In this document: in pieces, positions 1 through 64,000 of the stretch | How the letters are laid out: every line of letters starts with the position of its first letter | How positions within the stretch are numbered: the stretch's first letter is position 1 | Source: Mustelus asterias | Taxonomy: Eukaryota | Length of the DNA stretch: 64,000 nt | Assembly (NCBI RefSeq): GCF_964213995.1 | Contig: NC_135825.1 | Coordinates: 52,266,001-52,330,000, forward strand | Reading direction: 5' to 3' | Position numbers and translations under genes: made by a program | Notes under the pieces: generated by a model | What the model saw: the letters and a program-made list of their open reading frames with translations, nothing else | Told to the model about the DNA's origin: nothing | Database searches by the model: none

Positions 1-385
1 TTTTTCTCCCCTAGCCTCAGTGGAAAAAGCCTGCTTGCATTCACTCTATCTATACCCATCAAAATCTTATACACCTCTATCAAATCTCCCCTCATTCTTC
101 TGCGCTCCAGGGAATAAAGTCCCAACCTATTCAATCTCTCTTTGTAACTCAGCTTCTCAAGTCCCGACAACATCCTTGTGAACCTTCTCTGCACACTTTC
201 AACCTTATTTACATTCTTCCTGTAACTAGGTGACCAAAACTGTACACAATACTCTAAATTCAGCCTCACCAATGCCTTATATAACCTTACCATAACACTC
301 CAACTTTTATACTCGATACTCCGATTTATAAAGGCCAATGTACCAAAGGCACTCTTTACGACCCTATCCACCTGTGACGTCACAA
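1..385 (-). mobile_element. CR1-clade LINE ORF2 C-terminal fragment
   Basis: Minus strand matches the CR1 ORF2 region KALVRxxLEYCVQFWSP seen in other copies in the window; runs off the window edge. Confidence 0.85.
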
Positions 386-594
386 TGGCCTTCCAGTTTG
401 AGAGTAGCAGCTGGCTGTAAAAGGTGAGTAAGTGAGAGGGTGTTGCAACATGGGAGGTGCCCAAATTTCCAAGAAATATAAACTAAAAATTGCAACTTGA
501 AGGTCCTGCCACTTGTGCGCAACCTAAGCTGCTCCCTCTAGCACATTCTCAATTACACTGCACACCCGCGCAGACTCGAAGAAACATTGTTGTC

Positions 595-965
595 AGCCAT
601 AGCTCAGTGGGTAATCCTCTCATCTCTGAGACGCAAGGTTGTGGGTCCAGATCCCACTGAAATGAAGTGAGCCCAGCTGAGTCCAGTCTGAAGGCGTGCT
701 GCACTGCCGCAAGTGCTGTCTTCTGGGTAAGACATTTAAACCCCCTCCCGTGAATAGAAAAGCTCCCACGGCATTATTCTGAAATAAAACTAGGGTCTCT
801 TGATCAATATTTATCCTGCATGCAATACCCAAGAATACACTTAACAGGTCATTTATGTCATCGCTCTTTGTGGGATCTGGCAATGAGCAGACATTAGGCA
901 GTCACTACAATCTAAAATGTATTTCCTGGCCAAAGTGAAGAAGTTTGGAACATCCTGAGGTTATG
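595..965 (+). mobile_element. Old tRNA-headed SINE (DeuSINE/SacSINE-like)
   Basis: A-box/B-box-like head (TAGCTCAGTGGG...GGGTCCAGATCCC). A similar body occurs at ~7350-7680 and ~35870-36080. Confidence 0.5.
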
Positions 966-1991
966 AAAAGTGTTCCAAATTCACTTCACTGCTTTTGCCT
1001 TCAGTAATTTGTAGGCCAGCATCAGAAAGTAACTATAAACACTGCCTAGCTGTTGTATCATACCATCTAAAGCATGATTATCCATAAGGTAAAGGAACTT
1101 GCTATCTGTAGCAAGCTTGGCCTACGCATCCCTCCAACCCCATATGACATGGTTGCCTCTCGATGCTCTGAGCGTAGGAACTCAATGTTATTTTAATGAA
1201 TCCTTGAGAAATACCTTTTTGACTGCACATCTGTACCCCAGTATACAATAATACTTATTCCCCCGCTCAGTGGGTACCAGCTGGACCTCACAAAGGTGCC
1301 ACCAGGCTAATTGAGAGCGTCACAGCCAAACACAGGCTGGTCATCGCCTGCTATCTCCAATCTCTGTTTGCATCAGATGTTACTGGATGTTTATTAGAAC
1401 CAGAAAGCCTGGCTGATTGTCTAGTCCATGGCAATGAGGTAAGTAGTGATGCTTTATCAAAAAAAGCTGGCATTCAGATACAGTGTCTTCACAGAGGCAT
1501 CAGAAGAACTGGATTATTAAACAAAAAAAAGGAGACATTAAGGTGGTCAAAAATTGTCAAAGATGGCATGTGTAGGGTTTAGGAAACAATTCCTTAGCAT
1601 GCACTAAATGCATGGCTAGCGATGGTGTAAATCAGAGTCTTTACAACACAGAAGAATACCATTCGACACTTTGAATCCATGCTGGCTCTCTGTAGAGCAA
1701 TCTAATCAGTCTTATCCTCCAGATTTATTACTGTAGTCTTGTAAGTTTATATCCAAATGTCCATCCAATGTGTTTTTGAAGTCATTTCAGTGTAATCTTT
1801 CCACCATCCTTGTTGGCAGAATGTTTCAGTTATTACAATTTGCTGCTTAATAAAGTTCTTCCTAACATCCCCCTGCATCTGTTACCCAAAGCTTTAAATC
1901 CATGTCGTCTTGTCCTTACACCATCAGCTAATAGGAACAGCTATTCTTCGACTGAACCTGTTATAAAATTGTACATCTCGACAAAACAGAT

Positions 1992-2285
1992 TCATAGAAT
2001 CACTGCAGTGCAGAAGGAGGCCATTTGGCCCATTGAGTCTGCACTGACAACAATTCCCGTATCCCTCTCCCTCCACCCAGCTAATTCCCCTGACACTAAG
2101 GGTCAATTTAGCATAGGCAATCAACCTAACCCACGCATCTTTGGAGTGAGAGGGGAAACCGGAGCGCCCGGAGGAAACCCACAATGACATGGGGAGAACG
2201 TGCAAACTCTGTACCGACAGTGACTCGAGGCCACAATTGAACCCAGATCCCTAGTGCTGTGAGGCAATAGTGTGCCATCATGCAC
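1992..2285 (-). mobile_element. HE1-like SINE (CR1-type tail)
   Basis: Conserved core GGTTTCCTCCGGG(T/C)GCTCCGGTTTCC and CR1-like tail GGGCC..ATGGCCTCCTTCTG. Confidence 0.85.
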
Positions 2286-3100
2286 CCCCCCCATCTTTTT
2301 CTCGTCCGTCCATTTTGCTCCAAGGAGAATAACTCCAGCTTCTCCAATCTAACTTTGTAGCTAAAATCCTTCATCCCTGGAACCATTCTGATAAATGTTC
2401 TCTACGCCATCACAAGGATCCTCCCATCCTTCCTTGTATGATTAGCAGAAACGGACACCACTTTTATTTGTGGCCTAATCAGAGCTTTGTACAAGTTCGG
2501 GATAACGCCCTTGCTTTTGTACTCAGTAGCTCTTTATGAAACCCAAGATCCCACATGCTTTGCCAACTGCTTTCTCAATGTGTCCTGTTATTTAAAGATC
2601 CATGCACAGGAACCAGCAGGTCCCTCTGTCCATGTATAGCTCTAAAGCTGTGCCATTTAGCCTATTTTACCCCTCCCTTCTATCAAAATGCACCACCTCA
2701 AACTTCTCTGTATTAAATTACATCTCCAACTGATGTGCCTATTCTGCTAGCCTTTCTACATCCTGTCACAGTTGATTAGTACAATCCTCACTGTCAGAAG
2801 CACCCTTCAAGTTCAGTACCATAGGCAAATATTGTATTGTATTCCAATATCCATTTTTATGTATGTATAACTTTGAGAAACACCAACCGCCAGTCTGAAA
2901 AACAACCATTTACCATGACTCACTGCTTTTAGTCCAGAAGCCAGTTTTTGTTTTATTCAAGCTGAAACTTGACCCTCTTCTTCCATGAACCTCTATGTTG
3001 TTAACCAGCCTTTCATGTGGTACTTTGTGGAAAACTTTATTAAAATCCATACTGATGACATCCACTGCATTTCCTTCATCAGACTTTCAGATTATCATTC

Positions 3101-3387
3101 AGGCGGCACAGTGGTTAGCACTGCTGCCTCACAGCATCAGGAACCTGGGTTCAATTCCGGCCTCGGGTCACTGCCTGTGTGGAGTTTGCACATGCTCCCC
3201 GTGTCTGCGTCGGTTTCCTCCGGGTGCTCCGGTTTCCTCCCACACTCCAAAGATGTGCGGGTTAGGCTGATTGGCCGTGCTAGTGTCAGGGGGATTAGCA
3301 GGGTTACGGTGATAGAGCCTGGATGGGATGTGGTCAGCACAGACTCGATGGGCCGAATGGCCTCCTTCTGTATTGTAGGGATTCTAT
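3101..3387 (+). mobile_element. HE1-like SINE (CR1-type tail)
   Basis: GGCACAGTGGTTAGCACTGCTGCCTCACAG tRNA-like head, conserved core, CR1-like tail. Confidence 0.9.
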
Positions 3388-3649
3388 GCCTCACCAAAGA
3401 ATTCAATTAGATGAGTCGGGGGGGGGGGGGCTGTCCGCTTCCCAAGAGGCCAGAGGAAAGGAGAGTTTGAGGGAAGGCTTTTGGGCGTAGAAGGCCACAG
3501 AGATAGGGAGGCCATGAAACAGGAGGTTGAGGATTTTAAAATGGTGCTTTGGGGAAAGGAGGAGAAACAGGAGCTGCGAGGATTAGGGTGATTAGTGAGT
3601 GGGACTTGATGTGACAGAAGATATGGAGAGTAGAGTTTTGAATGATTGA

Positions 3650-4010
3650 TTAAAAGTATTGCTGGTGTTGGAAATCTGAAATGAAACGGAAATGCTCATC
3701 AAATCGGACAGCATCTATGGAGAGAGGAAGCAAGTTTATGTCCCAGGGTTCATGTTCCAGGTTAATCTTTTTTGTCAGAACTGGAAAAAGTTGAGAGTTT
3801 TGTGTTTTAAACACGTACAGGGAAGGAGGGAAAAACAGGAAAGGCTCTGGAAAGCAGGAGAGATTGAATGGCGAAACGGGTGTTGATGTGAAGTGAAAGG
3901 TGGTGGTAATGGACAAGTGAAGACAAAAGATGGGTCTGGAGGAGGGACTAACACCACATTGGGGAGGGGGGTGGAGAGGAATTGTCCCTACTGAAGAGGA
4001 TGGAAACATT
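3650..4010 (-). mobile_element. Penelope-like pseudo-LTR fragment with degenerate hammerhead
   Basis: Minus strand reads CAGTTCTGACAA...GGAAC followed by the tail shared with the 32160-32280 and 8975-9115 copies. Confidence 0.5.
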
Positions 4011-4154
4011 ACAGGGGAACATTAAACTTGCAAGTTAAGTTTACCACGTAAATGCAGGGTAGTACATTTCAGTAGGCAGAAGAGGGAGGTTACTTGTTAC
4101 TTGGTAAGCTGAAGTTTAAATGGGGTAGATGAGCAAAGAAGTTTTGGAGTACAA

Positions 4155-6555
4155 TTTTTTATTTCAAAAATATACTTTATTCATAAATACTCTGAAATAA
4201 ACCATTGCAGAAACATTTCCAATAATTGTAAACAGAGCAAAATAATCAGTCATAATTACAATACGGTGCTCAGTTCCAAGACATTGCATTCATTACAGTT
4301 CAGTTCTTCAATAAACTATATACATTCATCACATTTCACTGTGTGCTGTTTTTACAGAGTTGCACACAGTTATGCAGCTGAGGGTTTTTTTTACAGTTAC
4401 TGGGCCCTTGCTCTGCCTTGGTTGAAAGGCTTCAAAAGGTGGCGCTGAGAGGCAGCAGTGGCCTTTCCCCATTGTGCCTTTGCAGTGGCTGCCCCGAGCT
4501 GGAGAGTGTCCCTCAGCACGTAGTTCTGGACCTTGGAATGTGCCAGTCGGCAACACTCGGTCGAGGACAAATCTTTGCACTGGAAGATCAGCAAGTTTCG
4601 GGCGGACCAAAGAGCATTCTTCACTGAGTTGATGACCCTCCAGCAGCAGTTGATATTTGTCTCGGTGTGCGTCCCTGGAAACAGCCCGTAGAGCACAGAG
4701 TCCTGCATCACCGAGCTGCTCAGGATGAACCTCGACAAATACCACTGCATCTCACTCCAGACCTTCTTTGCAAAGGCACATTCCACAAGGAGGTGTGCGA
4801 CCGTCTCATCACCCCCGCAGCCGCTTCGAGGGCAGTGTGCAATGGTGTTGAGACCTCGAGCGTGCATGAAGGATCTGATGGGAAGTGCCCTTCTCACCAC
4901 CAGCCAAGCCAGGTCTTGGTGCTTGTTTGAAAGTTCTGGTGATGAGGCATTCTGACAGATGATACTGACAGTCTGCTCAGGGAACCATCTGACAGGATCC
5001 ACCATCTCCTTTTCCCTCAGGCCCTCGATGACATTACGCACTGACCACTGCTTGATCGCCATGTGGTCAAAGGTGTGTTTCTGGAAACATTTCTCCACGA
5101 AGGACAGGTGCTGCGGTACGGTCCAACTACTTGGAGCGTTCCACGACAGGGAGGCCAGACCCGTCCTCCGCAACACTTGGGACAGGTAGAACCTCAAAAA
5201 GTAGTGGCACTTGGTGTTAGCGTACCGAGGATCTACACACAGCTTGATGCAGCCGCACACAAAGGTGGTATTGGGAACATTTTTCCTTCCATCCTCTATA
5301 GATTTATGCTTTGCTTCCCTCCAGACACGGTCCATCTTAGATCTCCAGATAAATTTGAAGTTGGCCTGGGTGACTGCCGCTGCGCAGGATTTGGAAATTG
5401 GCCAGACCTGCGCCACATACAATAAAACAGAGAGTACCTCACACCGGATGACCAAGTTTTTGAAAGTGATAGAGAGGGAGCATTGCTCCCACAAGCCCAA
5501 TTTCTGCCTTTGGCGATGCGCTCTTCCCAGTTTTTGGCATACGCGCCCACTGCTCCAAAGCATATCCCCAGCACCTTAAGATAGTCTGCCCTGACGGTGA
5601 AGGGGACAAAGGATCAGTCCACCCAGTTCCCGAAGAACATGGCTTCATTCGTGCCCCGGTTGACTTTGGCTCCTGAGGCCAGCTCGAACTGCTCACAGAC
5701 TTAGAGGAGCCTGCGAACAGATGACGGATCCGAGCAGAAGGCAGCCACATCATCCATGTACAGGGAAGTTTTGATCTGCCTGGGATGGTATCCCCTTTGA
5801 TGCCTGGGTCCTTTCTGATGGACTTGGCAAAGGGTTCAATGCAACACACAAAAAGGACAGAGGGCAGCCCTGCCTGACTCCAGACCTGATCTGAAACCTA
5901 TCTGATTCCCACCCATTGAGACTGCGCTACTGATATCTGTGTAGAGCAGTTGGATCCAATTGCAGATTCCCTCCCAAAAGCCCATTTTGGAGGGCACATC
6001 CATCATGTAGCTGTGCGATATTCTGTCAAACGCCTTCTACTGGTCTAGGCTGACAGGTGTCCACCTGCCTGTCCTGCATGTAGGCAATCATATCCCTGAG
6101 TAGTGCGAGGCTATCAGAGATCTTCCTCGCAGGTACAGCACAGGTTTGATCAGGATGGATCACCGACTCCAGAGCGGACTTGACCCAGTTGGTGATGACC
6201 TTGGCTAGAATTTTGTAATCCACATTCAACAGTGAAATGGGTCTCCAATTTCTAATTTCTTCCCTTCCCCCCTTCTGCTTGTAGATGAGGGTAATGATGC
6301 CTTTCCTCATGGATTCTGACATGCTGCCTTCCAGAAGCATACTCTCCTATACTTCCAGCAGGTCCGGGCCCGTCAAGTCCCACATCGCCGAGTAAACCTC
6401 AGCCGGTAAACTGTCGCTTCCGGGAGTTTTACCTTCTGAAAGGACTCAACGGCCTTTGTCAGCTCATCCAGAGATAACGGTCTGTCCAGGCTCTCCTGCT
6501 CGCCATTGTCTATAACCTCTGTGATAGACGACAGGAAAGACTGGGAGGCAAAGGA
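4155..6555 (-). mobile_element. 5'-truncated Tx1/L1-clade LINE, disrupted ORF2 (RT + zf-RVT)
   Basis: ORF 6026-6340 has WRPISLLNVDYKILAK..IHPDQT. ORF 4397-5563 has C-terminal CPRxxC..ETVAHLLVEC. A-rich 3' end with AATAAA near 4155-4190. Multiple frameshifts. Confidence 0.92.
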
Positions 6556-6559
6556 TCGA

Positions 6560-6930
6560 CAGGCTGGCTCTCTTTTGGGAAGAGGCCTGAAGAGTGACTT
6601 GATAGAGATCTCCAAAATGATGAAATGTGGAGTGGAGCCAGAGAGAATGTTTCCCCTTGAAGGGAGGAGCATAACGAGTCCATCAGTATGAAGGAGTCAC
6701 CAAGAAATCCAATAAGGAATTCAGAAAAAACGTCTTTACCCAAAGAGTGGTGGGAATGTGGAACTCGTTACCGACCACAGGGAACGGTTGAAGCAACAAA
6801 GAAACTAACCAAAAATATGAGGGAGATGGGAATAGTGGGTTATGATGATAAATTTAGTGTGAAAAGATGGGAGGAAAGTCGAGCAGCATAGACTGCTTGG
6901 GACAAATGGTCTTTTTCTGTGCCATTGCAC
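6560..6930 (+). mobile_element. Old CR1 3' end (upstream part at ~4045-4153), host of the Tx1 insertion
   Basis: Degenerate DLIE..K..ERMFPL region and CR1 3' UTR. Confidence 0.7.
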
Positions 6931-8622
6931 CCTGTACAGTCCAATGTGAAAATACCACAGCCATTACCGGCACTGATTAGGGCTGTCTCAGAGCGGTGGA
7001 ATACTGATTGGAGAGGTTCAGCCATGGAGTGGTGATAAAGCTGGGAATGCATTTCCAAGCCACGACGCTTACAAAGACTTGGAGAAGGAACTGAGGTTGA
7101 AGATTAAGCAGCGAGGAAGCTGAACCATTCTTCCCTCTTGGTTGTAACTGTAAGTTCCAGCAGGTGGAGCACTTGTCTAAGATATTTACCTAAACATCAG
7201 CCCATCACCGCTGAGTTCCGACAGACGTGGAACTATGAAGGTAGGAGCTATAAAGCTCCAGGAGGTGGTGCAATTGTTTTATTTCCCGCACAGGCAGTTT
7301 AAGCGTGGCACCGGGTGAGTCTGTCAGTAATGTGGAACAGGTTTTCATCTCTGCTGGCCACAGAGTTGGTGACATTTTTGCCTCTGGGCCAGTTTGTGGG
7401 TTTGAGAGTCACACTCAAGGCGTGAGCAGAGACTCCGTGCTGACAGACTGACACTCCAGTGCAATGTGCTGAGCTGAGGGATTGGTGGAGGTGTTATCTT
7501 TTGGCCAAGATGTTAAAACAACCCTCCCTCTGGATGTAAAATTTCCACGACATTATTTCAAAAAAGAGTAGGGCATTTCTTCCTGGTATCCCAGCCAATC
7601 TTTATTCCTCAACCAACCCCTCAAAAATGCATTATCTGGTCATTATTTCATTGCTTTTCATGTGACCTTGTTGTGCCCAAATGTGTCCTAATTTACAAAC
7701 ATTTTGGAGCAGGATTTGTACCCACAGACAAAGATTTTTTTAGTTTAACATCTCATCAGGTAGGCAGTGCCTTTGACAGTGCAGCATCCTTCAGTACTGC
7801 GCTGGAATGTCAACTTGGATTTTGTGCTTGCATCCTGGAGTGGGCCTTGAACCCACTACCTTCTGACTCAGGCTGAGAAGGTTACAATCTGAGACACAGT
7901 AAGCAGATGTGGGCATTGCTTTGAGTTCTGTGCAGCAATGCTTGTCAACTCAACACAACACTGGTAAAGTGAGGCGACAGTGGAATGGGGAACGATGGGA
8001 ATCGCAGCATGAATCAATCATTATAACCAGTGGAGTTGGTCAGGACTGGCGTAAATATGATCTGAGTGCAGTGGAGTCAATGTCATGATGTGTGATGCTG
8101 GTGTAGAGCTTCATTCATCCGTAGTGCTGGTCCAGGATGATCCAGATCTCGGTGTGCAACTCCCGTGGATGGAGAGTTGGACAGGCTGTGAATTGGGAAT
8201 TTGCATCGGAATTTCCATCATATGTTCCCATCTCTGCAGGCACATTCAATTAAAAAATTATCCCTTCATTTCTCTGATCCGCTGTATTGATGATACCTTC
8301 AGGTATATATCAGGATATAAATACCCCTTTTCCCATCTTTAACTACTTCCATTACTCACCCACACCATGTCAAAAGAATGACACATATCCCTAACTTGGA
8401 CATGTAGTGTGCAGGGTTAACAGGATGTGCTGATGTATGACATGGATGATGCTGTACCCCTGACACTAGTCAGTCATGCGTTTGACTCTTGTGAGAGAGG
8501 TTGTCATCATGTCCAAGAGTGACACGCCTACTCTGTAACCTTTAGCACAGAGTAGCATTAATAAACAGGTGTTCAGCAGATACCAGTGTGTGTCTACAGT
8601 TTAAGAATAAAGTTTCACGCCT

Positions 8623-8751
8623 AGGGTGGGATTTTCCTGTCCCGCCCACCACAGGAATCGTAGCGGCCGGGACACGGACCATGCAAAGGCCCATTGACCT
8701 CGGGCGGGATTTTCCAGCCCTGGGGAGAGCACGGCCGGAAAATCCCGTCCC
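8623..8751. mobile_element. MITE with GGG(C/T)GGGATTTTCC TIRs (Harbinger-type), nested in the left LTR
   Basis: TIRs GGGTGGGATTTTCC / GGAAAATCCCGTCCC. Related copies at ~30728-30855, ~44293-44410 and ~46643-46770. Confidence 0.7.
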
Positions 8752-8974
8752 TGGAGTCCAAGACAGAAGGACCCCTGCCCTCCCCCCCCCGCCCTCCCCT
8801 CACCTCCCCCATCTCAGAGCATGGAGACAGCTGTGGAGATATTCATGTTAATGGAGACATTGGTATAATGGAAGGAGCTATAGAGTTAAGAATCCTTTGA
8901 AAGTAGCTTGAGGCATTTTGATGGAAAAGGAGGTACACTGGAGAGAGGCAATGATGACTGTACCTAGTGAGCAT

Positions 8975-9115
8975 GACAGGGTCATCCAGACCTGAAACGT
9001 TGGCTCTATTCTCTCCCCCAGATGCTGTCTGACCTGCTGAGATTTTCCAGCATTTTCTGTTTCTGTGTTGTTTTTCCTTTTGATATCTAAGTTCATTGCA
9101 GTCTTAGATTTTCAA
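8975..9115 (+). mobile_element. Penelope-like pseudo-LTR fragment
   Basis: GGGTC..GACCTGAAACGTT (3' half of a hammerhead) plus the CAGATGCTG..GACCTGCTGAGATTTTCCAGCATT tail. Confidence 0.55.
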
Positions 9116-10189
9116 CACCCTTTCTGTCAAATGATACAGCTATAATAGTCTTCCCTGGAGTTAAAGGTCATTCTTCTTCACAAGCTTCTTCCACAGTACT
9201 TTGAAGAAAGCAACAAGTTCCTCAGAGTGTCCTGAGTTCTTCTCTTCTAGTCCCAGAGAGTCCAAAGATCTTCGGTCTTCTTGTTGAGTCAGTATTTTGT
9301 TGCAAAATCTTTGTTCTCCTTTCAGTTCAGTCATTCTGTAATTTACACTCTGCTCCCCAGCAACGCTGATAAAATGTTGTCCCAGTGTCCAGGGGATGAC
9401 GTCCTCCCAGCTGCAGAAGAAAGCTCTACTGTCTCCAATCCATCTTCCCTTTTGGCCGTGAATACGGAGGCAGATTGAAACCCCAGCACTGTGACTTGGG
9501 GAGGGGAAGAGTGGGATTTGGAGTTGAGTGGAGTGTAAAAAGGAAGTTACACAAATGTAACATAAATAGGTAAAGCCATAGTTTCGCATTTGAAATGTAG
9601 GATAGAGCACTTGGGGGGGAAATATACTGTGGAGGATTAACAGATGGAATGTGCTGATGTAGATGATGATGTCCCTCTGACACTAGTCAATCATGTGTTA
9701 GATTCTCTCTCTCTCTGAGAGGTTGAAATTATGTCTATTAGCTATGTTCCTACTTTGTAACCTGTTCAGGAGTATTAATAACCAAGTATAAAGTAGATAC
9801 TAAAGTATGCCGAGCGTCTTTCTAAGAATCTAACAGTCCAAGACAGAAGGATCCCATAGACAGGAAGTCCTAGACTCCACAAACCTTTCTCTCTTTCCTT
9901 CTCTAAACTCCGTCAACTACATTCTAAATTCCTGGACCTGAGGAGAATGGCAGCAACTGTTCAGTCCGCAACCGGCCAGGTAATCCCTGGCCCCACACGG
10001 CTTCCCCCTCACCTTAGCCCTTTTCTTAGTGACCTGTCTCATTCACTCTCGCCCTTGCCCTGCAGCGCTGAAAGATAAGTATTGAATGATTCTGATTTAT
10101 TTTTAGTACATTTTTCCCCGTTATGACAGGTTACTTCTATTCATAGAACTCTATAAATAGAATAACTCAGTTCTATAACTATTGCTCTG

Positions 10190-10885
10190 GCAATCCCTCG
10201 GAGTTGAGGCTGACTCGCTTTCACAGGCGACGGAGGAGTCCAGTGCGTGAGCGACAGTCTCTGTCACAGGCGGGACAGATGGTAGTTGGAGGAGTGAGTG
10301 AGTGGCGTGCCTGGGCTATCAGTGATGAAACTTGAGGTGTTCAGCTCCTTCCCGGATGCTTTTCGGGTGGTCTTGGGTCAGAGATTCTCGGGTGTTGGTG
10401 GGGATGTTGTACTTTTTCAAGGAGGCTTTGAGGATGTCATTGAAGCATTTCCTGTGCTCTCCAGAGGCTCAATTGCCACTCCGTGTGCGAGCGCTTGTTC
10501 AGGAGCCTCGTGTCAGGCATGTGGACAATGTGTCCCACCCAGCAGAATGTGGACAATGCTTCAATACCTGGGGATGTTGGCCTGAGTGATAACACTGATG
10601 TTGATGCACCTATTCTGCCAATGAATTTACAGCTTCTTGCGAAGACAGCGCAGTTGTCACTTTGCCAGAGTTTTGAGTTGTCTGTTGTACACAGTCCACA
10701 TCTCTGAGCCAGATAGGAGGGTAGGTATCACTACTGCTCCGTAAACCATGAGCTTAGTGCCAGGGCTGAGTTCCTGGTCATCAAACATTCTCTTCCTCAG
10801 GTAACCGAAGGCTGCTTTGGCACATGAAGGCTGTGTTACACCTTGTCGTCGATGCCTGTCCTTGTTGACAGTTTGCAAGGTCTGG
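10190..10885 (-). mobile_element. RTE-clade LINE 3' fragment
   Basis: ORF 10657-10938 has AFGYLRKRMF..TKLMVYGAVVIPTLLSGSEMW, typical of the RTE post-RT region. Confidence 0.85.
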
Positions 10886-10889
10886 AAAG

Positions 10890-11795
10890 GGGTCCATGTT
10901 GTCCAGGGCCTATTCAGGTTCAGACTGGGGTCAGGCAAGGCTGCATCATTGCACTGATACTCTTCTCCATCTTCCTTGCTGCAATGCTCCTCCTTGCCCT
11001 CAGCAAGCTCCCTGGCGGAGTGGAGCTAAACTAAAGAACAAATCTGTTCAACTTCAGCCACTTGCAGGCCAGATCCAAGATCATCTCATCCTCTATCATT
11101 GAGTTACAGTATGCAGACGATTCTTGCCTTTGCACACACTCAGAGTTTGAGCTCCAAACCATTGTCAACAACCTCACCGAGGTGTACAAGAGTGTGGGCC
11201 TTACACTAAACATCCGTAAGACAAAGACCCTCTACCAACCTGCCCCTGCCACACTGCACTGTCCCCCCGGTTATCAAAATCGGGGACCACTTTCCATAAC
11301 TCGTGTTCTCACTCAGGCCGACATCCCGGTATTGAAGCATTGACCACTCTCGATCAGCTCTGCTGGGCGGGACACACCGTGCACCTGCCTGACACTAGAC
11401 TCCCGAAACAAGTGCTTGACTCTGAGCTTTGACACAGCAAGCGAGCCCTCAGAGAGCAGAGGAAGCACTTAAGGGACACCCTGAAACAACACCTTCAAAA
11501 AGTGTGACATCTCCACTAATAGCTGGGAATAGCTGGCCCAAGACCACTGGAAGTGGAGGAAAGGCATCTGGGAACTCCTCGAGTTTCATCGCCGAGGACA
11601 AGCTGAAGCCAAGCATAGATGGCGAAAGGAGGGCATGCCAACCCGGGCACCCCACCCACCCTCTCCTCCAACCAGCGTCAGCCTCATGACAGAGACTGTA
11701 GGCCACGCACTGGACTCATTCAGTCACCTGAGAACTCATTTTTAGTGAGGAGCTGAGTCACCTTTGACCCTGAGGAAATGTCTCAGAAAGAAGAG
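10890..11795 (+). mobile_element. RTE-clade LINE fragment (RT to 3' end, internally deleted)
   Basis: GVRQGCIIALILFSIF and ELQYADD RT motifs, followed by an LCWAGH-like region. Confidence 0.85.
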
Positions 11796-12065
11796 TAGAC
11801 CTACCGACCAATCATTTCACCTGATTGGTTAGTGGATACAATACCATGTGATTTAGGCAATAAAAAGCGACACTAATCCAGTTGTCTCATTAAATTGTAA
11901 AAGGAGACATGAAGCTCGGACAAATCAATCATTTAATAAAGCAAATATATTATTAAAACTCAATACTGCAGAAGCTGGAGATCTGAACTAAAAGCAAAAA
12001 GTGCTGGAAAACCCAACTGGTCTGGCAGCATCCGTGGAGAGAGAAACGGAGTAAAACTTTGATGT

Positions 12066-12415
12066 CATAGAGTCCGTACAGTGCTTAAGGAGGCCATTCG
12101 GCCCATCGACTCTCTGAGGGAGTAAGTTACCCAGGCCCTCTCCCTTGCCCTATCCCCATAACCCCACACATTTCCCACGGCTAATGCACCTAAACTACAC
12201 ATCCTGGGTCTAAGGGACAATTTAGCAAGGTCAATCCACCCAACCCGCACATCTTTGGACTGTGGGAGGAAACCGGAGCACCCGGAGGAAATCCACGCAA
12301 ACACGGGGAGAATGTGCAAACTCCGCACAGGCAGTGACCCGAGGACGGAATTGAACCCGGGGGTCCCTGGAGCTGTGAAGCAGCAATGTTAATCATTGTG
12401 CCAATGTGCCGCCCC
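12066..12415 (-). mobile_element. HE1-like SINE inserted in a Penelope-like pLTR fragment (~11960-12440)
   Basis: SINE head, core and tail on the minus strand; flanks resemble the pLTR family at 32160-32280. Confidence 0.85.
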
Positions 12416-13459
12416 AATATGACCTCTCTTCGCAACACATTATAAACACTTTATCAAGCTTCCTAATCCATACTCTGCTGAATAATTCTTTTAGAAAATA
12501 CCATTGCCTCCTTTCTAACTGTTGCCTTTCTCTCTTTTGTTTCACTCATTCATTCATGGGATGTGGGTGTCACTGGCCGCGCCAGCATCTATTGCCCTTG
12601 AGAAGGTGGTGTTGAGCCATTCTTTCTGTTTAGTGATTCGAAGAGGGAGTGTGAAGCTCCCTCCATTCCACCGGGTGTGTGCTCGCTTTCTGGGGAGAGC
12701 AGAGACAAACTTCTTTGGGTATCTTGGAAGGTGCCATTTGATTCACGAGCTATACTTGTGCCTGTGTCACCAGGTGGCAATGTAAATAAGCAAACGGCAA
12801 TGGGAGGCTGACATCGTGTGCAGAAACAGTGACTGATATAGAACGCTGGGGTTCAACGGTCTGATTACAAGCAATCTATTTTCCTTCAGATTTGAGGGTT
12901 GGAATGATTCATGTACCAAGTCAATGCACAATTAAGCTTTCAAACTGCACATCTCCAGCAATGATTAACTGTGTATAAATCTACTGTATCGAAATTTGCT
13001 AATGCAAAAAGTCCACAATCAATTAATGAAAAAGACTTTAAGAGGACAAAAATGGAAAGGCAGTGGAGGTTAAATTGGATAACTGGAGAAGGGAAGGGGC
13101 AGGAGGTTTGGAGGGGATGTGAGGAAAACCTTTTTCACCCTCAGGGTGGTGGGAGTCTGGAACTCAGTGCCTGAAGGGATGGTGGAGGCAGAGACCCTCA
13201 TAACATTTAAGAAGTATTTAGATCTGCACTTGCGATGCCAAGGCATACAAGGCTAGGGGAGCACCCAGAGGAAACCCACGCAGACATGGGGAGAACGTGC
13301 AAACTCCACACACACACAGTGATCCAAGCCGGGAATCGAACCCAGGGTCCCTGTGCTGCCAAATCTCTCCTATCCTCTCTCCTCATCCATAGGGACAATT
13401 TTAAGTTGATGGCCCCAGTATCTCATTAGCCACTCAGGAGAGTTTGGTAATTAAATTGG

Positions 13460-14100
13460 GTTCTGTTACATTGCCACAGAATGTAAGAGTGGCGACTGCT
13501 CCGAGGATATCTGGCATTCACCTACATGACACATTGCCCTGTGGTTGCGCACCAACGGCACATTGAGGGAATGAAATTCCTTTTGGTCCATTGAAATGTT
13601 CGAGTTCATGACACAGGGCAATGCGTGTGAAGTCAATGGCAGCAGGCACCACGGCAAAGCCGACAAACCCTGTGCCAACTCTGCTTGCTTATCTTTGGTA
13701 AGACGAAATGAAACTAAATGATTGCTCTGTCTATAGAGAGCTTTGGTGGCTTCCATATCCAGCTGTGCACTACAAGTAGCACAATGTTGCTTCTATCTCC
13801 AGCAACAACCTGAAATAAACCAGACAGGTAAAAGGGCCACAGGCAATATTGTCCTTGCTCTGCTTTGACGTGGCTGCGACAGTTGGTGGATTTTGGTCAA
13901 AGCCCGTCCTCTGAAGTGTGGACATCTCATGCATTTGTCTCCGCTGAGGTTGAGGTGGGAGAATTCCTTCAGACTCTCAGCAGGTATGGCCTCCTGCAGT
14001 GTGCCCTTCTCCTCATCCTATCCCCCCTCTTCCAGCCGCTTGTCCTGCTCCACCTGATCTCTCATCATGTTCCTGGTCATGTTCAATTCCCAGAGGAAAC
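13460..14100 (-). pseudogene. Fossil PIF/Harbinger (DDE_Tnp_4/HARBI1-like) transposase
   Basis: AAIDFTRIAL (cf. GAIDCTH) and QKEFHSLNVPLVRNH (cf. RKGFHSLNVQLVCDH) across frameshifts. Confidence 0.7.
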
Positions 14101-14619
14101 CCTTCCAGGCCACTTGTGTCTGGGAGTAACTTAGATCATAGGTCATAGAATAGAATCATGCAGCGCAGAAGAGACCCTTCAGCCCATCGAGTCTGCACTG
14201 ACACATTAGAAACACCTGAACTCCCACCTAATCCCATCGACCAGCACTTGGCCCATAGCCCTGAATTTATGGCATGTCAAGTGCTCATCCAGGTATTTTT
14301 TAAAGGATGTGAGGGAACCCGCCTCCACCACCCTCCCAGGCAGCGCATTCCAGACCATAACCACCCCCTGGGTAAAGAAAAACCACCTGTTTCAGCAGAA
14401 GCTTTCAAATAAAAAGCAAAACAAACCTCAGCACCTACCAGATCACTCCCTGTAGATTTTTCAGACTTTATTGCTCCAGCAACCTAAAGATAAAATGCAG
14501 CAAGTAACCGCCTAATAGTCAAAGCCTGGTTACTGGGTGATGAGGGTTATCTGCTCATGATGTAAGTTTACGACTATTCAGGAACCTCTGCACAACAGAC
14601 AGAAATGAGAGCCAAGATT

Positions 14620-14950
14620 AGGGTGCACGGTGGCACAGTGGTTAGCACTGCTGCCTCACAGCGCCAGGTATCTGGGGTTCAATTCTGGCCTCAGGTGACT
14701 GTCTGTGCGGAGTCTGCCTGTACTCCCCGTGTCTGCGTGGGTTTCCTCCGGGTGCTCCGGTTTCTTCCCACAGTCCAAATATGTGCGGGTTGGGTTAATT
14801 GACCATACGAAATTGCCCCTTAATGTCAGGGGGGTTAGGAGGGTAAATATGTGGGGTTACGGGGATAGGGCAGGACCCGGATGGGATTGTGGTCGGTAGA
14901 GGCTCGATGGGCCAAATGGCCTCCTTCTGCCCTGTAGGGATTCTATGAGA
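14620..14950 (+). mobile_element. HE1-like SINE (CR1-type tail)
   Basis: Complete head, core and tail. Confidence 0.9.
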
Positions 14951-15472
14951 TTTCTGTACACTGAGGATTATTGGAGTGAGAAGCGCTTTCTCAGATTCTT
15001 TTACAATAAGGGAAAGTCGAATAAAACTTGAAGCAGAGGAAGGTATAGGCTGTGGGGAGGGAGCGTGGCAATGGGAGCAGTATTTAATTACTCTGTGAAA
15101 GAAGCAGCGCACTAATGAATGGCCTCCGACTGTGCTAAAGGTTGCTATGGTTTTGCAGGAGAAATGTGATCTTATGTTGCCAAGGACTCCAGAGAGAGCC
15201 TGGTGCCAAGACCGTGGTAGATCATACTTAGTGACACCTTGCGCCACCTTTTGGATCAAATTATTAACTGACATTAAAAAAAGATTAAATCCACTTCAGG
15301 TGTGCCAACAGTGGAGCTCCAGATGGCAGAGCTCTGCACTGGCACAATTCCTCCCCAATCTGTTTAATTCCTCCCTCGAGGAAGATAGACACAGCAAGTA
15401 AATGATCCAAACCGAAAGTACAGGGAAATTCCTTTTTGATTTGAGAGGGGAAAGTCAGTTCCTCCAAGTTCA

Positions 15473-16901
15473 ACAGACTGATGTTGAAAGCTAAAAGCCT
15501 GTTGGGCCACATTCCCCACAGAAAAGAACTGGCGCTGGATTTCTCCATGAGGCAGTAACTAAGCTGCTAACACCAACAAAGCCAAGATTCTGACTGGTGT
15601 AAAATAAATGCGCTAACCCGGGGTCCAGAATGCCACTTGGCACAGTGGGTAGCACTGCTGCCTCACAGCGCCAGGGACCCGGGTTCAATTCCCGGCTTGG
15701 GTCACTGTCTGTGTGGAGTCTGCATGTTCTCCCCGTGTCTGCGTGGGTTTCCTCCGGGTGCTCCGGTTTCCTCCCACACTCCAGAGATGTGCAGGTTGGG
15801 TCAATTGGCCATGCTAAATTGCTCCTTCATGTCCCAGGATGTGTAAATTGGGTGGATTGGCTATGGGGAATGTGTGGGGTTGTGGGAGATAGGGCAAAGG
15901 GAAGGACCTGGGTGGGTTGCTCTTTTGAAGAGTCGGTGCAGTCTCGATGGGCTGAAGAGCCTCCTTCTGCACAGTAGGGAGTTCTGTGGACCATAGAATC
16001 CAGGCTACGTTAGCTGTACCATTCGGCCTAGGCCAGATTTAAATAGTGGAGATTGAGTATCGAAGACATTTCTTGGGGATCCCATTGCAGGAACCTCCAC
16101 AGTGACGTTGGGTTTCTGTCCTACACAAGGGGTACAATGCAGCTACTGATTACCTGAGCCAGGGAGTCCTGCTCCTGAAGCTCAGTTGGAAGTCACGGGA
16201 GCAGTTGTTACCAGTGTATCCAGTGAGGTGACGCAGTGTAGGGTTGCTAACTATGATTAAATGTATTCCTGAAGGTTTCACCACATGCTTTACACCCGTG
16301 CTGCAGTCATTCATTGACCAACACGGCCATCTTTGTGATGCACAGCCTTCCGACGCCAATTGGAAAGCAAATTACCCAATTGGATGATGCTTGATGGTCA
16401 GCCAATCGGCCTCCACACCCCCCCTTTATACCTGGTAAAGAGAAATGTTCGAAGCCACATGTAGGTTAGGTGGATAGATGCTAAACTGTCTCTTAGTGCC
16501 CCAAGATGTGTGGGTTAGTGTGATTAGCGGGATAAATACCTGGGGTTACGGCAATAGAATGCTCTTTCAGAGGGTCGGTGCAGACTCGATGGGTTGAATG
16601 GCCTCCTGCACTGTAAGGATTCTATGACAGTGAATAAAGAAAAACAGCTATATTTTTTAATAACCCAATGATTTTTCTTTAAGATTGCATCTGGCAGATC
16701 GATCTTCAATCCCTGGAGAGTCCAGGCCAATCCTGGAGGGTTGGTAATCCTGGACAGCAGACGGACAGAAAATCTGAGGGAAGTCACAATGTTATCAGTG
16801 AATAACACTGGGTTTTTAAAAAAACTTGTTTTGGTTTCTACTTATATGCCTTGGAGGTGCATCCCTGAATTTAATTAACCCTGTTGATAACAGCTTCAGA
16901 T
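15473..16901 (+). repeat. Source copy of a ~1.43 kb long-range inverted duplication (partner 61230-62998)
   Basis: Reverse complement aligns end to end with 61230-62998. Near-identical ORFs 16150-16359/61775-61984 and 16524-16808/61323-61607. Confidence 0.95.
15637..15985 (+). mobile_element. HE1-like SINE within the duplicated segment
   Basis: Head, core and CR1-type tail; uninterrupted here, interrupted in the partner copy. Confidence 0.9.
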
Positions 16902-17749
16902 AGACTGTATGGCTGGTTGAGATTAACGTGATATCAGAGCTCCCAAATTTAATGAATTCTGTGATAGATATCTGTCTCAGTGTTTGGGTAGGAATGGAGG
17001 GCCGTTAACCTGTGCGTGGGACATACTTGGATTTATTGAAGGCATTCAGTGTCGGACCACATCTGAGGCTTTTATGGGAGATTAAACCTCGTGAAATTAA
17101 TTGTCAATTAGATTTAAGATTGGCCTGGCAATGGAATTGGTGGGGGGTAGCAGTGGGGGATGGGGTCCAGGATAAATGGACTATGTCCTGCAGGAGGTGC
17201 GGACACTGACCAGTGGGGACGTCATGGCTCTGTTCACATTCCGTCAGTGAGTTTGTCTGGGTAATAAATCTGACATCAGCTTTGGGAGCAGATAGTAAAG
17301 TGTAGACATCCCAAGTGGTTTCCTCCAGTGGAGCACTACAGAACTAAAATCTTATTTGCAGCACAGCAAGGGTACAGGCCCTGTGCCCTGGGAGGCTGCA
17401 TATGGAAACCTAATGTTTTACACATGGGAAGACATGTAACTGGAACAGGATCATGAACTATGAGCTGAATTGAGACTGTCTAAACTCATAGACAGAGCAA
17501 TCACCCAAGACACACAATGGGGATCTTCATATCCTTACTCTGCCAGTTCTGTTCTCCCTCTTCTTTCCCAATGGATTGTAAACGTTGTTTCACTGCCCAA
17601 TGGTGCACAGTGTGTACCATCGACAAAATACACTCCACCAATTCACCAATGTTCCTTTGACCAAACCCATGACCTTTACCACCTAAAAGGACAAGGGCAG
17701 CAGACACATGGAAACACCAATTCCCCTCCAAGTGACTCACTTGTTTATT

Positions 17750-18030
17750 ATTTATTTATTAGTGTCACAAGTAGGTTCACCTTAACACTGCAATGAAGTT
17801 ACTGTGACTATCCCCTAGTCGCCACACTCTGGCTCGTGTTCGGGTACACTGAGGGAGACTTTAGCACGGCCAATGCACCTAACCAGCACGTCTTTCGGAC
17901 TGGGGGAGGAAACGGAGTATCCGGAGGAAACCCACGTGGAAATGGGGAGAACGTGCAGACTCTGCACAGACAGTGCCTCAAGCTGGGAATTGCCGTTGTG
18001 AGGCAACAGTGTTAACCACCGTGCCGTCCG
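17750..18030 (-). mobile_element. HE1-like SINE with alternative (Rex1/Babar-like) tail, nested in an old LINE 3' end (~17610-18230)
   Basis: Same SINE core, but the tail ends CAGTAACTTCATTGCAGTG...CTACTTGTGACACTAATAAA. Confidence 0.8.
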
Positions 18031-18668
18031 TCACCATCCTGACTTGGAAATATATCACTATTCCTTCACTGTCGCTGAGTCAAAATCCTGGAACACCCTT
18101 CCCTATCAGCACTGTGGGTGTACCTACACCACATGGACTGCAATGATTCAAGAAGGCAGCTCAACACCACCCTAGCAAGGGCAATTAGGAATAACCATGA
18201 CGCCCACATCGTGTGAATGAGTAATTAATAAATCCTACTATGATAAGAACGATTAATATCACTAATGTTCTCAATCTGATGCTACATTTAATTTTAAACA
18301 TTTGAATCCTGCTGCTGGCATTTGATCCATCGCAGTTGTACACCTTGCTCACCTGGGGACACGCACTGGCAACTCTGCTTTGCTTCTGAGGATGATGAAT
18401 AATAAGCAGGAAAAAAGCAAATTCAGATTATGCACCAGTGAAAGATTTCACCCTCTCGCCGGGGGAACAGATGTGAGTTGTGACCGCAAAGACTGTCCCC
18501 TCAGGGCAATTTTCAATAAACATGTTGAACTGAGCACTGGGTTATACACTGGGGATGTTTTATTTTTTGCTGCGATTACAAAAGGGTACACCGCTATCAC
18601 CAGTCCCTTGGCAGACTCATCTTCGCTGGTGGAGTAGTGCTACACTCTCCAGGTCAAATCTAACACCA

Positions 18669-18837
18669 TGGTGGGAATTCTCCGATGTTGTTCGTCCCGC
18701 CACAGCTGCGGCGGCACCGGAGAATCCCAGCCGCGGATGAGGCCGGAGAATCCCAGCCTCGGACCAGGTCGGAGAATCCCAGCCTCGGACCAGGTCGGAG
18801 AATCCCAGCCTCGGACCAGGTCGGAGAATCCCAGCCC
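18669..18837. repeat. MITE-like element with five copies of its terminal motif at a 26-bp period
   Basis: GGAGAATCCCAGCC at 18719, 18745, 18771, 18797 and 18823; left end GGTGGGAATTCTCC is its approximate inverse. Confidence 0.8.
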
Positions 18838-19560
18838 ATATCTCGGGGTTAGACTGGCATCACCCTCCTGGTGTTGACTGCTGGCACCTCCCATCCTCTG
18901 CCCTTTAATGGGTATTCTTGTGTGTTGCGGAGAAGGGGGTGGGTAAGGGGAGGGTGAAGTTGTACAGATTTCTTTGAAGGGATCCTGACTACTTGCTTAC
19001 CTTTCCATCTAAGATGGGGGCTGAATTGACTCGCTAATCATGTCAGTCCCATAGATCTGTAAGCCCCCTGGCCTTCCTGGCTGACCTCCCACATTCTACC
19101 CTCTGTAAATTTGAGGTCACCCAAAACTCTGCCGCCTCTGCCTTATCTCACAGCCAATCATCACCCCTTTGCTGACTGACCTCCAATGTCTCCCAGTCAA
19201 GTAATGCCTTGATTTTGAAATCTCTTTGTTTTGAAATTCGTCCAAAGTGCCACCCCTCCCTACCGCTGTAATCCCTCCCTGCCCCACAAACCAAGGAGAT
19301 AGCTCCTCTAATTGTGGCCTCTGTGGTGTGTGCATTCCCAAGGGTGGCACCTTTAGGCGCCTGTAGGCCTCAAAACCTGGAATTCCTCTCTCGCACTCTC
19401 CAACTCTCGATTCGCTTTTCTCCATTAGGCACTCTTTAAAAACCTACCTCTGTCACCAAGTGTTTGTGATGTGGAGATGCCGGCGTTGGACTGGGGTAAA
19501 CACAGTAAGAAGTTTAACAACACCAGGTTAAAGTCCAACAGGTTTATTTGGTAGCAAATA

Positions 19561-19597
19561 CCATAAGCTTTCGGAACGATGCCCCTTCGTCAGATGG
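19561..19597 (-). ncRNA. Minimal type I hammerhead ribozyme motif
   Basis: Minus strand: CCAT-CTGACGA-A-GGGGC-ATC-GTTCC-GAAA-GCT-T-ATGG, giving stem I CCAU/AUGG, stem II, and palindromic AAGCUU in place of helix III. Confidence 0.75.
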
Positions 19598-19812
19598 AGT
19601 GGTCTCTGTTCTCCAACAGTACACAGACACAGAAATCAAGTTACAGAATACTAATTAGAATGCAAATCTCTACAGCCAGCCAGGTCTTAAAAGGTACAGA
19701 TAATATGGGTGGAGGGAACATTAAACACAGGTTAAAGAGATGTGTATTGCACAGTAAGAAGTTTAACAACACCAGGTTAAAGTCCAACAGGTTTATTTGG
19801 TAGCAAAAGCCA

Positions 19813-19849
19813 CACAAGCTTTCGGAGCCTTAAGCCCCTTCTTCAAGTG
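19813..19849 (-). ncRNA. Minimal hammerhead motif with a C3U core change
   Basis: Minus strand: CAC-TTGAAGA-A-GGGGC-TTAAG-GCTCC-GAAA-GCT-T-GTG. Confidence 0.6.
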
Positions 19850-20425
19850 AGTGGGAATTCTGTTCACCAAGTGTTTGGCCATTAGATGTAAGATTCTGTA
19901 TCTGCTTGGTGTCATTCTCTAGTTTATAAGGCTCCTGCGAAGCACCTTCGGACGTTTCATTATGTTCAAGGCGCCACAGAAATATAAGTTGTTGTCTACA
20001 TGTTGTTCGTGTGCTCTGCTGTCGAGTTCACTCCTCCCCCTTAATCTCAAAACAAACACCACTCCAGGTGTTGACACAGCTGACTCCTGGCAACAGAATT
20101 CTGAATATGAAAATAATAAGCTTACTGTCTGTTAAGCAAAACCTTAGCGCAACCCGGGGCGGTAATTATTTTTCGGGATTTTTTCCATACTACCCACACA
20201 GAACTCGTCCCTGTCATACAGGATGTTACACAAAAGTGACCTTTAATTTTTTTTGCACGATCGCTTCGACAGTCTGTGCTTCGGAATGGTGTTGTTTGAA
20301 AGTGCTGGCTGGAGACCAGTATTGGGCCCACGTTAGAGACGCCATCACACAATATGAGATTACGCTCCTGGTGCAGACCTATGTCCTCCTCGGGGGATTA
20401 GCTTATCCTTATGACCTTATGACCT

Positions 20426-21220
20426 GTGACCCTGTGGGTCACAGTTAGGAGGAGTAAAGGTCATAAGGGTAACGTACCAGAGAGCATTCCAGTGGCTGTC
20501 TCTCATAATAGGAAGGGCTCGGCAACAGGTGTGAGAGGGGAGGGGAGTGAGCAATTAGTGGTGGGGTCACCTGTGGTTGTCCCCCTCCAAAACAGGTATA
20601 TTGTTTTGGATAGTGTGGAGGAGGATGACTCTCCAGGGGCAAGCCACAGTGACCAGGTCACTGGCACAGAGTCAGGCTCTGTGGCCCGGAAAGGAAAGAG
20701 AGGAATTAGGAGAGCGATAGTGGTGGGGGACGCGTCAGTTAGAGGCATGGACAGGCGATTCTGTGGGTGCGAACAGGACTCCAGGATGGTAGTCTGCCTA
20801 CCTGGTGCTGGGGTACTGGATGTCTCCCAGTGGATAGGAGGCATATTAAAAGGGGAGGATAAAGAAACAGATGTCATTGTACACATTGGTGCAAATGACG
20901 TAGATAGGAAGAGCAGGGGGATCCTACGAGAGCAATTCAGGGAGTTGGGAAATAGGCTAAAAAGTAGGGCCTCCAGAGTGGCAATCTCTGGGTTGCTCCC
21001 AATGCCTAGGGCCAGTGAGGCTAGGAATAGGGAGATAATACAACTGAACGCTTGGCTAAAGGACTGGTCCAGGAGGGAGGGCTTCATATTCCTGGATCAC
21101 TGGGAAGTTTTCAAGAGAGGAGGGCACCTGTACAAGAAGGACGGGTCACAACTAAATTGGAAGGGCACGAATATCCTGGCTGGGAGTTTTGCCAGTGCAG
21201 TTCGGGTGCGTTTAAACTAA
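20426..21220 (+). CDS. CR1 ORF1 C-terminal SGNH/GDSL esterase-like domain (partial)
   Basis: IVVGDAS, CLPGA, VHIGAND and DGSQLN blocks; catalytic residues partly degenerate. Confidence 0.8.
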   Translation: MTLWVTVRRSKGHKGNVPESIPVAVSHNRKGSATGVRGEGSEQLVVGSPVVVPLQNRYIVLDSVEEDDSPGASHSDQVTGTESGSVARKGKRGIRRAIVVGDASVRGMDRRFCGCEQDSRMVVCLPGAGVLDVSQWIGGILKGEDKETDVIVHIGANDVDRKSRGILREQFRELGNRLKSRASRVAISGLLPMPRASEARNREIIQLNAWLKDWSRREGFIFLDHWEVFKRGGHLYKKDGSQLNWKGTNILAGSFASAVRVRLN

Positions 21221-24220
21221 TATGGCAGGGGGGGTGGGAATCAAAAAATTAGGTCTACAAGTGTAGAGGCTGGGGACGAGCTTCGGGCCAGGACAAGTCT
21301 GGCAAAGAAGAAGAGCACTCTGGGGAGGATGACCTCACTGGGCCTGGAGGTCTGGAGTACATCTACTTCAATGCAAGGAGCGTAGCAGGTAAGACAGACA
21401 AACTTAGGGCCTTAATGCTTACGAGGAATTTGGATGTGGTTGTGGTGACAGAGACTTGGTTGAAAGAGGGACAGGACTGGCAGCTGAATATTCCAGGGTA
21501 CAAGTGTTTTAGGCGAGACAGAGGAGGGGCCAAAAGAGGTGGGGGAGTAGCAGTATTAGAGAGCATATTGCAGCGGTGCAGAGGGAGGATAATTCAGAGG
21601 GATCGGGTAATGAGTCACTGTGGGTGGAGCTCAGAAACAGGAAGGGCGCAGTCACTATGTTGGGGGTATACTACAGGCCCCCCCAACAGCCCAAGGGAAG
21701 TGGAAGAACGGATATGTCAGGAGATAATGGATAGGTGCAGGAAAAATAGAGTTGTTGTAGTGGGAGACTTCAATTTCCCTGGTATAGACTGGAAATCGCG
21801 TAGGGCTGGGAGTCTGAATGGGGAGGCATTTGTAAAATGCGTACAGGAAGGTTCTTTGGAACAATATGTAGATAGCCCGACTAGAGAGGGGGCTATACTG
21901 GACCTAGTACTGGGGAATGAGCCCGGTCAGGTCTTCAAAGTTTCGGTAGGGGAACATGTGGCAAATAGTGACCACAATTCTGTTAGCTTTAGGATAGTGA
22001 TGGAAAAGGATGAGTGGTGTCCCAAGGGTAAGGTGTTGGATTGGGGGAAGGCTAACTTTATTGGGATCAGGCAGAAATTGGCAGCTCTTGATTGGGAGAG
22101 GCTGTTTGAGGGTAAATCCACATCTGGCATGTGGGAGTCTTTTAAGGAACAGTTGTTAGGGCTGCAGGATAGGTATGTGCCTGTAAAAAAGAAGGATAGG
22201 AAGGGTAGGATTCGAGAACCGTGGATAACCAGGGAAATTGAGGGATTGGTCAAAAAGAAAAGAGAGGCGTACGTTAGGTCCAGGCAGCTAAAAACGGAGG
22301 GAGCTCTGGAGGAATACAAAGAAAGTAGGAAAGAACTCAAATGAGGAATTAGAAGGGCAAAAAGGGGTCACGAAATGTCCTTGGCAGACAGGATTAAGGA
22401 GAATCCCAAGGCATTTTATTCATACGTTAGGGACAAAAGGGTTGTCAGGGAAAAAATCGGACCTCTCAGGGACAAAAGTGGGGAATTATGCTTAGAGCCC
22501 AAAGAAGTAGGGGAGATCCTAAATGAATACTTTGCGTTGGTATTCACAAAGGAGAGGAGTGTGTTGACTGGGAGTGTCTCGGAGGGGAGTGTTGACCCGT
22601 TGGAGAAAATCTCCATTACAAGGGAGGAAGTGTTAGGTTTTTTAGGGAATATAAAGACTGACAAATCCCCAGGGCCTGATGGAATCTATCCAAGGCTGCT
22701 CAGGGAGACGAGAGATGAAATCGCTGGGCCTCTGACGCAAATCTTTGTCTCGTCACTGGACACAGGTGAGGTCCCAGAGGACTGGAGGCTAGCTAATGTG
22801 GTCCTGTTATTTAAGAAGGGTAGGAAGGATAACCCGGGAATTTATAGGCCGGTGAGCTTGACGCCCGTGGTCGGGAAGTTGTTGGAGAGGATTCTTAGAG
22901 ATAGGATGTATGCGCATTTAGAAAGAAATAAACTCATTAACGATAGTCAGCATGGTTTTGTGAGAGGGAGGTCATGCCTCACTAACCTGGTGGAGTTTTT
23001 GAAGAAGTGACTAGAATGGTTGATGAGGGAAGGGCCGTGGATGTCGTCTATATGGACTTTAGTAAAGCGTTTGACAAAGTCCCTCATGGTAGGTTGGTGC
23101 AAAAGGTTGGATCTCATGGGATAAAGGGGGAGGTGGCTAGATGGGTAGAGAACTTGCTTGGTCACAGAAGACAGAGGGTGGTAGTGGAAGGGTCTTTGTC
23201 CGGCTGGATGCCTGTGACTAGTGGTGTTCCGCAGGGCTCTGTATTGGGACCTTTGCTGTTCATGATTTATATAAACGATCTGGAAGAAGGTGTAACTGGG
23301 GTGATCAGTAAGTTTGCGGACGACACGAAAATGGCTGGACTTGCAGATAGTGAGGAACATTGTCAGAGGCTACAGAAGGATATAGATAGGCTGGAAATTT
23401 GGGCAAAGAAATGGCAGATGGAGTTCAATCCAGACAAATGCGAAGTGATGCATTTTGGTAGAACTAACGTAGAGGGGAACTGTACGATAAATGGCAGAAC
23501 CATAAAGGGTGTAGATACGCAGAGGGACCTGGGTGTGCAAGTCCACAGATCCTTGAAGGTGACGTCACAGGTGGAGAAGGTAGTGAATAAGGCATATGGC
23601 ATGCTTGCCTTTATAGGACGGGGCATAGAGTATAAAAGTTAGGGTCTGATGTTGCAGTTGTATAGAACGTTGGTTCGGCCGCATTTGGAATACTGCACCC
23701 AGTTCTGGTCGCCACACTACCGGAAGGACGTGGAGGCTTTAGAGAGAGTACAGAGGAGGTTTACCAGGATGTTGCCTGGTATGGAAGGGCTTAGTTATGA
23801 GGAGAGATTGGGGAAATGGGGTTGTTCTCACTGGAAAGATGGAGGATGAGGGGTGACCTAATAGAGGTGTATAAAATTATGAAAGGCATAGATAGGGTGA
23901 ACGGTGGGAAGCTTTTTCCCAGATCGGTGGTGACGTTCACGAGGCGTCATAGATTCAAGATGAAGGGGGGGGGGAGGTTTAACACGGATATCAGAAGGAC
24001 GTATTTTACACAGAGGGTGGTGGGGGCCTGGAATGCGCTGCCGGGCAAGGTGGTGGAGGCGGACACACTGGGAACGTTTAAGACTTATCTAGATAGCCAC
24101 ATGAATGGAGTGGGAATGGAAGGATACAAAAGAATGGTCTAGTTTGGACCAGGGAGCGGCGCGGGCTTGGAGGGCCGAAGAGCCTGTTCCTGTGCTGTAA
24201 TGTTCTTTGTTCTTTGTTCT
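20430..24220 (+). mobile_element. Young near-full-length CR1 (HER1-type) LINE, 5'-truncated in ORF1
   Basis: ORF1 esterase; ORF2 endonuclease (TETWL, GDFN, SDH) and RT (GVPQGSVLGP, FADD) split by a few frameshifts and stops; (TGTTCTT)n tail. Confidence 0.95.
21350..24142 (+). pseudogene. CR1 ORF2 (APE endonuclease + reverse transcriptase), disrupted
   Basis: Consecutive ORFs 21415-22344, 22375-23010, 23007-23642, 23649-23849 and 23816-24142 tile one ORF2. Confidence 0.92.
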
Positions 24221-24879
24221 TAGCTAGCCTTCTGCACAATCCCAATCATCTTCTGTCCATGAATCTCACCCTGGTAAATGTTGCCACTTTAATGAAGCTG
24301 AGGTATCTATTTCCGTAGGCGGCAGGATAGCCTCGGGCCTTCCATTAACTGTGCCACGCAACTCCGCATTGAACCAACCCTCGCCACAACTCTTCACTAG
24401 ACTATTGAGAGGATATGAAGGGAAGGGTCTTTGGAAGAAGTCTCCTGAATTAAAGCATAGCTCCAACACTCAGCAAATGATTAAGTGGTATCAGATGAAT
24501 GCTGGCCTAGCTAACGAAGCCCAAATCCCTTGAATGAACAAATAAAAATAATGAATAATTTTTTTAAAAGGGTATATATAGTAACCGGCCATAAACTGTC
24601 CTTCTGAAAGACTAAAGTTGCGATATTTACACTGAGACTGGAAAGGTTAGGGGAGGCTGAAAATCAAGTAAGTATCCAGCAAGACCAGGGACATGATAGC
24701 CCTCCTGAACATAATGGTGGGACCACATTGCCGTTTGGTGGGTCTGATTCTCATCCAGCAACTAGACAAGTGACGAATTGGCCAGAAACCTAGAGGGAAA
24801 ACCCAGAGGAGGGAAAGCACAGCTATGGACCATATGGTCCATGGTGATTAGAAATGAGGAAGGTCAGATATTGTGGCAG

Positions 24880-25122
24880 CGGGGGAAAGAGGACATCACG
24901 GAAGAGAGAGGACATCACAGAAAGAGAGGCCGTCACAGAGAGAGAGAGAACATCACAGAGAGAGAGAGAACATCACAGAGCGAGAGAGAGAGAGGTCATC
25001 ACTGAGAGAGAGAGAGAGAACATCACAGAGAGAGAGAGAGAGAGGTCATCACTGAGAGAGAGAGAGGCTGTCATTGAGAGAGAGAGAGAACATCACACAC
25101 AGAGAGAGAGAAAGAACATCAC
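24880..25122. repeat. GA-rich minisatellite, (GA)n with ACATCAC/GGTCATCACT spacers
   Basis: Directly visible repeating units. Confidence 0.9.
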
Positions 25123-25654
25123 TGCGTTTATCTGATGGAGATTTTGTCATGTTCTGGTTAAGTAAAGATTTGTGTGAGCTCAGGTGGATTGAACTCTGCT
25201 CTCAGTGTTACTGTGTCAGGGACTTACTGCTATAAAAATGTGTTCCTTTTTGCTCCTTTATGGTCTATTTATGTAATAGCTCACTGTGGACAGTCATCAA
25301 CAAATATTCTCCAAGATGCAGAGATGGATTAAGCAGGTGTTGTCCACAAACACTGAACACACAGACACAGACAGAACAATTGAATAAATTCAATAGGGTT
25401 AGCAAGGAGCCTTTCATTGTCCCCTTGTTGAAATAAAATCTCACCGTGTCATCTTCTATCAAACTGCTTCTCCCCGGGTTTCTCAGAACCTTGGAGCTCC
25501 ATTAGCTTTCCTTTTAGTATCTGCAAGCTTTTACAGTCCAATGCTGATATTAAGAATGATTTTGGATACTGTGGGAAACATAGATGAAGGAAATGTGTTT
25601 CAGGTAGTATGTGATTGTCAATTAACAAAGAAAAGCTCACAATCATGTCTATTT

Positions 25655-26005
25655 TTTATTCATTTGTAGGACATGGGCGTCACTGGTTGGCCAGCATTTA
25701 TTGTCCATCCCTAGTTGCCTGAGGGCAGCTGAGAGTCAAGCACATTGCTGTGGCTCTGGAGTCACATGGAGACCAGACCAGGCAAGGACGACAGGTTTCC
25801 TTCCCTAAAGGACATTAGTGAACCAGATGGGTTTTTCCGACAATTGACAATGGTTTCAATAGATTCTTAATTCCAGATTTTTTTATTATTGAATTCAAAT
25901 TCCGCCATCTTTCATGGCGAGATTCAAATCTAGATCTCCAGAACATTCAGTTGAGTTTCTGGATTAATCGTCCAATGATAATACCACCAGGCCATCGCCT
26001 CCCTT
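25655..26005 (-). mobile_element. Second tRNA-derived SINE family; other copies ~32650-32930(-), 34915-35290(+), 41235-42045(+, split) and 45690-45945(-)
   Basis: Shared CCATCTGGTTCACTAATGTCCTTTAGGGAAGGAAA core and GGGCAATAAATGCTGGCC tail. Confidence 0.75.
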
Positions 26006-26851
26006 ATATAGCACCTTGCCGAATGTACTAAAACAGTTTAAGCCAATGAAGTAGTTTGAAGGGTGCACACTTGTAATGTAGGAAACACGGCACCCAATCA
26101 GCGCACAGCAAGAGCCTCTGACAGAGCTGCACTCCCTCAGTACTGCATGAAAGCATTAATCTAGATTATGTGTTGAAGTCACTGGAGTGGAACTTGAACT
26201 CACAGCTTTCTGTGCTGCCATGTCTGATTCTAACCGACTGATATTTCAATAATTAAAGATTTATTAGAACCATAGAACCATAGAAAATTACAGCTCAGAA
26301 ACAGGCCTTTTGGCCCTTCTTGTCTGTGCCGAACCATTTGTTCCAGAAAATCAGGTTTGTATGCCCGTGGCTCTCTGACGTATGAGCATTGCTTCCAGCC
26401 GGAGCTACCATACATCCAATCACCTCCTAAATGATCCATTATCTAAGCACTGTTTTACAATTCATCTTACATCATTTCTCTGCTTTCTAACCATTGTGAC
26501 GTTTTACAGTTAAGAATCTCGCCCTTTTCACATTGGGTTTTTCAACATGCTAAAAAACATGCAGGTGAAAGGGAGTGAAAGTGCTTTAAGAATCACCAGT
26601 CAGAAACTGGTAGCAGGACGTTTCATTGGGAAGTGAAATTGCAACAGCAGAATTAAACAATGGCGGAACAAAAGCTAAATTGATTAATGTAGTCAAACAC
26701 CTCAAAGGATAGATTCAGCTACCAACCGTCCATGCACTCAGATCTCAAGTCCGAAGTCATTCCTAGTTTAATAAGCACAGGTATAATTATTCCTGCTCGG
26801 AATAAGAGCGATTTATAAAATGCATTTTTGCCTGTCTTGATCTAATGCATA

Positions 26852-27185
26852 TTCAGAAAGAATGTTCCCGATGGTGGGGGAGTCCAGAACGAAGGGTGAT
26901 AGTTTGAGGATCAGGGGTAAACCTTTTAGAACTGAGGTGAGGAGAAATTTCTTCACCCAAAGGGTGGTGAATGTGTGGAATTCACCACCACAGAAAGTAG
27001 TTGAGGCCAAAACATTGTGTGACTTCAAGAAGAAAATAGCTCTTTGGGCTAAAGGGATCAAGGGATATAGGGGTAAGGGGGGATCACGATATTGAATTCG
27101 ATGATCAGCCATGACCAATATGAGTGGGGGAGAAGGCTCGAAGGGCCGAGTGGCCTACTCCTGCTTCTAGTTTCTATGTTTCTAT
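26852..27185 (+). mobile_element. CR1 3' end fragment
   Basis: MFP..RNFFTQRVVNVWN and an (TTTCTAT)-type tail. Confidence 0.85.
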
Positions 27186-27593
27186 AACAAAATTCAGCTC
27201 TGTTTCATACTATTACAATGACTTTCAATGTAGTTCCGAGATTAAGAGAAATGTAGGGACTCTAATATTGAAATCAGATGCTTATCCCATGAGTGTATGA
27301 TGTTGTGATTGAACAGAAACGCATGCTATTCCTTGCTCCAATGAGAGTGAGTGCATGATAACGTAAATGGCACAAAGATGACTTGTTTCACAGAGAAGGC
27401 TGCAAAGCCTTACTACCAATAAAGATTAGTATGGCTCTCTATCTGGATGTTTGCTGAATGATACCAAAATTCTGACATTGTTTCAATGCATTCAGAAATT
27501 ATCAGCAAGCATCTGCCATGAAATGGGTTTGAGCTGAGATCAGCAGCTTTTTGCCGTCTTTGATAGAAATATAAAAAGATGCCATAGGCAGGG

Positions 27594-27946
27594 AGTGCAC
27601 TCAGTGCTATCCAGTGCACTCAGTGCTATCCAGTGCACTCAGTGCTATCCAGTGCACTCAGTGCTATCCAGTGCACTCAGTGCTATGCAGTGCACTTAAA
27701 GCTATCCAGTGCACTCAGTGCTATCCAGTGCACTCAGTGCTATCCAGTGCACTCAGTGCTATCCAGTGCACTTAAAGCTATCCAGTGCACTCAGTGCTAT
27801 CCAGTGCACTCAGTGCTATCCAGTGCACTCAGTGCTATCCAGTGCACTCAGTGCTATCCAGTGTACTTAAAGCTATCCAGTGCACTCAGTGCTATCCAGT
27901 GCACTCAGTGCTATCCAGTGCCTCAATGCTATCCAGTGCACTCAGC
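27594..27946. repeat. 19-bp minisatellite (CAGTGCACTCAGTGCTATC), about 18 units
   Basis: Period of 19 directly visible; variant unit CAGTGCACTTAAAGCTATC occurs three times. Confidence 0.95.
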
Positions 27947-28764
27947 AGTCGGCATTGAAAAATACAAGGACATTAATTAGTTAAATAATATCTGAATTTA
28001 TTTTGTTTTTTTAGAGAAAAAATATCTCTCTCCACTATACTGTACTGCACTGTAATGTTCTATGTTCTATACAGTTCATGCTTGTGAGAACCCAGCCACT
28101 CTTCATCAGTTCTTAATTCATTTCAGTGTCAGGGTCAATACTTCCAACCCACCCACACCCACTTCTCAAAGGCTGAACTCTTTCTTCACCCTCTCGCCCC
28201 CGCTGAATTTCAGGGTCTAAACTCTCTGAACTCTTCTACCTCCCCACTCTGTGTCTAAACCCTATCTCCCACCCGCAGTATCAGGGTCTAAAATCTTTAA
28301 TCGATATCTTCTCCCTCCAGTCTTCAAACTCTTCCCTCCCCACCTCCCCGAGTTTCCAAAGTCTCTGCCCCCATTCCCAGTCTCTAAATTCATCCCGCTC
28401 CTCCCTTCAGTCTCCAAACTCTTACCAACCCTCTCCTGCAAACTCTAAGCTCCCCTCTCGCCAATCGCTTACCCTCTCTCTACCTTTAGTCTCTAGGCCT
28501 TGGGCCCACTGTCACTGCTGAACTCCAGGCCCCACAGCCCTATCAAAATCCAGGCCTTGGGTTCTGCTGAACACAGACCCAGGCTGCCCCAGGCTCTCTC
28601 CTACAACCCCACTCCCCCCTTTCACCCCCCCCCCCCCCCCAACTCCTGAAATACTTACCCTGTTGCCATCACCATTGTTGCTCCCATACCAGCTCAAAAC
28701 TGCATCAGAGCCGGCTTCAACATCACCTCCTGTTCCAGCCAGCCCTGCAAACTGGAGTCTAGCT

Positions 28765-29255
28765 GGAAGAACAGGGAGGGAAAGGATGAGGGGTGGGGGT
28801 TGGGGGGTGGTGGGGGGGGGGGGGGGGGTAGAAAATGGGGAAGAGAGAGAGAGGAAGAGAGAGAGAGAGACCAGGGGGTAGAAGAGAGGAGAAGGAGGAG
28901 AGGGGGAGAAAGAGTGAAAGAGGTATGGGTAGAGAATGGTGTGGAGGAGGAAATGGAGTGGAGAGAGAGAGGAGGGAGAGGGGAGACATGGAGAAAGAGG
29001 AGGGGAGGTGAGAGGGGGAAAAGGGAGGGTGAAGGGGGAAAGGGAGGGGAGAGGGGCAAGGGAGACAGAGAGGAGGAGGCAGGGGGAAATTGGGAGGAGG
29101 AATGAGAGTGAGGGGGAGAGGAGGAAGATGAGAGGGTGAGGCAAGAGAAAGGAGGGGGAAAGAGGGAGGGGGAGAGAGAGCAGGGGGAGGGAGGGGGAAG
29201 GGGAGAGAGGGGTGAGGGGGGAGAGAGGCAGAAGAGGGGAGAAGGGGTGAGAGTC
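28765..29255. repeat. Polypurine G/A-rich low-complexity tract
   Basis: Composition; preceded by a C/T-rich tract at ~28150-28500. Confidence 0.85.
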
Positions 29256-29924
29256 ACTTGGTGAATTTTAACTGTTTACTTGCCCTGGGCCATTTGAATT
29301 AAACAATCCCATTGTGTATAATTTATGCTGGCGCTCGCTGACGTATGATTCAGTTGTGTTGATGGATAAGCCGCAAAGCCTTCACATTTCAAACTCACCC
29401 TTTGCTTAAAGGTGACCTGTTCACGAGGAGTATGTTTGTGTCCACGACACACCCAAAGAATCCAAGTGTACTTATTTATACGCCATGAATACTGAGAAAT
29501 CTAAAGCCAGCAACAACAGATTGCATGTCTACAGCACACACAGAGCCAGCTCAGAGCTCTTACAGAACTGAGAAACCCAATGAGCAGTGAACAGCAAGGA
29601 AAGGGATAATTGAAAGATTAAGGGGATGTGTGGAAGGTGGAGCAATGCTAACAGCAACTTATTCTTCATTACCTCTACTTATTTTAGGAATGGTGTCGGG
29701 ACAAGCTGATGTACTGCGCAACCTTTCTCCCTCAACCCTCACCATGAGGACCATTGGACAATTCCTAAATTCAGTGCCGTCCGTTGGTCGCAGCAATATA
29801 CACCGTGACTGCTCCAATAGCCTTCCTAACAATAGTGACTGTGGTATAAAGCAGTCGGCTGGCTGTAAATTACTTCATGATGCCCTGACAATGTGAAAGT
29901 TGTAATATAAATACAAACTCTTAA

Positions 29925-30610
29925 TTGGCTGAGAGATTCAAGCCTCTAGGTGTCCAGATCACCAACTTCCTGTCCTGGTCTCTCCATGCCGACGCTATAG
30001 TTAAGAAAACCCACCAACGTCTCTACTTTCTCAGAAGGCTAAGGAAATTTGGCATTTCAGCCACAACTCTCACTAATTTTTACAGATGCACCATAGAAAA
30101 CATCCTTTCCGAATGTATCACAGCTTGGTATGGCTCCTGCTCTGACCAAGATCTTAAGAAGCTACAAAATGTCATGAATGTAGCTCAATCCATCACGCAA
30201 ACCAGCCTCCATACACTCCATTGACTCCATGGCTGATCATTGAATTCATTGACTCCATACACTTCCCGCTGACTCGGAAAAGCAGCCAGCATAATCAAGG
30301 AATCCATGCAGCCCGGACATACTCTCTTCCACTTCTTCCATTGGGAAGAAGATACAAAAATCCGAGAGTATGTACCAACCAACTCAAGAACAGCTTCTTC
30401 CCTGCTGCCATCAGACTTTTGAATGAACCTACCTTGCATTAAGTTGATATTTCTCTCCACCCTAGCTATGACTGTAACACTACATTCTGCACTCTCTCCC
30501 TTCCGTCTCCCCTCTGTTCTCTATGAATGGTATGCTTTGTATAGCGCGCAAGAAACAATACCTTTCACTGTATCCCAATACATGAGACAATAATAAATCA
30601 AATCAAAATT
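29925..30610 (+). mobile_element. Rex1/Babar-like LINE 3' fragment
   Basis: KKTHQRLYFLRRLRKF..FYRCTIE..CITAWYG and NSFFPAAIRLLN; (ATCAA)n tail. Confidence 0.85.
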
Positions 30611-31041
30611 AATTGGTCTTGCAGCTTTGTTTGAGGTAGAACAGGTGAGCTTCTCTCTCCTGGTAATTGTTCGTGAACATCCTACCACCATTACTGTCAT
30701 TCCCTTTCCTCTTTCAAGCTTCTAGGCAGAGGTACAATTTTCCCGTCCTGCCCGCCAAGGGAATCATAGTGGGTGGACACGGATCATCCAAAGGTCCATT
30801 GATCTCGGGCGGGATTTTCTGGCTTGGGGCAAGCGCAGTTGGAATATCCCGCCCGAGATGTTTACTGGGCCTTACTGCGGTAGACTTAATTCTTTACAGG
30901 TCTAATGTGGAAAAACATAGTTTTCAGTCTGGCATTGGCTCATTTGACTCAGCTTTGTTCTACCAGGGCCATAAAGAAGGAGTGAAGACAGTAACTCCTT
31001 CCTCTCAAAGCCTCTAATCCCTGGATTGCTTACCTTGCTGA

Positions 31042-31852
31042 CTCAGACAAATGTGAGGTAATGCATTTTGGAAGGTCTAATACAGATAGGAAATATACAG
31101 TAAATGGCAAAACCCTTAAGAGTATTGATAGGCAAAGGGATCTGGGTGTACAGGTACACAGGTCACTGAAAGTGGCAATGCAGGTGGAGAAGGCAGTCAA
31201 GAAGGCATACGGCATGCTTGTCTTCATTGGCTGGGGCATTGAGTTTAAAAATTGGCAAGTCATGTTGCAGCTTTATAGAACCTTAGTTAGGCCGCACTTG
31301 GAATATAGTGTTCAATTCTGGTCGCCACACTACCAGAAGGATGTGGAGGCTTTGGAGAGGGTACAGAAAAGATTTACCAGGATGTTGCCTGGTATGGAGG
31401 GCATTAGCTATGAGGAGAGGTTGGAGAAACTTGGTTTGTTCTCACTGGAATGACGGAGGTTGAGGAAGGACCTGATAGAAGTCTACAAGATTATGAGAGG
31501 CATGGACAGAGTGGATAGTCAGAAGCTTTTTCCCAGGGTGAAAGAGTCAATTACTAGGGGGCACAGGTTTAAGGTGCGAGGGGCAAGTTTTAAAGGAGAT
31601 GTGCGAGGCAGATTGTTTACACAGAGAGTAGTGGGTGCCTGGCACTCGTTGCCGGGAGAGGTACTGAAAGCAGATACGGTAGTGAGTTTTAAGGGGCGTC
31701 TGGACAAATACATGAATAGGATGGGAATGGAGGGATGTGGTCCCCGGAAGGGTAGGGGGTTTTAGTTAAGTCGGGCAGCATGGTCGGTGCAGGCTTGGAG
31801 GGCCGAAGGTCCTATTCCTGTGCTGTAATTTTCTTTGCTCTTTGTTCTTTGT
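31042..31852 (+). mobile_element. 5'-truncated CR1 LINE
   Basis: ORFs 31061-31453 and 31460-31765 match the CR1 ORF2 C-terminus; TGTTCTT tail. Confidence 0.92.
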
Positions 31853-31889
31853 ACCCTTTGTTGTATGTTCCACAACCTTTTAAATTCAA

Positions 31890-32280
31890 GAGTAAAAACA
31901 AAATGCTGCCAATACTGGAAATCTGAAATTAAATAAACAGAAAATGTTGGGAAAGCTCAGTAAGCCGGAACTGGAGGGAGGAACCAAGGGACGGACTTTC
32001 CAGCATTTTTGGCCACTCTCCAAATTTCCCCATCTCGCCCATGACAGTACTGGCAAATCCCAGGCAAAGTTAACGTTCCGAATCCATATGAGAGTGGAAA
32101 CAGGTGGTGGAGCAGGTGGGTGCCCTCAACAGCAGGAAGCCCATTACACTTCCATCTCTTTTCAGCTCTGAAGAAGAGTTTTAATGAATTCGAAACATTA
32201 ATTGTGTTCCTCTCCCCGCAGATGCTGCCAGACCTGTCGAGTTTATCCAGCATTTCCCGTTTTCTTACTTTAAATTCTAA
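31890..32280 (+). mobile_element. Penelope-like element with inverted pLTR ends and a degenerate hammerhead (32163-32204)
   Basis: CTGAAGA-A-GAGTT..AATTC-GAAAC core; 31890-31970 is the reverse complement of this family's 3' tail. Confidence 0.6.
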
Positions 32281-32324
32281 ACTCGGTTTCACTTCCATTT
32301 CATTACTTTTTAATTTACCCTCAG

Positions 32325-32630
32325 GGGTGGCTCGGCGGCACAGCGATCAGTACAGCTGCCTCACAGCGCCAGGGACCCCATTTCGACTCCCGGCTTGCAT
32401 CACTGTCTGTGTGGAGTTTGCACGTTCTCCCCGTGTCTGCGTGGGCTTCCTCCGGGTGCTCCGGTTTCCTCCCATAGTCCAAAGATGTGCAAGTTAGGTG
32501 CAATGGCCATGTTAAATTGCCCCTTAGTGCACCCGAACAGGCGCTGGAGTGTGGTGACTAGGGGGTTTTCACAGTAACTTCATTGCAGTGTAAATGTGAG
32601 CCTCCTTGTGGCTAATAAATAAGCTTTACT
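32325..32630 (+). mobile_element. HE1-like SINE with alternative tail
   Basis: Core plus CCCGAACAGGCGCTGGAGTGTGG...TTTCACAGTAACTTCATTGCAG tail. Confidence 0.85.
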
Positions 32631-34309
32631 TTAAAAAAACTTTAATTTATTCTTTCATGGGGTGTAGGTGTCACTGGCAAGGCTGGCATTTATTGCCCGC
32701 TCCTGATTGCCCATGAACTGAGAGGCATGCTGGGCCATTTCAGAGGGCAGCTGAGAGTCACCCACATTGCTGTGGGTCTGGACTCACATGTCGGCCAGAC
32801 CAGGTAAGGAGAGCAGATTTCCTTCCCTAAAGGACATTAGTGAGTGAACTCAGATGGGTTTTTACAACAATTGACAATGGTTTCATGGTTACCATTACTA
32901 AAATCAGCTTTTAATTCCAAATTAATTCATTCATTCACTGAAAACCTCATCTATTTTTCTCTGCTGTTCTACCTTATTGACATTGGGTGACCTGAGACAT
33001 CACTAAGGTTAGCCAATATAAAAGTGAAATGATACAGTTGGTCGTATCACAGTAGCTGCTATCTCTCAGTGTCTTTGTAATTTACCAATCTTCAGAAAGA
33101 GACACACATTAGAGGGGAAACTAAACAAGAAAAAGAATCTCTGAAACCTCTCCCTGCTCTCCTCCTGGCAGTATTCTGAAGATTGTACAGTCACCTTTAT
33201 GGGTAGATTGCATTCTTTGCTCCTATCCTGATCCATGCCCCAGGTAAGTTTGTGTTTATATAATCACATTCCATGCTGTCATTAATTTATACATAACAAT
33301 TATAAAATATTTACTAAAAACATATCAAAAAATGCTTTGCAAAGTGAAGGACATCCAGGTCCTTTTTGACATGATTAATGGATTAAGAAGTTGACATTAA
33401 GAAATGTCCTTAAGGGAGGAAGAGTTTCCTCTGGTTTCTAAGCGTGAGATCCATCATAGTGAGAAAGTTTCCTCTGCTCAGTACTTGGTAAGACCATTGT
33501 AGATACAGTGAGAAGATTTATTCTGCTTACTATGGGTCAGGAACATCAAAGAGACCAGTAAAGGGAGGGGTGGGATGGGTCGGGGTGGGGCGGGGGGGGG
33601 GGTGCGATGCGGCAGAGCTGCTGAGATGTGTTCATTGGCTCTGCTAAAGTCTATTGCATCCAGTTGGGGCCACAAGGAGCTTTTCGTGAATAGAGAATAT
33701 ATCAGTGGCATCCCCAGACTGAAGAGTTGTACAAGTGCCATCTGGAGTCTCCAGGGTTGTTGTGTTCCATAGCCCCCTTCCCAGAAAAGAGACCTCACTG
33801 CCTGAACAGCTGCCTGTTTGAAAAATAAAAATTAATTCTTCGGGCTCCAATTCTGGCTCCCAGATTTGTCGGAGTCACTGAAAGATTTGCCTTTCAACCA
33901 CTGATGGTTAATTTTCCCGAATCCCCTCAATCTGGGAGGCATCGAATTCACTTCAAAATAACTGGCAGTTGCTGTGACGCCAGGCCTCATGGTCCTGGAT
34001 GGATGCCAAGCAGGCAACGGACTAGTAACCGACATCATTGGGCAGGATAGTTGATCGACTTGGCCAGATGAAGTGAGAGATGGGATGGGCATCTATGATG
34101 TTATATTCGTGAAAGTGTCTGTTCACCCATAGACTGGCAGGCACAGTACACAAGAACACAAGCAATAAAATCCAGGCCACCAGGGCCTTCAAGCCTACCC
34201 CGACATTAATACGATGATGGCTGATCGATGCCAGACTCAACTCCTTTTCTGTGCCATTTCCCCATAGCCCTCTATCCCTCGATCTGTCAAATATTTAAGT
34301 TTTTTAAAA

Positions 34310-34605
34310 AGTTTTTATTTATTAGTGTTACATTAACACTGCAATGAAGTTGCTGTGAAAATCCCCGAGTCGCCACACTCCAGCGCCTGTTCGGGTACAC
34401 TGAGGGAGAATTTAGCACGGCCAATGCACCCTAACCAGCACGTCTTTCGGACTGTGGGAGGAAACCGGAGCACCCGGAGGAAACCCATGTAGACACGGGG
34501 AGAACGTGCAGACTCCGCACAGACAGTGACCCAAGCCAGGAATCGAACCCGGGTCCCTGGTGCTGTGAGGCAGCAGGGCTAACCACTGTGCCAGCATGCC
34601 GCCCT
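34310..34605 (-). mobile_element. HE1-like SINE with alternative tail
   Basis: Same structure as 32325-32630, on the minus strand. Confidence 0.85.
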
Positions 34606-35344
34606 CCTTAAATACTCCACTTTAAATACTTCTAATGATCCAGTCCCCACCACCCTTTGGGGCAGAGAAGAAATTTTTACACACCTCAGTTTTAAATGAC
34701 CGGCCAGCAAGCTAAAAGGCTGACGACCATCTGATCCCCTTCCCTGGCCACCCAAACTGGAGTGACTTCACAGGAGTCCCAGCATGATCCTGTGTCGCTA
34801 CACCAGCAGGTCGACAACAAACTCAAACCACCACATCCATGGCGCTTGCAGCCTGCAGAGCTGCCCCTATCGCAGCAGCCCCAACATTGAGCCACCTCGA
34901 CACTTCCTGCTAGAGGGAGCCGATGGCCTAGTGATATTCTCGCTACGTTATTAATCCAAAAGTTCAGCTTCAAAGTAAGTTCGAAACCCACCACGGAAAA
35001 TGGTAGAATTTGAATTCAATAAAACAAATCTGGAATTAAGAATCTACTGATGACCATGAAACTATTGTCAGTTGTTGGAAGAACTCATCTGGTTCACTAA
35101 TGTCCTTTAGTGAAGGAAATCTGCCATTTTCACCTGGTCTGGTCTACATGTGACTCCAGAGCCACAGCAATGTGGTTGACTCTTAACTGCCCCCTGAAAT
35201 GGCCTAGCAAGCCACTCAGTTCAAGGGCAACTAGGGATGGGCAATAAATGCTGGCCAGCCAGCGATGCCCATGTCCCATGCATGAATACAAAAAAGGTGA
35301 AAACAGATTGGTTCGGAGAAAATCCGGAGCATGCACTAAGTTCA

Positions 35345-35778
35345 GGGAAGATAGGTCTTATGAGGAAAGGTTGAGGGAGCTAGGGCTGTTCTCTCTGGAG
35401 CGGAGGAGGTTGAGGGGAGACTTAATAGAGGTTTATAAAATGATGAAGGGGATAGATAGAGTGAACGTTCAAAGACTATTTCCTCGGGTGGATGGAGCTA
35501 TTACAAGGGGGCATAACTATAGGGTTCGTGGTGGGAGATATGGGAAGGGTATCAGAGGTAGGTTCTTTACGCAGAGAGTGGTTGGGGTGTGGAATGGACT
35601 GCCTGCGGTGATAGTGGAGTCAGACACTTTAGGAACATTTAAGCGGTTATTGGATAGTGACATGGAGCACACCAGGATGATAGGGAGTGGGATAGCTTGA
35701 TCTTGGTTTCAGATAAAGCTCGGCACAACATCGTGGGCTGAAGGGCCTGTTCTGTGCTGTACTGTTCTATGTTCTATG
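35345..35778 (+). mobile_element. CR1 3' fragment
   Basis: SYEERLRELGLFSLERRRLRGDLIEVYK; (TGTTCTA)n tail. Confidence 0.9.
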
Positions 35779-36526
35779 GGAGCTTCTGAGAACGTTGAAG
35801 CATCAAAGAAAGGAAAGACAAGTCTTTAAAATTGCTCATTTCACCATCTCGTGGCCAAAGCAATTTTGTAACCTTGAAGCATGGTCACTATCACGTGAGG
35901 AAATGCGACAGCTAAGTTGCGCACAGCGTGATCCCACAAATGGCAATATGATAAAGAGCAGCTGATCTGTTTTTGAGGTGTTGTTTGAGGGATAAATACA
36001 GGGAAGGACATTGGAAAGAATTCCCTTGTTCTTCTTTGAATAGTGCGATGGGTCTCGTGTCTACTCGAGAGGGCAAATGAGAACTCGAGCTGAAATTATA
36101 GTGAGAAAATAGAAGATTCCCCCCCTCCTCCGGCCCCCCCAGGGTATTGCAGTGTACCAATGTTACAGAGGGAGGTAAGTGTACTGGATGAATGACCAGG
36201 TCAGCTAATGGGGGCTAATTGTATCAGCAAATTCAAGCAAGGCCAAGTGAAAACATTGTCGATAAGAATATTTGCTGGACACTGTAATAGGAAGATGGAT
36301 GACATTGGTTTAATCCCACCCTATGCATTCCTACGTTGGTACAAATATAGGAATGTGTACCATCATTTAAATGCCCTTCTATTGGTTTCCCCCCCATTGT
36401 ACAGGCCAGACTGTATGGGGTTAAATGTTCCGAGCTCACATACTGTGTATACCCTGTATTGTAGGCATGAAACTCATCATTATCTTTCTGTTAACAACAG
36501 AATCGCGAGTTGTGCACTGCCAGTTT

Positions 36527-38865
36527 TCCTTGTACAGTGTTAAAGGTGGTCGGGAGTAGATGGGGCGGCTGGGGGTGGGTTGGGGGGGAGGCCGCGGGGG
36601 GTGTTAGTGTTAGTGGTGAGTGAGGCTGTAGTCATTAGCATCAACTCAGAAAATAACCTTCATATAAACCTCAAAACAGACAACTATTGTGGGGAGAATA
36701 CTTAGGTGTGCTGGGATTGCTGCGGACAGTTAGTGGATGGACGGGAAACCTTTTTGATTTCGTTCAGGGAATTTGGGCATTCTTAGCAAGGCCAACGTTA
36801 ACACACCAGGATGGTAGGGAGTGGGATAGCTTGATCTTGGTTTCAGATGAAGGTCGGCACAACATCGTGGGCCGAAGGGCCTGTTCTGTGCTGTACTGTT
36901 CTATGTTCTATGTTGTTCTTAACTGTCCAACCCTGGCTGTCCATAAGAAGGTGATGGTGGTGGACCTTCTTCTTAAATCACCTGAATCTGTGTGGCGAAG
37001 GTGCTTTAACAATGTTGACAGTGGGGGAGTGCCAGCATTATGACCCAGCAACAATGAAATCGATTAGACCATGTTCATAGAGTGCTGTTATTGATGGCAG
37101 TGGATCTGACAGGCCGCTGGTTATGAGTGGAGTCCCTCAGACTGGGTCTGTCCAACGCTGAGCTAAAGAACAACTTGCATGGCAGCAGACAGAAATGTGG
37201 CCAAGAGGGTTGGGTTCAATGGGAGGCATATCGAGAATGGGCAAGCTGATTTAAATAAGAATGAGCCTGTGCTTCGTCACTTAATGTGAACAAATGCAAC
37301 GTCAGGAATGTGGAGTTCGGATACTTTGGGCAGGTCGATACTTGTTCAAACGAAATAGGTCAGGAAGAAGGGTTGGGAGTAGTAATTGATCACCCTTCAA
37401 ATTAAAGAAACCCACGCAGTGTGAGCTTGTTATAACGCATTGGGCTGCATTGCTATGACTGTTGTGTACAAAACAAAGAAAACTTGATGCATTTGGAGTG
37501 TTTTGTCTCTGCTTCAGAGGGCTGCAGGACGGCTAGATGTTGTCAGCGGGCTCCTCCTTGGGTTAAAGAATATCTCACTAAGAGGAAACCTGTGCCCCCA
37601 CCCCGAGCCCTTTGGGAGGCTCCCAGAACTCACTGGATGGTTCTGCCCCCCCCCCCCCCCCCTCCCCCCCCTCTCAACCTCCCCACTGTTGCCAGAATGC
37701 CAGGCATGGTGGAAAGGGGGCCTTAGTTGGTCGTCAGTTTGGAGTGGTATTTCTCAGGTGTAACTGCGATCTCCTGGAATCCATCTGATTACCTCAGACA
37801 CCGTTTTCCAGAATTTTAATTACTGAGGGGGCGGGGGGGTGGGGGGGTGAGGAGCGGGGAGGGTGGTGGGGGGGAGGGATGGGAGGGGTGGGCAGTAGGG
37901 AGTTTGGGACGGGGTACAGGGAATGGCGATGGCCATGTATGAGTTCACATTATTGAATGGGGAGAGCTGGATGGGCCTTATGATCTCCCTGTGAAACGTT
38001 CTCTGTCCAGAGATATAGCCTTGATCAGAAAGGAGTGTTCACATTTTTTTATTTAGCTTAACAGCCCACGGGGGAGAGAAAGAGAGAGAGAGGTGGGGTG
38101 GAAGTGGAGAGGAGTTTTAATTTTGGTACAAAATTATCTCAGCCAGAAGAGAGACACACGCTCAGGAATAAACCTCGGATAAGGTACAAGTGTTACGTAA
38201 GAAGCTATTACACGAGAGGTGAAAAGAATGAAGCACATTCTTCAGAGCATTAGTCACAATCAAATCAGATATGGTTTCCCAGAAATAAGGGTGGACAATC
38301 TCTTTCTCGTAAACCTTATAAACCGGTTTGGCCACTCTGATTTCTCAAAGCATGTCATTACTGAATTCTATTTTTTTAATTACAAGATGCATAAATGCCT
38401 TAAATCTCAGTATAATGCAGATTATTTACAATATTAGCGCACATCATTGTGCCTTCCGAGGTATTCTGATTTAGAGGCTTGAGAATCAATGATAGAGACT
38501 GGTTCCAACCCATGGACAATGGCCTCCTTCTCATTTCTGACACATTTTTATTGGTGATATCAAACACACTTGTTCCTGCAGTTGCCATCCATGTGCTGGA
38601 GTTAAGCCAACACCACGAAAATGCATTGATGACAGTCCTGATTATAGACAGCAGGTTCATTTAGTACGCATGCACTTGCGTATATCTTTGTAGAGTCAGT
38701 GTGCTTAGGGTATATCTCAGTCAGCCATTTGGACAGTGCCCCTTCACGGACATGACCACATGCACCTCCCTCCTCTTGCCCACTCCATCACCCCCCGCGG
38801 CCTCCCCCCCAACCCACCCCCAGCCACCCCATCTACTCCCGACCACCTTTAACACTGTACAAGGA
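36527..38865. repeat. 77-bp inverted repeat pair (36527-36603 / 38789-38865)
   Basis: TCCTTGTACAGTGTTAAAGGTGGTCGGGAGTAGATGGGG...GCCGCGGGGGGTG and its reverse complement, with one mismatch. Confidence 0.9.
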
Positions 38866-39193
38866 TATCCAGTTATTCAAATAAACACACTGAAAAAGCT
38901 CAGAGGATTTTATTTGAATTCTTTATCAATCCCTCAAACTAGTCCCTGTAGTTGATTAAATTGTTTTGATTATTCTAAACCATTGGCCAAAGAGAAAACC
39001 AGCTGGTTTGGTGTCTACTTTATACAAATCACAGCGCATGTGACAGGAGACCAAGTAATGGGTAGTGCCCCTACTGCTGGACCAGAAGCTCCAGGTTCGA
39101 GTCCAACGTCAGGACTTGCTGGCCACAGAGGGGCCATTCGTAACGTGGTTCAATGGGCTGATAATCAGTTTGGGAATCCTTCCCCACTGTTCC

Positions 39194-39383
39194 NNNNNNN
39201 NNNNNNNNNNNNNNNNNNNNNNNNNNNNNNNNNNNNNNNNNNNNNNNNNNNNNNNNNNNNNNNNNNNNNNNNNNNNNNNNNNNNNNNNNNNNNNNNNNNN
39301 NNNNNNNNNNNNNNNNNNNNNNNNNNNNNNNNNNNNNNNNNNNNNNNNNNNNNNNNNNNNNNNNNNNNNNNNNNNNNNNNNNN
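39194..39383. other. Assembly gap (190 N)
   Basis: Run of N. Confidence 1.
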
Positions 39384-39414
39384 AGACCATGTGACAGAAC
39401 AGGAACTCTGGTAC

Positions 39415-40178
39415 CTACATGGAGACTATTTTCTAAATGGGGAAATGCTTAGGAAATCAGAAACACAAAGGGCCTTGGGAGTCATTGTTCAAGATTCTCT
39501 TAAGGTTAATGTGCAGGTTCAGTCGGCAGTTAGGAAGGCAAATGCAATGTTAGCGTTCATGTCGAGAGGGCTAGAATACAAGAGCAGGGATGTACTTCTG
39601 AGGCTGTATAAAGCTCTGGTCAGATCCCATTTGGAGTGTTGTGAGCAGTTTTGGGCCCCATATCTAAGGAAGGATGTGCTGGCCTTGGAAAGGGTCCAGA
39701 GGAGGTTCACAAGAATGATCCCTGGAATGAAGAGCTTGTTATGAGGAATGGCTGAGGACTCTGGGTCTGTTCTCGGAGTTTAGAAGGATGAGGGGGGATC
39801 TTATTGAAACTTACAGGATACTGCGAGGCCTGGATAGAGTGGATGTGGAGAGGATGTTTCCACTAGTAGGAAAAGCTAGAACCAGGGGGCACAACCTCAG
39901 GCTAAAGGGACGATCCTTTAAAACAGAGATGAGGAGGAATTTTTTCAGCCAGAGAGTGGTGAATCTGTAGAACTCTTTGCCGCAGAAGGCTGTGGAGGCC
40001 AGGTCATTGAGTGTCCTTAAGACAGAGATAGATAGTTTCTTGATTAATAAGGGGATCAGGGGTTATGGAGAGAAGGCAGGAGAATGGGGATGAGAAAAAT
40101 ATCAGCCATGATTGAATGGCGGAGCAGACTCGATGGGCCGAGTGGCCTAATTCTGCTCCATGTCTTATGGTCTTATTT
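39415..40178 (+). mobile_element. CR1 3' fragment
   Basis: KALVRSHLECCEQFWAP and RNFFSQRVVNL; (TCTTATGG) tail. Confidence 0.9.
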
Positions 40179-40319
40179 GCAAAGAATCTAAATAAAATCC
40201 TCCGAGCTTTTGAGTGTGTTTATTTGCATTATTGAATATTTTTGTAAATTTGAAATGCAAACAGAAAACACTGGGGGGAGGGGGAAGAGTCATGTTCTGA
40301 GATTTCCAGCTTTCACATC

Positions 40320-40960
40320 ATCTCAGTGTTCCCAAGAGCGCAGGGTGCAAAAGACTGCACTAATGTGGCTGTATGGGCTCCATGACAGCAGCTCCTAATG
40401 TTTAGAAACTGCAAGAATTACCATTCCATCGATGTACAACCGGTGAGTGACCAGCAGATGCTGCACAGCTGCGCAAGGTATCCCGGGAGTTTCTATAGCT
40501 CCTACTTCCTGAATCGTTCTCAAAGGCCTGAGATCCTCCAGGGGTCAGTACGTCTGCAGTGATCGCTGCTTGGGGATGAGGGGTACCCACTGGAACACCG
40601 GCTGATGATTCCGGTGTGTTGTCCTCACAGTGGTGCTGAGAGGGACAATACTCCCTGCACACGGTCCCTTATGCAGCAGACCACAGGACCACAGGAGATG
40701 CGCTTGAGCTGCTTGGCTACTCAGCTGGCTCACTGTAAGACACTCAGGGTAGGGTTTCCTGGATGATCATAATGTGCTGCACCCTTGACAATCTAGCCAT
40801 GCAAAGAGGTGAACCCTATCCAAAGGCTGAAGTGGAGGAGGTTGAGAGATCATCGGGGGATGAGGATGGGGATCCTGAGGGTCAATATGAATGCAATGGC
40901 ACCGTCGAGGAAGGAGGACATGGAAGATGCGCCCGTGATGCTTTAATAGCTGACAGCTTC
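40320..40960 (+). pseudogene. Fossil PIF/Harbinger transposase
   Basis: Manual translation gives FPRAQGAKDCTNVA, FRNCKNYHSIDVQPVSD, ARYPGS, LLGDEGYPL and IIMCCTLDNLA. Confidence 0.85.
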
Positions 40961-41310
40961 CTCGGAAGAATAACGAGGTCATATGGTCACATCTTTCCTA
41001 GCCCTCAAACTTCATTTCCTGTCACCTCAGGGGCTATCTAACCAATCACTGGAAGAATGAGTCTTATAAATCATACTTCCACGTCCTGGCCTCCTGAATC
41101 ACTAGGACATTGATGGTGTAACGCAATTATCACTGGACTAAGTTTGAAGTTTTTAAAAGTTTATGTATTAGTGTCACAAGTAGGCTTACATTAACACTGC
41201 AATGAAGTTACTGTGAAAATCCCCCGAGTGACTCAATGACTAGTGACCCAGGATAATGCTCTGGAGATCCAGGTTCGAATCCCACCATGGCAGATGGTGA
41301 AATGTGAATT

Positions 41311-41955
41311 AGAACATAGAACATAGAACATAGAACATAGAACATAGAACATAGAACATAGAACATAGAACATAGAACATAGAACATAGAACATAGAACA
41401 TAGAACATAGAACATTACAGCGCAGAACAGGCCCTTCGGCCCACGATGTTGCACCGACCAGTTAAAAAAAAAACTGTGACCCTCCAACCTAAACCAATTT
41501 CTTTTCGTCCATGAACCTATCTACGGATCTCTTAAACGCCCCCAAACTAGGCGCATTTACTACTGATGCTGGCAGGGCATTCCAATCCCTCACCACCCTC
41601 TGGGTAAAGAACCTACCCCTGACATCGGTTCTATAACTACCCCCCCTCAATTTAAAGCCATGCCCCCTCGTGCTGGATTTCTCCATCAGAGGAAAAAGGC
41701 TATCACTATCCACCCTATCTAAACCTCTAATCATCTTATATGTTTCAATAAGATCCCCTCTTAGCCGCCGCCTTTCCAGCGAAAACAATCCCAAATCCCT
41801 CAGCCTCTCCTCATAGGATCTCCCCTCCATACCAGGCAACATCCTGGTAAACCTCCTCTGCACCCTCTCCAAAGCCTCCACATCCTTCCTGTAATGTGGG
41901 GACCAGAACTGCACACAGTACTCCAAGTGCGGCCGCACCAGAGTTGTGTACAGTT
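41311..41955 (-). mobile_element. CR1 3' fragment with an expanded (ATGTTCT)~15 tail, inserted in a SINE
   Basis: ORF 41489-41938; AGAACAT array at 41311-41415. Confidence 0.92.
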
Positions 41956-42049
41956 CAGAAACATTCTGGAATTAGAAGTCTAATGATGACCATGAAACCA
42001 TTGTTAGAAACCCATCTGGTTCACTGATGCCCTTTAGGGAAGGAAATAA

Positions 42050-43530
42050 GTTCATAAGATATAGGAGTAGAATGAGGCCATTTGGCCCATCGAGTCCGCT
42101 CTGCCATTCGATCATGGCCGATATGCGCCTCATCCCCATTTTCCTGCCTTCTCCCCATAATCCTTCAACCCATTACCCATTAAAAATCGAACTCCTCCTT
42201 AAATTTACTCACTGTCCCAGCATCCACCGCACTTTGGGGTAGCGAATTCCACAGATTAACAACCTTTTGGGAGAAATAGTTTCTCCTCAACTCTGTTTTA
42301 AATTTGCTACCCCTTATCCTAAGACGATGACCTCTCGTCCTCGAATGCCCCATTCTACGTCTACTTTATCCACACCTTTTATCATCTTGTACACCTCAAT
42401 TTGATCTCCCCTCATTTTTCTAAATTCCAGAGAGTGTCGGCCTAAACTGTTCAATCTCTTTTCACACGACAAACTCCTCATCTCTGGAATCAATCTAGTG
42501 AACCTCCTCTGAACTGCCTCCAATACCACTACATCTTTCCTCAAATACGGGGACCAAAACTGTGCACAATACTCCAGGTGCGGCCTCACCAATGCCTTGT
42601 ATAATTGCAACAATACTTCCTTACCTTTATATTCTATTCCTTTAACTATAAATGCCAACATTCCATTCACTTTCTTTATTATCTGCTGTATCTGCATGCT
42701 AGTTTTCTGTGACTCATGAATGAGGACACTCAGATCCCTCTGCACTGGAGCACCCCGAAGTCTCGCCCCAATTAGACAATAAGTCGCCTTCCCATTTTTC
42801 TGACCAAAATGCATGACCTCACACTTATCCATCTGCCACATTTTGGCCCACTCTCCTAACCTATCTATATCCATTTGTAAGGTTCTTATTTCCTCATTGC
42901 ACCTTACTGTCCTGCCTATTTTTGCGTCTTCTGCAAATTTGGCTATCGGGCCTTCTATCCCTGTATTCAAGTCATTAATATAGATTGTAAATAGCTGGGG
43001 CCCAAGGACTGAACCCTGTGATCCCACTAGTTACTTCCTGCCATCCAGAAAAAAACCCCATCTATCCCGACTCTTGTCTTCTGTCCATCAGCCAGTCACC
43101 TATCCAAGCTAATGAATTACCCTAATCCCATGTGATCTAACCTTGTGAATTAACCTTTTGTGTGGCACCTTATCAAATGCCTTCCGGAAGTCCAGATATA
43201 CTACATCTACAGGATCCCCATTATCCACTTTGCTTGTTACGTCTTCAAAGAACCCTAGCAAATTAGTCAAACATGAGTTTCCCTTCATAAAACCATGCTG
43301 ACTCTGATGGATAGCGTTTTGACTTTCCAAATGTTCTGATATTGCTTCCTTGATAATTGTTCTAACATTTTCCCAACAACAGATGTTAAACTAACTGGTC
43401 TGTAATTTCCCACATTTTGCCTCCCTCCCTTTTTGAATAAGGGCATTACTTTAGCATTTTTCCAATCCACTGGAACTTTTCCCGTGTCAAGGGAATTTTG
43501 GAATATTATAACCAATGGATCCACTATCTC
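42050..43530 (-). mobile_element. Truncated CR1 LINE (RT region), disrupted
   Basis: YRPVSLTSVVGK, QHGF..SCLTNLL, YLDFRKAFDKVPH and QGSVLGP in ORFs 43285-43551, 43109-43330 and 42314-43027. Confidence 0.92.
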
Positions 43531-43542
43531 CACCTGGAATTG

Positions 43543-43820
43543 GGGTGGCACGGTGGCACAGTGGTTAGCACTGCTGCCTTACAGTGCCCAGGACCCATGT
43601 TCAGTTCCTGGCTTGGGTCACTGTCTGTGTGGAGATTGCATGTTCTCCCTGTGTGGGTTTCCTCCGGGTACTCCAATTTCCTCCCACAGTCCAAAGATGT
43701 GCTGGTTATGTGCATTGGCCATGCTAAATTCTCCTTCAGTGTACCCGAACAGGCGCAGAGTGTGGCGACTAGGGGATTTTCACAGTAACTGTAAGTCTAC
43801 TTGTGACAAATAAATTAACT
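43543..43820 (+). mobile_element. HE1-like SINE with alternative tail
   Basis: Head, core and alternative tail. Confidence 0.85.
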
Positions 43821-46279
43821 TTAATTTAATTTAAGTGAGATTCCTTCATTCTGACCAACAGGAAGGGCGTCACCAGAATCACACATATCACACACCACCG
43901 CGCTTAGACAAAATTGGAAAATTCCACCCAATATTGTGACTCTGATATGAGCCTTCTTCGGAACCCTTGCAGAGTCTGAGCATGGGAGTATGGACAGGGT
44001 GAGTAGGGAGCAACTGTTCCCCTTGGTTGAGGGGTCAATCATGAGGGGGCACACTTTTATTCAGAGATCCCGAGGAGATTTGAGAAAAAGCTTTTGCTCA
44101 GAGGGCTGTGAGAATCAGCAATGCACTGCCTGGGAAGGCCGGAAACCTTACAACCTTAAATATATTTGGATAAGCTCTTGGAATATCATGATATTCAAGT
44201 GCAGGAAAATGGGATTAGCGCACCTTTAGTGGTAGTTATTGTCGATGCAGACTGGATGAGCCAAAGAGCCTTTTCTGCACTGTATGACTCTATGGGTGGA
44301 AGTGTCTCATCCCACCCGCCATGGGAATTGTAGCGGGCAGGATACGGACCATGTAAAGGTCCATTGACCCTGGGTGGGATTTTCCGGCTTTGGGGCGAAC
44401 ACGGCCTATGACTCTATGACATTGCCTCTCCCAAGATACAGGTAGGTATAGCCAGGTAGTGAGAGCTAAGTAAACCCTTGTAGAACAGAAGGCCATTTCC
44501 CCAAGGTGACAGAGCCAATGTTAATTAGTGGACTAGAAAGACCAGCAAACTCACCATCGGAATTATCATGTTAATACAAATAAAAATACAAGAAGTTACA
44601 GTGATCTTTCACTCTCAATGGATGAACTCTTTAATCTGCTATGACTCAATTGTTCTATTTAAAATGAGGTTATTTCAAAATTGTTCCAGAGTGTACCATG
44701 ACGTGGACCATTAAGTAATATTTGTCATGATTTTGTTTTCATTCTAGTTCACTTTCCCACCATTGGAACCTGGAATTGCATTTTTAACCGGCAATGCAGT
44801 AAGGAACAGCTACAATAATATTGCTAAATTTGACCCAAGTCAACTGGTGAAAGATGGTGAAACGGGCTAATTAAAAGGCGAGCCTTACATTTGATATTAT
44901 AATAATATTTAGATTTAAATTAAACACTGATTAAGCAACTGCCCTACCTACACCCATTTCAAGAGTCAGTCATGAGATGGAGCTAACATGAGCCCTTTGG
45001 CATCATTATTATGCAACTTGCATAGATCCAGAAGGCCCAAAGCAGAACTGCAAACAGATAATATCCTGACTTCCAGCAATTAAGACATTAATATAAGTGG
45101 AAAATTAAGATGACACACCCACACACTAGTCCCAGTATCCAAATTATCCTATACTGAAGACGTGTAAGGAATAGCACAAGTCTTTAACAGATGAATGGGA
45201 GCTGAGTTTAGACTGATTTAATTAGAGTGAATGTGTCACAGCTAAATAATAACTTCATAACATTGTGAAGAATAATGCCCACGTGCCCACGCATTTTCAT
45301 TTCCGACTCCTGCCCTTCTTAATCGCGGTTCAGCTCGCAAAACTGCAGCTGAAGTCACAACGGTGTTGAGAAAATGAAATGAATCTGCCTCCTGGAGCAG
45401 GCCGCCTTCTGACAATGTGTCTGAGAGACTTGTAGCAGTGCCGCTGGAGTGAGGTACTGAGGATTAGGGGAATGGGGGAGGGGGGGGGGTTAAAACATTC
45501 AATACTTGGTGACTCCTTGTATCTTGAAGCTGTGCCCAGCCCACCACACCCCACATGAACGTTGGCAAACCTCCTATCAGTGGAGAGTCCCATCATGACC
45601 CTCCCCCCAATACCCATAGAAACATATAAACAAGGCGCATGAATCGGCCACTCAGCTTCTCCAGTCTGTCCCGACATTTTGTAAAAATGATTTGTTCATG
45701 GAATTTGGGCTGGGTCAGCATTTATTGCCCATCCCTGTGGGCATTTAAAAGTCAGCTGCATTGCTGTGGATCTGGAGTCAGGTGTAGGACAGGATGGCAA
45801 ATTTCCTTCCCTGAAAAAAACATTTTCCAAACAATCTTTTAATTCCAGATTTTTAATCAAACTATCTTCTGTGGCGGGATTTGAACCCGGGACCCCAGAG
45901 CATTTTCCCTGTGTTACTACTCCAGGGACAATACCACTACACCACTGACCACCACCCCCCCGGTTTTATTTAGTAAGATCATGGTTGATCTGATAGCACC
46001 CTGTCTACTCCCAATAACCTGTCATCCCTTGAAGAGAGTTCCAAAGACTCAAGGCCCTTATAGTGAAAAAAAATGGCTTTCCATTTTAAGCAGTGACTCC
46101 TAGTTTTAGACATGCAAACTCCAAACAGCTAGTCACCCAAAGCTGGCATTGAACCCGGGTCCCTGGAGCTGTGAGGCAGCAACCACTGTCCCACCGTGCA
46201 CACAGTTTCCATAAGGGGCATTGAATGTCAGTCAAAGTAAGCAAATGCTAGATCTCAAAATTAAACATGTGGCATTTGA

Positions 46280-46630
46280 ATCACAGAAATCACAGAAACC
46301 CTACAGTGCAGAAAGAGGCCATTTGGCCCATCGGGTCTGCACCGACCACAATCCCACCCAGGCCCTACCCCCATATCCCTACATATTTACCCGTAATCCC
46401 TCTAACCTACACATCTCAGGACACTAAGGGGCAATTTTAGCATGGCCAATCAACTTAACCCGCACATCTTTGGACTGTGGGAGGAAACCGGAGCACCCGG
46501 AGGAAACCCACGCTGACACGAGGAGAATGTGCAAACTCCACACAGACAGTGACCCGAGCCGGGAATCGAACCCAGGTCCCTGGAGCTGTGAAGCAGCAGT
46601 GCTAACCACTGTGCTACCGTGCCGCCCCTA
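46280..46630 (-). mobile_element. HE1-like SINE (CR1-type tail)
   Basis: Complete copy. Confidence 0.9.
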
Positions 46631-46824
46631 CACACAATCACAGGGCGGGATTTTACAACGTCGCTCGAGCGAGACCGGAAATTCCTGCCTGAGGTCAAAT
46701 ACATTTCCGTTGTCGGACCCTCGCCCACTCCGATTCCATGGTGGGCGAGGTTGTAGAGTTCCAGCAACAGAGTCATTCATTGTCCCAGCTAAGACAAAAA
46801 ATATTAAAGGCTAGAAATTCATAG

Positions 46825-47300
46825 CAGGGGCTACAGTTTAAGCAGCAAAACAGTTGTTTGAGGAGACCAAAGCCTTACTCTGTGATGTTGTGGGACACTC
46901 CATAGCTCTCACTGAAGGTCCCTGTGTGTGGGATGGTGAAAGGAGGTTCATCAGCCATATTTGGAGAGGGTAGCCCTTGTCACAAAGCAGCCATTCTCCA
47001 GCGCATCTTGGAGGTCTGAAATAGGAGGCAGTGTGGGAAAATGCCCAGGTAACAGAAACACATCAAGATGAATTCCATGCTGTGGTTACACACCAGCTGC
47101 ATGGTCAGAGAGTGGTAGCCCTGCTGGTTCCTGTATCGAACCCCGTCAACATTGGGGAGCCTGCAGGGTCGCATGCATGTAGCTGGTGGCACCCTACACC
47201 ATCAGGAAGCCCGCTATCCAGGCTGTATGTACAACATGCCCGAAGGGAAGGGTCTGGCTACAGGGGGCATGCAGGTGAATGGCAGCCAACTCGTGACTTC
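46825..47300 (-). pseudogene. Fossil PIF/Harbinger transposase
   Basis: AGFLMV*GATSYMH, YRNQQGYHSLTMQLVCNH, DKGYPLQIWLM and AFGLLKQLFCCL across frames. Confidence 0.8.
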
Positions 47301-50300
47301 AAACCCCATTATCCAGGGAGAAGGGACCTGCCTGACAGGGGCTCCTGTGGTTAGTCTTTCCATTACGACAGGCCCTCTATCGAGGGCAGTGGAGGTAAGT
47401 GTAACTGAGGGGTTTCCGACACTTGGTTCTCACCATTCTTATCAGAGGGCAACATCTTTATGTACAGGTATGTATTAGGGGCAGGAATACCCATCCTTGC
47501 TCTATCAGGATGTCTTTCACCTGGAAGGGGTGGAGTACACACAACAACTCGCAGCAAGACTGAATCCAGGCGCCTTCCATTGAGTGTAAGCTATACAAAA
47601 CTGTTAACAAACTTTGTTCCCCTGTGCCACCAGCCCTCATTCAAAACATCTCAAATTTTCAAACCCTACCACGTTGTCCAAGTGCATTCTCAACATCTGC
47701 AGCAGAGGTGGAGGTGGCATGCTGACTTCTTCAAAATTCTTTCATGGTTTGTGGGCGTCTCTGGTTAGACCAACATTTTTATTGCCCATCCCTAATTGCC
47801 CTTGCGAAGGTGGTGGTGAGCTGTCTTCTTGAATTGCTGCAGTCCATGTGGTGTAGGTACATCCACAGTGCTGTTAGGAAGGATTTTGGCACAGCGACAG
47901 TGAAGGAACGGCAATATATTTCCAAGTCAGGATGGTGAGTGACTTGACGGGAAACCAGTAGGTGGTGGCGTTCCCATGTATCTGCTGCCCTTGTCCTTCC
48001 AGGTGGTAGAGGTCATAGGTTAAAAATAAAATTTCTGTTCCCCGTGTTGTCCTAAGGTAAAATTTTAATTTCAAATAAATTCCTGAGTCCATATTCCATG
48101 ACCATGACATTTTAAAGACTTCACCCATTTTATATGACCCTTTATTTTTTCTCTCATGAGGTACAGGCATCAAGCATCATAAAGAGTTTACCACATACAA
48201 GTTAAGATTGAAATTGGAATAATTTCAAATATTACTCCAAAGCAGCTTGGGTGTGCACATATTGGGGATTATCAGGGTATTTTTTACACGCCCATTCTTT
48301 CAATCTTTATGAGCCTTTTAACATTGCAACATATCTCACATACAAACAAGCACAGACACCGATTTAATGATAATTCTTTTCTGTTCAATGTTACTTAAAC
48401 CTTGAAGAAGGCTGTTGCCCTTTGTACGTCAAAGGGTGATCATTACTATCCATGCTTATTCAGAGTGATTTTAGGTTGACCCTAATGATTCATTACTTCA
48501 TGAACCATACACACCACCAAATCTCCTGCTTTCATTCTCTTTCAGCTGAGTTGGGTGATTTCTAATCAGAGCAAATCTGGCGGACTAACATTACCCACAG
48601 TACCTTGGGATAGGAGGGCAACAATCAACATCACCCGTTTCCATGAAGGCTATTTGATTGGACATTGGCTGAGGATACTTTGTTTTAAAGTTTATTTATT
48701 AGTGTCACAAGTAGGCTTGCATTAAGACTGCAATGAAGTTACTGTGAAAATCCCCTTTCAGATAAGATGCTGACACCAGGGTTTCGCGATCTGAGTCTCA
48801 CCATCTCTGTGGAGAGTGGGTACCTGTGCGGGCTACCAACGGACAGCTTGAGCCAAAGCGGCTTCTCGCCCATTTCCACCCAGGGTGGCTGGGAGGAGCT
48901 CCTACCTACGTACAGCACCTGCTCACGGTGCCAACACTGCCTGTGGCACCTGAGCAAGGCCAGTGTCTGCCATTTTCACAGCCAGATTGTCCACGGATGC
49001 TGCCAATGAGTAGCATACAGCAAATGACAGCTGCAGTCCACATCCGCAATCGGCAAAGAATGAAAGACAGGCAGCCTCCACTCTACTCATTGAGTGTCTT
49101 TAAGACAGAGATAGATAGGTTCTTGAGTAATAAGGGGATCAGGGGTTATGGGGAAAAGGCAGGAGAATGGGGATGAGAAAATATCAGCCACGATTGAATA
49201 GCGGAGCAGACTCAATGGGCTGAGTGGCCTAATCCTATTCCTCTGTCTCATGGTCTTGTGGTCTTATGCTCCCACTGCTAAGCCGAGCGTAAGAGTGGGC
49301 ATGCTGGAATAAAGGGGAAACTGGGTTCACAATACTCATGTGGAGCTGAGGAGGTCAGTTCTTAGCTCATTTGTACATGATGGAAGTTTCTACCTTGTTT
49401 CTACCCTGTATAATTTACCCAGTGGCAATTCATCTATCTGCAAAGGATAGATTTATTTGGATAGGTCGTCAAACTGTGAACTTGCAGTTTTAGGAAAACA
49501 AGTTAGGAATGAAAACCAGGCATTGTTTGGGCAATGGCTCAGATACTGGAATTCCGGGGCCAACGCACCTCAGTTCGGTTAACCCAGTTATCAGGTAATG
49601 AAAGACAGCACAAAGCCCTTTACTGTATTAGTAACTGCAATCTGAGCATTAATTAAACAGTGTTAGTGGGGGGTGCGGGGGTGGGGGTGGGGGGGGGGGC
49701 AGGGCAATTGCTATTAAATACTTCAGGAGTTACTATTAGTTGTCACGCAGATCTCGGTAAGTGAGAACGTTTCTGTTTTATTAAAATGAGAAAGTGACAC
49801 CATATAATAACAGCATTCTGACTTGACAACTCGTCAGTAAAGTGGCTTTGCATTAATAACACAAACAGTCCCCTAACGATTAAGGAGCTTTAATTTAGTG
49901 CAGTATGACTGCATCTTATCCATTGTATGAAGGACTTTCTGTAGACTAGTGCCAGTAATGGTGTATAATGACATTCAATTATCGATCTTGTTACCCTTTC
50001 ATTTTGTTCAATTCGTTATTGGGTGTCATGTCAAATAAAATTCATACGAAATACACCTGGGCTGATTTCTCCAGTTCTGTTGCAAATCATGTCCTTGAAG
50101 ACGCTACTTTATACAGAATGACAGGTAGCAGCATGTAGCTCACAGTCCTGCCTGCTCTTCATGTATCGTCCAGTGAACTGGCAAATCCCCAGGGAGCAAC
50201 AAACCTGTCCTCATTCAGGTAGGTTCAGGTGGCCAACATCTTCCTGGGCTATTTTTATTTACAGCCCCACCACTGACCAGGTCATGATCATTGTGGGACT

Positions 50301-50549
50301 GTTTTCAGATCCAGGTTTGAATGAGCAGAATTTAATACGAATTGCACCCATTTTTCCAACAGAAAACAGGTTCAATAATGCCGTGCTTACCAGTGGTCAG
50401 TCTGGCCTGAGGGTCGGTATGTTTGCTGAGAGCAGGTGTGGGCTCAGATGGAGGCCTGTCATGCCAACCAATCCCAGGACACATTATTGTTCCTGACTTG
50501 TTCCTCTGTTTCCCAGTGAGAATTGTCGTTTAACCCAATTTTCTTCAAC

Positions 50550-50860
50550 TCATAGAATCCCTACAGTGCAGAAGGAGGCCATTCGGCCCATGGAGCCTGC
50601 ACCTACCGCAATCCCACCCAGGCTCTATCCCCATAACCCAACTAATCCCCCTAAACTACACAACTTGGGACACTAAAGGGTAATTCAGCATGGCCAATCA
50701 ATCTAACCCGCATTGTGGGAGGAAACTGGAGCACCCGGAGGAAACCCACGCAGATACGGGGAGAATGTGCAGACTTCACACAGACAGTGACCCGAGGCCG
50801 GAATTGAACCCAGGTCCCTGGCGCTGTGAGACAGCAGTGCTAACCACTGTGCCACCATTC
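50550..50860 (-). mobile_element. HE1-like SINE
   Basis: Head, core and CR1-type tail. Confidence 0.9.
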
Positions 50861-51837
50861 TGAGATGGGCACGTCTGCTGCACTACTGATGTGGACACCC
50901 ACCCCGATTATGTGGATGAGCTTCAGAAACCTGAACTCATGAAAAATTCTGCTGTTATATCCTAACCCATGCCAAATCCCGTTCACCCATCACTCCTGTG
51001 CTTGGTGACCTACATTAACTCCTCTTGAAGCAACATCTCAATTTTACAATGCTCATTTCTAAATGCTCATCCTTGTTTTGAAATCCATCCTTGATCTTTC
51101 CCATCCCTATATCTGTAATCTCCTCCAACAACCCTCCCTACAAGGGATTGCAGCCTTTTGTACTTCCCCAATTTTAATCTTTCTACCATTGCTGGCCACA
51201 TCGCTTCGCATGCCGAAGCCCTGAGTTCTGGAATTCCCTCCCCAGACTTTTCAAGCTCTCTATGTCTCTCTCCCACTTTAAGATGCTCCTTAAGACCTAC
51301 CTCTTTAACCAAGCTTTTGGTCATCTGACTTAATGTCCCCTCATGAGACCTGGTGTAAAGTTTTGTCTGATAAAGGTCCCATGAAGCGCCTGGGAACATT
51401 TTGCTATGTTGAGATAGGTTATTGTTGTTGTCTCTGCGGTTTTGGCCTTGGTCAGTAATGTCCAGATGGGCAGAGATGTCACCCTTCCAAACTTCCAGCC
51501 ATGAAACCAAATTTACAGGTCTTGATTTATGAATTCCTTATTTCTCTTTTTGCCCCTCAATGATCTTCTCTCTATACCTTCTCCTCCTTACTGGGATTTT
51601 GTCCTGTGGGCTCTGGCTGCCCTCTGAATTGGGATCAGGTCATGCTAACCATACAGGTCTGCCTTCCTTGGAAATGCAGGGGCAGTCAGGTTGAGTATAC
51701 CCTCAGCTGGCTGAGACCAATTAACTCGACATGGACAAGGGATGCATTTGGATCCTCTTGCTCTGTGTATGCCACAGGGGGTAAACTTGCATTGCTGTTG
51801 GATGTTAGGCCTATCTTAAAGGAATGTAAGATGCTCA

Positions 51838-52142
51838 CACTGCTGTCTCACAGCGCCAGGGACCTGGGTTCAATTCCGGCCTTGGGCGTCTGTGTGGAGT
51901 TTGCTTGTTCTCCCCATGTTGCGTGGGTTTCCTGCGGGTGCTCCGGTTTCATCCCACACTCCAAAGATGTGCAGGTTAGGATGATTGGCTATGTTAAACT
52001 ATCCCTTAGGTGGATTAGCCACCTAAATAAATATGGAGGATTGCTGGGATGGAGGTGGTGGGCGAGCCTAGGTAATATGCTGTTTCGGAGAGTCGGCGCA
52101 AACTCGATGGGCCGAATGGCCTCCTTCTGTAGGATTCTATGG
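51838..52142 (+). mobile_element. HE1-like SINE
   Basis: Core and CR1-type tail. Confidence 0.85.
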
Positions 52143-52684
52143 ATTTTATCGACAACTATGTGGGGCAGCAGTGACAGTACCTCGGCATCTGCAGGATGCC
52201 AGGAAGGTGGAGCAATGGCTGCCAATAGGGCAAGTTCTGTGCCATCCCCTTTGCCAACTTAGAACTAAACTCTTCCATAATCCTTGACAGTGGCTGGAGA
52301 CTCTGTGGCAGAAGAGCCAATGCACCCCGCAACACAGTGTACATCCCCAATCAGTGCCCTCCTGTATTGGTCGGGAAGTCGGGTGGGTGGGATTCATTAT
52401 GGCATCATCAGCAGCTTGTGAATGGACTTCATGGTCCATGTTTGGAAATTGGGCATCACATCAACCAATAGGGCTGTGTGACCTCATGATGGAACAGTTC
52501 AGTTGCTTGCGGTGTTCACGGAGGACCCCTGACTAAACACCCTTCTCAACATGGTTAACACCCTTCTCAACATGGTCAACATGTCGTGGGCCAAACTGGA
52601 CGTGGTGTGGATTGTGCCAGGCAGACTCCAGAAGTGCTATCTCCAGTGGGGCTGCAGATTCCAAATCATGCCCTACAACTACAA

Positions 52685-53005
52685 GGGCGGCAGGGTGGCA
52701 CAGTGGTTAGCACTACTGCCTCACAGTGCCAAGGACCCGGGTTCGATTCCAGCCTCGGGTGACTTACTGTGTGGAGTTCGCACATTTCTCCCCGTGTCTG
52801 CGTGGGTTTCCTCCGGGTGCTCCGGTTTCCTCCCCGCAGTCCAAAGATGTGCGGGATAGGTTGATTGGCCGTGCTAAATTGCTCCTTCGTGTCAGGTGGA
52901 TTAGCAGAGTAAATGCATGGGGTTATGGAGCTAGGGCCTGGGTGGGATTGTGGTCGGTGCAGGTTCAATGGGCCCAATGTTCTCCTTCTGCACTGTAGGG
53001 ACTCT
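52685..53005 (+). mobile_element. HE1-like SINE
   Basis: Complete copy. Confidence 0.9.
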
Positions 53006-53574
53006 AAGACCTGGTAACTTTGGAATGTGTGTTAGAGCAAACTGATAACATTTAACTCTTTTTGGCCAATATAAGCAACTTCCCATTTCAAACGTGGAGG
53101 TTTTCAAGTGGAGGGCTGATTGAAATTTACTTTGAGTTCCTTTATCCAGCACTAAACTTTCTCAAAGGATTCCTATCCCTCAGAATTTTACACTGGATAC
53201 AGTTGCTATATAATTTCTATTCATGGCATTTACAGGAGAAGACAGACTCAATGGGTGTGTTGCCATAGCTGTTTGTACCAATAGTGTAACATTACATATT
53301 CCCGGATCAAGGGACTTTTGTTAGTAACAATCAAACAAGGTGTGGAGATGGCTGGGGGGCTGTACAATCTAGTTTCTCTACAAGTGACTTTGAACTGATT
53401 TGTTATTCTTGTGATTTCTAGAACAGCTAGTGATTTATTTTTAACATTAATTCATGGGATGTGAGCTTCACTGGAAATGCCACCATTTATTATCCATCCC
53501 TAATTGTCCGAGAGAAAGAGGTGGTGAATTGCCTTCTTGAACAGTTGCACTCCATATTGTCTAGGTGTGCCCAT

Positions 53575-53778
53575 TGTTATGTATGTTGGGCGGGGTAGCC
53601 CCTTTAAGGGAACGGTCATGTGACTCAGGATGTGGGATGAGCTGGCCGGGAACCGACCTGAGGGGGCAGTTGTAGTTTGGAGTGTGGAGTGAGTAAGACT
53701 TCAGTAAATACCTTGTTCCCTGACACTTGTCTGTGGGATAGTTCTTGAGGACACCCCTTGGTACTAAGAGATTTAACA
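53575..53778 (+). mobile_element. Solo LTR (204 bp)
   Basis: TGTTA...TAACA termini with a perfect 5-bp TSD CCCAT (53570-53574, 53779-53783); inserted in an old LINE 3' end. Confidence 0.85.
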
Positions 53779-54036
53779 CCCATGATGCTTTTTAGGATGG
53801 AGTTCCAGGATTTTGACCCAGCAATAGTGAAGGAGCAGCGATACAGTTCCAAGTCAGGATGGTCAGTACTTGGAGGGCAAATTGCAGGTGGTGGTATTCC
53901 CACACACCTGCTGCCCTTGGCCTTCTAGATGGTAGAGGTTGCAGGTTGGAGGGAGCGGGTGTTTAAGGTTGTGGATGAGGCGCCAATCAAATGGGCTGCT
54001 TTATCCTGGATGGTATTGAACTGTTGGAGCTGCACT

Positions 54037-54192
54037 TCGTAAAAAGTCTCACAACACCAGGTTAAAGTCCAGCAGCACTCTGAAAGCTACCATTTTGGTA
54101 TTTGCTACCAAATAAACCTGTTGGACTTTAACCTGGTGTTGTGAGACTTCTTACTGTGTTCACCCCAGTCCAACGCCAGCATCTCCACATCA
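54037..54192 (+). mobile_element. Short Penelope-like insertion with an inverted pLTR (32-bp hairpin arms)
   Basis: 10-bp TSD GAGCTGCACT (54027-54036, 54193-54202); arms at 54044-54075 and 54118-54149. Confidence 0.85.
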
Positions 54193-55647
54193 GAGCTGCA
54201 CTAATCCAGGCAAGTGGAGAGTAATCCATCACACTCCTCACTTGTGCTGTGGTGGACAATTGGGGAATCAGGGAGTGAGTTATTTGTCCAGAATTCCCAG
54301 TTTCTGATAAGTTCTTAGAGCCAGAAGGTTGGTCCAGTTCAGTTTCTGCTCAATGAAAACCCCCCAGGATGCTGATGGTGGGGAAATTAAACTTTATCAA
54401 TACCACTGAATGTCAAAGGAGATGGGTATGGAATCTCTTGGCAGAGGTAATCATTGCCTGGTACTTAATCCCAATTTCCCTTCTGTTGCAGCCTGTGCGT
54501 TCCTCTGTGAGGATGCTGAGGAGTTGGTTTAAGTCTCGGCCTCTGAAAAGGAAGTTCAGACTCTCTGGTGCATTCCTGGCCTAAGGTGGAGGCTTATCGC
54601 TGTAACTTTAGTCAGGGGAAGTATGTTACCAAAGCAGGAAGAGTTTAAAAGATGTATGTTAACAAAAGTAAGTTTTAAAAGTGGGGTCTCAGTACCAACA
54701 TCTTTATACTGGGGCTGTGTATAGTTGGGGGAGCATTAGTGGCCTAATCCAGCCTTTTTATATCAGACCAAGGGATCCTACTACTCTGCCCTGCTGGATT
54801 TTACATGCTTCTCCCCTTTGTCCCCGACCATGTGGTTAGGAAAGACTGCACCCATGGGCCAAACTATTACCCCGGAGTGATTTCCTTTCCAAACACAGAA
54901 CCAACCAGCCACCACCCTCGTAATCTTTCATTTGGATTCCTGCCTCCACTTCGAGCATCCTCCTGGGCCCCGCCAACTTCAAACTGCGCACGAATCTCCC
55001 TGTGGGACTGTTGAGGCTCCAGAGGTGGCAGCCCTCTGGTTGGGCCTACAGCATTGGGAGCTGGCACACCACCCTTCGAGCAAGAATACGGCCATTTTGG
55101 AGCCCACCTCTGGATGATTGCTGAGCAGAGCTCACTGCCACCAAGCATGGACTTGGCACCCTCACTTGGAGCCAACAACAAGGCCCCAAAGCCTGCCGCA
55201 AAATCTAGCCTGTTAACTCTAATGCTTTCACCAAAATTGCACTGGCTTTGCTGATTATTTCCTGCATTTTCAGTTATTTCAGAATTACAGCACCTTTTAT
55301 ATTTCTCTCCCCTTCTTCACCCAGTTTTTTTTTATTCATTCGTGGGACATGGCTGTCGCTGGCTAGGCCAGCCCCTTGAGAAGGTGGTGGTGAGCTGCCT
55401 TCTTGAATCGCTGCAGCCCCCGTGCTGTGGGTTGGCCCACAATGCCGTTAGGGAGGGAATTCCAGGATTTTGACCCAGCGACTGTGAAGGAACGGCGATA
55501 TATTTCCAAGCCAGGAGGGGGAGTGAATTGGAGGGGAACTTGCAGGTGGTGGTGTTCCCATGTATTGGCTGCCCTTGTCCTTCTAGATGGAAGTGATAGT
55601 GGGGTAGGAAGGTGCTGTGTAAGGACTTTTGGTGAATTGTTTATTAG

Positions 55648-55950
55648 GGGTGGCATGGTGGCACAGTGATTAGCACTGCTGCCTCAACAGCACCAGGTTT
55701 CAATTCCTGGCTTGGGTCATTATCTGTGTGGAGTTTGCACATTCTCCCCATGTCTGCATGGGTTTCCTCCGGATGCTCCGGTTTCCTCCCACAGTCCAAA
55801 AGACGTGCTGGTTAGATGGATTGGCCACGCTAAATTCTCCCTCAGTGTACCCGAACAGGCAGCGGAGTGTGACGACTAGGGGATTTTCACAGTAACTTCA
55901 TTGCAGTGTTAATCTATGCCTACTTGTAACACTAATAAAATAATTTTTTT
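55648..55950 (+). mobile_element. HE1-like SINE with alternative tail
   Basis: Head, core and alternative tail. Confidence 0.85.
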
Positions 55951-56496
55951 AAAAAATCCGTCTAAGTTGTACAAGAATTGTGAAATACAATTCATTAGTG
56001 TAGATATCCAATGATTCAATAGCAACAATTTGGCTTAGTTCCAACACAGTTCAAACTATTGACAGACTCAGATGGAAGAATGCTGTTTGTACCCAAAATT
56101 CCCATGGCCACCTCACTGAGATGACCTTTCCAGTATGAATAGCTTGCCCAGCACTGCCACACATCAGAATGCATGCTGGGATTGAACATGAACTTTTACA
56201 AGCATGTTGCAGTCTCGAGCTATAGACAGAGATGGTAGAGCCTCCAATATGCTTTCCATCATTTCACTGACCAGGAATCCCTTCTGCTCTTCTGTATTGC
56301 CACCCCTCTCCTGCATTTTGAATGTGTGCAAATAAACTAACCCTTTGAGTTCATCCTACCTCGAATTTGCTGTGGGGTTATTAATGGAAATTGGATCCCA
56401 CCAAAAGCGCGAGGCTGGGAAACATGTTGTCGTTTATAAAAGGGGAAGCAAATCAAAACAGCTGTCAGTTTATAGAGGGGTGGTGAGAGGAGGTGG

Positions 56497-56815
56497 CAGG
56501 GCAGCACGGTGGCACAGTGGGTTAGCACTGCTGCCTCACAGTGCCAGGGTCCTGGACTCGATTCCCGGCTTGGGTCACTGTCTGTGTGGAGTCTGCATGT
56601 TCTCCCTGTGTCTGCATGGGTTTCCTCCAGGTGCTCCGGTTTCCTCCCATGCAGACACAGGGAGGAAAGGTGTGCTGGTTGGGTACATTGGCCATGCTAA
56701 ATTCTCCCTCAGTGTACCCGAACAGGCGCTGGAGTGTGGCGACTCGGGGATTTTCACAGTAACTTCATTGCAGTGTTAATGTAAGCCGACTTGTGACGAA
56801 TAAATAAACTTTTTA
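56497..56815 (+). mobile_element. HE1-like SINE with alternative tail
   Basis: Head, core and alternative tail. Confidence 0.85.
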
Positions 56816-57270
56816 CTTTGAGAAATGAGTGCTGTCTAAAGCAAGAATTCTACCAAAAGCAAAGCCAAAAACATAATTACATGATAGAAGTTAACACCCA
56901 AATCTGTCAGCTTCACATGACACTGCAACATTGAGGGATTACTGTTAACCACAGAGAAATGTGACAACCTGGTTTAATGACTCAATGCTAATGCTCCATA
57001 AATAAATTCCATTTGACAGTAAAAGATCGATCAACTCCTGTCTTTGTGTTGGAAGTGAATGTTTGGCAATCTAATACAGGACCACTGCCAGCTACCTATG
57101 CTAATAAATTCACTAGAATTTCATATGTGGTTATATTGCAATAGAAAAACATGTGCTGAGATCTCATCCTCAGTTCAGCATGACCCAGATAAACAACATA
57201 CACATCGGATCAGAAAACCGTTCAGTGACTCTGTGCTCAATCAGATTTTTTCTTAAATGAGTCTGGGTGA

Positions 57271-58085
57271 TGTTTGATTTGATTTGATTTATTGTCACAT
57301 GTATTAACATACAGTGAAAAGTATTGTTTCTTGCGCGCTATACAGACAAAACATACCGTTCATAGAGAAGGAAAGGAGAGAGTGCAGAATGTAGTGTTAC
57401 AGTCATAGCTAGGGTGTAGAGAAAAATCAACTTAATGCAAGGTAGGTCCATTGAAAAGTCTGACAGCAGCAGGGAAGAAGCTGTTCCTGAGTCGGTTGGT
57501 ACGTGACCTCAGACTTTTGTATCTTTTTCCCGATGGAAGAAGGTGGAAGAGAGAATGTCTGGAGTGCGTGGGGTCCTTAATTATGCTGGCTGCTTTGCCG
57601 AGGCAGCGGGAAGTGTAGACAGAGTCAATGGATGGGAGGCTGGTTTGGGCGATGGATTGGGCTATATTCACGACCTTTTGTAGTTCCTTGTGGTCTTGAG
57701 CAGAGCAGGAGTCATACCAAGCTGTGATACAACCAGAAAGAATGCTTTCTACGGTGCATCTGTCAAAGTTGGTGAGAGTCGTAGCTGACATGCCAAATTT
57801 CCTTAGTCTTCTGAGAAAGTAGAGGCATTGGTGGGCTTTCTTACCTATAGTGTCGGCATGGGGGAACAGGTTGTTGGTGATCTGGACACCTAAAAACTTG
57901 AAGCTCTCGACCCTTTCTACTTCATCCCCGATGATGTAGACAGGGGCATGTTCTCCATTATGCTTCCTGAAGTCGATGACAATCCCCTTCGTTTTGTTGA
58001 CATTGAGGGAGAGATTATTGTTGCCGCACCAGTTCACCAGATTCTCTATCTCATTCCTGTACTCTGTCTCGTCATTGTTTGAGAT
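57271..58085 (-). mobile_element. Rex1/Babar-like LINE 3' fragment
   Basis: ORF 57432-58037 has WCGNNNLSLNVNKTK..IDFRK..FKFLGV..YFLRRLRKF; (ATCAA)n tail. Confidence 0.9.
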
Positions 58086-59599
58086 GTTGATATTGTGAAG
58101 TGGGTGCTTTTAACTTTGATTTTAAACATAGCACTTGATTACAGAAAGACTGTAGTCATACTCTGTATCTGCCAAACACTTGTTCGTCAGTACTACTTCT
58201 AAACAGGTTACAGCATAGGTATGATTCCAACCTCTCTCTCAAGTCTAACATAGGATGTCAGTGGTACATCATCATCTACCTCATACATTAGCATGCCTCA
58301 TCTGTTAACCCTTTATATTACACCACCTCAAACGAGCCTATCCTACTTTTAAACCACAACACCACAAAACTATTGCCGAAATCTTGCTGCCGTTTCCGCT
58401 GGTGGGATCTCACAGTCCCGCTGACGGCGCACCCCTGGTTAATGAAAGACTAATCCCAAATACTGAAGAAAATAGACCTTTGGATCCTGTGGGACAAAGA
58501 GAAATCAGAACCCTTTGAGGAACGTGTTGCTCCCTCAAGGGTTCTATGAAGAAGCTTCTTAAGAGGAATGATCTTCAACTTCAGGGAAGACTATCATAGC
58601 TGTATCAATGATGGCCATATCAATGACTGACAAAGCATTGAAGATTTGAGATTGCAATGAACTTAGGCAATGAAGGAAAAAGCAACTGACTTGCTCGAAG
58701 ACTGTCAAGAAAAGAAAGAGATAATTTCCCAATTACATTACGTTTCCTCCCACACGCCACAGATGTGGTTGATTGGCCCATGCTAAATTGCCTCTTAGTG
58801 TCAGGGGAATTAGCAGGGTGAATATGTGGGGCTACTGGGATAGGGCCTGGGTGGGATTGTTGTCGTTGAAGGCTTGATGGGTCAAATAGTTTCCTTTCGC
58901 ACTGTAGGCATTCTATAATTCTATGATTGGAGGTAGGCTGGGGGGAGGTAGAGAAATTGGGGAATGAGGTGGGCATGGAACCCAGAATTTCCTGGGTTAA
59001 AAATAAAAGGTTATTGTTACCTGTGCGTGCGTGAAGATGAAGCAAATGGAGACTGAGGGTTCATGTGTCATGTTTGGTCCATGATGTGAAACTATGAGCA
59101 CAACTCAAAGAGTGCAATATTTATTAATTAAATTAATTAAATTTATTAAGACGTCAAGTAATCAGATATCATTTGATTCAAACTTTGGAAAATATGTCTA
59201 ACCATAGTTAGTAATCTTAGAAAGAAATAGAATAAAGTTTGGGAATTTCTTCAAAGTTATTCCTTTTCCACTGTCTAAAGTTCAAAAACCAAAACCCTAT
59301 TTACAAGCCTAAGCTCGGTTTCCAATGCACTTTTGGCAAAGTTATAGTACAGGGAAGGGCGGGGGGAGGGGGGGGGGGCAGTAGGAGCAGATCCCAGGAA
59401 AATGAGAACAGGAAGTAGAAAACTTGCATGCCTGAGAAACAGATATTTATTGGCAAAGATGTACAAGGAAAATATATTCGTGTGGTTACTGATTATTCGC
59501 TAAATGTTTCCAGTCATTGTGAAGCTGTTGCCAAGTAATCTAATTTACGACAAGTGATTGTGTTCTGTGGCACTGCCACCGTGCTAATTAATAGATATC

Positions 59600-60440
59600 A
59601 GTTAGATCTAACAACTCAAAACTGGACATCCATGAGGAGCTGTGGGCAATCAGCAGCCGCAGAATTGTATACAGTCACAATCTGTAACTTATGACCCAGC
59701 ATATCCCCCACTCAACCGTTACCACCAAGCCAGGGAATCAACCCTGGTTCAATGGAGAGTGCAGGAGGGCATGCCAGGAGCAGCACCAGGCATACCTAAA
59801 AATGAGGTGTCAACCTGACGAAGCTACAGGACAACTTGCAAAATAGTGAAAGCAACAAGTGATAGACAGAGCTACGGAATCCCACCACCAACAGATCAGA
59901 TCTAAGCTCTGCAGTCCTTCGAACTCCAGTTGTGAATGGTGGTGGATAATTAAACAACTCATTGGAGGCTCCACAAATATCCGCATTCTCAACGATGGAG
60001 GAGCCCAGCCCATCAGTGCAAAAGATAAGGTGGAAGCATTCGCAGTAATCTTCGGCCAGAAGTGCCAAGAAGTGATCCAGCTCAGCCTCACCTGGAGGTG
60101 TCAGCATCGCAGTTGCAAATCTTCGGCCAATTATATTCACTCCAAGTGATATCAGGTAATGGTTAAATGCACCAGACACTGCAAAGGCCATGGGCCCTGA
60201 CAATATTCCAGCAATAGTACTGGAGATTTGTGCTCCAGAACTTGCTGCGTCCCCCCAGCCAAGTTGTCCCAGTGCAGCTACATCACTTGTATCTACCTGG
60301 CAATATGGAAAATTGCCCTATTTGTACGCAAAAAGGACAAATCCAACCCTGCCAGTTACCACCTCTTCAGTCTACTCCCGATCATCGTTAAAGTGATGGA
60401 AGGGGTCATCAACAGTGCTATCAAGCAGCACTTACACAGC
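59600..60440 (+). mobile_element. Old CR1/L2-group LINE ORF2, upstream part
   Basis: KAMGPDNIPAIVLEICAPEL and KSNPASYH.FSLLPIIVKVMEGVIN. Confidence 0.8.
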
Positions 60441-60450
60441 GTCACACGTT

Positions 60451-61228
60451 CATAGAACATAGAACATTACAGCGCAGTACAGGCCCTTCAGCCCTCGATG
60501 TTGCGCCGACCAGTGAAACCAATCTAAAGCCCATCTAACCTACACTATTCCAATATCATCCATATGTTTATCCAATGACCATTTAAATGCCCTTAATGTT
60601 GGCGAGTCCACTACTGCTGCAGGCAGGGCATTCCACGCCCTTACCACTCTCTGAGTGAAGAACCTACCTCTGACATCTGTCCTATATCTATCACCCCTCA
60701 ATTTAATGCTATGTCCCCTCGTGCTAGCCATCACCATCCGAGGAAAAAGGCTCTCACTATCCACCCTATCTAATCCTCTGATCATCTTGTATGCCTCTAT
60801 TCAGTCGCCTCTGAACCTTCTTCTCTCTAACGAAAACAACCTCAAGTCCCTCAGCCTTTCCTCATAAGACCTTCCCACCATACCAGACAACATCCTAGTA
60901 AATCTCCTCTGCACCCTTTCCAATGCATCCACATCCTTCCTATAATGCGGTGACCAGAACTGTACGCAATACTCCAAGTGCGGCCGCACCAGAGTTTTGT
61001 ACAGCTGGAACATGACCTCCTGGCTCCGAAACTCAATCCCTCTACCAATAAAAGCTAACACTCCGTACGTCTTCTTAACAACCCTATCAACCTGGATGCC
61101 AACTTTCAGGGATCTATGCACATGGACACCGAGATCTCTCTGTTCATCCACACTACCAAGTATCTTACCATTAGCCCAGTACTCTGTAATCCTGTTACTC
61201 CTTCCGAAGTGAATCACCTCACACTTTT
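60451..61228 (-). mobile_element. 5'-truncated CR1 LINE
   Basis: ORFs 60801-61217 and 60540-60785; (ATGTTCT) tail at 60451. Confidence 0.92.
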
Positions 61229-62473
61229 AATCTGAAGCTGTTATCAACAGGGTTAATTAAATTCAGGGATGCACCTCCAGGGCATATAAGTACAAACCAA
61301 AACAAGTTTTTTTTAAAACCCAGTGTTATTCACTGATAACATTGTGACTTCCCTCAGATTTTCTGTCCGTCTGCTGTCCAGGATTACCAACCCTCCAGGA
61401 TTGGCCTGGACTCTCCAGGGATTGAAGATCAATCTGCCAGATGCAATCTTAAAGAAAAATCATTGGGTTATTAAAAAATATAGCTGTTTTTCTTTATTTA
61501 CTGTCATAGAATCCTTACAGTGCAGGAGGCCATTCAACCCATCGAGTCTGCACCGACCCTCTGAAAGAGCATTCTGTTGCCGTAACCCCAGGTATTTATC
61601 CCGCTAATCACACTAACCCACACATCTTGGGACACTAAGAGACAATTTAGCATCTATCCACCTAACCTACACGTGGCTATGAACATTTCTCTTTACCAGG
61701 TATAAAGGGGGGGGGGGGCGGAGGCTGATTGGCTGACAGTCAAGCATCATTCAATTGGGTAATTTGCTTTCCAATTGGCGTCGGAAGGCTGTGCGTCACA
61801 AAGATGGCCGTGTTGGTCAATGAATGACCGCAGCACGGGTGTAAAGCATGTGGTGAAACCTTCAGCAATACATTTAATCATAGTTAGCAACCCTACACTG
61901 CGTCACCTCACTGGATACACTGGTAACAACTGCTCCCGTGACTTCCAACTGAGCTTCAGGAGCAGGACTCCCTGGCTCAGGTAATCAGTAGCTGCATTGT
62001 ACCCCTTGTGTAGGACAGAAACCCAACCTCACTGTGGAGGTTGCTGCAATGGGATCCCCAAGAAATGTCTTCGATACTCAATCTCCACTATTTAAATCTG
62101 GCCTAGGCCGAATGGTACAGCTAACGTAGCCTGGATTCTATGGTCCACAGAACTCCCTACTGTGCAGAAGGAGGCTCTTCAGCCCATCGAGACTGCACCG
62201 ACTCTTCAAAAGAGCAACCCACCCAGGTCCTTCCCTTTGCCCTATCTCCCACAACCCCACACATTCCCCATAGCCAATCCACCCAATTTACACATCCTGG
62301 GACATGAAGGAGCAATTTAGCATGGCCAATTGACCCAACCTGCACATCTCTGGAGTGTGGGAGGAAACCAGAGCACCCAGAGGAAACCCACGCAGACACG
62401 GGGAGAACGTGCAGACTCCATGCAGACAGTGACCCGAGCCGGGAACCGAACCCGGGTCCCTGGCGCTGTGAGG

Positions 62474-62810
62474 TGTTGGATTTATGTCACATTATCAGTA
62501 ACCCCCACAGCTTGCCTCCTGGGCTTGCAGAATCTCACGAGCTGTTCTGTCTGGAGACAATACACATCTCTTTAACCTGTGTTTAATGTTCCCTCTACCC
62601 ACATTGTCTGTACCTTTAAGACCTGGCTGGTTGTAGGAATTCGCACTCTAATCAGTATTCTGTAACTTGATTTTGTGTCTCTGTGCACTGTTTGAGAGCA
62701 CATTTCCACTCCATCTGACGAAGAAGCAGCGCTCCGAAAGCTAATGGTATTTGCTACCAAATAAACCTGTTGGACTTTAACCTGGTGTTGTGAGACTTCT
62801 TGCTGTGAGT
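62474..62810 (+). mobile_element. Penelope-like non-coding insertion, same family as 19467-19863
   Basis: Absent from the partner copy; flanked by a GCTGTGAG duplication (62465-62472, 62802-62809). Confidence 0.85.
62711..62747 (+). ncRNA. Minimal type I hammerhead ribozyme motif
   Basis: CCAT-CTGACGA-A-GAAGC-AGC-GCTCC-GAAA-GCT-A-ATGG, with one mismatch in stem II. Confidence 0.7.
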
Positions 62811-62999
62811 CAGCAGTGCTACCCACTGTGCCATGTGGCATTCTGGCCCCCGGGTTAGCGCATTTATTTTACACCAGTCAGAATCTTGGCTTTGTTGGTG
62901 TTGGCAGCTTAGTTACTGCCTCATGGAGAAATCCAGCGCCAGTTCTTTTCTGTGGGGAATGTGGCCCAACAGGCTTTTAGCTTTCAACATCAGTCTGTC

Positions 63000-63655
63000 T
63001 TCACTTTGTGTTCTGCCAGAGTCGCTCACCATCTGACCTCATTACAGCCTTGGGTCAAACATAGACAAAAAGCTGCACTCCAGAGGTGAGATGAGCATGA
63101 CTCTTCTTGGCATTGAGGCCTCACTTAGCCAATTATGGCATCAAAGAGCCCTGGCCAAACTTGAATCAATGGGAATCAGGCGCGAAACCCTTCGCTGGCT
63201 GGAGTCACACCTGGCACTTAGGAGGATGGTTGTGGTGGTTGAAGGTCGATAATCTCAGCTCCAGGACATCACTGCAGGAGTTCCTCAGGGTTAGTGTCCT
63301 CGCCCCAACCGTCTTCAGCTGCTTCATCAATGACCTTCCTTCCATTACAAGGTCAGAAGTGGTGATGTTCGCAGATAATTGCACAATGTTCAGCACCATT
63401 CACAACTCCTCAGATACTGAAGCAGCCCATGTCCAAATGCAGCAAGGCTTGGTCAATATCTAGGGTTGGGTTGACATGTGGCGAGTAACATTTGCACCAC
63501 ACAGTGCCAGGCAATGACCATCACCAACAAGAGGCAATGCAATGGCATTATTACTAAATACCCACTATCAACATCCTGGGGTTACAATCGACCAGAAACT
63601 GAATGGACTCGCCATATAAATACTGTGACTACAAAGTGGGTTAAAAGCTGTGAAT
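63000..63655 (+). mobile_element. Old CR1/L2-group LINE ORF2, downstream continuation of 59600-60440
   Basis: RT motifs GVPQG.SVLAPTVFSCFINDL and MFADN. Confidence 0.8.
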
Positions 63656-63662
63656 TGGGATC

Positions 63663-63923
63663 TGTAATAAATTGAGGGCAACTCACTGAGGATAAAGAAC
63701 AAAAGGCTTTATTGCCAACGAACAATTAACCGTATTTACAACAGGGTCAGACAGAATAACGATGCAACTGTACACTACTCCTTCCTGGCTCCAACTACGG
63801 GTTCTTCCCAGCCCGGGATACGCATCCTCGATTGGCTCAGCTTCCTGCCTTAACATTCCATAGGATCCTGCCCGACCTCACATCACTTAGGGAATACTCC
63901 CTTAAAGGGGCCACATTACCACA
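63663..63923 (-). mobile_element. Probable solo LTR
   Basis: TGT...ACA termini, AATAAA on the minus strand, and a GCCCCTTTAAGGG motif shared with the LTR at 53575; no clear TSD. Confidence 0.6.
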
Positions 63924-64000
63924 GGCTGGAACTAGTGGCAACTGAGTCAGATTTCCACTTGCTCAAAAGTATTTACTTTACAATCCAGGTGATCCTATCT

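Follow-up and report, generated by a model that had tools for sequence, protein, structure and literature searches.

A truncated CR1 element and an inverted copy of a segment 44 kb away: a probable single insertion in the genome of Mustelus asterias

Architecture of the locus

The window analysed here is a stretch of 64,000 nucleotides from the 3.68-Gb genome of Mustelus asterias (C25:52,266,001-52,330,000). It contains an old LINE on the plus strand whose left half (59620-60452) is about 15% divergent from family copies and whose right half (63000-63655) is collinear with it. Between the halves lie a 5'-truncated young CR1 on the minus strand (60453-61228) and an inverted copy, also on the minus strand (61230-62998), of a donor segment located 44.3 kb away on the plus strand (15473-16901).

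The CR1 comprises the C-terminus of ORF2, the 3' end and a tail of heptamer repeats beginning at 60451-60453, and differs by 2.3-3.2% from its 29 best family copies, all 29 of which extend beyond the point (61228) at which it stops. The open reading frames at 60801-61226 and 60540-60800 match the C-terminus of one family copy (L085) with reverse transcriptase (RT) motifs, and the truncation falls just after the RT domain seen in that copy. The ORF2 C-terminus carries a motif that we take to be of the CR1 type. The short-repeat 3' tail without poly(A), the 5' truncation and the short target duplications seen in the family are features of CR1 elements, as is an ORF2 in which the RT domain runs into a CR1-type C-terminus, the latter being observed via L085. 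One source (PMC13343379) gives an esterase ORF1 and RT placement as features of the canonical vertebrate CR1 clade. The ORF pieces of the CR1 and of the host LINE fall in different regions of ORF2, and comparing them was uninformative.

Self-BLAST and global alignment place 15473-16901 (plus) against 62998-61230 (minus) with 33 substitutions over 1,429 columns (2.3%, 95% CI 1.6-3.2). No other pair in the window equals it in length or identity, and self-BLAST recovers it in two pieces. Fourteen of the substitutions fall in CpG-class sites, leaving 19 in 1,355 other sites (1.4%), and CpG decay is roughly equal in donor and copy. An earlier, sequence-only reading had described 61230-62998 as a reverse complement of the donor with a few percent of differences, abutting the CR1 truncation with about 1 bp between them. 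The measured divergence and end coordinates agree with this, the CR1 ending at 61228, a single A occupying 61229 and the copy starting at 61230. The length of 1.43 kb given there for the copy is that of the donor; the copy itself spans 1,769 bp, the excess being a 337-bp insert and a 3-bp indel. The insert and the probable target duplication considered below had both been overlooked.

The insert (62474-62810, plus strand) derives from a high-copy repeat, of which it is a truncated fragment with 96-98% identity to many genomic copies, and is flanked by a 9-bp target duplication with 8 of 9 positions matching (62465-62473 and 62802-62810) that is in part common with the end of the repeat. Given that the donor holds a single copy of this target, the insertion most simply occurred after the duplication. 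The insert departs from the repeat at 8 of 334 sites, which is slightly high for the age of the copy (p=0.07), with 5 of the 8 departures common to other copies of the repeat. On the basis of a hammerhead-like motif it may be Penelope-like, such elements having RT and GIY-YIG domains and hammerhead-bearing pseudo-LTRs; a search of the insert against Rfam gave no match, and its fold z-score was 0.04.

The donor segment consists of non-repeat DNA, two SINEs and other small old repeats, with no adjoining CR1. In genome searches with its parts, in each of which the best 40 candidates were scored, donor and copy were the sole matches above 96% for the non-repeat parts. The segment is therefore no dispersed repeat, despite the SINEs and old small repeats within it, which answers the concern, raised by the sequence-only reading itself, that it might be a high-copy one. 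As to the direction of copying, an old dispersed relative of the donor's right edge aligns through 16901 as far as 16950, which identifies the donor as the original; the copy interrupts a LINE. Donor and copy are identical over a 326-bp tract (15765-16090 on the plus strand, with its counterpart at 62044-62369), a run that was spotted post hoc and exceeds expectation (p=0.006 by sites with CpG stratification; p=0.02 with adjacent differences merged). This hints at a possible later gene conversion between the two.

Junctions and target site

Both copy junctions, as read from the assembly sequence, carry one extra base, and the junction alignment revealed no microhomology with the donor at either. 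The extra A at 61229 is either untemplated or an ancestral donor base, the latter being conceivable since the old relative of the donor's right edge has T at the corresponding position; an untemplated origin is more likely. The extra C at 62999 is either untemplated as well or represents a fifth base of the target duplication that has since mutated.

The match of the host LINE to its family ends at 60440 and resumes at 63000-63002, leaving a gap of 20-22 nt in most of the 23 family copies in which both sides are present; the element is about 15-18% divergent from its family, and this copy carries several other deletions. The intervening bases 60441-60452 are probably degenerate host sequence ending in TTCA (60449-60452), and the right half of the LINE opens with the same four bases (63000-63003). 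A 4-bp TTCA target duplication probably encloses the whole cassette of CR1 and copy, although CA is common with the CR1 tail and only TT is independent of it, and although on this interpretation about 11 bp immediately upstream must have been deleted earlier. That part of 60441-60452 may be host-derived is moderately supported: in an anchored test of this post hoc pattern, with the expectation taken from the right side and the family sequence, bases 60445-60450 fit the expected host sequence at 5 of 6 positions. Such a fit occurs at 0.8% of window positions, and at 2.4% if one base of slack is allowed. When the alignment was left unanchored, a host origin was not supported, 75% of random 12-mers scoring equally well; with one mismatch allowed, 60442-60451 matches nowhere else in the window. 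Otherwise, 20 bp of the target would have been lost and 10 filler bases gained.

Of 21 copies of the CR1 family whose 5' end is visible, 10 have target duplications of at least 4 bp, compared with 15% of swapped controls, and another CR1 shows a clean 5-bp duplication. The CR1 of this locus has no target duplication of its own, the sequence from 61229 onward not repeating the left flank. Of the earlier proposal that CR1 and copy split one older LINE with a short stretch missing, the split is borne out by the collinear halves, and the plain loss gives way to a probable host remnant ending in TTCA.

Ages of the two components

Of 776 sites in the CR1, 11 (1.4%) depart from the majority of its family, and the per-copy divergence of the duplication is about 1.15% (33/2858 sites). 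The comparison of these ages, which the sequence-only reading had proposed, finds them matched (Fisher p=0.58, a test of low power), and this fits a common age for CR1 and copy. The left flank (58900-60490) was compared in Logan contigs of 4 of 23 runs. Its orthologous divergence is 3.5% in relative B (26/734), 7.3% in relative D (61/836) and 8.1% in relative E (60/738), and the contigs of run X1, possibly the assembly's own sample, show no differences over three left-flank pieces. Set against the divergence of the copy, these values place the event after the splits from D and E, and perhaps also after that from B (Fisher p=0.12). With the mutation rate given in an epaulette-shark study (7e-10 per generation, 95% CI 1.4-14.1e-10; PMC10587355), a divergence of 0.7-1.15% per copy corresponds to the order of ten million generations, a loose figure, the rate being that of another species.

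Similar arrangements in the surrounding region

A region of 1.6 Mb round the window was subjected to all-against-all BLAST, with 193 kb of segmental duplications masked and 1.47 Mb surveyed. It contains 273 tail-anchored elements with 170 truncated 5' ends (105 young), a few of the rows being SINEs. Of the 169 ends tested, 99 have repeat flanks and were not judgeable; among the other 70, 63 have no match and 7 have matches. Two of these rows belong to a second event; the remaining five are this locus, a tandem repeat, an LTR, a low-copy repeat and a short duplicated stretch of CR1 sequence. There are accordingly two events in 70 testable ends, one of them unascertained, with an unascertained rate of 1/69 (95% CI 0.04-7.8%). 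A looser pass from the side of the duplications, over 68 directed pairs, yielded no third case, and none of 21 further CR1 5' flanks has a templated copy inside its own 3.8-kb locus, two having repeat matches only. The rows rejected comprise LTR pairs, tandem repeats, a duplicate of which one copy holds a plain CR1 insertion, and an inversion-type pair at 51.65 Mb. The scan for CR1 5' ends fused to local sequence that the sequence-only reading had suggested thus produced a second case in the 1.47 Mb and nothing in the further family loci.

In the second case (C25:52,944,150-52,945,032; L206:4150-5032), a CR1 of 534 bp from a different family (97%) is followed by four extra bases and then by a copy of 346 bp (98%). 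The whole lies within one SINE, without host loss and with 2 nt of microhomology at the host-copy end, at the place where a fold-back from the reciprocal end would prime. The copied segment is a member of an old repeat family, and two candidate donors are equally close to it, one inverted at 1 kb and one direct at 410 kb; both circumstances count against the explanation preferred below. Its anatomical match to the present locus suggests that CR1-coupled copying may recur in this genome. L206:5841-6412 and L125:4385-4954 are old repeat paralogues 410 kb apart, near-identical over about 570 bp and bearing a GC-box/TATA-like motif, through conversion or duplication.

Other duplications are also present in this region. 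Direct segmental duplications at C25:51.90-51.99 Mb and 52.05-52.13 Mb, with a spacing of 35-60 kb, share 93-99.8% identity; those that are almost identical may be of recent origin or may be haplotype duplicates. About ten inverted low-copy pairs of 60-800 bp, 0.3-5 kb apart, occur in the 1.47 Mb without a young LINE end, and repair-type inverted copies seem common there. Within the window itself there is a 77-bp inverted two-copy pair (36527-36603 and 38789-38865; 98.7%) and, in direct orientation, a 111-bp copy of the 3' end of a CR1 (35668-35778 and 36802-36912; 96.4%), the members of each pair lying within 3 kb of one another.

A single insertion

The matched ages, the two-copy nature of the segment, the 1-nt junction, the probable enclosing TTCA duplication and the second case together support the earlier claim of one CR1-associated event, and we consider it very probable that CR1 and inverted copy entered as one insertion. 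For a given duplication, the chance that a young 5'-truncated end lies at most 5 bp from either of its ends is about 0.0016, a figure that is optimistic given that the window was selected for the adjacency of CR1 and copy. Two independent events, a repair-type inverted duplication and a CR1 of similar age at its edge, or the same in reverse order, are improbable. They would be in keeping with the frequency of LINE-free local low-copy pairs, most of the 29 pair rows having no young LINE 5' end, as well as with the choice of the window for adjacency and a target duplication that is not firm. They would, however, require the above coincidence for this duplication, and are further opposed by the lack of a separate target duplication round the CR1 alone, the matched ages and the independent second case.

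A staggered-break inversion of the 44 kb, or an artefact of assembly, is highly improbable. A pair resembling inversion breakpoints does exist in the region: at C25:51,648,552-51,650,643 (L243:2552-4643) a 540-bp inverted pair, 99.3% identical, is associated with an old CR1 that appears split into opposite orientations, and looks like a small staggered-break inversion. At the present locus, by contrast, the two halves of the host LINE are collinear and share one orientation instead of opposing each other. Mis-assembly is likewise at odds with a divergence of 2.3%, symmetric CpG decay and a private insert bounded by a target duplication, and also with the run X1 contigs, which match three left-flank pieces without differences, though possibly deriving from the assembly's own sample.

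The same order of parts would be expected if a CR1 had formerly stood at 16902, its read-through RNA had been retrotransposed and the source allele had been lost, and 5' transductions by L1 are known (PMC12350158). This history is scarcely credible here, given that neither a CR1 nor a scar is present at the donor edge, that the source element should persist on the same haplotype, and that a free RNA would have no reason to land 44 kb off in a 3.68-Gb genome.

Origin of the copied segment

The explanation to which we give about even credence is a single CR1-coupled insertion whose open end copied nearby chromosomal DNA before joining. The CR1 endonuclease would have nicked the top strand at TTCA, with CA annealing to the tail, and reverse transcription would have halted after about 778 nt. 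The free 3' end, either of the cDNA or the reciprocal one, would then have engaged the donor in nearby chromatin, where either ORF2p or a repair polymerase of the host would have extended it over 1.43 kb of DNA template; as a variant of this step, a loose donor fragment could have been ligated in. Joining of the ends without microhomology would have left one extra base per junction and a short target duplication. Afterwards the 337-bp repeat would have landed in the copy, and donor and copy may have exchanged 326 bp. Template, enzyme and priming end are proposals in this scheme, built on an anatomy, copy number, direction and matched ages that are directly observed.

With the CR1 on the minus strand, the plus strand corresponds to first-strand cDNA, and reads as tail, CR1 body and complement of the donor plus strand from 16901 to 15473. 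Three templates would have the required polarity, namely a nascent plus-strand RNA, the DNA strand displaced in an R-loop or bubble, and the top strand of a duplex that has been resected or invaded. Were the bottom strand extended from the reciprocal end, the product would be identical, and sequence by itself would not separate these options. Orientation cannot decide between RNA and DNA, since the displaced DNA strand of an R-loop shares the polarity of the RNA.

The sequence-only reading had offered a switch of the RT to a local nascent RNA. In this version, which we regard as rather unlikely, the CR1 RT would have jumped to the 3' end of a chromatin-held plus-strand RNA over 15473-16901 and copied it to its 5' end. 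The orientation of copy and CR1 is as this requires. A reverse-transcribed cap would give a G at the sense 5' end, and the extra base at 62999 is indeed a G in that sense, with a chance expectation of 1 in 4; this G and an initiator-like motif at 15456 were rejected as too weak. In the second case, a TATA-like motif on the strand that this needs stands immediately upstream of the near donor. One extra base without microhomology at both junctions is as expected of non-templated addition and template jumping, which PMC10830420 reports for L1 ORF2p, and nine L1 insertions made from two RNAs are given in PMC11702581.

Positive support for an RNA template did not emerge. Neither a host exon nor an unmasked CpG island was found in the window, as judged from the 150 longest of 480 ORFs and the splice-site candidates listed. 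The copy is unspliced and without poly(A), it begins 165 bp before the SINE head rather than at it, and there is no excess of editing (A>G 4 versus T>C 8). Pfam searches with the 150 longest of the 480 low-repeat window ORFs returned retroelement domains and two sub-threshold hits only, and a rough scan of the window for splice sites gave 71 candidates, of which the 40 listed are unconvincing. An Rfam search found no match in 60000-63500. With the 150 longest of 606 flank ORFs, Pfam searches returned only retroviral and actinoporin-like domains, at least 70 kb away.

Several other elements were noted in the window and its surroundings. A minus-strand LINE at 4400-6346 of the window, presumably of the L1/Tx1 type, has RT and zf-RVT hits and an open frame of 392 codons. 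At C25:52.126-52.136 Mb (L046:358-9961), an endogenous retrovirus-like element lies between 608-bp direct repeats that are 99.7% alike; its frames encode a zinc knuckle protein of 506 aa, a protease-RT-RNase H-integrase protein of 1,204 aa and a third product of 758 aa without a Pfam match, and further retroviral fragments occur in L049 and L051. ORFs at L048:3390-3821 and L054:947-1414 match the actinoporin-like family PF06369 (E 1e-9 and 5e-5); lying 70-120 kb upstream of the window, they are the closest sequence found that resembles a host gene.

A DNA template is favoured over RNA in view of the lack of a gene or transcript landmark, the proximity of the donor, which is natural for DNA, the L1 cases that have been read as DNA-templated, and the microhomology of the second case. 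The earlier suggestion that repair of the 5' junction copied nearby DNA is, on locality and the missing hallmarks of a transcript, at least as good as the RNA switch, yet it lacks microhomology. Strand-invasion repair usually leaves some, and its absence at this locus therefore counts against DNA copying. So does the extra base at both junctions, which fits non-templated addition by an RT jumping on either type of template. Points against the explanation as a whole are the much smaller size and distance typical of reported L1 templated insertions and the 337-bp insert, which if anything looks older than the copy that contains it (8/334, p=0.07). The absent microhomology and single extra bases keep an RT jump alive; PMC10830420 has L1 ORF2p copying DNA and RNA about equally and jumping between templates. 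As regards CR1-coupled copying of nearby DNA, the non-element segment found here is genomic, colinear and unspliced and sits at the 5' junction of a LINE, as in LINE templated insertions.

Relationship to known systems

Templated insertions of L1 are reported, in the parts of the sources available, as 22 DNA-templated cases typically of less than 250 bp and copied from at most 15 bp from the site (bioRxiv 10.1101/2024.08.27.596794) and as 3 further cases (PMC11702581). The present locus resembles them, so far as they are described there, in that a truncated LINE carries at its 5' junction a genomic segment copied locally and without splicing, the two having most likely gone in together. It differs in involving the CR1 clade, in being inherited rather than somatic or from cultured cells, and in its dimensions, with 1,429 bp drawn from 44.3 kb away compared with typically less than 250 bp from within 15 bp, which sets it outside the class seen in tumours. 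Integrants of the zebrafish elements ZfL2-1 and ZfL2-2 have extra 5' nucleotides templated from flanking genomic or LINE DNA, according to PMC4760211. They share with this locus a CR1-group LINE whose 5' junction is filled by templated sequence, but their template, as described there, flanks the junction, whereas here a kilobase segment came from a distant local site without microhomology.

The 5' transductions of L1 and SVA, as covered in PMC12350158, similarly place unique sequence 5' of the element, but no source element stands beside the donor here. In the order of foreign sense sequence followed by LINE 3' end and tail, and in the extra base at the switch, the locus is akin to two-template retro-chimeras as presented in PMC11702581 and PMC10830420. 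It departs from these in that its 5' part is without an Rfam match or transcript landmark and comes from the same neighbourhood. Overall, it is neither a 5' transduction nor an inversion scar, and would seem to act like an L1 templated insertion of another element, size and distance. Two-template retro-chimeras of this kind include those of the U6-L1 type. A literature search found no report of such a chimera for CR1 or for sharks, most subscription papers lying outside its coverage.

Implications

Donor and copy constitute a 1.43-kb inverted repeat pair 44.3 kb apart. The long inverted pair that underlies the earlier suggestion of a promoted inversion is confirmed, but no 44-kb inversion stands in the assembly, given that the host LINE halves are collinear. 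Were both members to lie in one transcript, they might form dsRNA, as also suggested earlier. The locus shows no sign of function.

A broader possibility, which we hold to be doubtful, is that in the germline of this shark-like genome CR1 retrotransposition routinely drives local duplications of kilobase scale that are often inverted, with about 1-2% of insertions capturing a regional segment as the RT jumps to nascent RNA or to the DNA of an R-loop tens of kilobases off. If this were true, the genome would hold thousands of fossil records of germline chromatin contacts, and the inverted repeats so seeded would later recombine. Taken together, the capture of 1.43 kb from 44 kb away and the second case within 620 kb suggest that genomes rich in CR1 have a source of local duplications and inverted repeats that has so far gone uncounted. 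If the region is typical, with 170 truncated tail-anchored copies (some of them SINEs) in 1.47 Mb, there would be roughly hundreds or tens of thousands of such events genome-wide. A genome-wide set of these events would test whether the 5' joining of non-LTR elements uses nearby DNA or nascent RNA.
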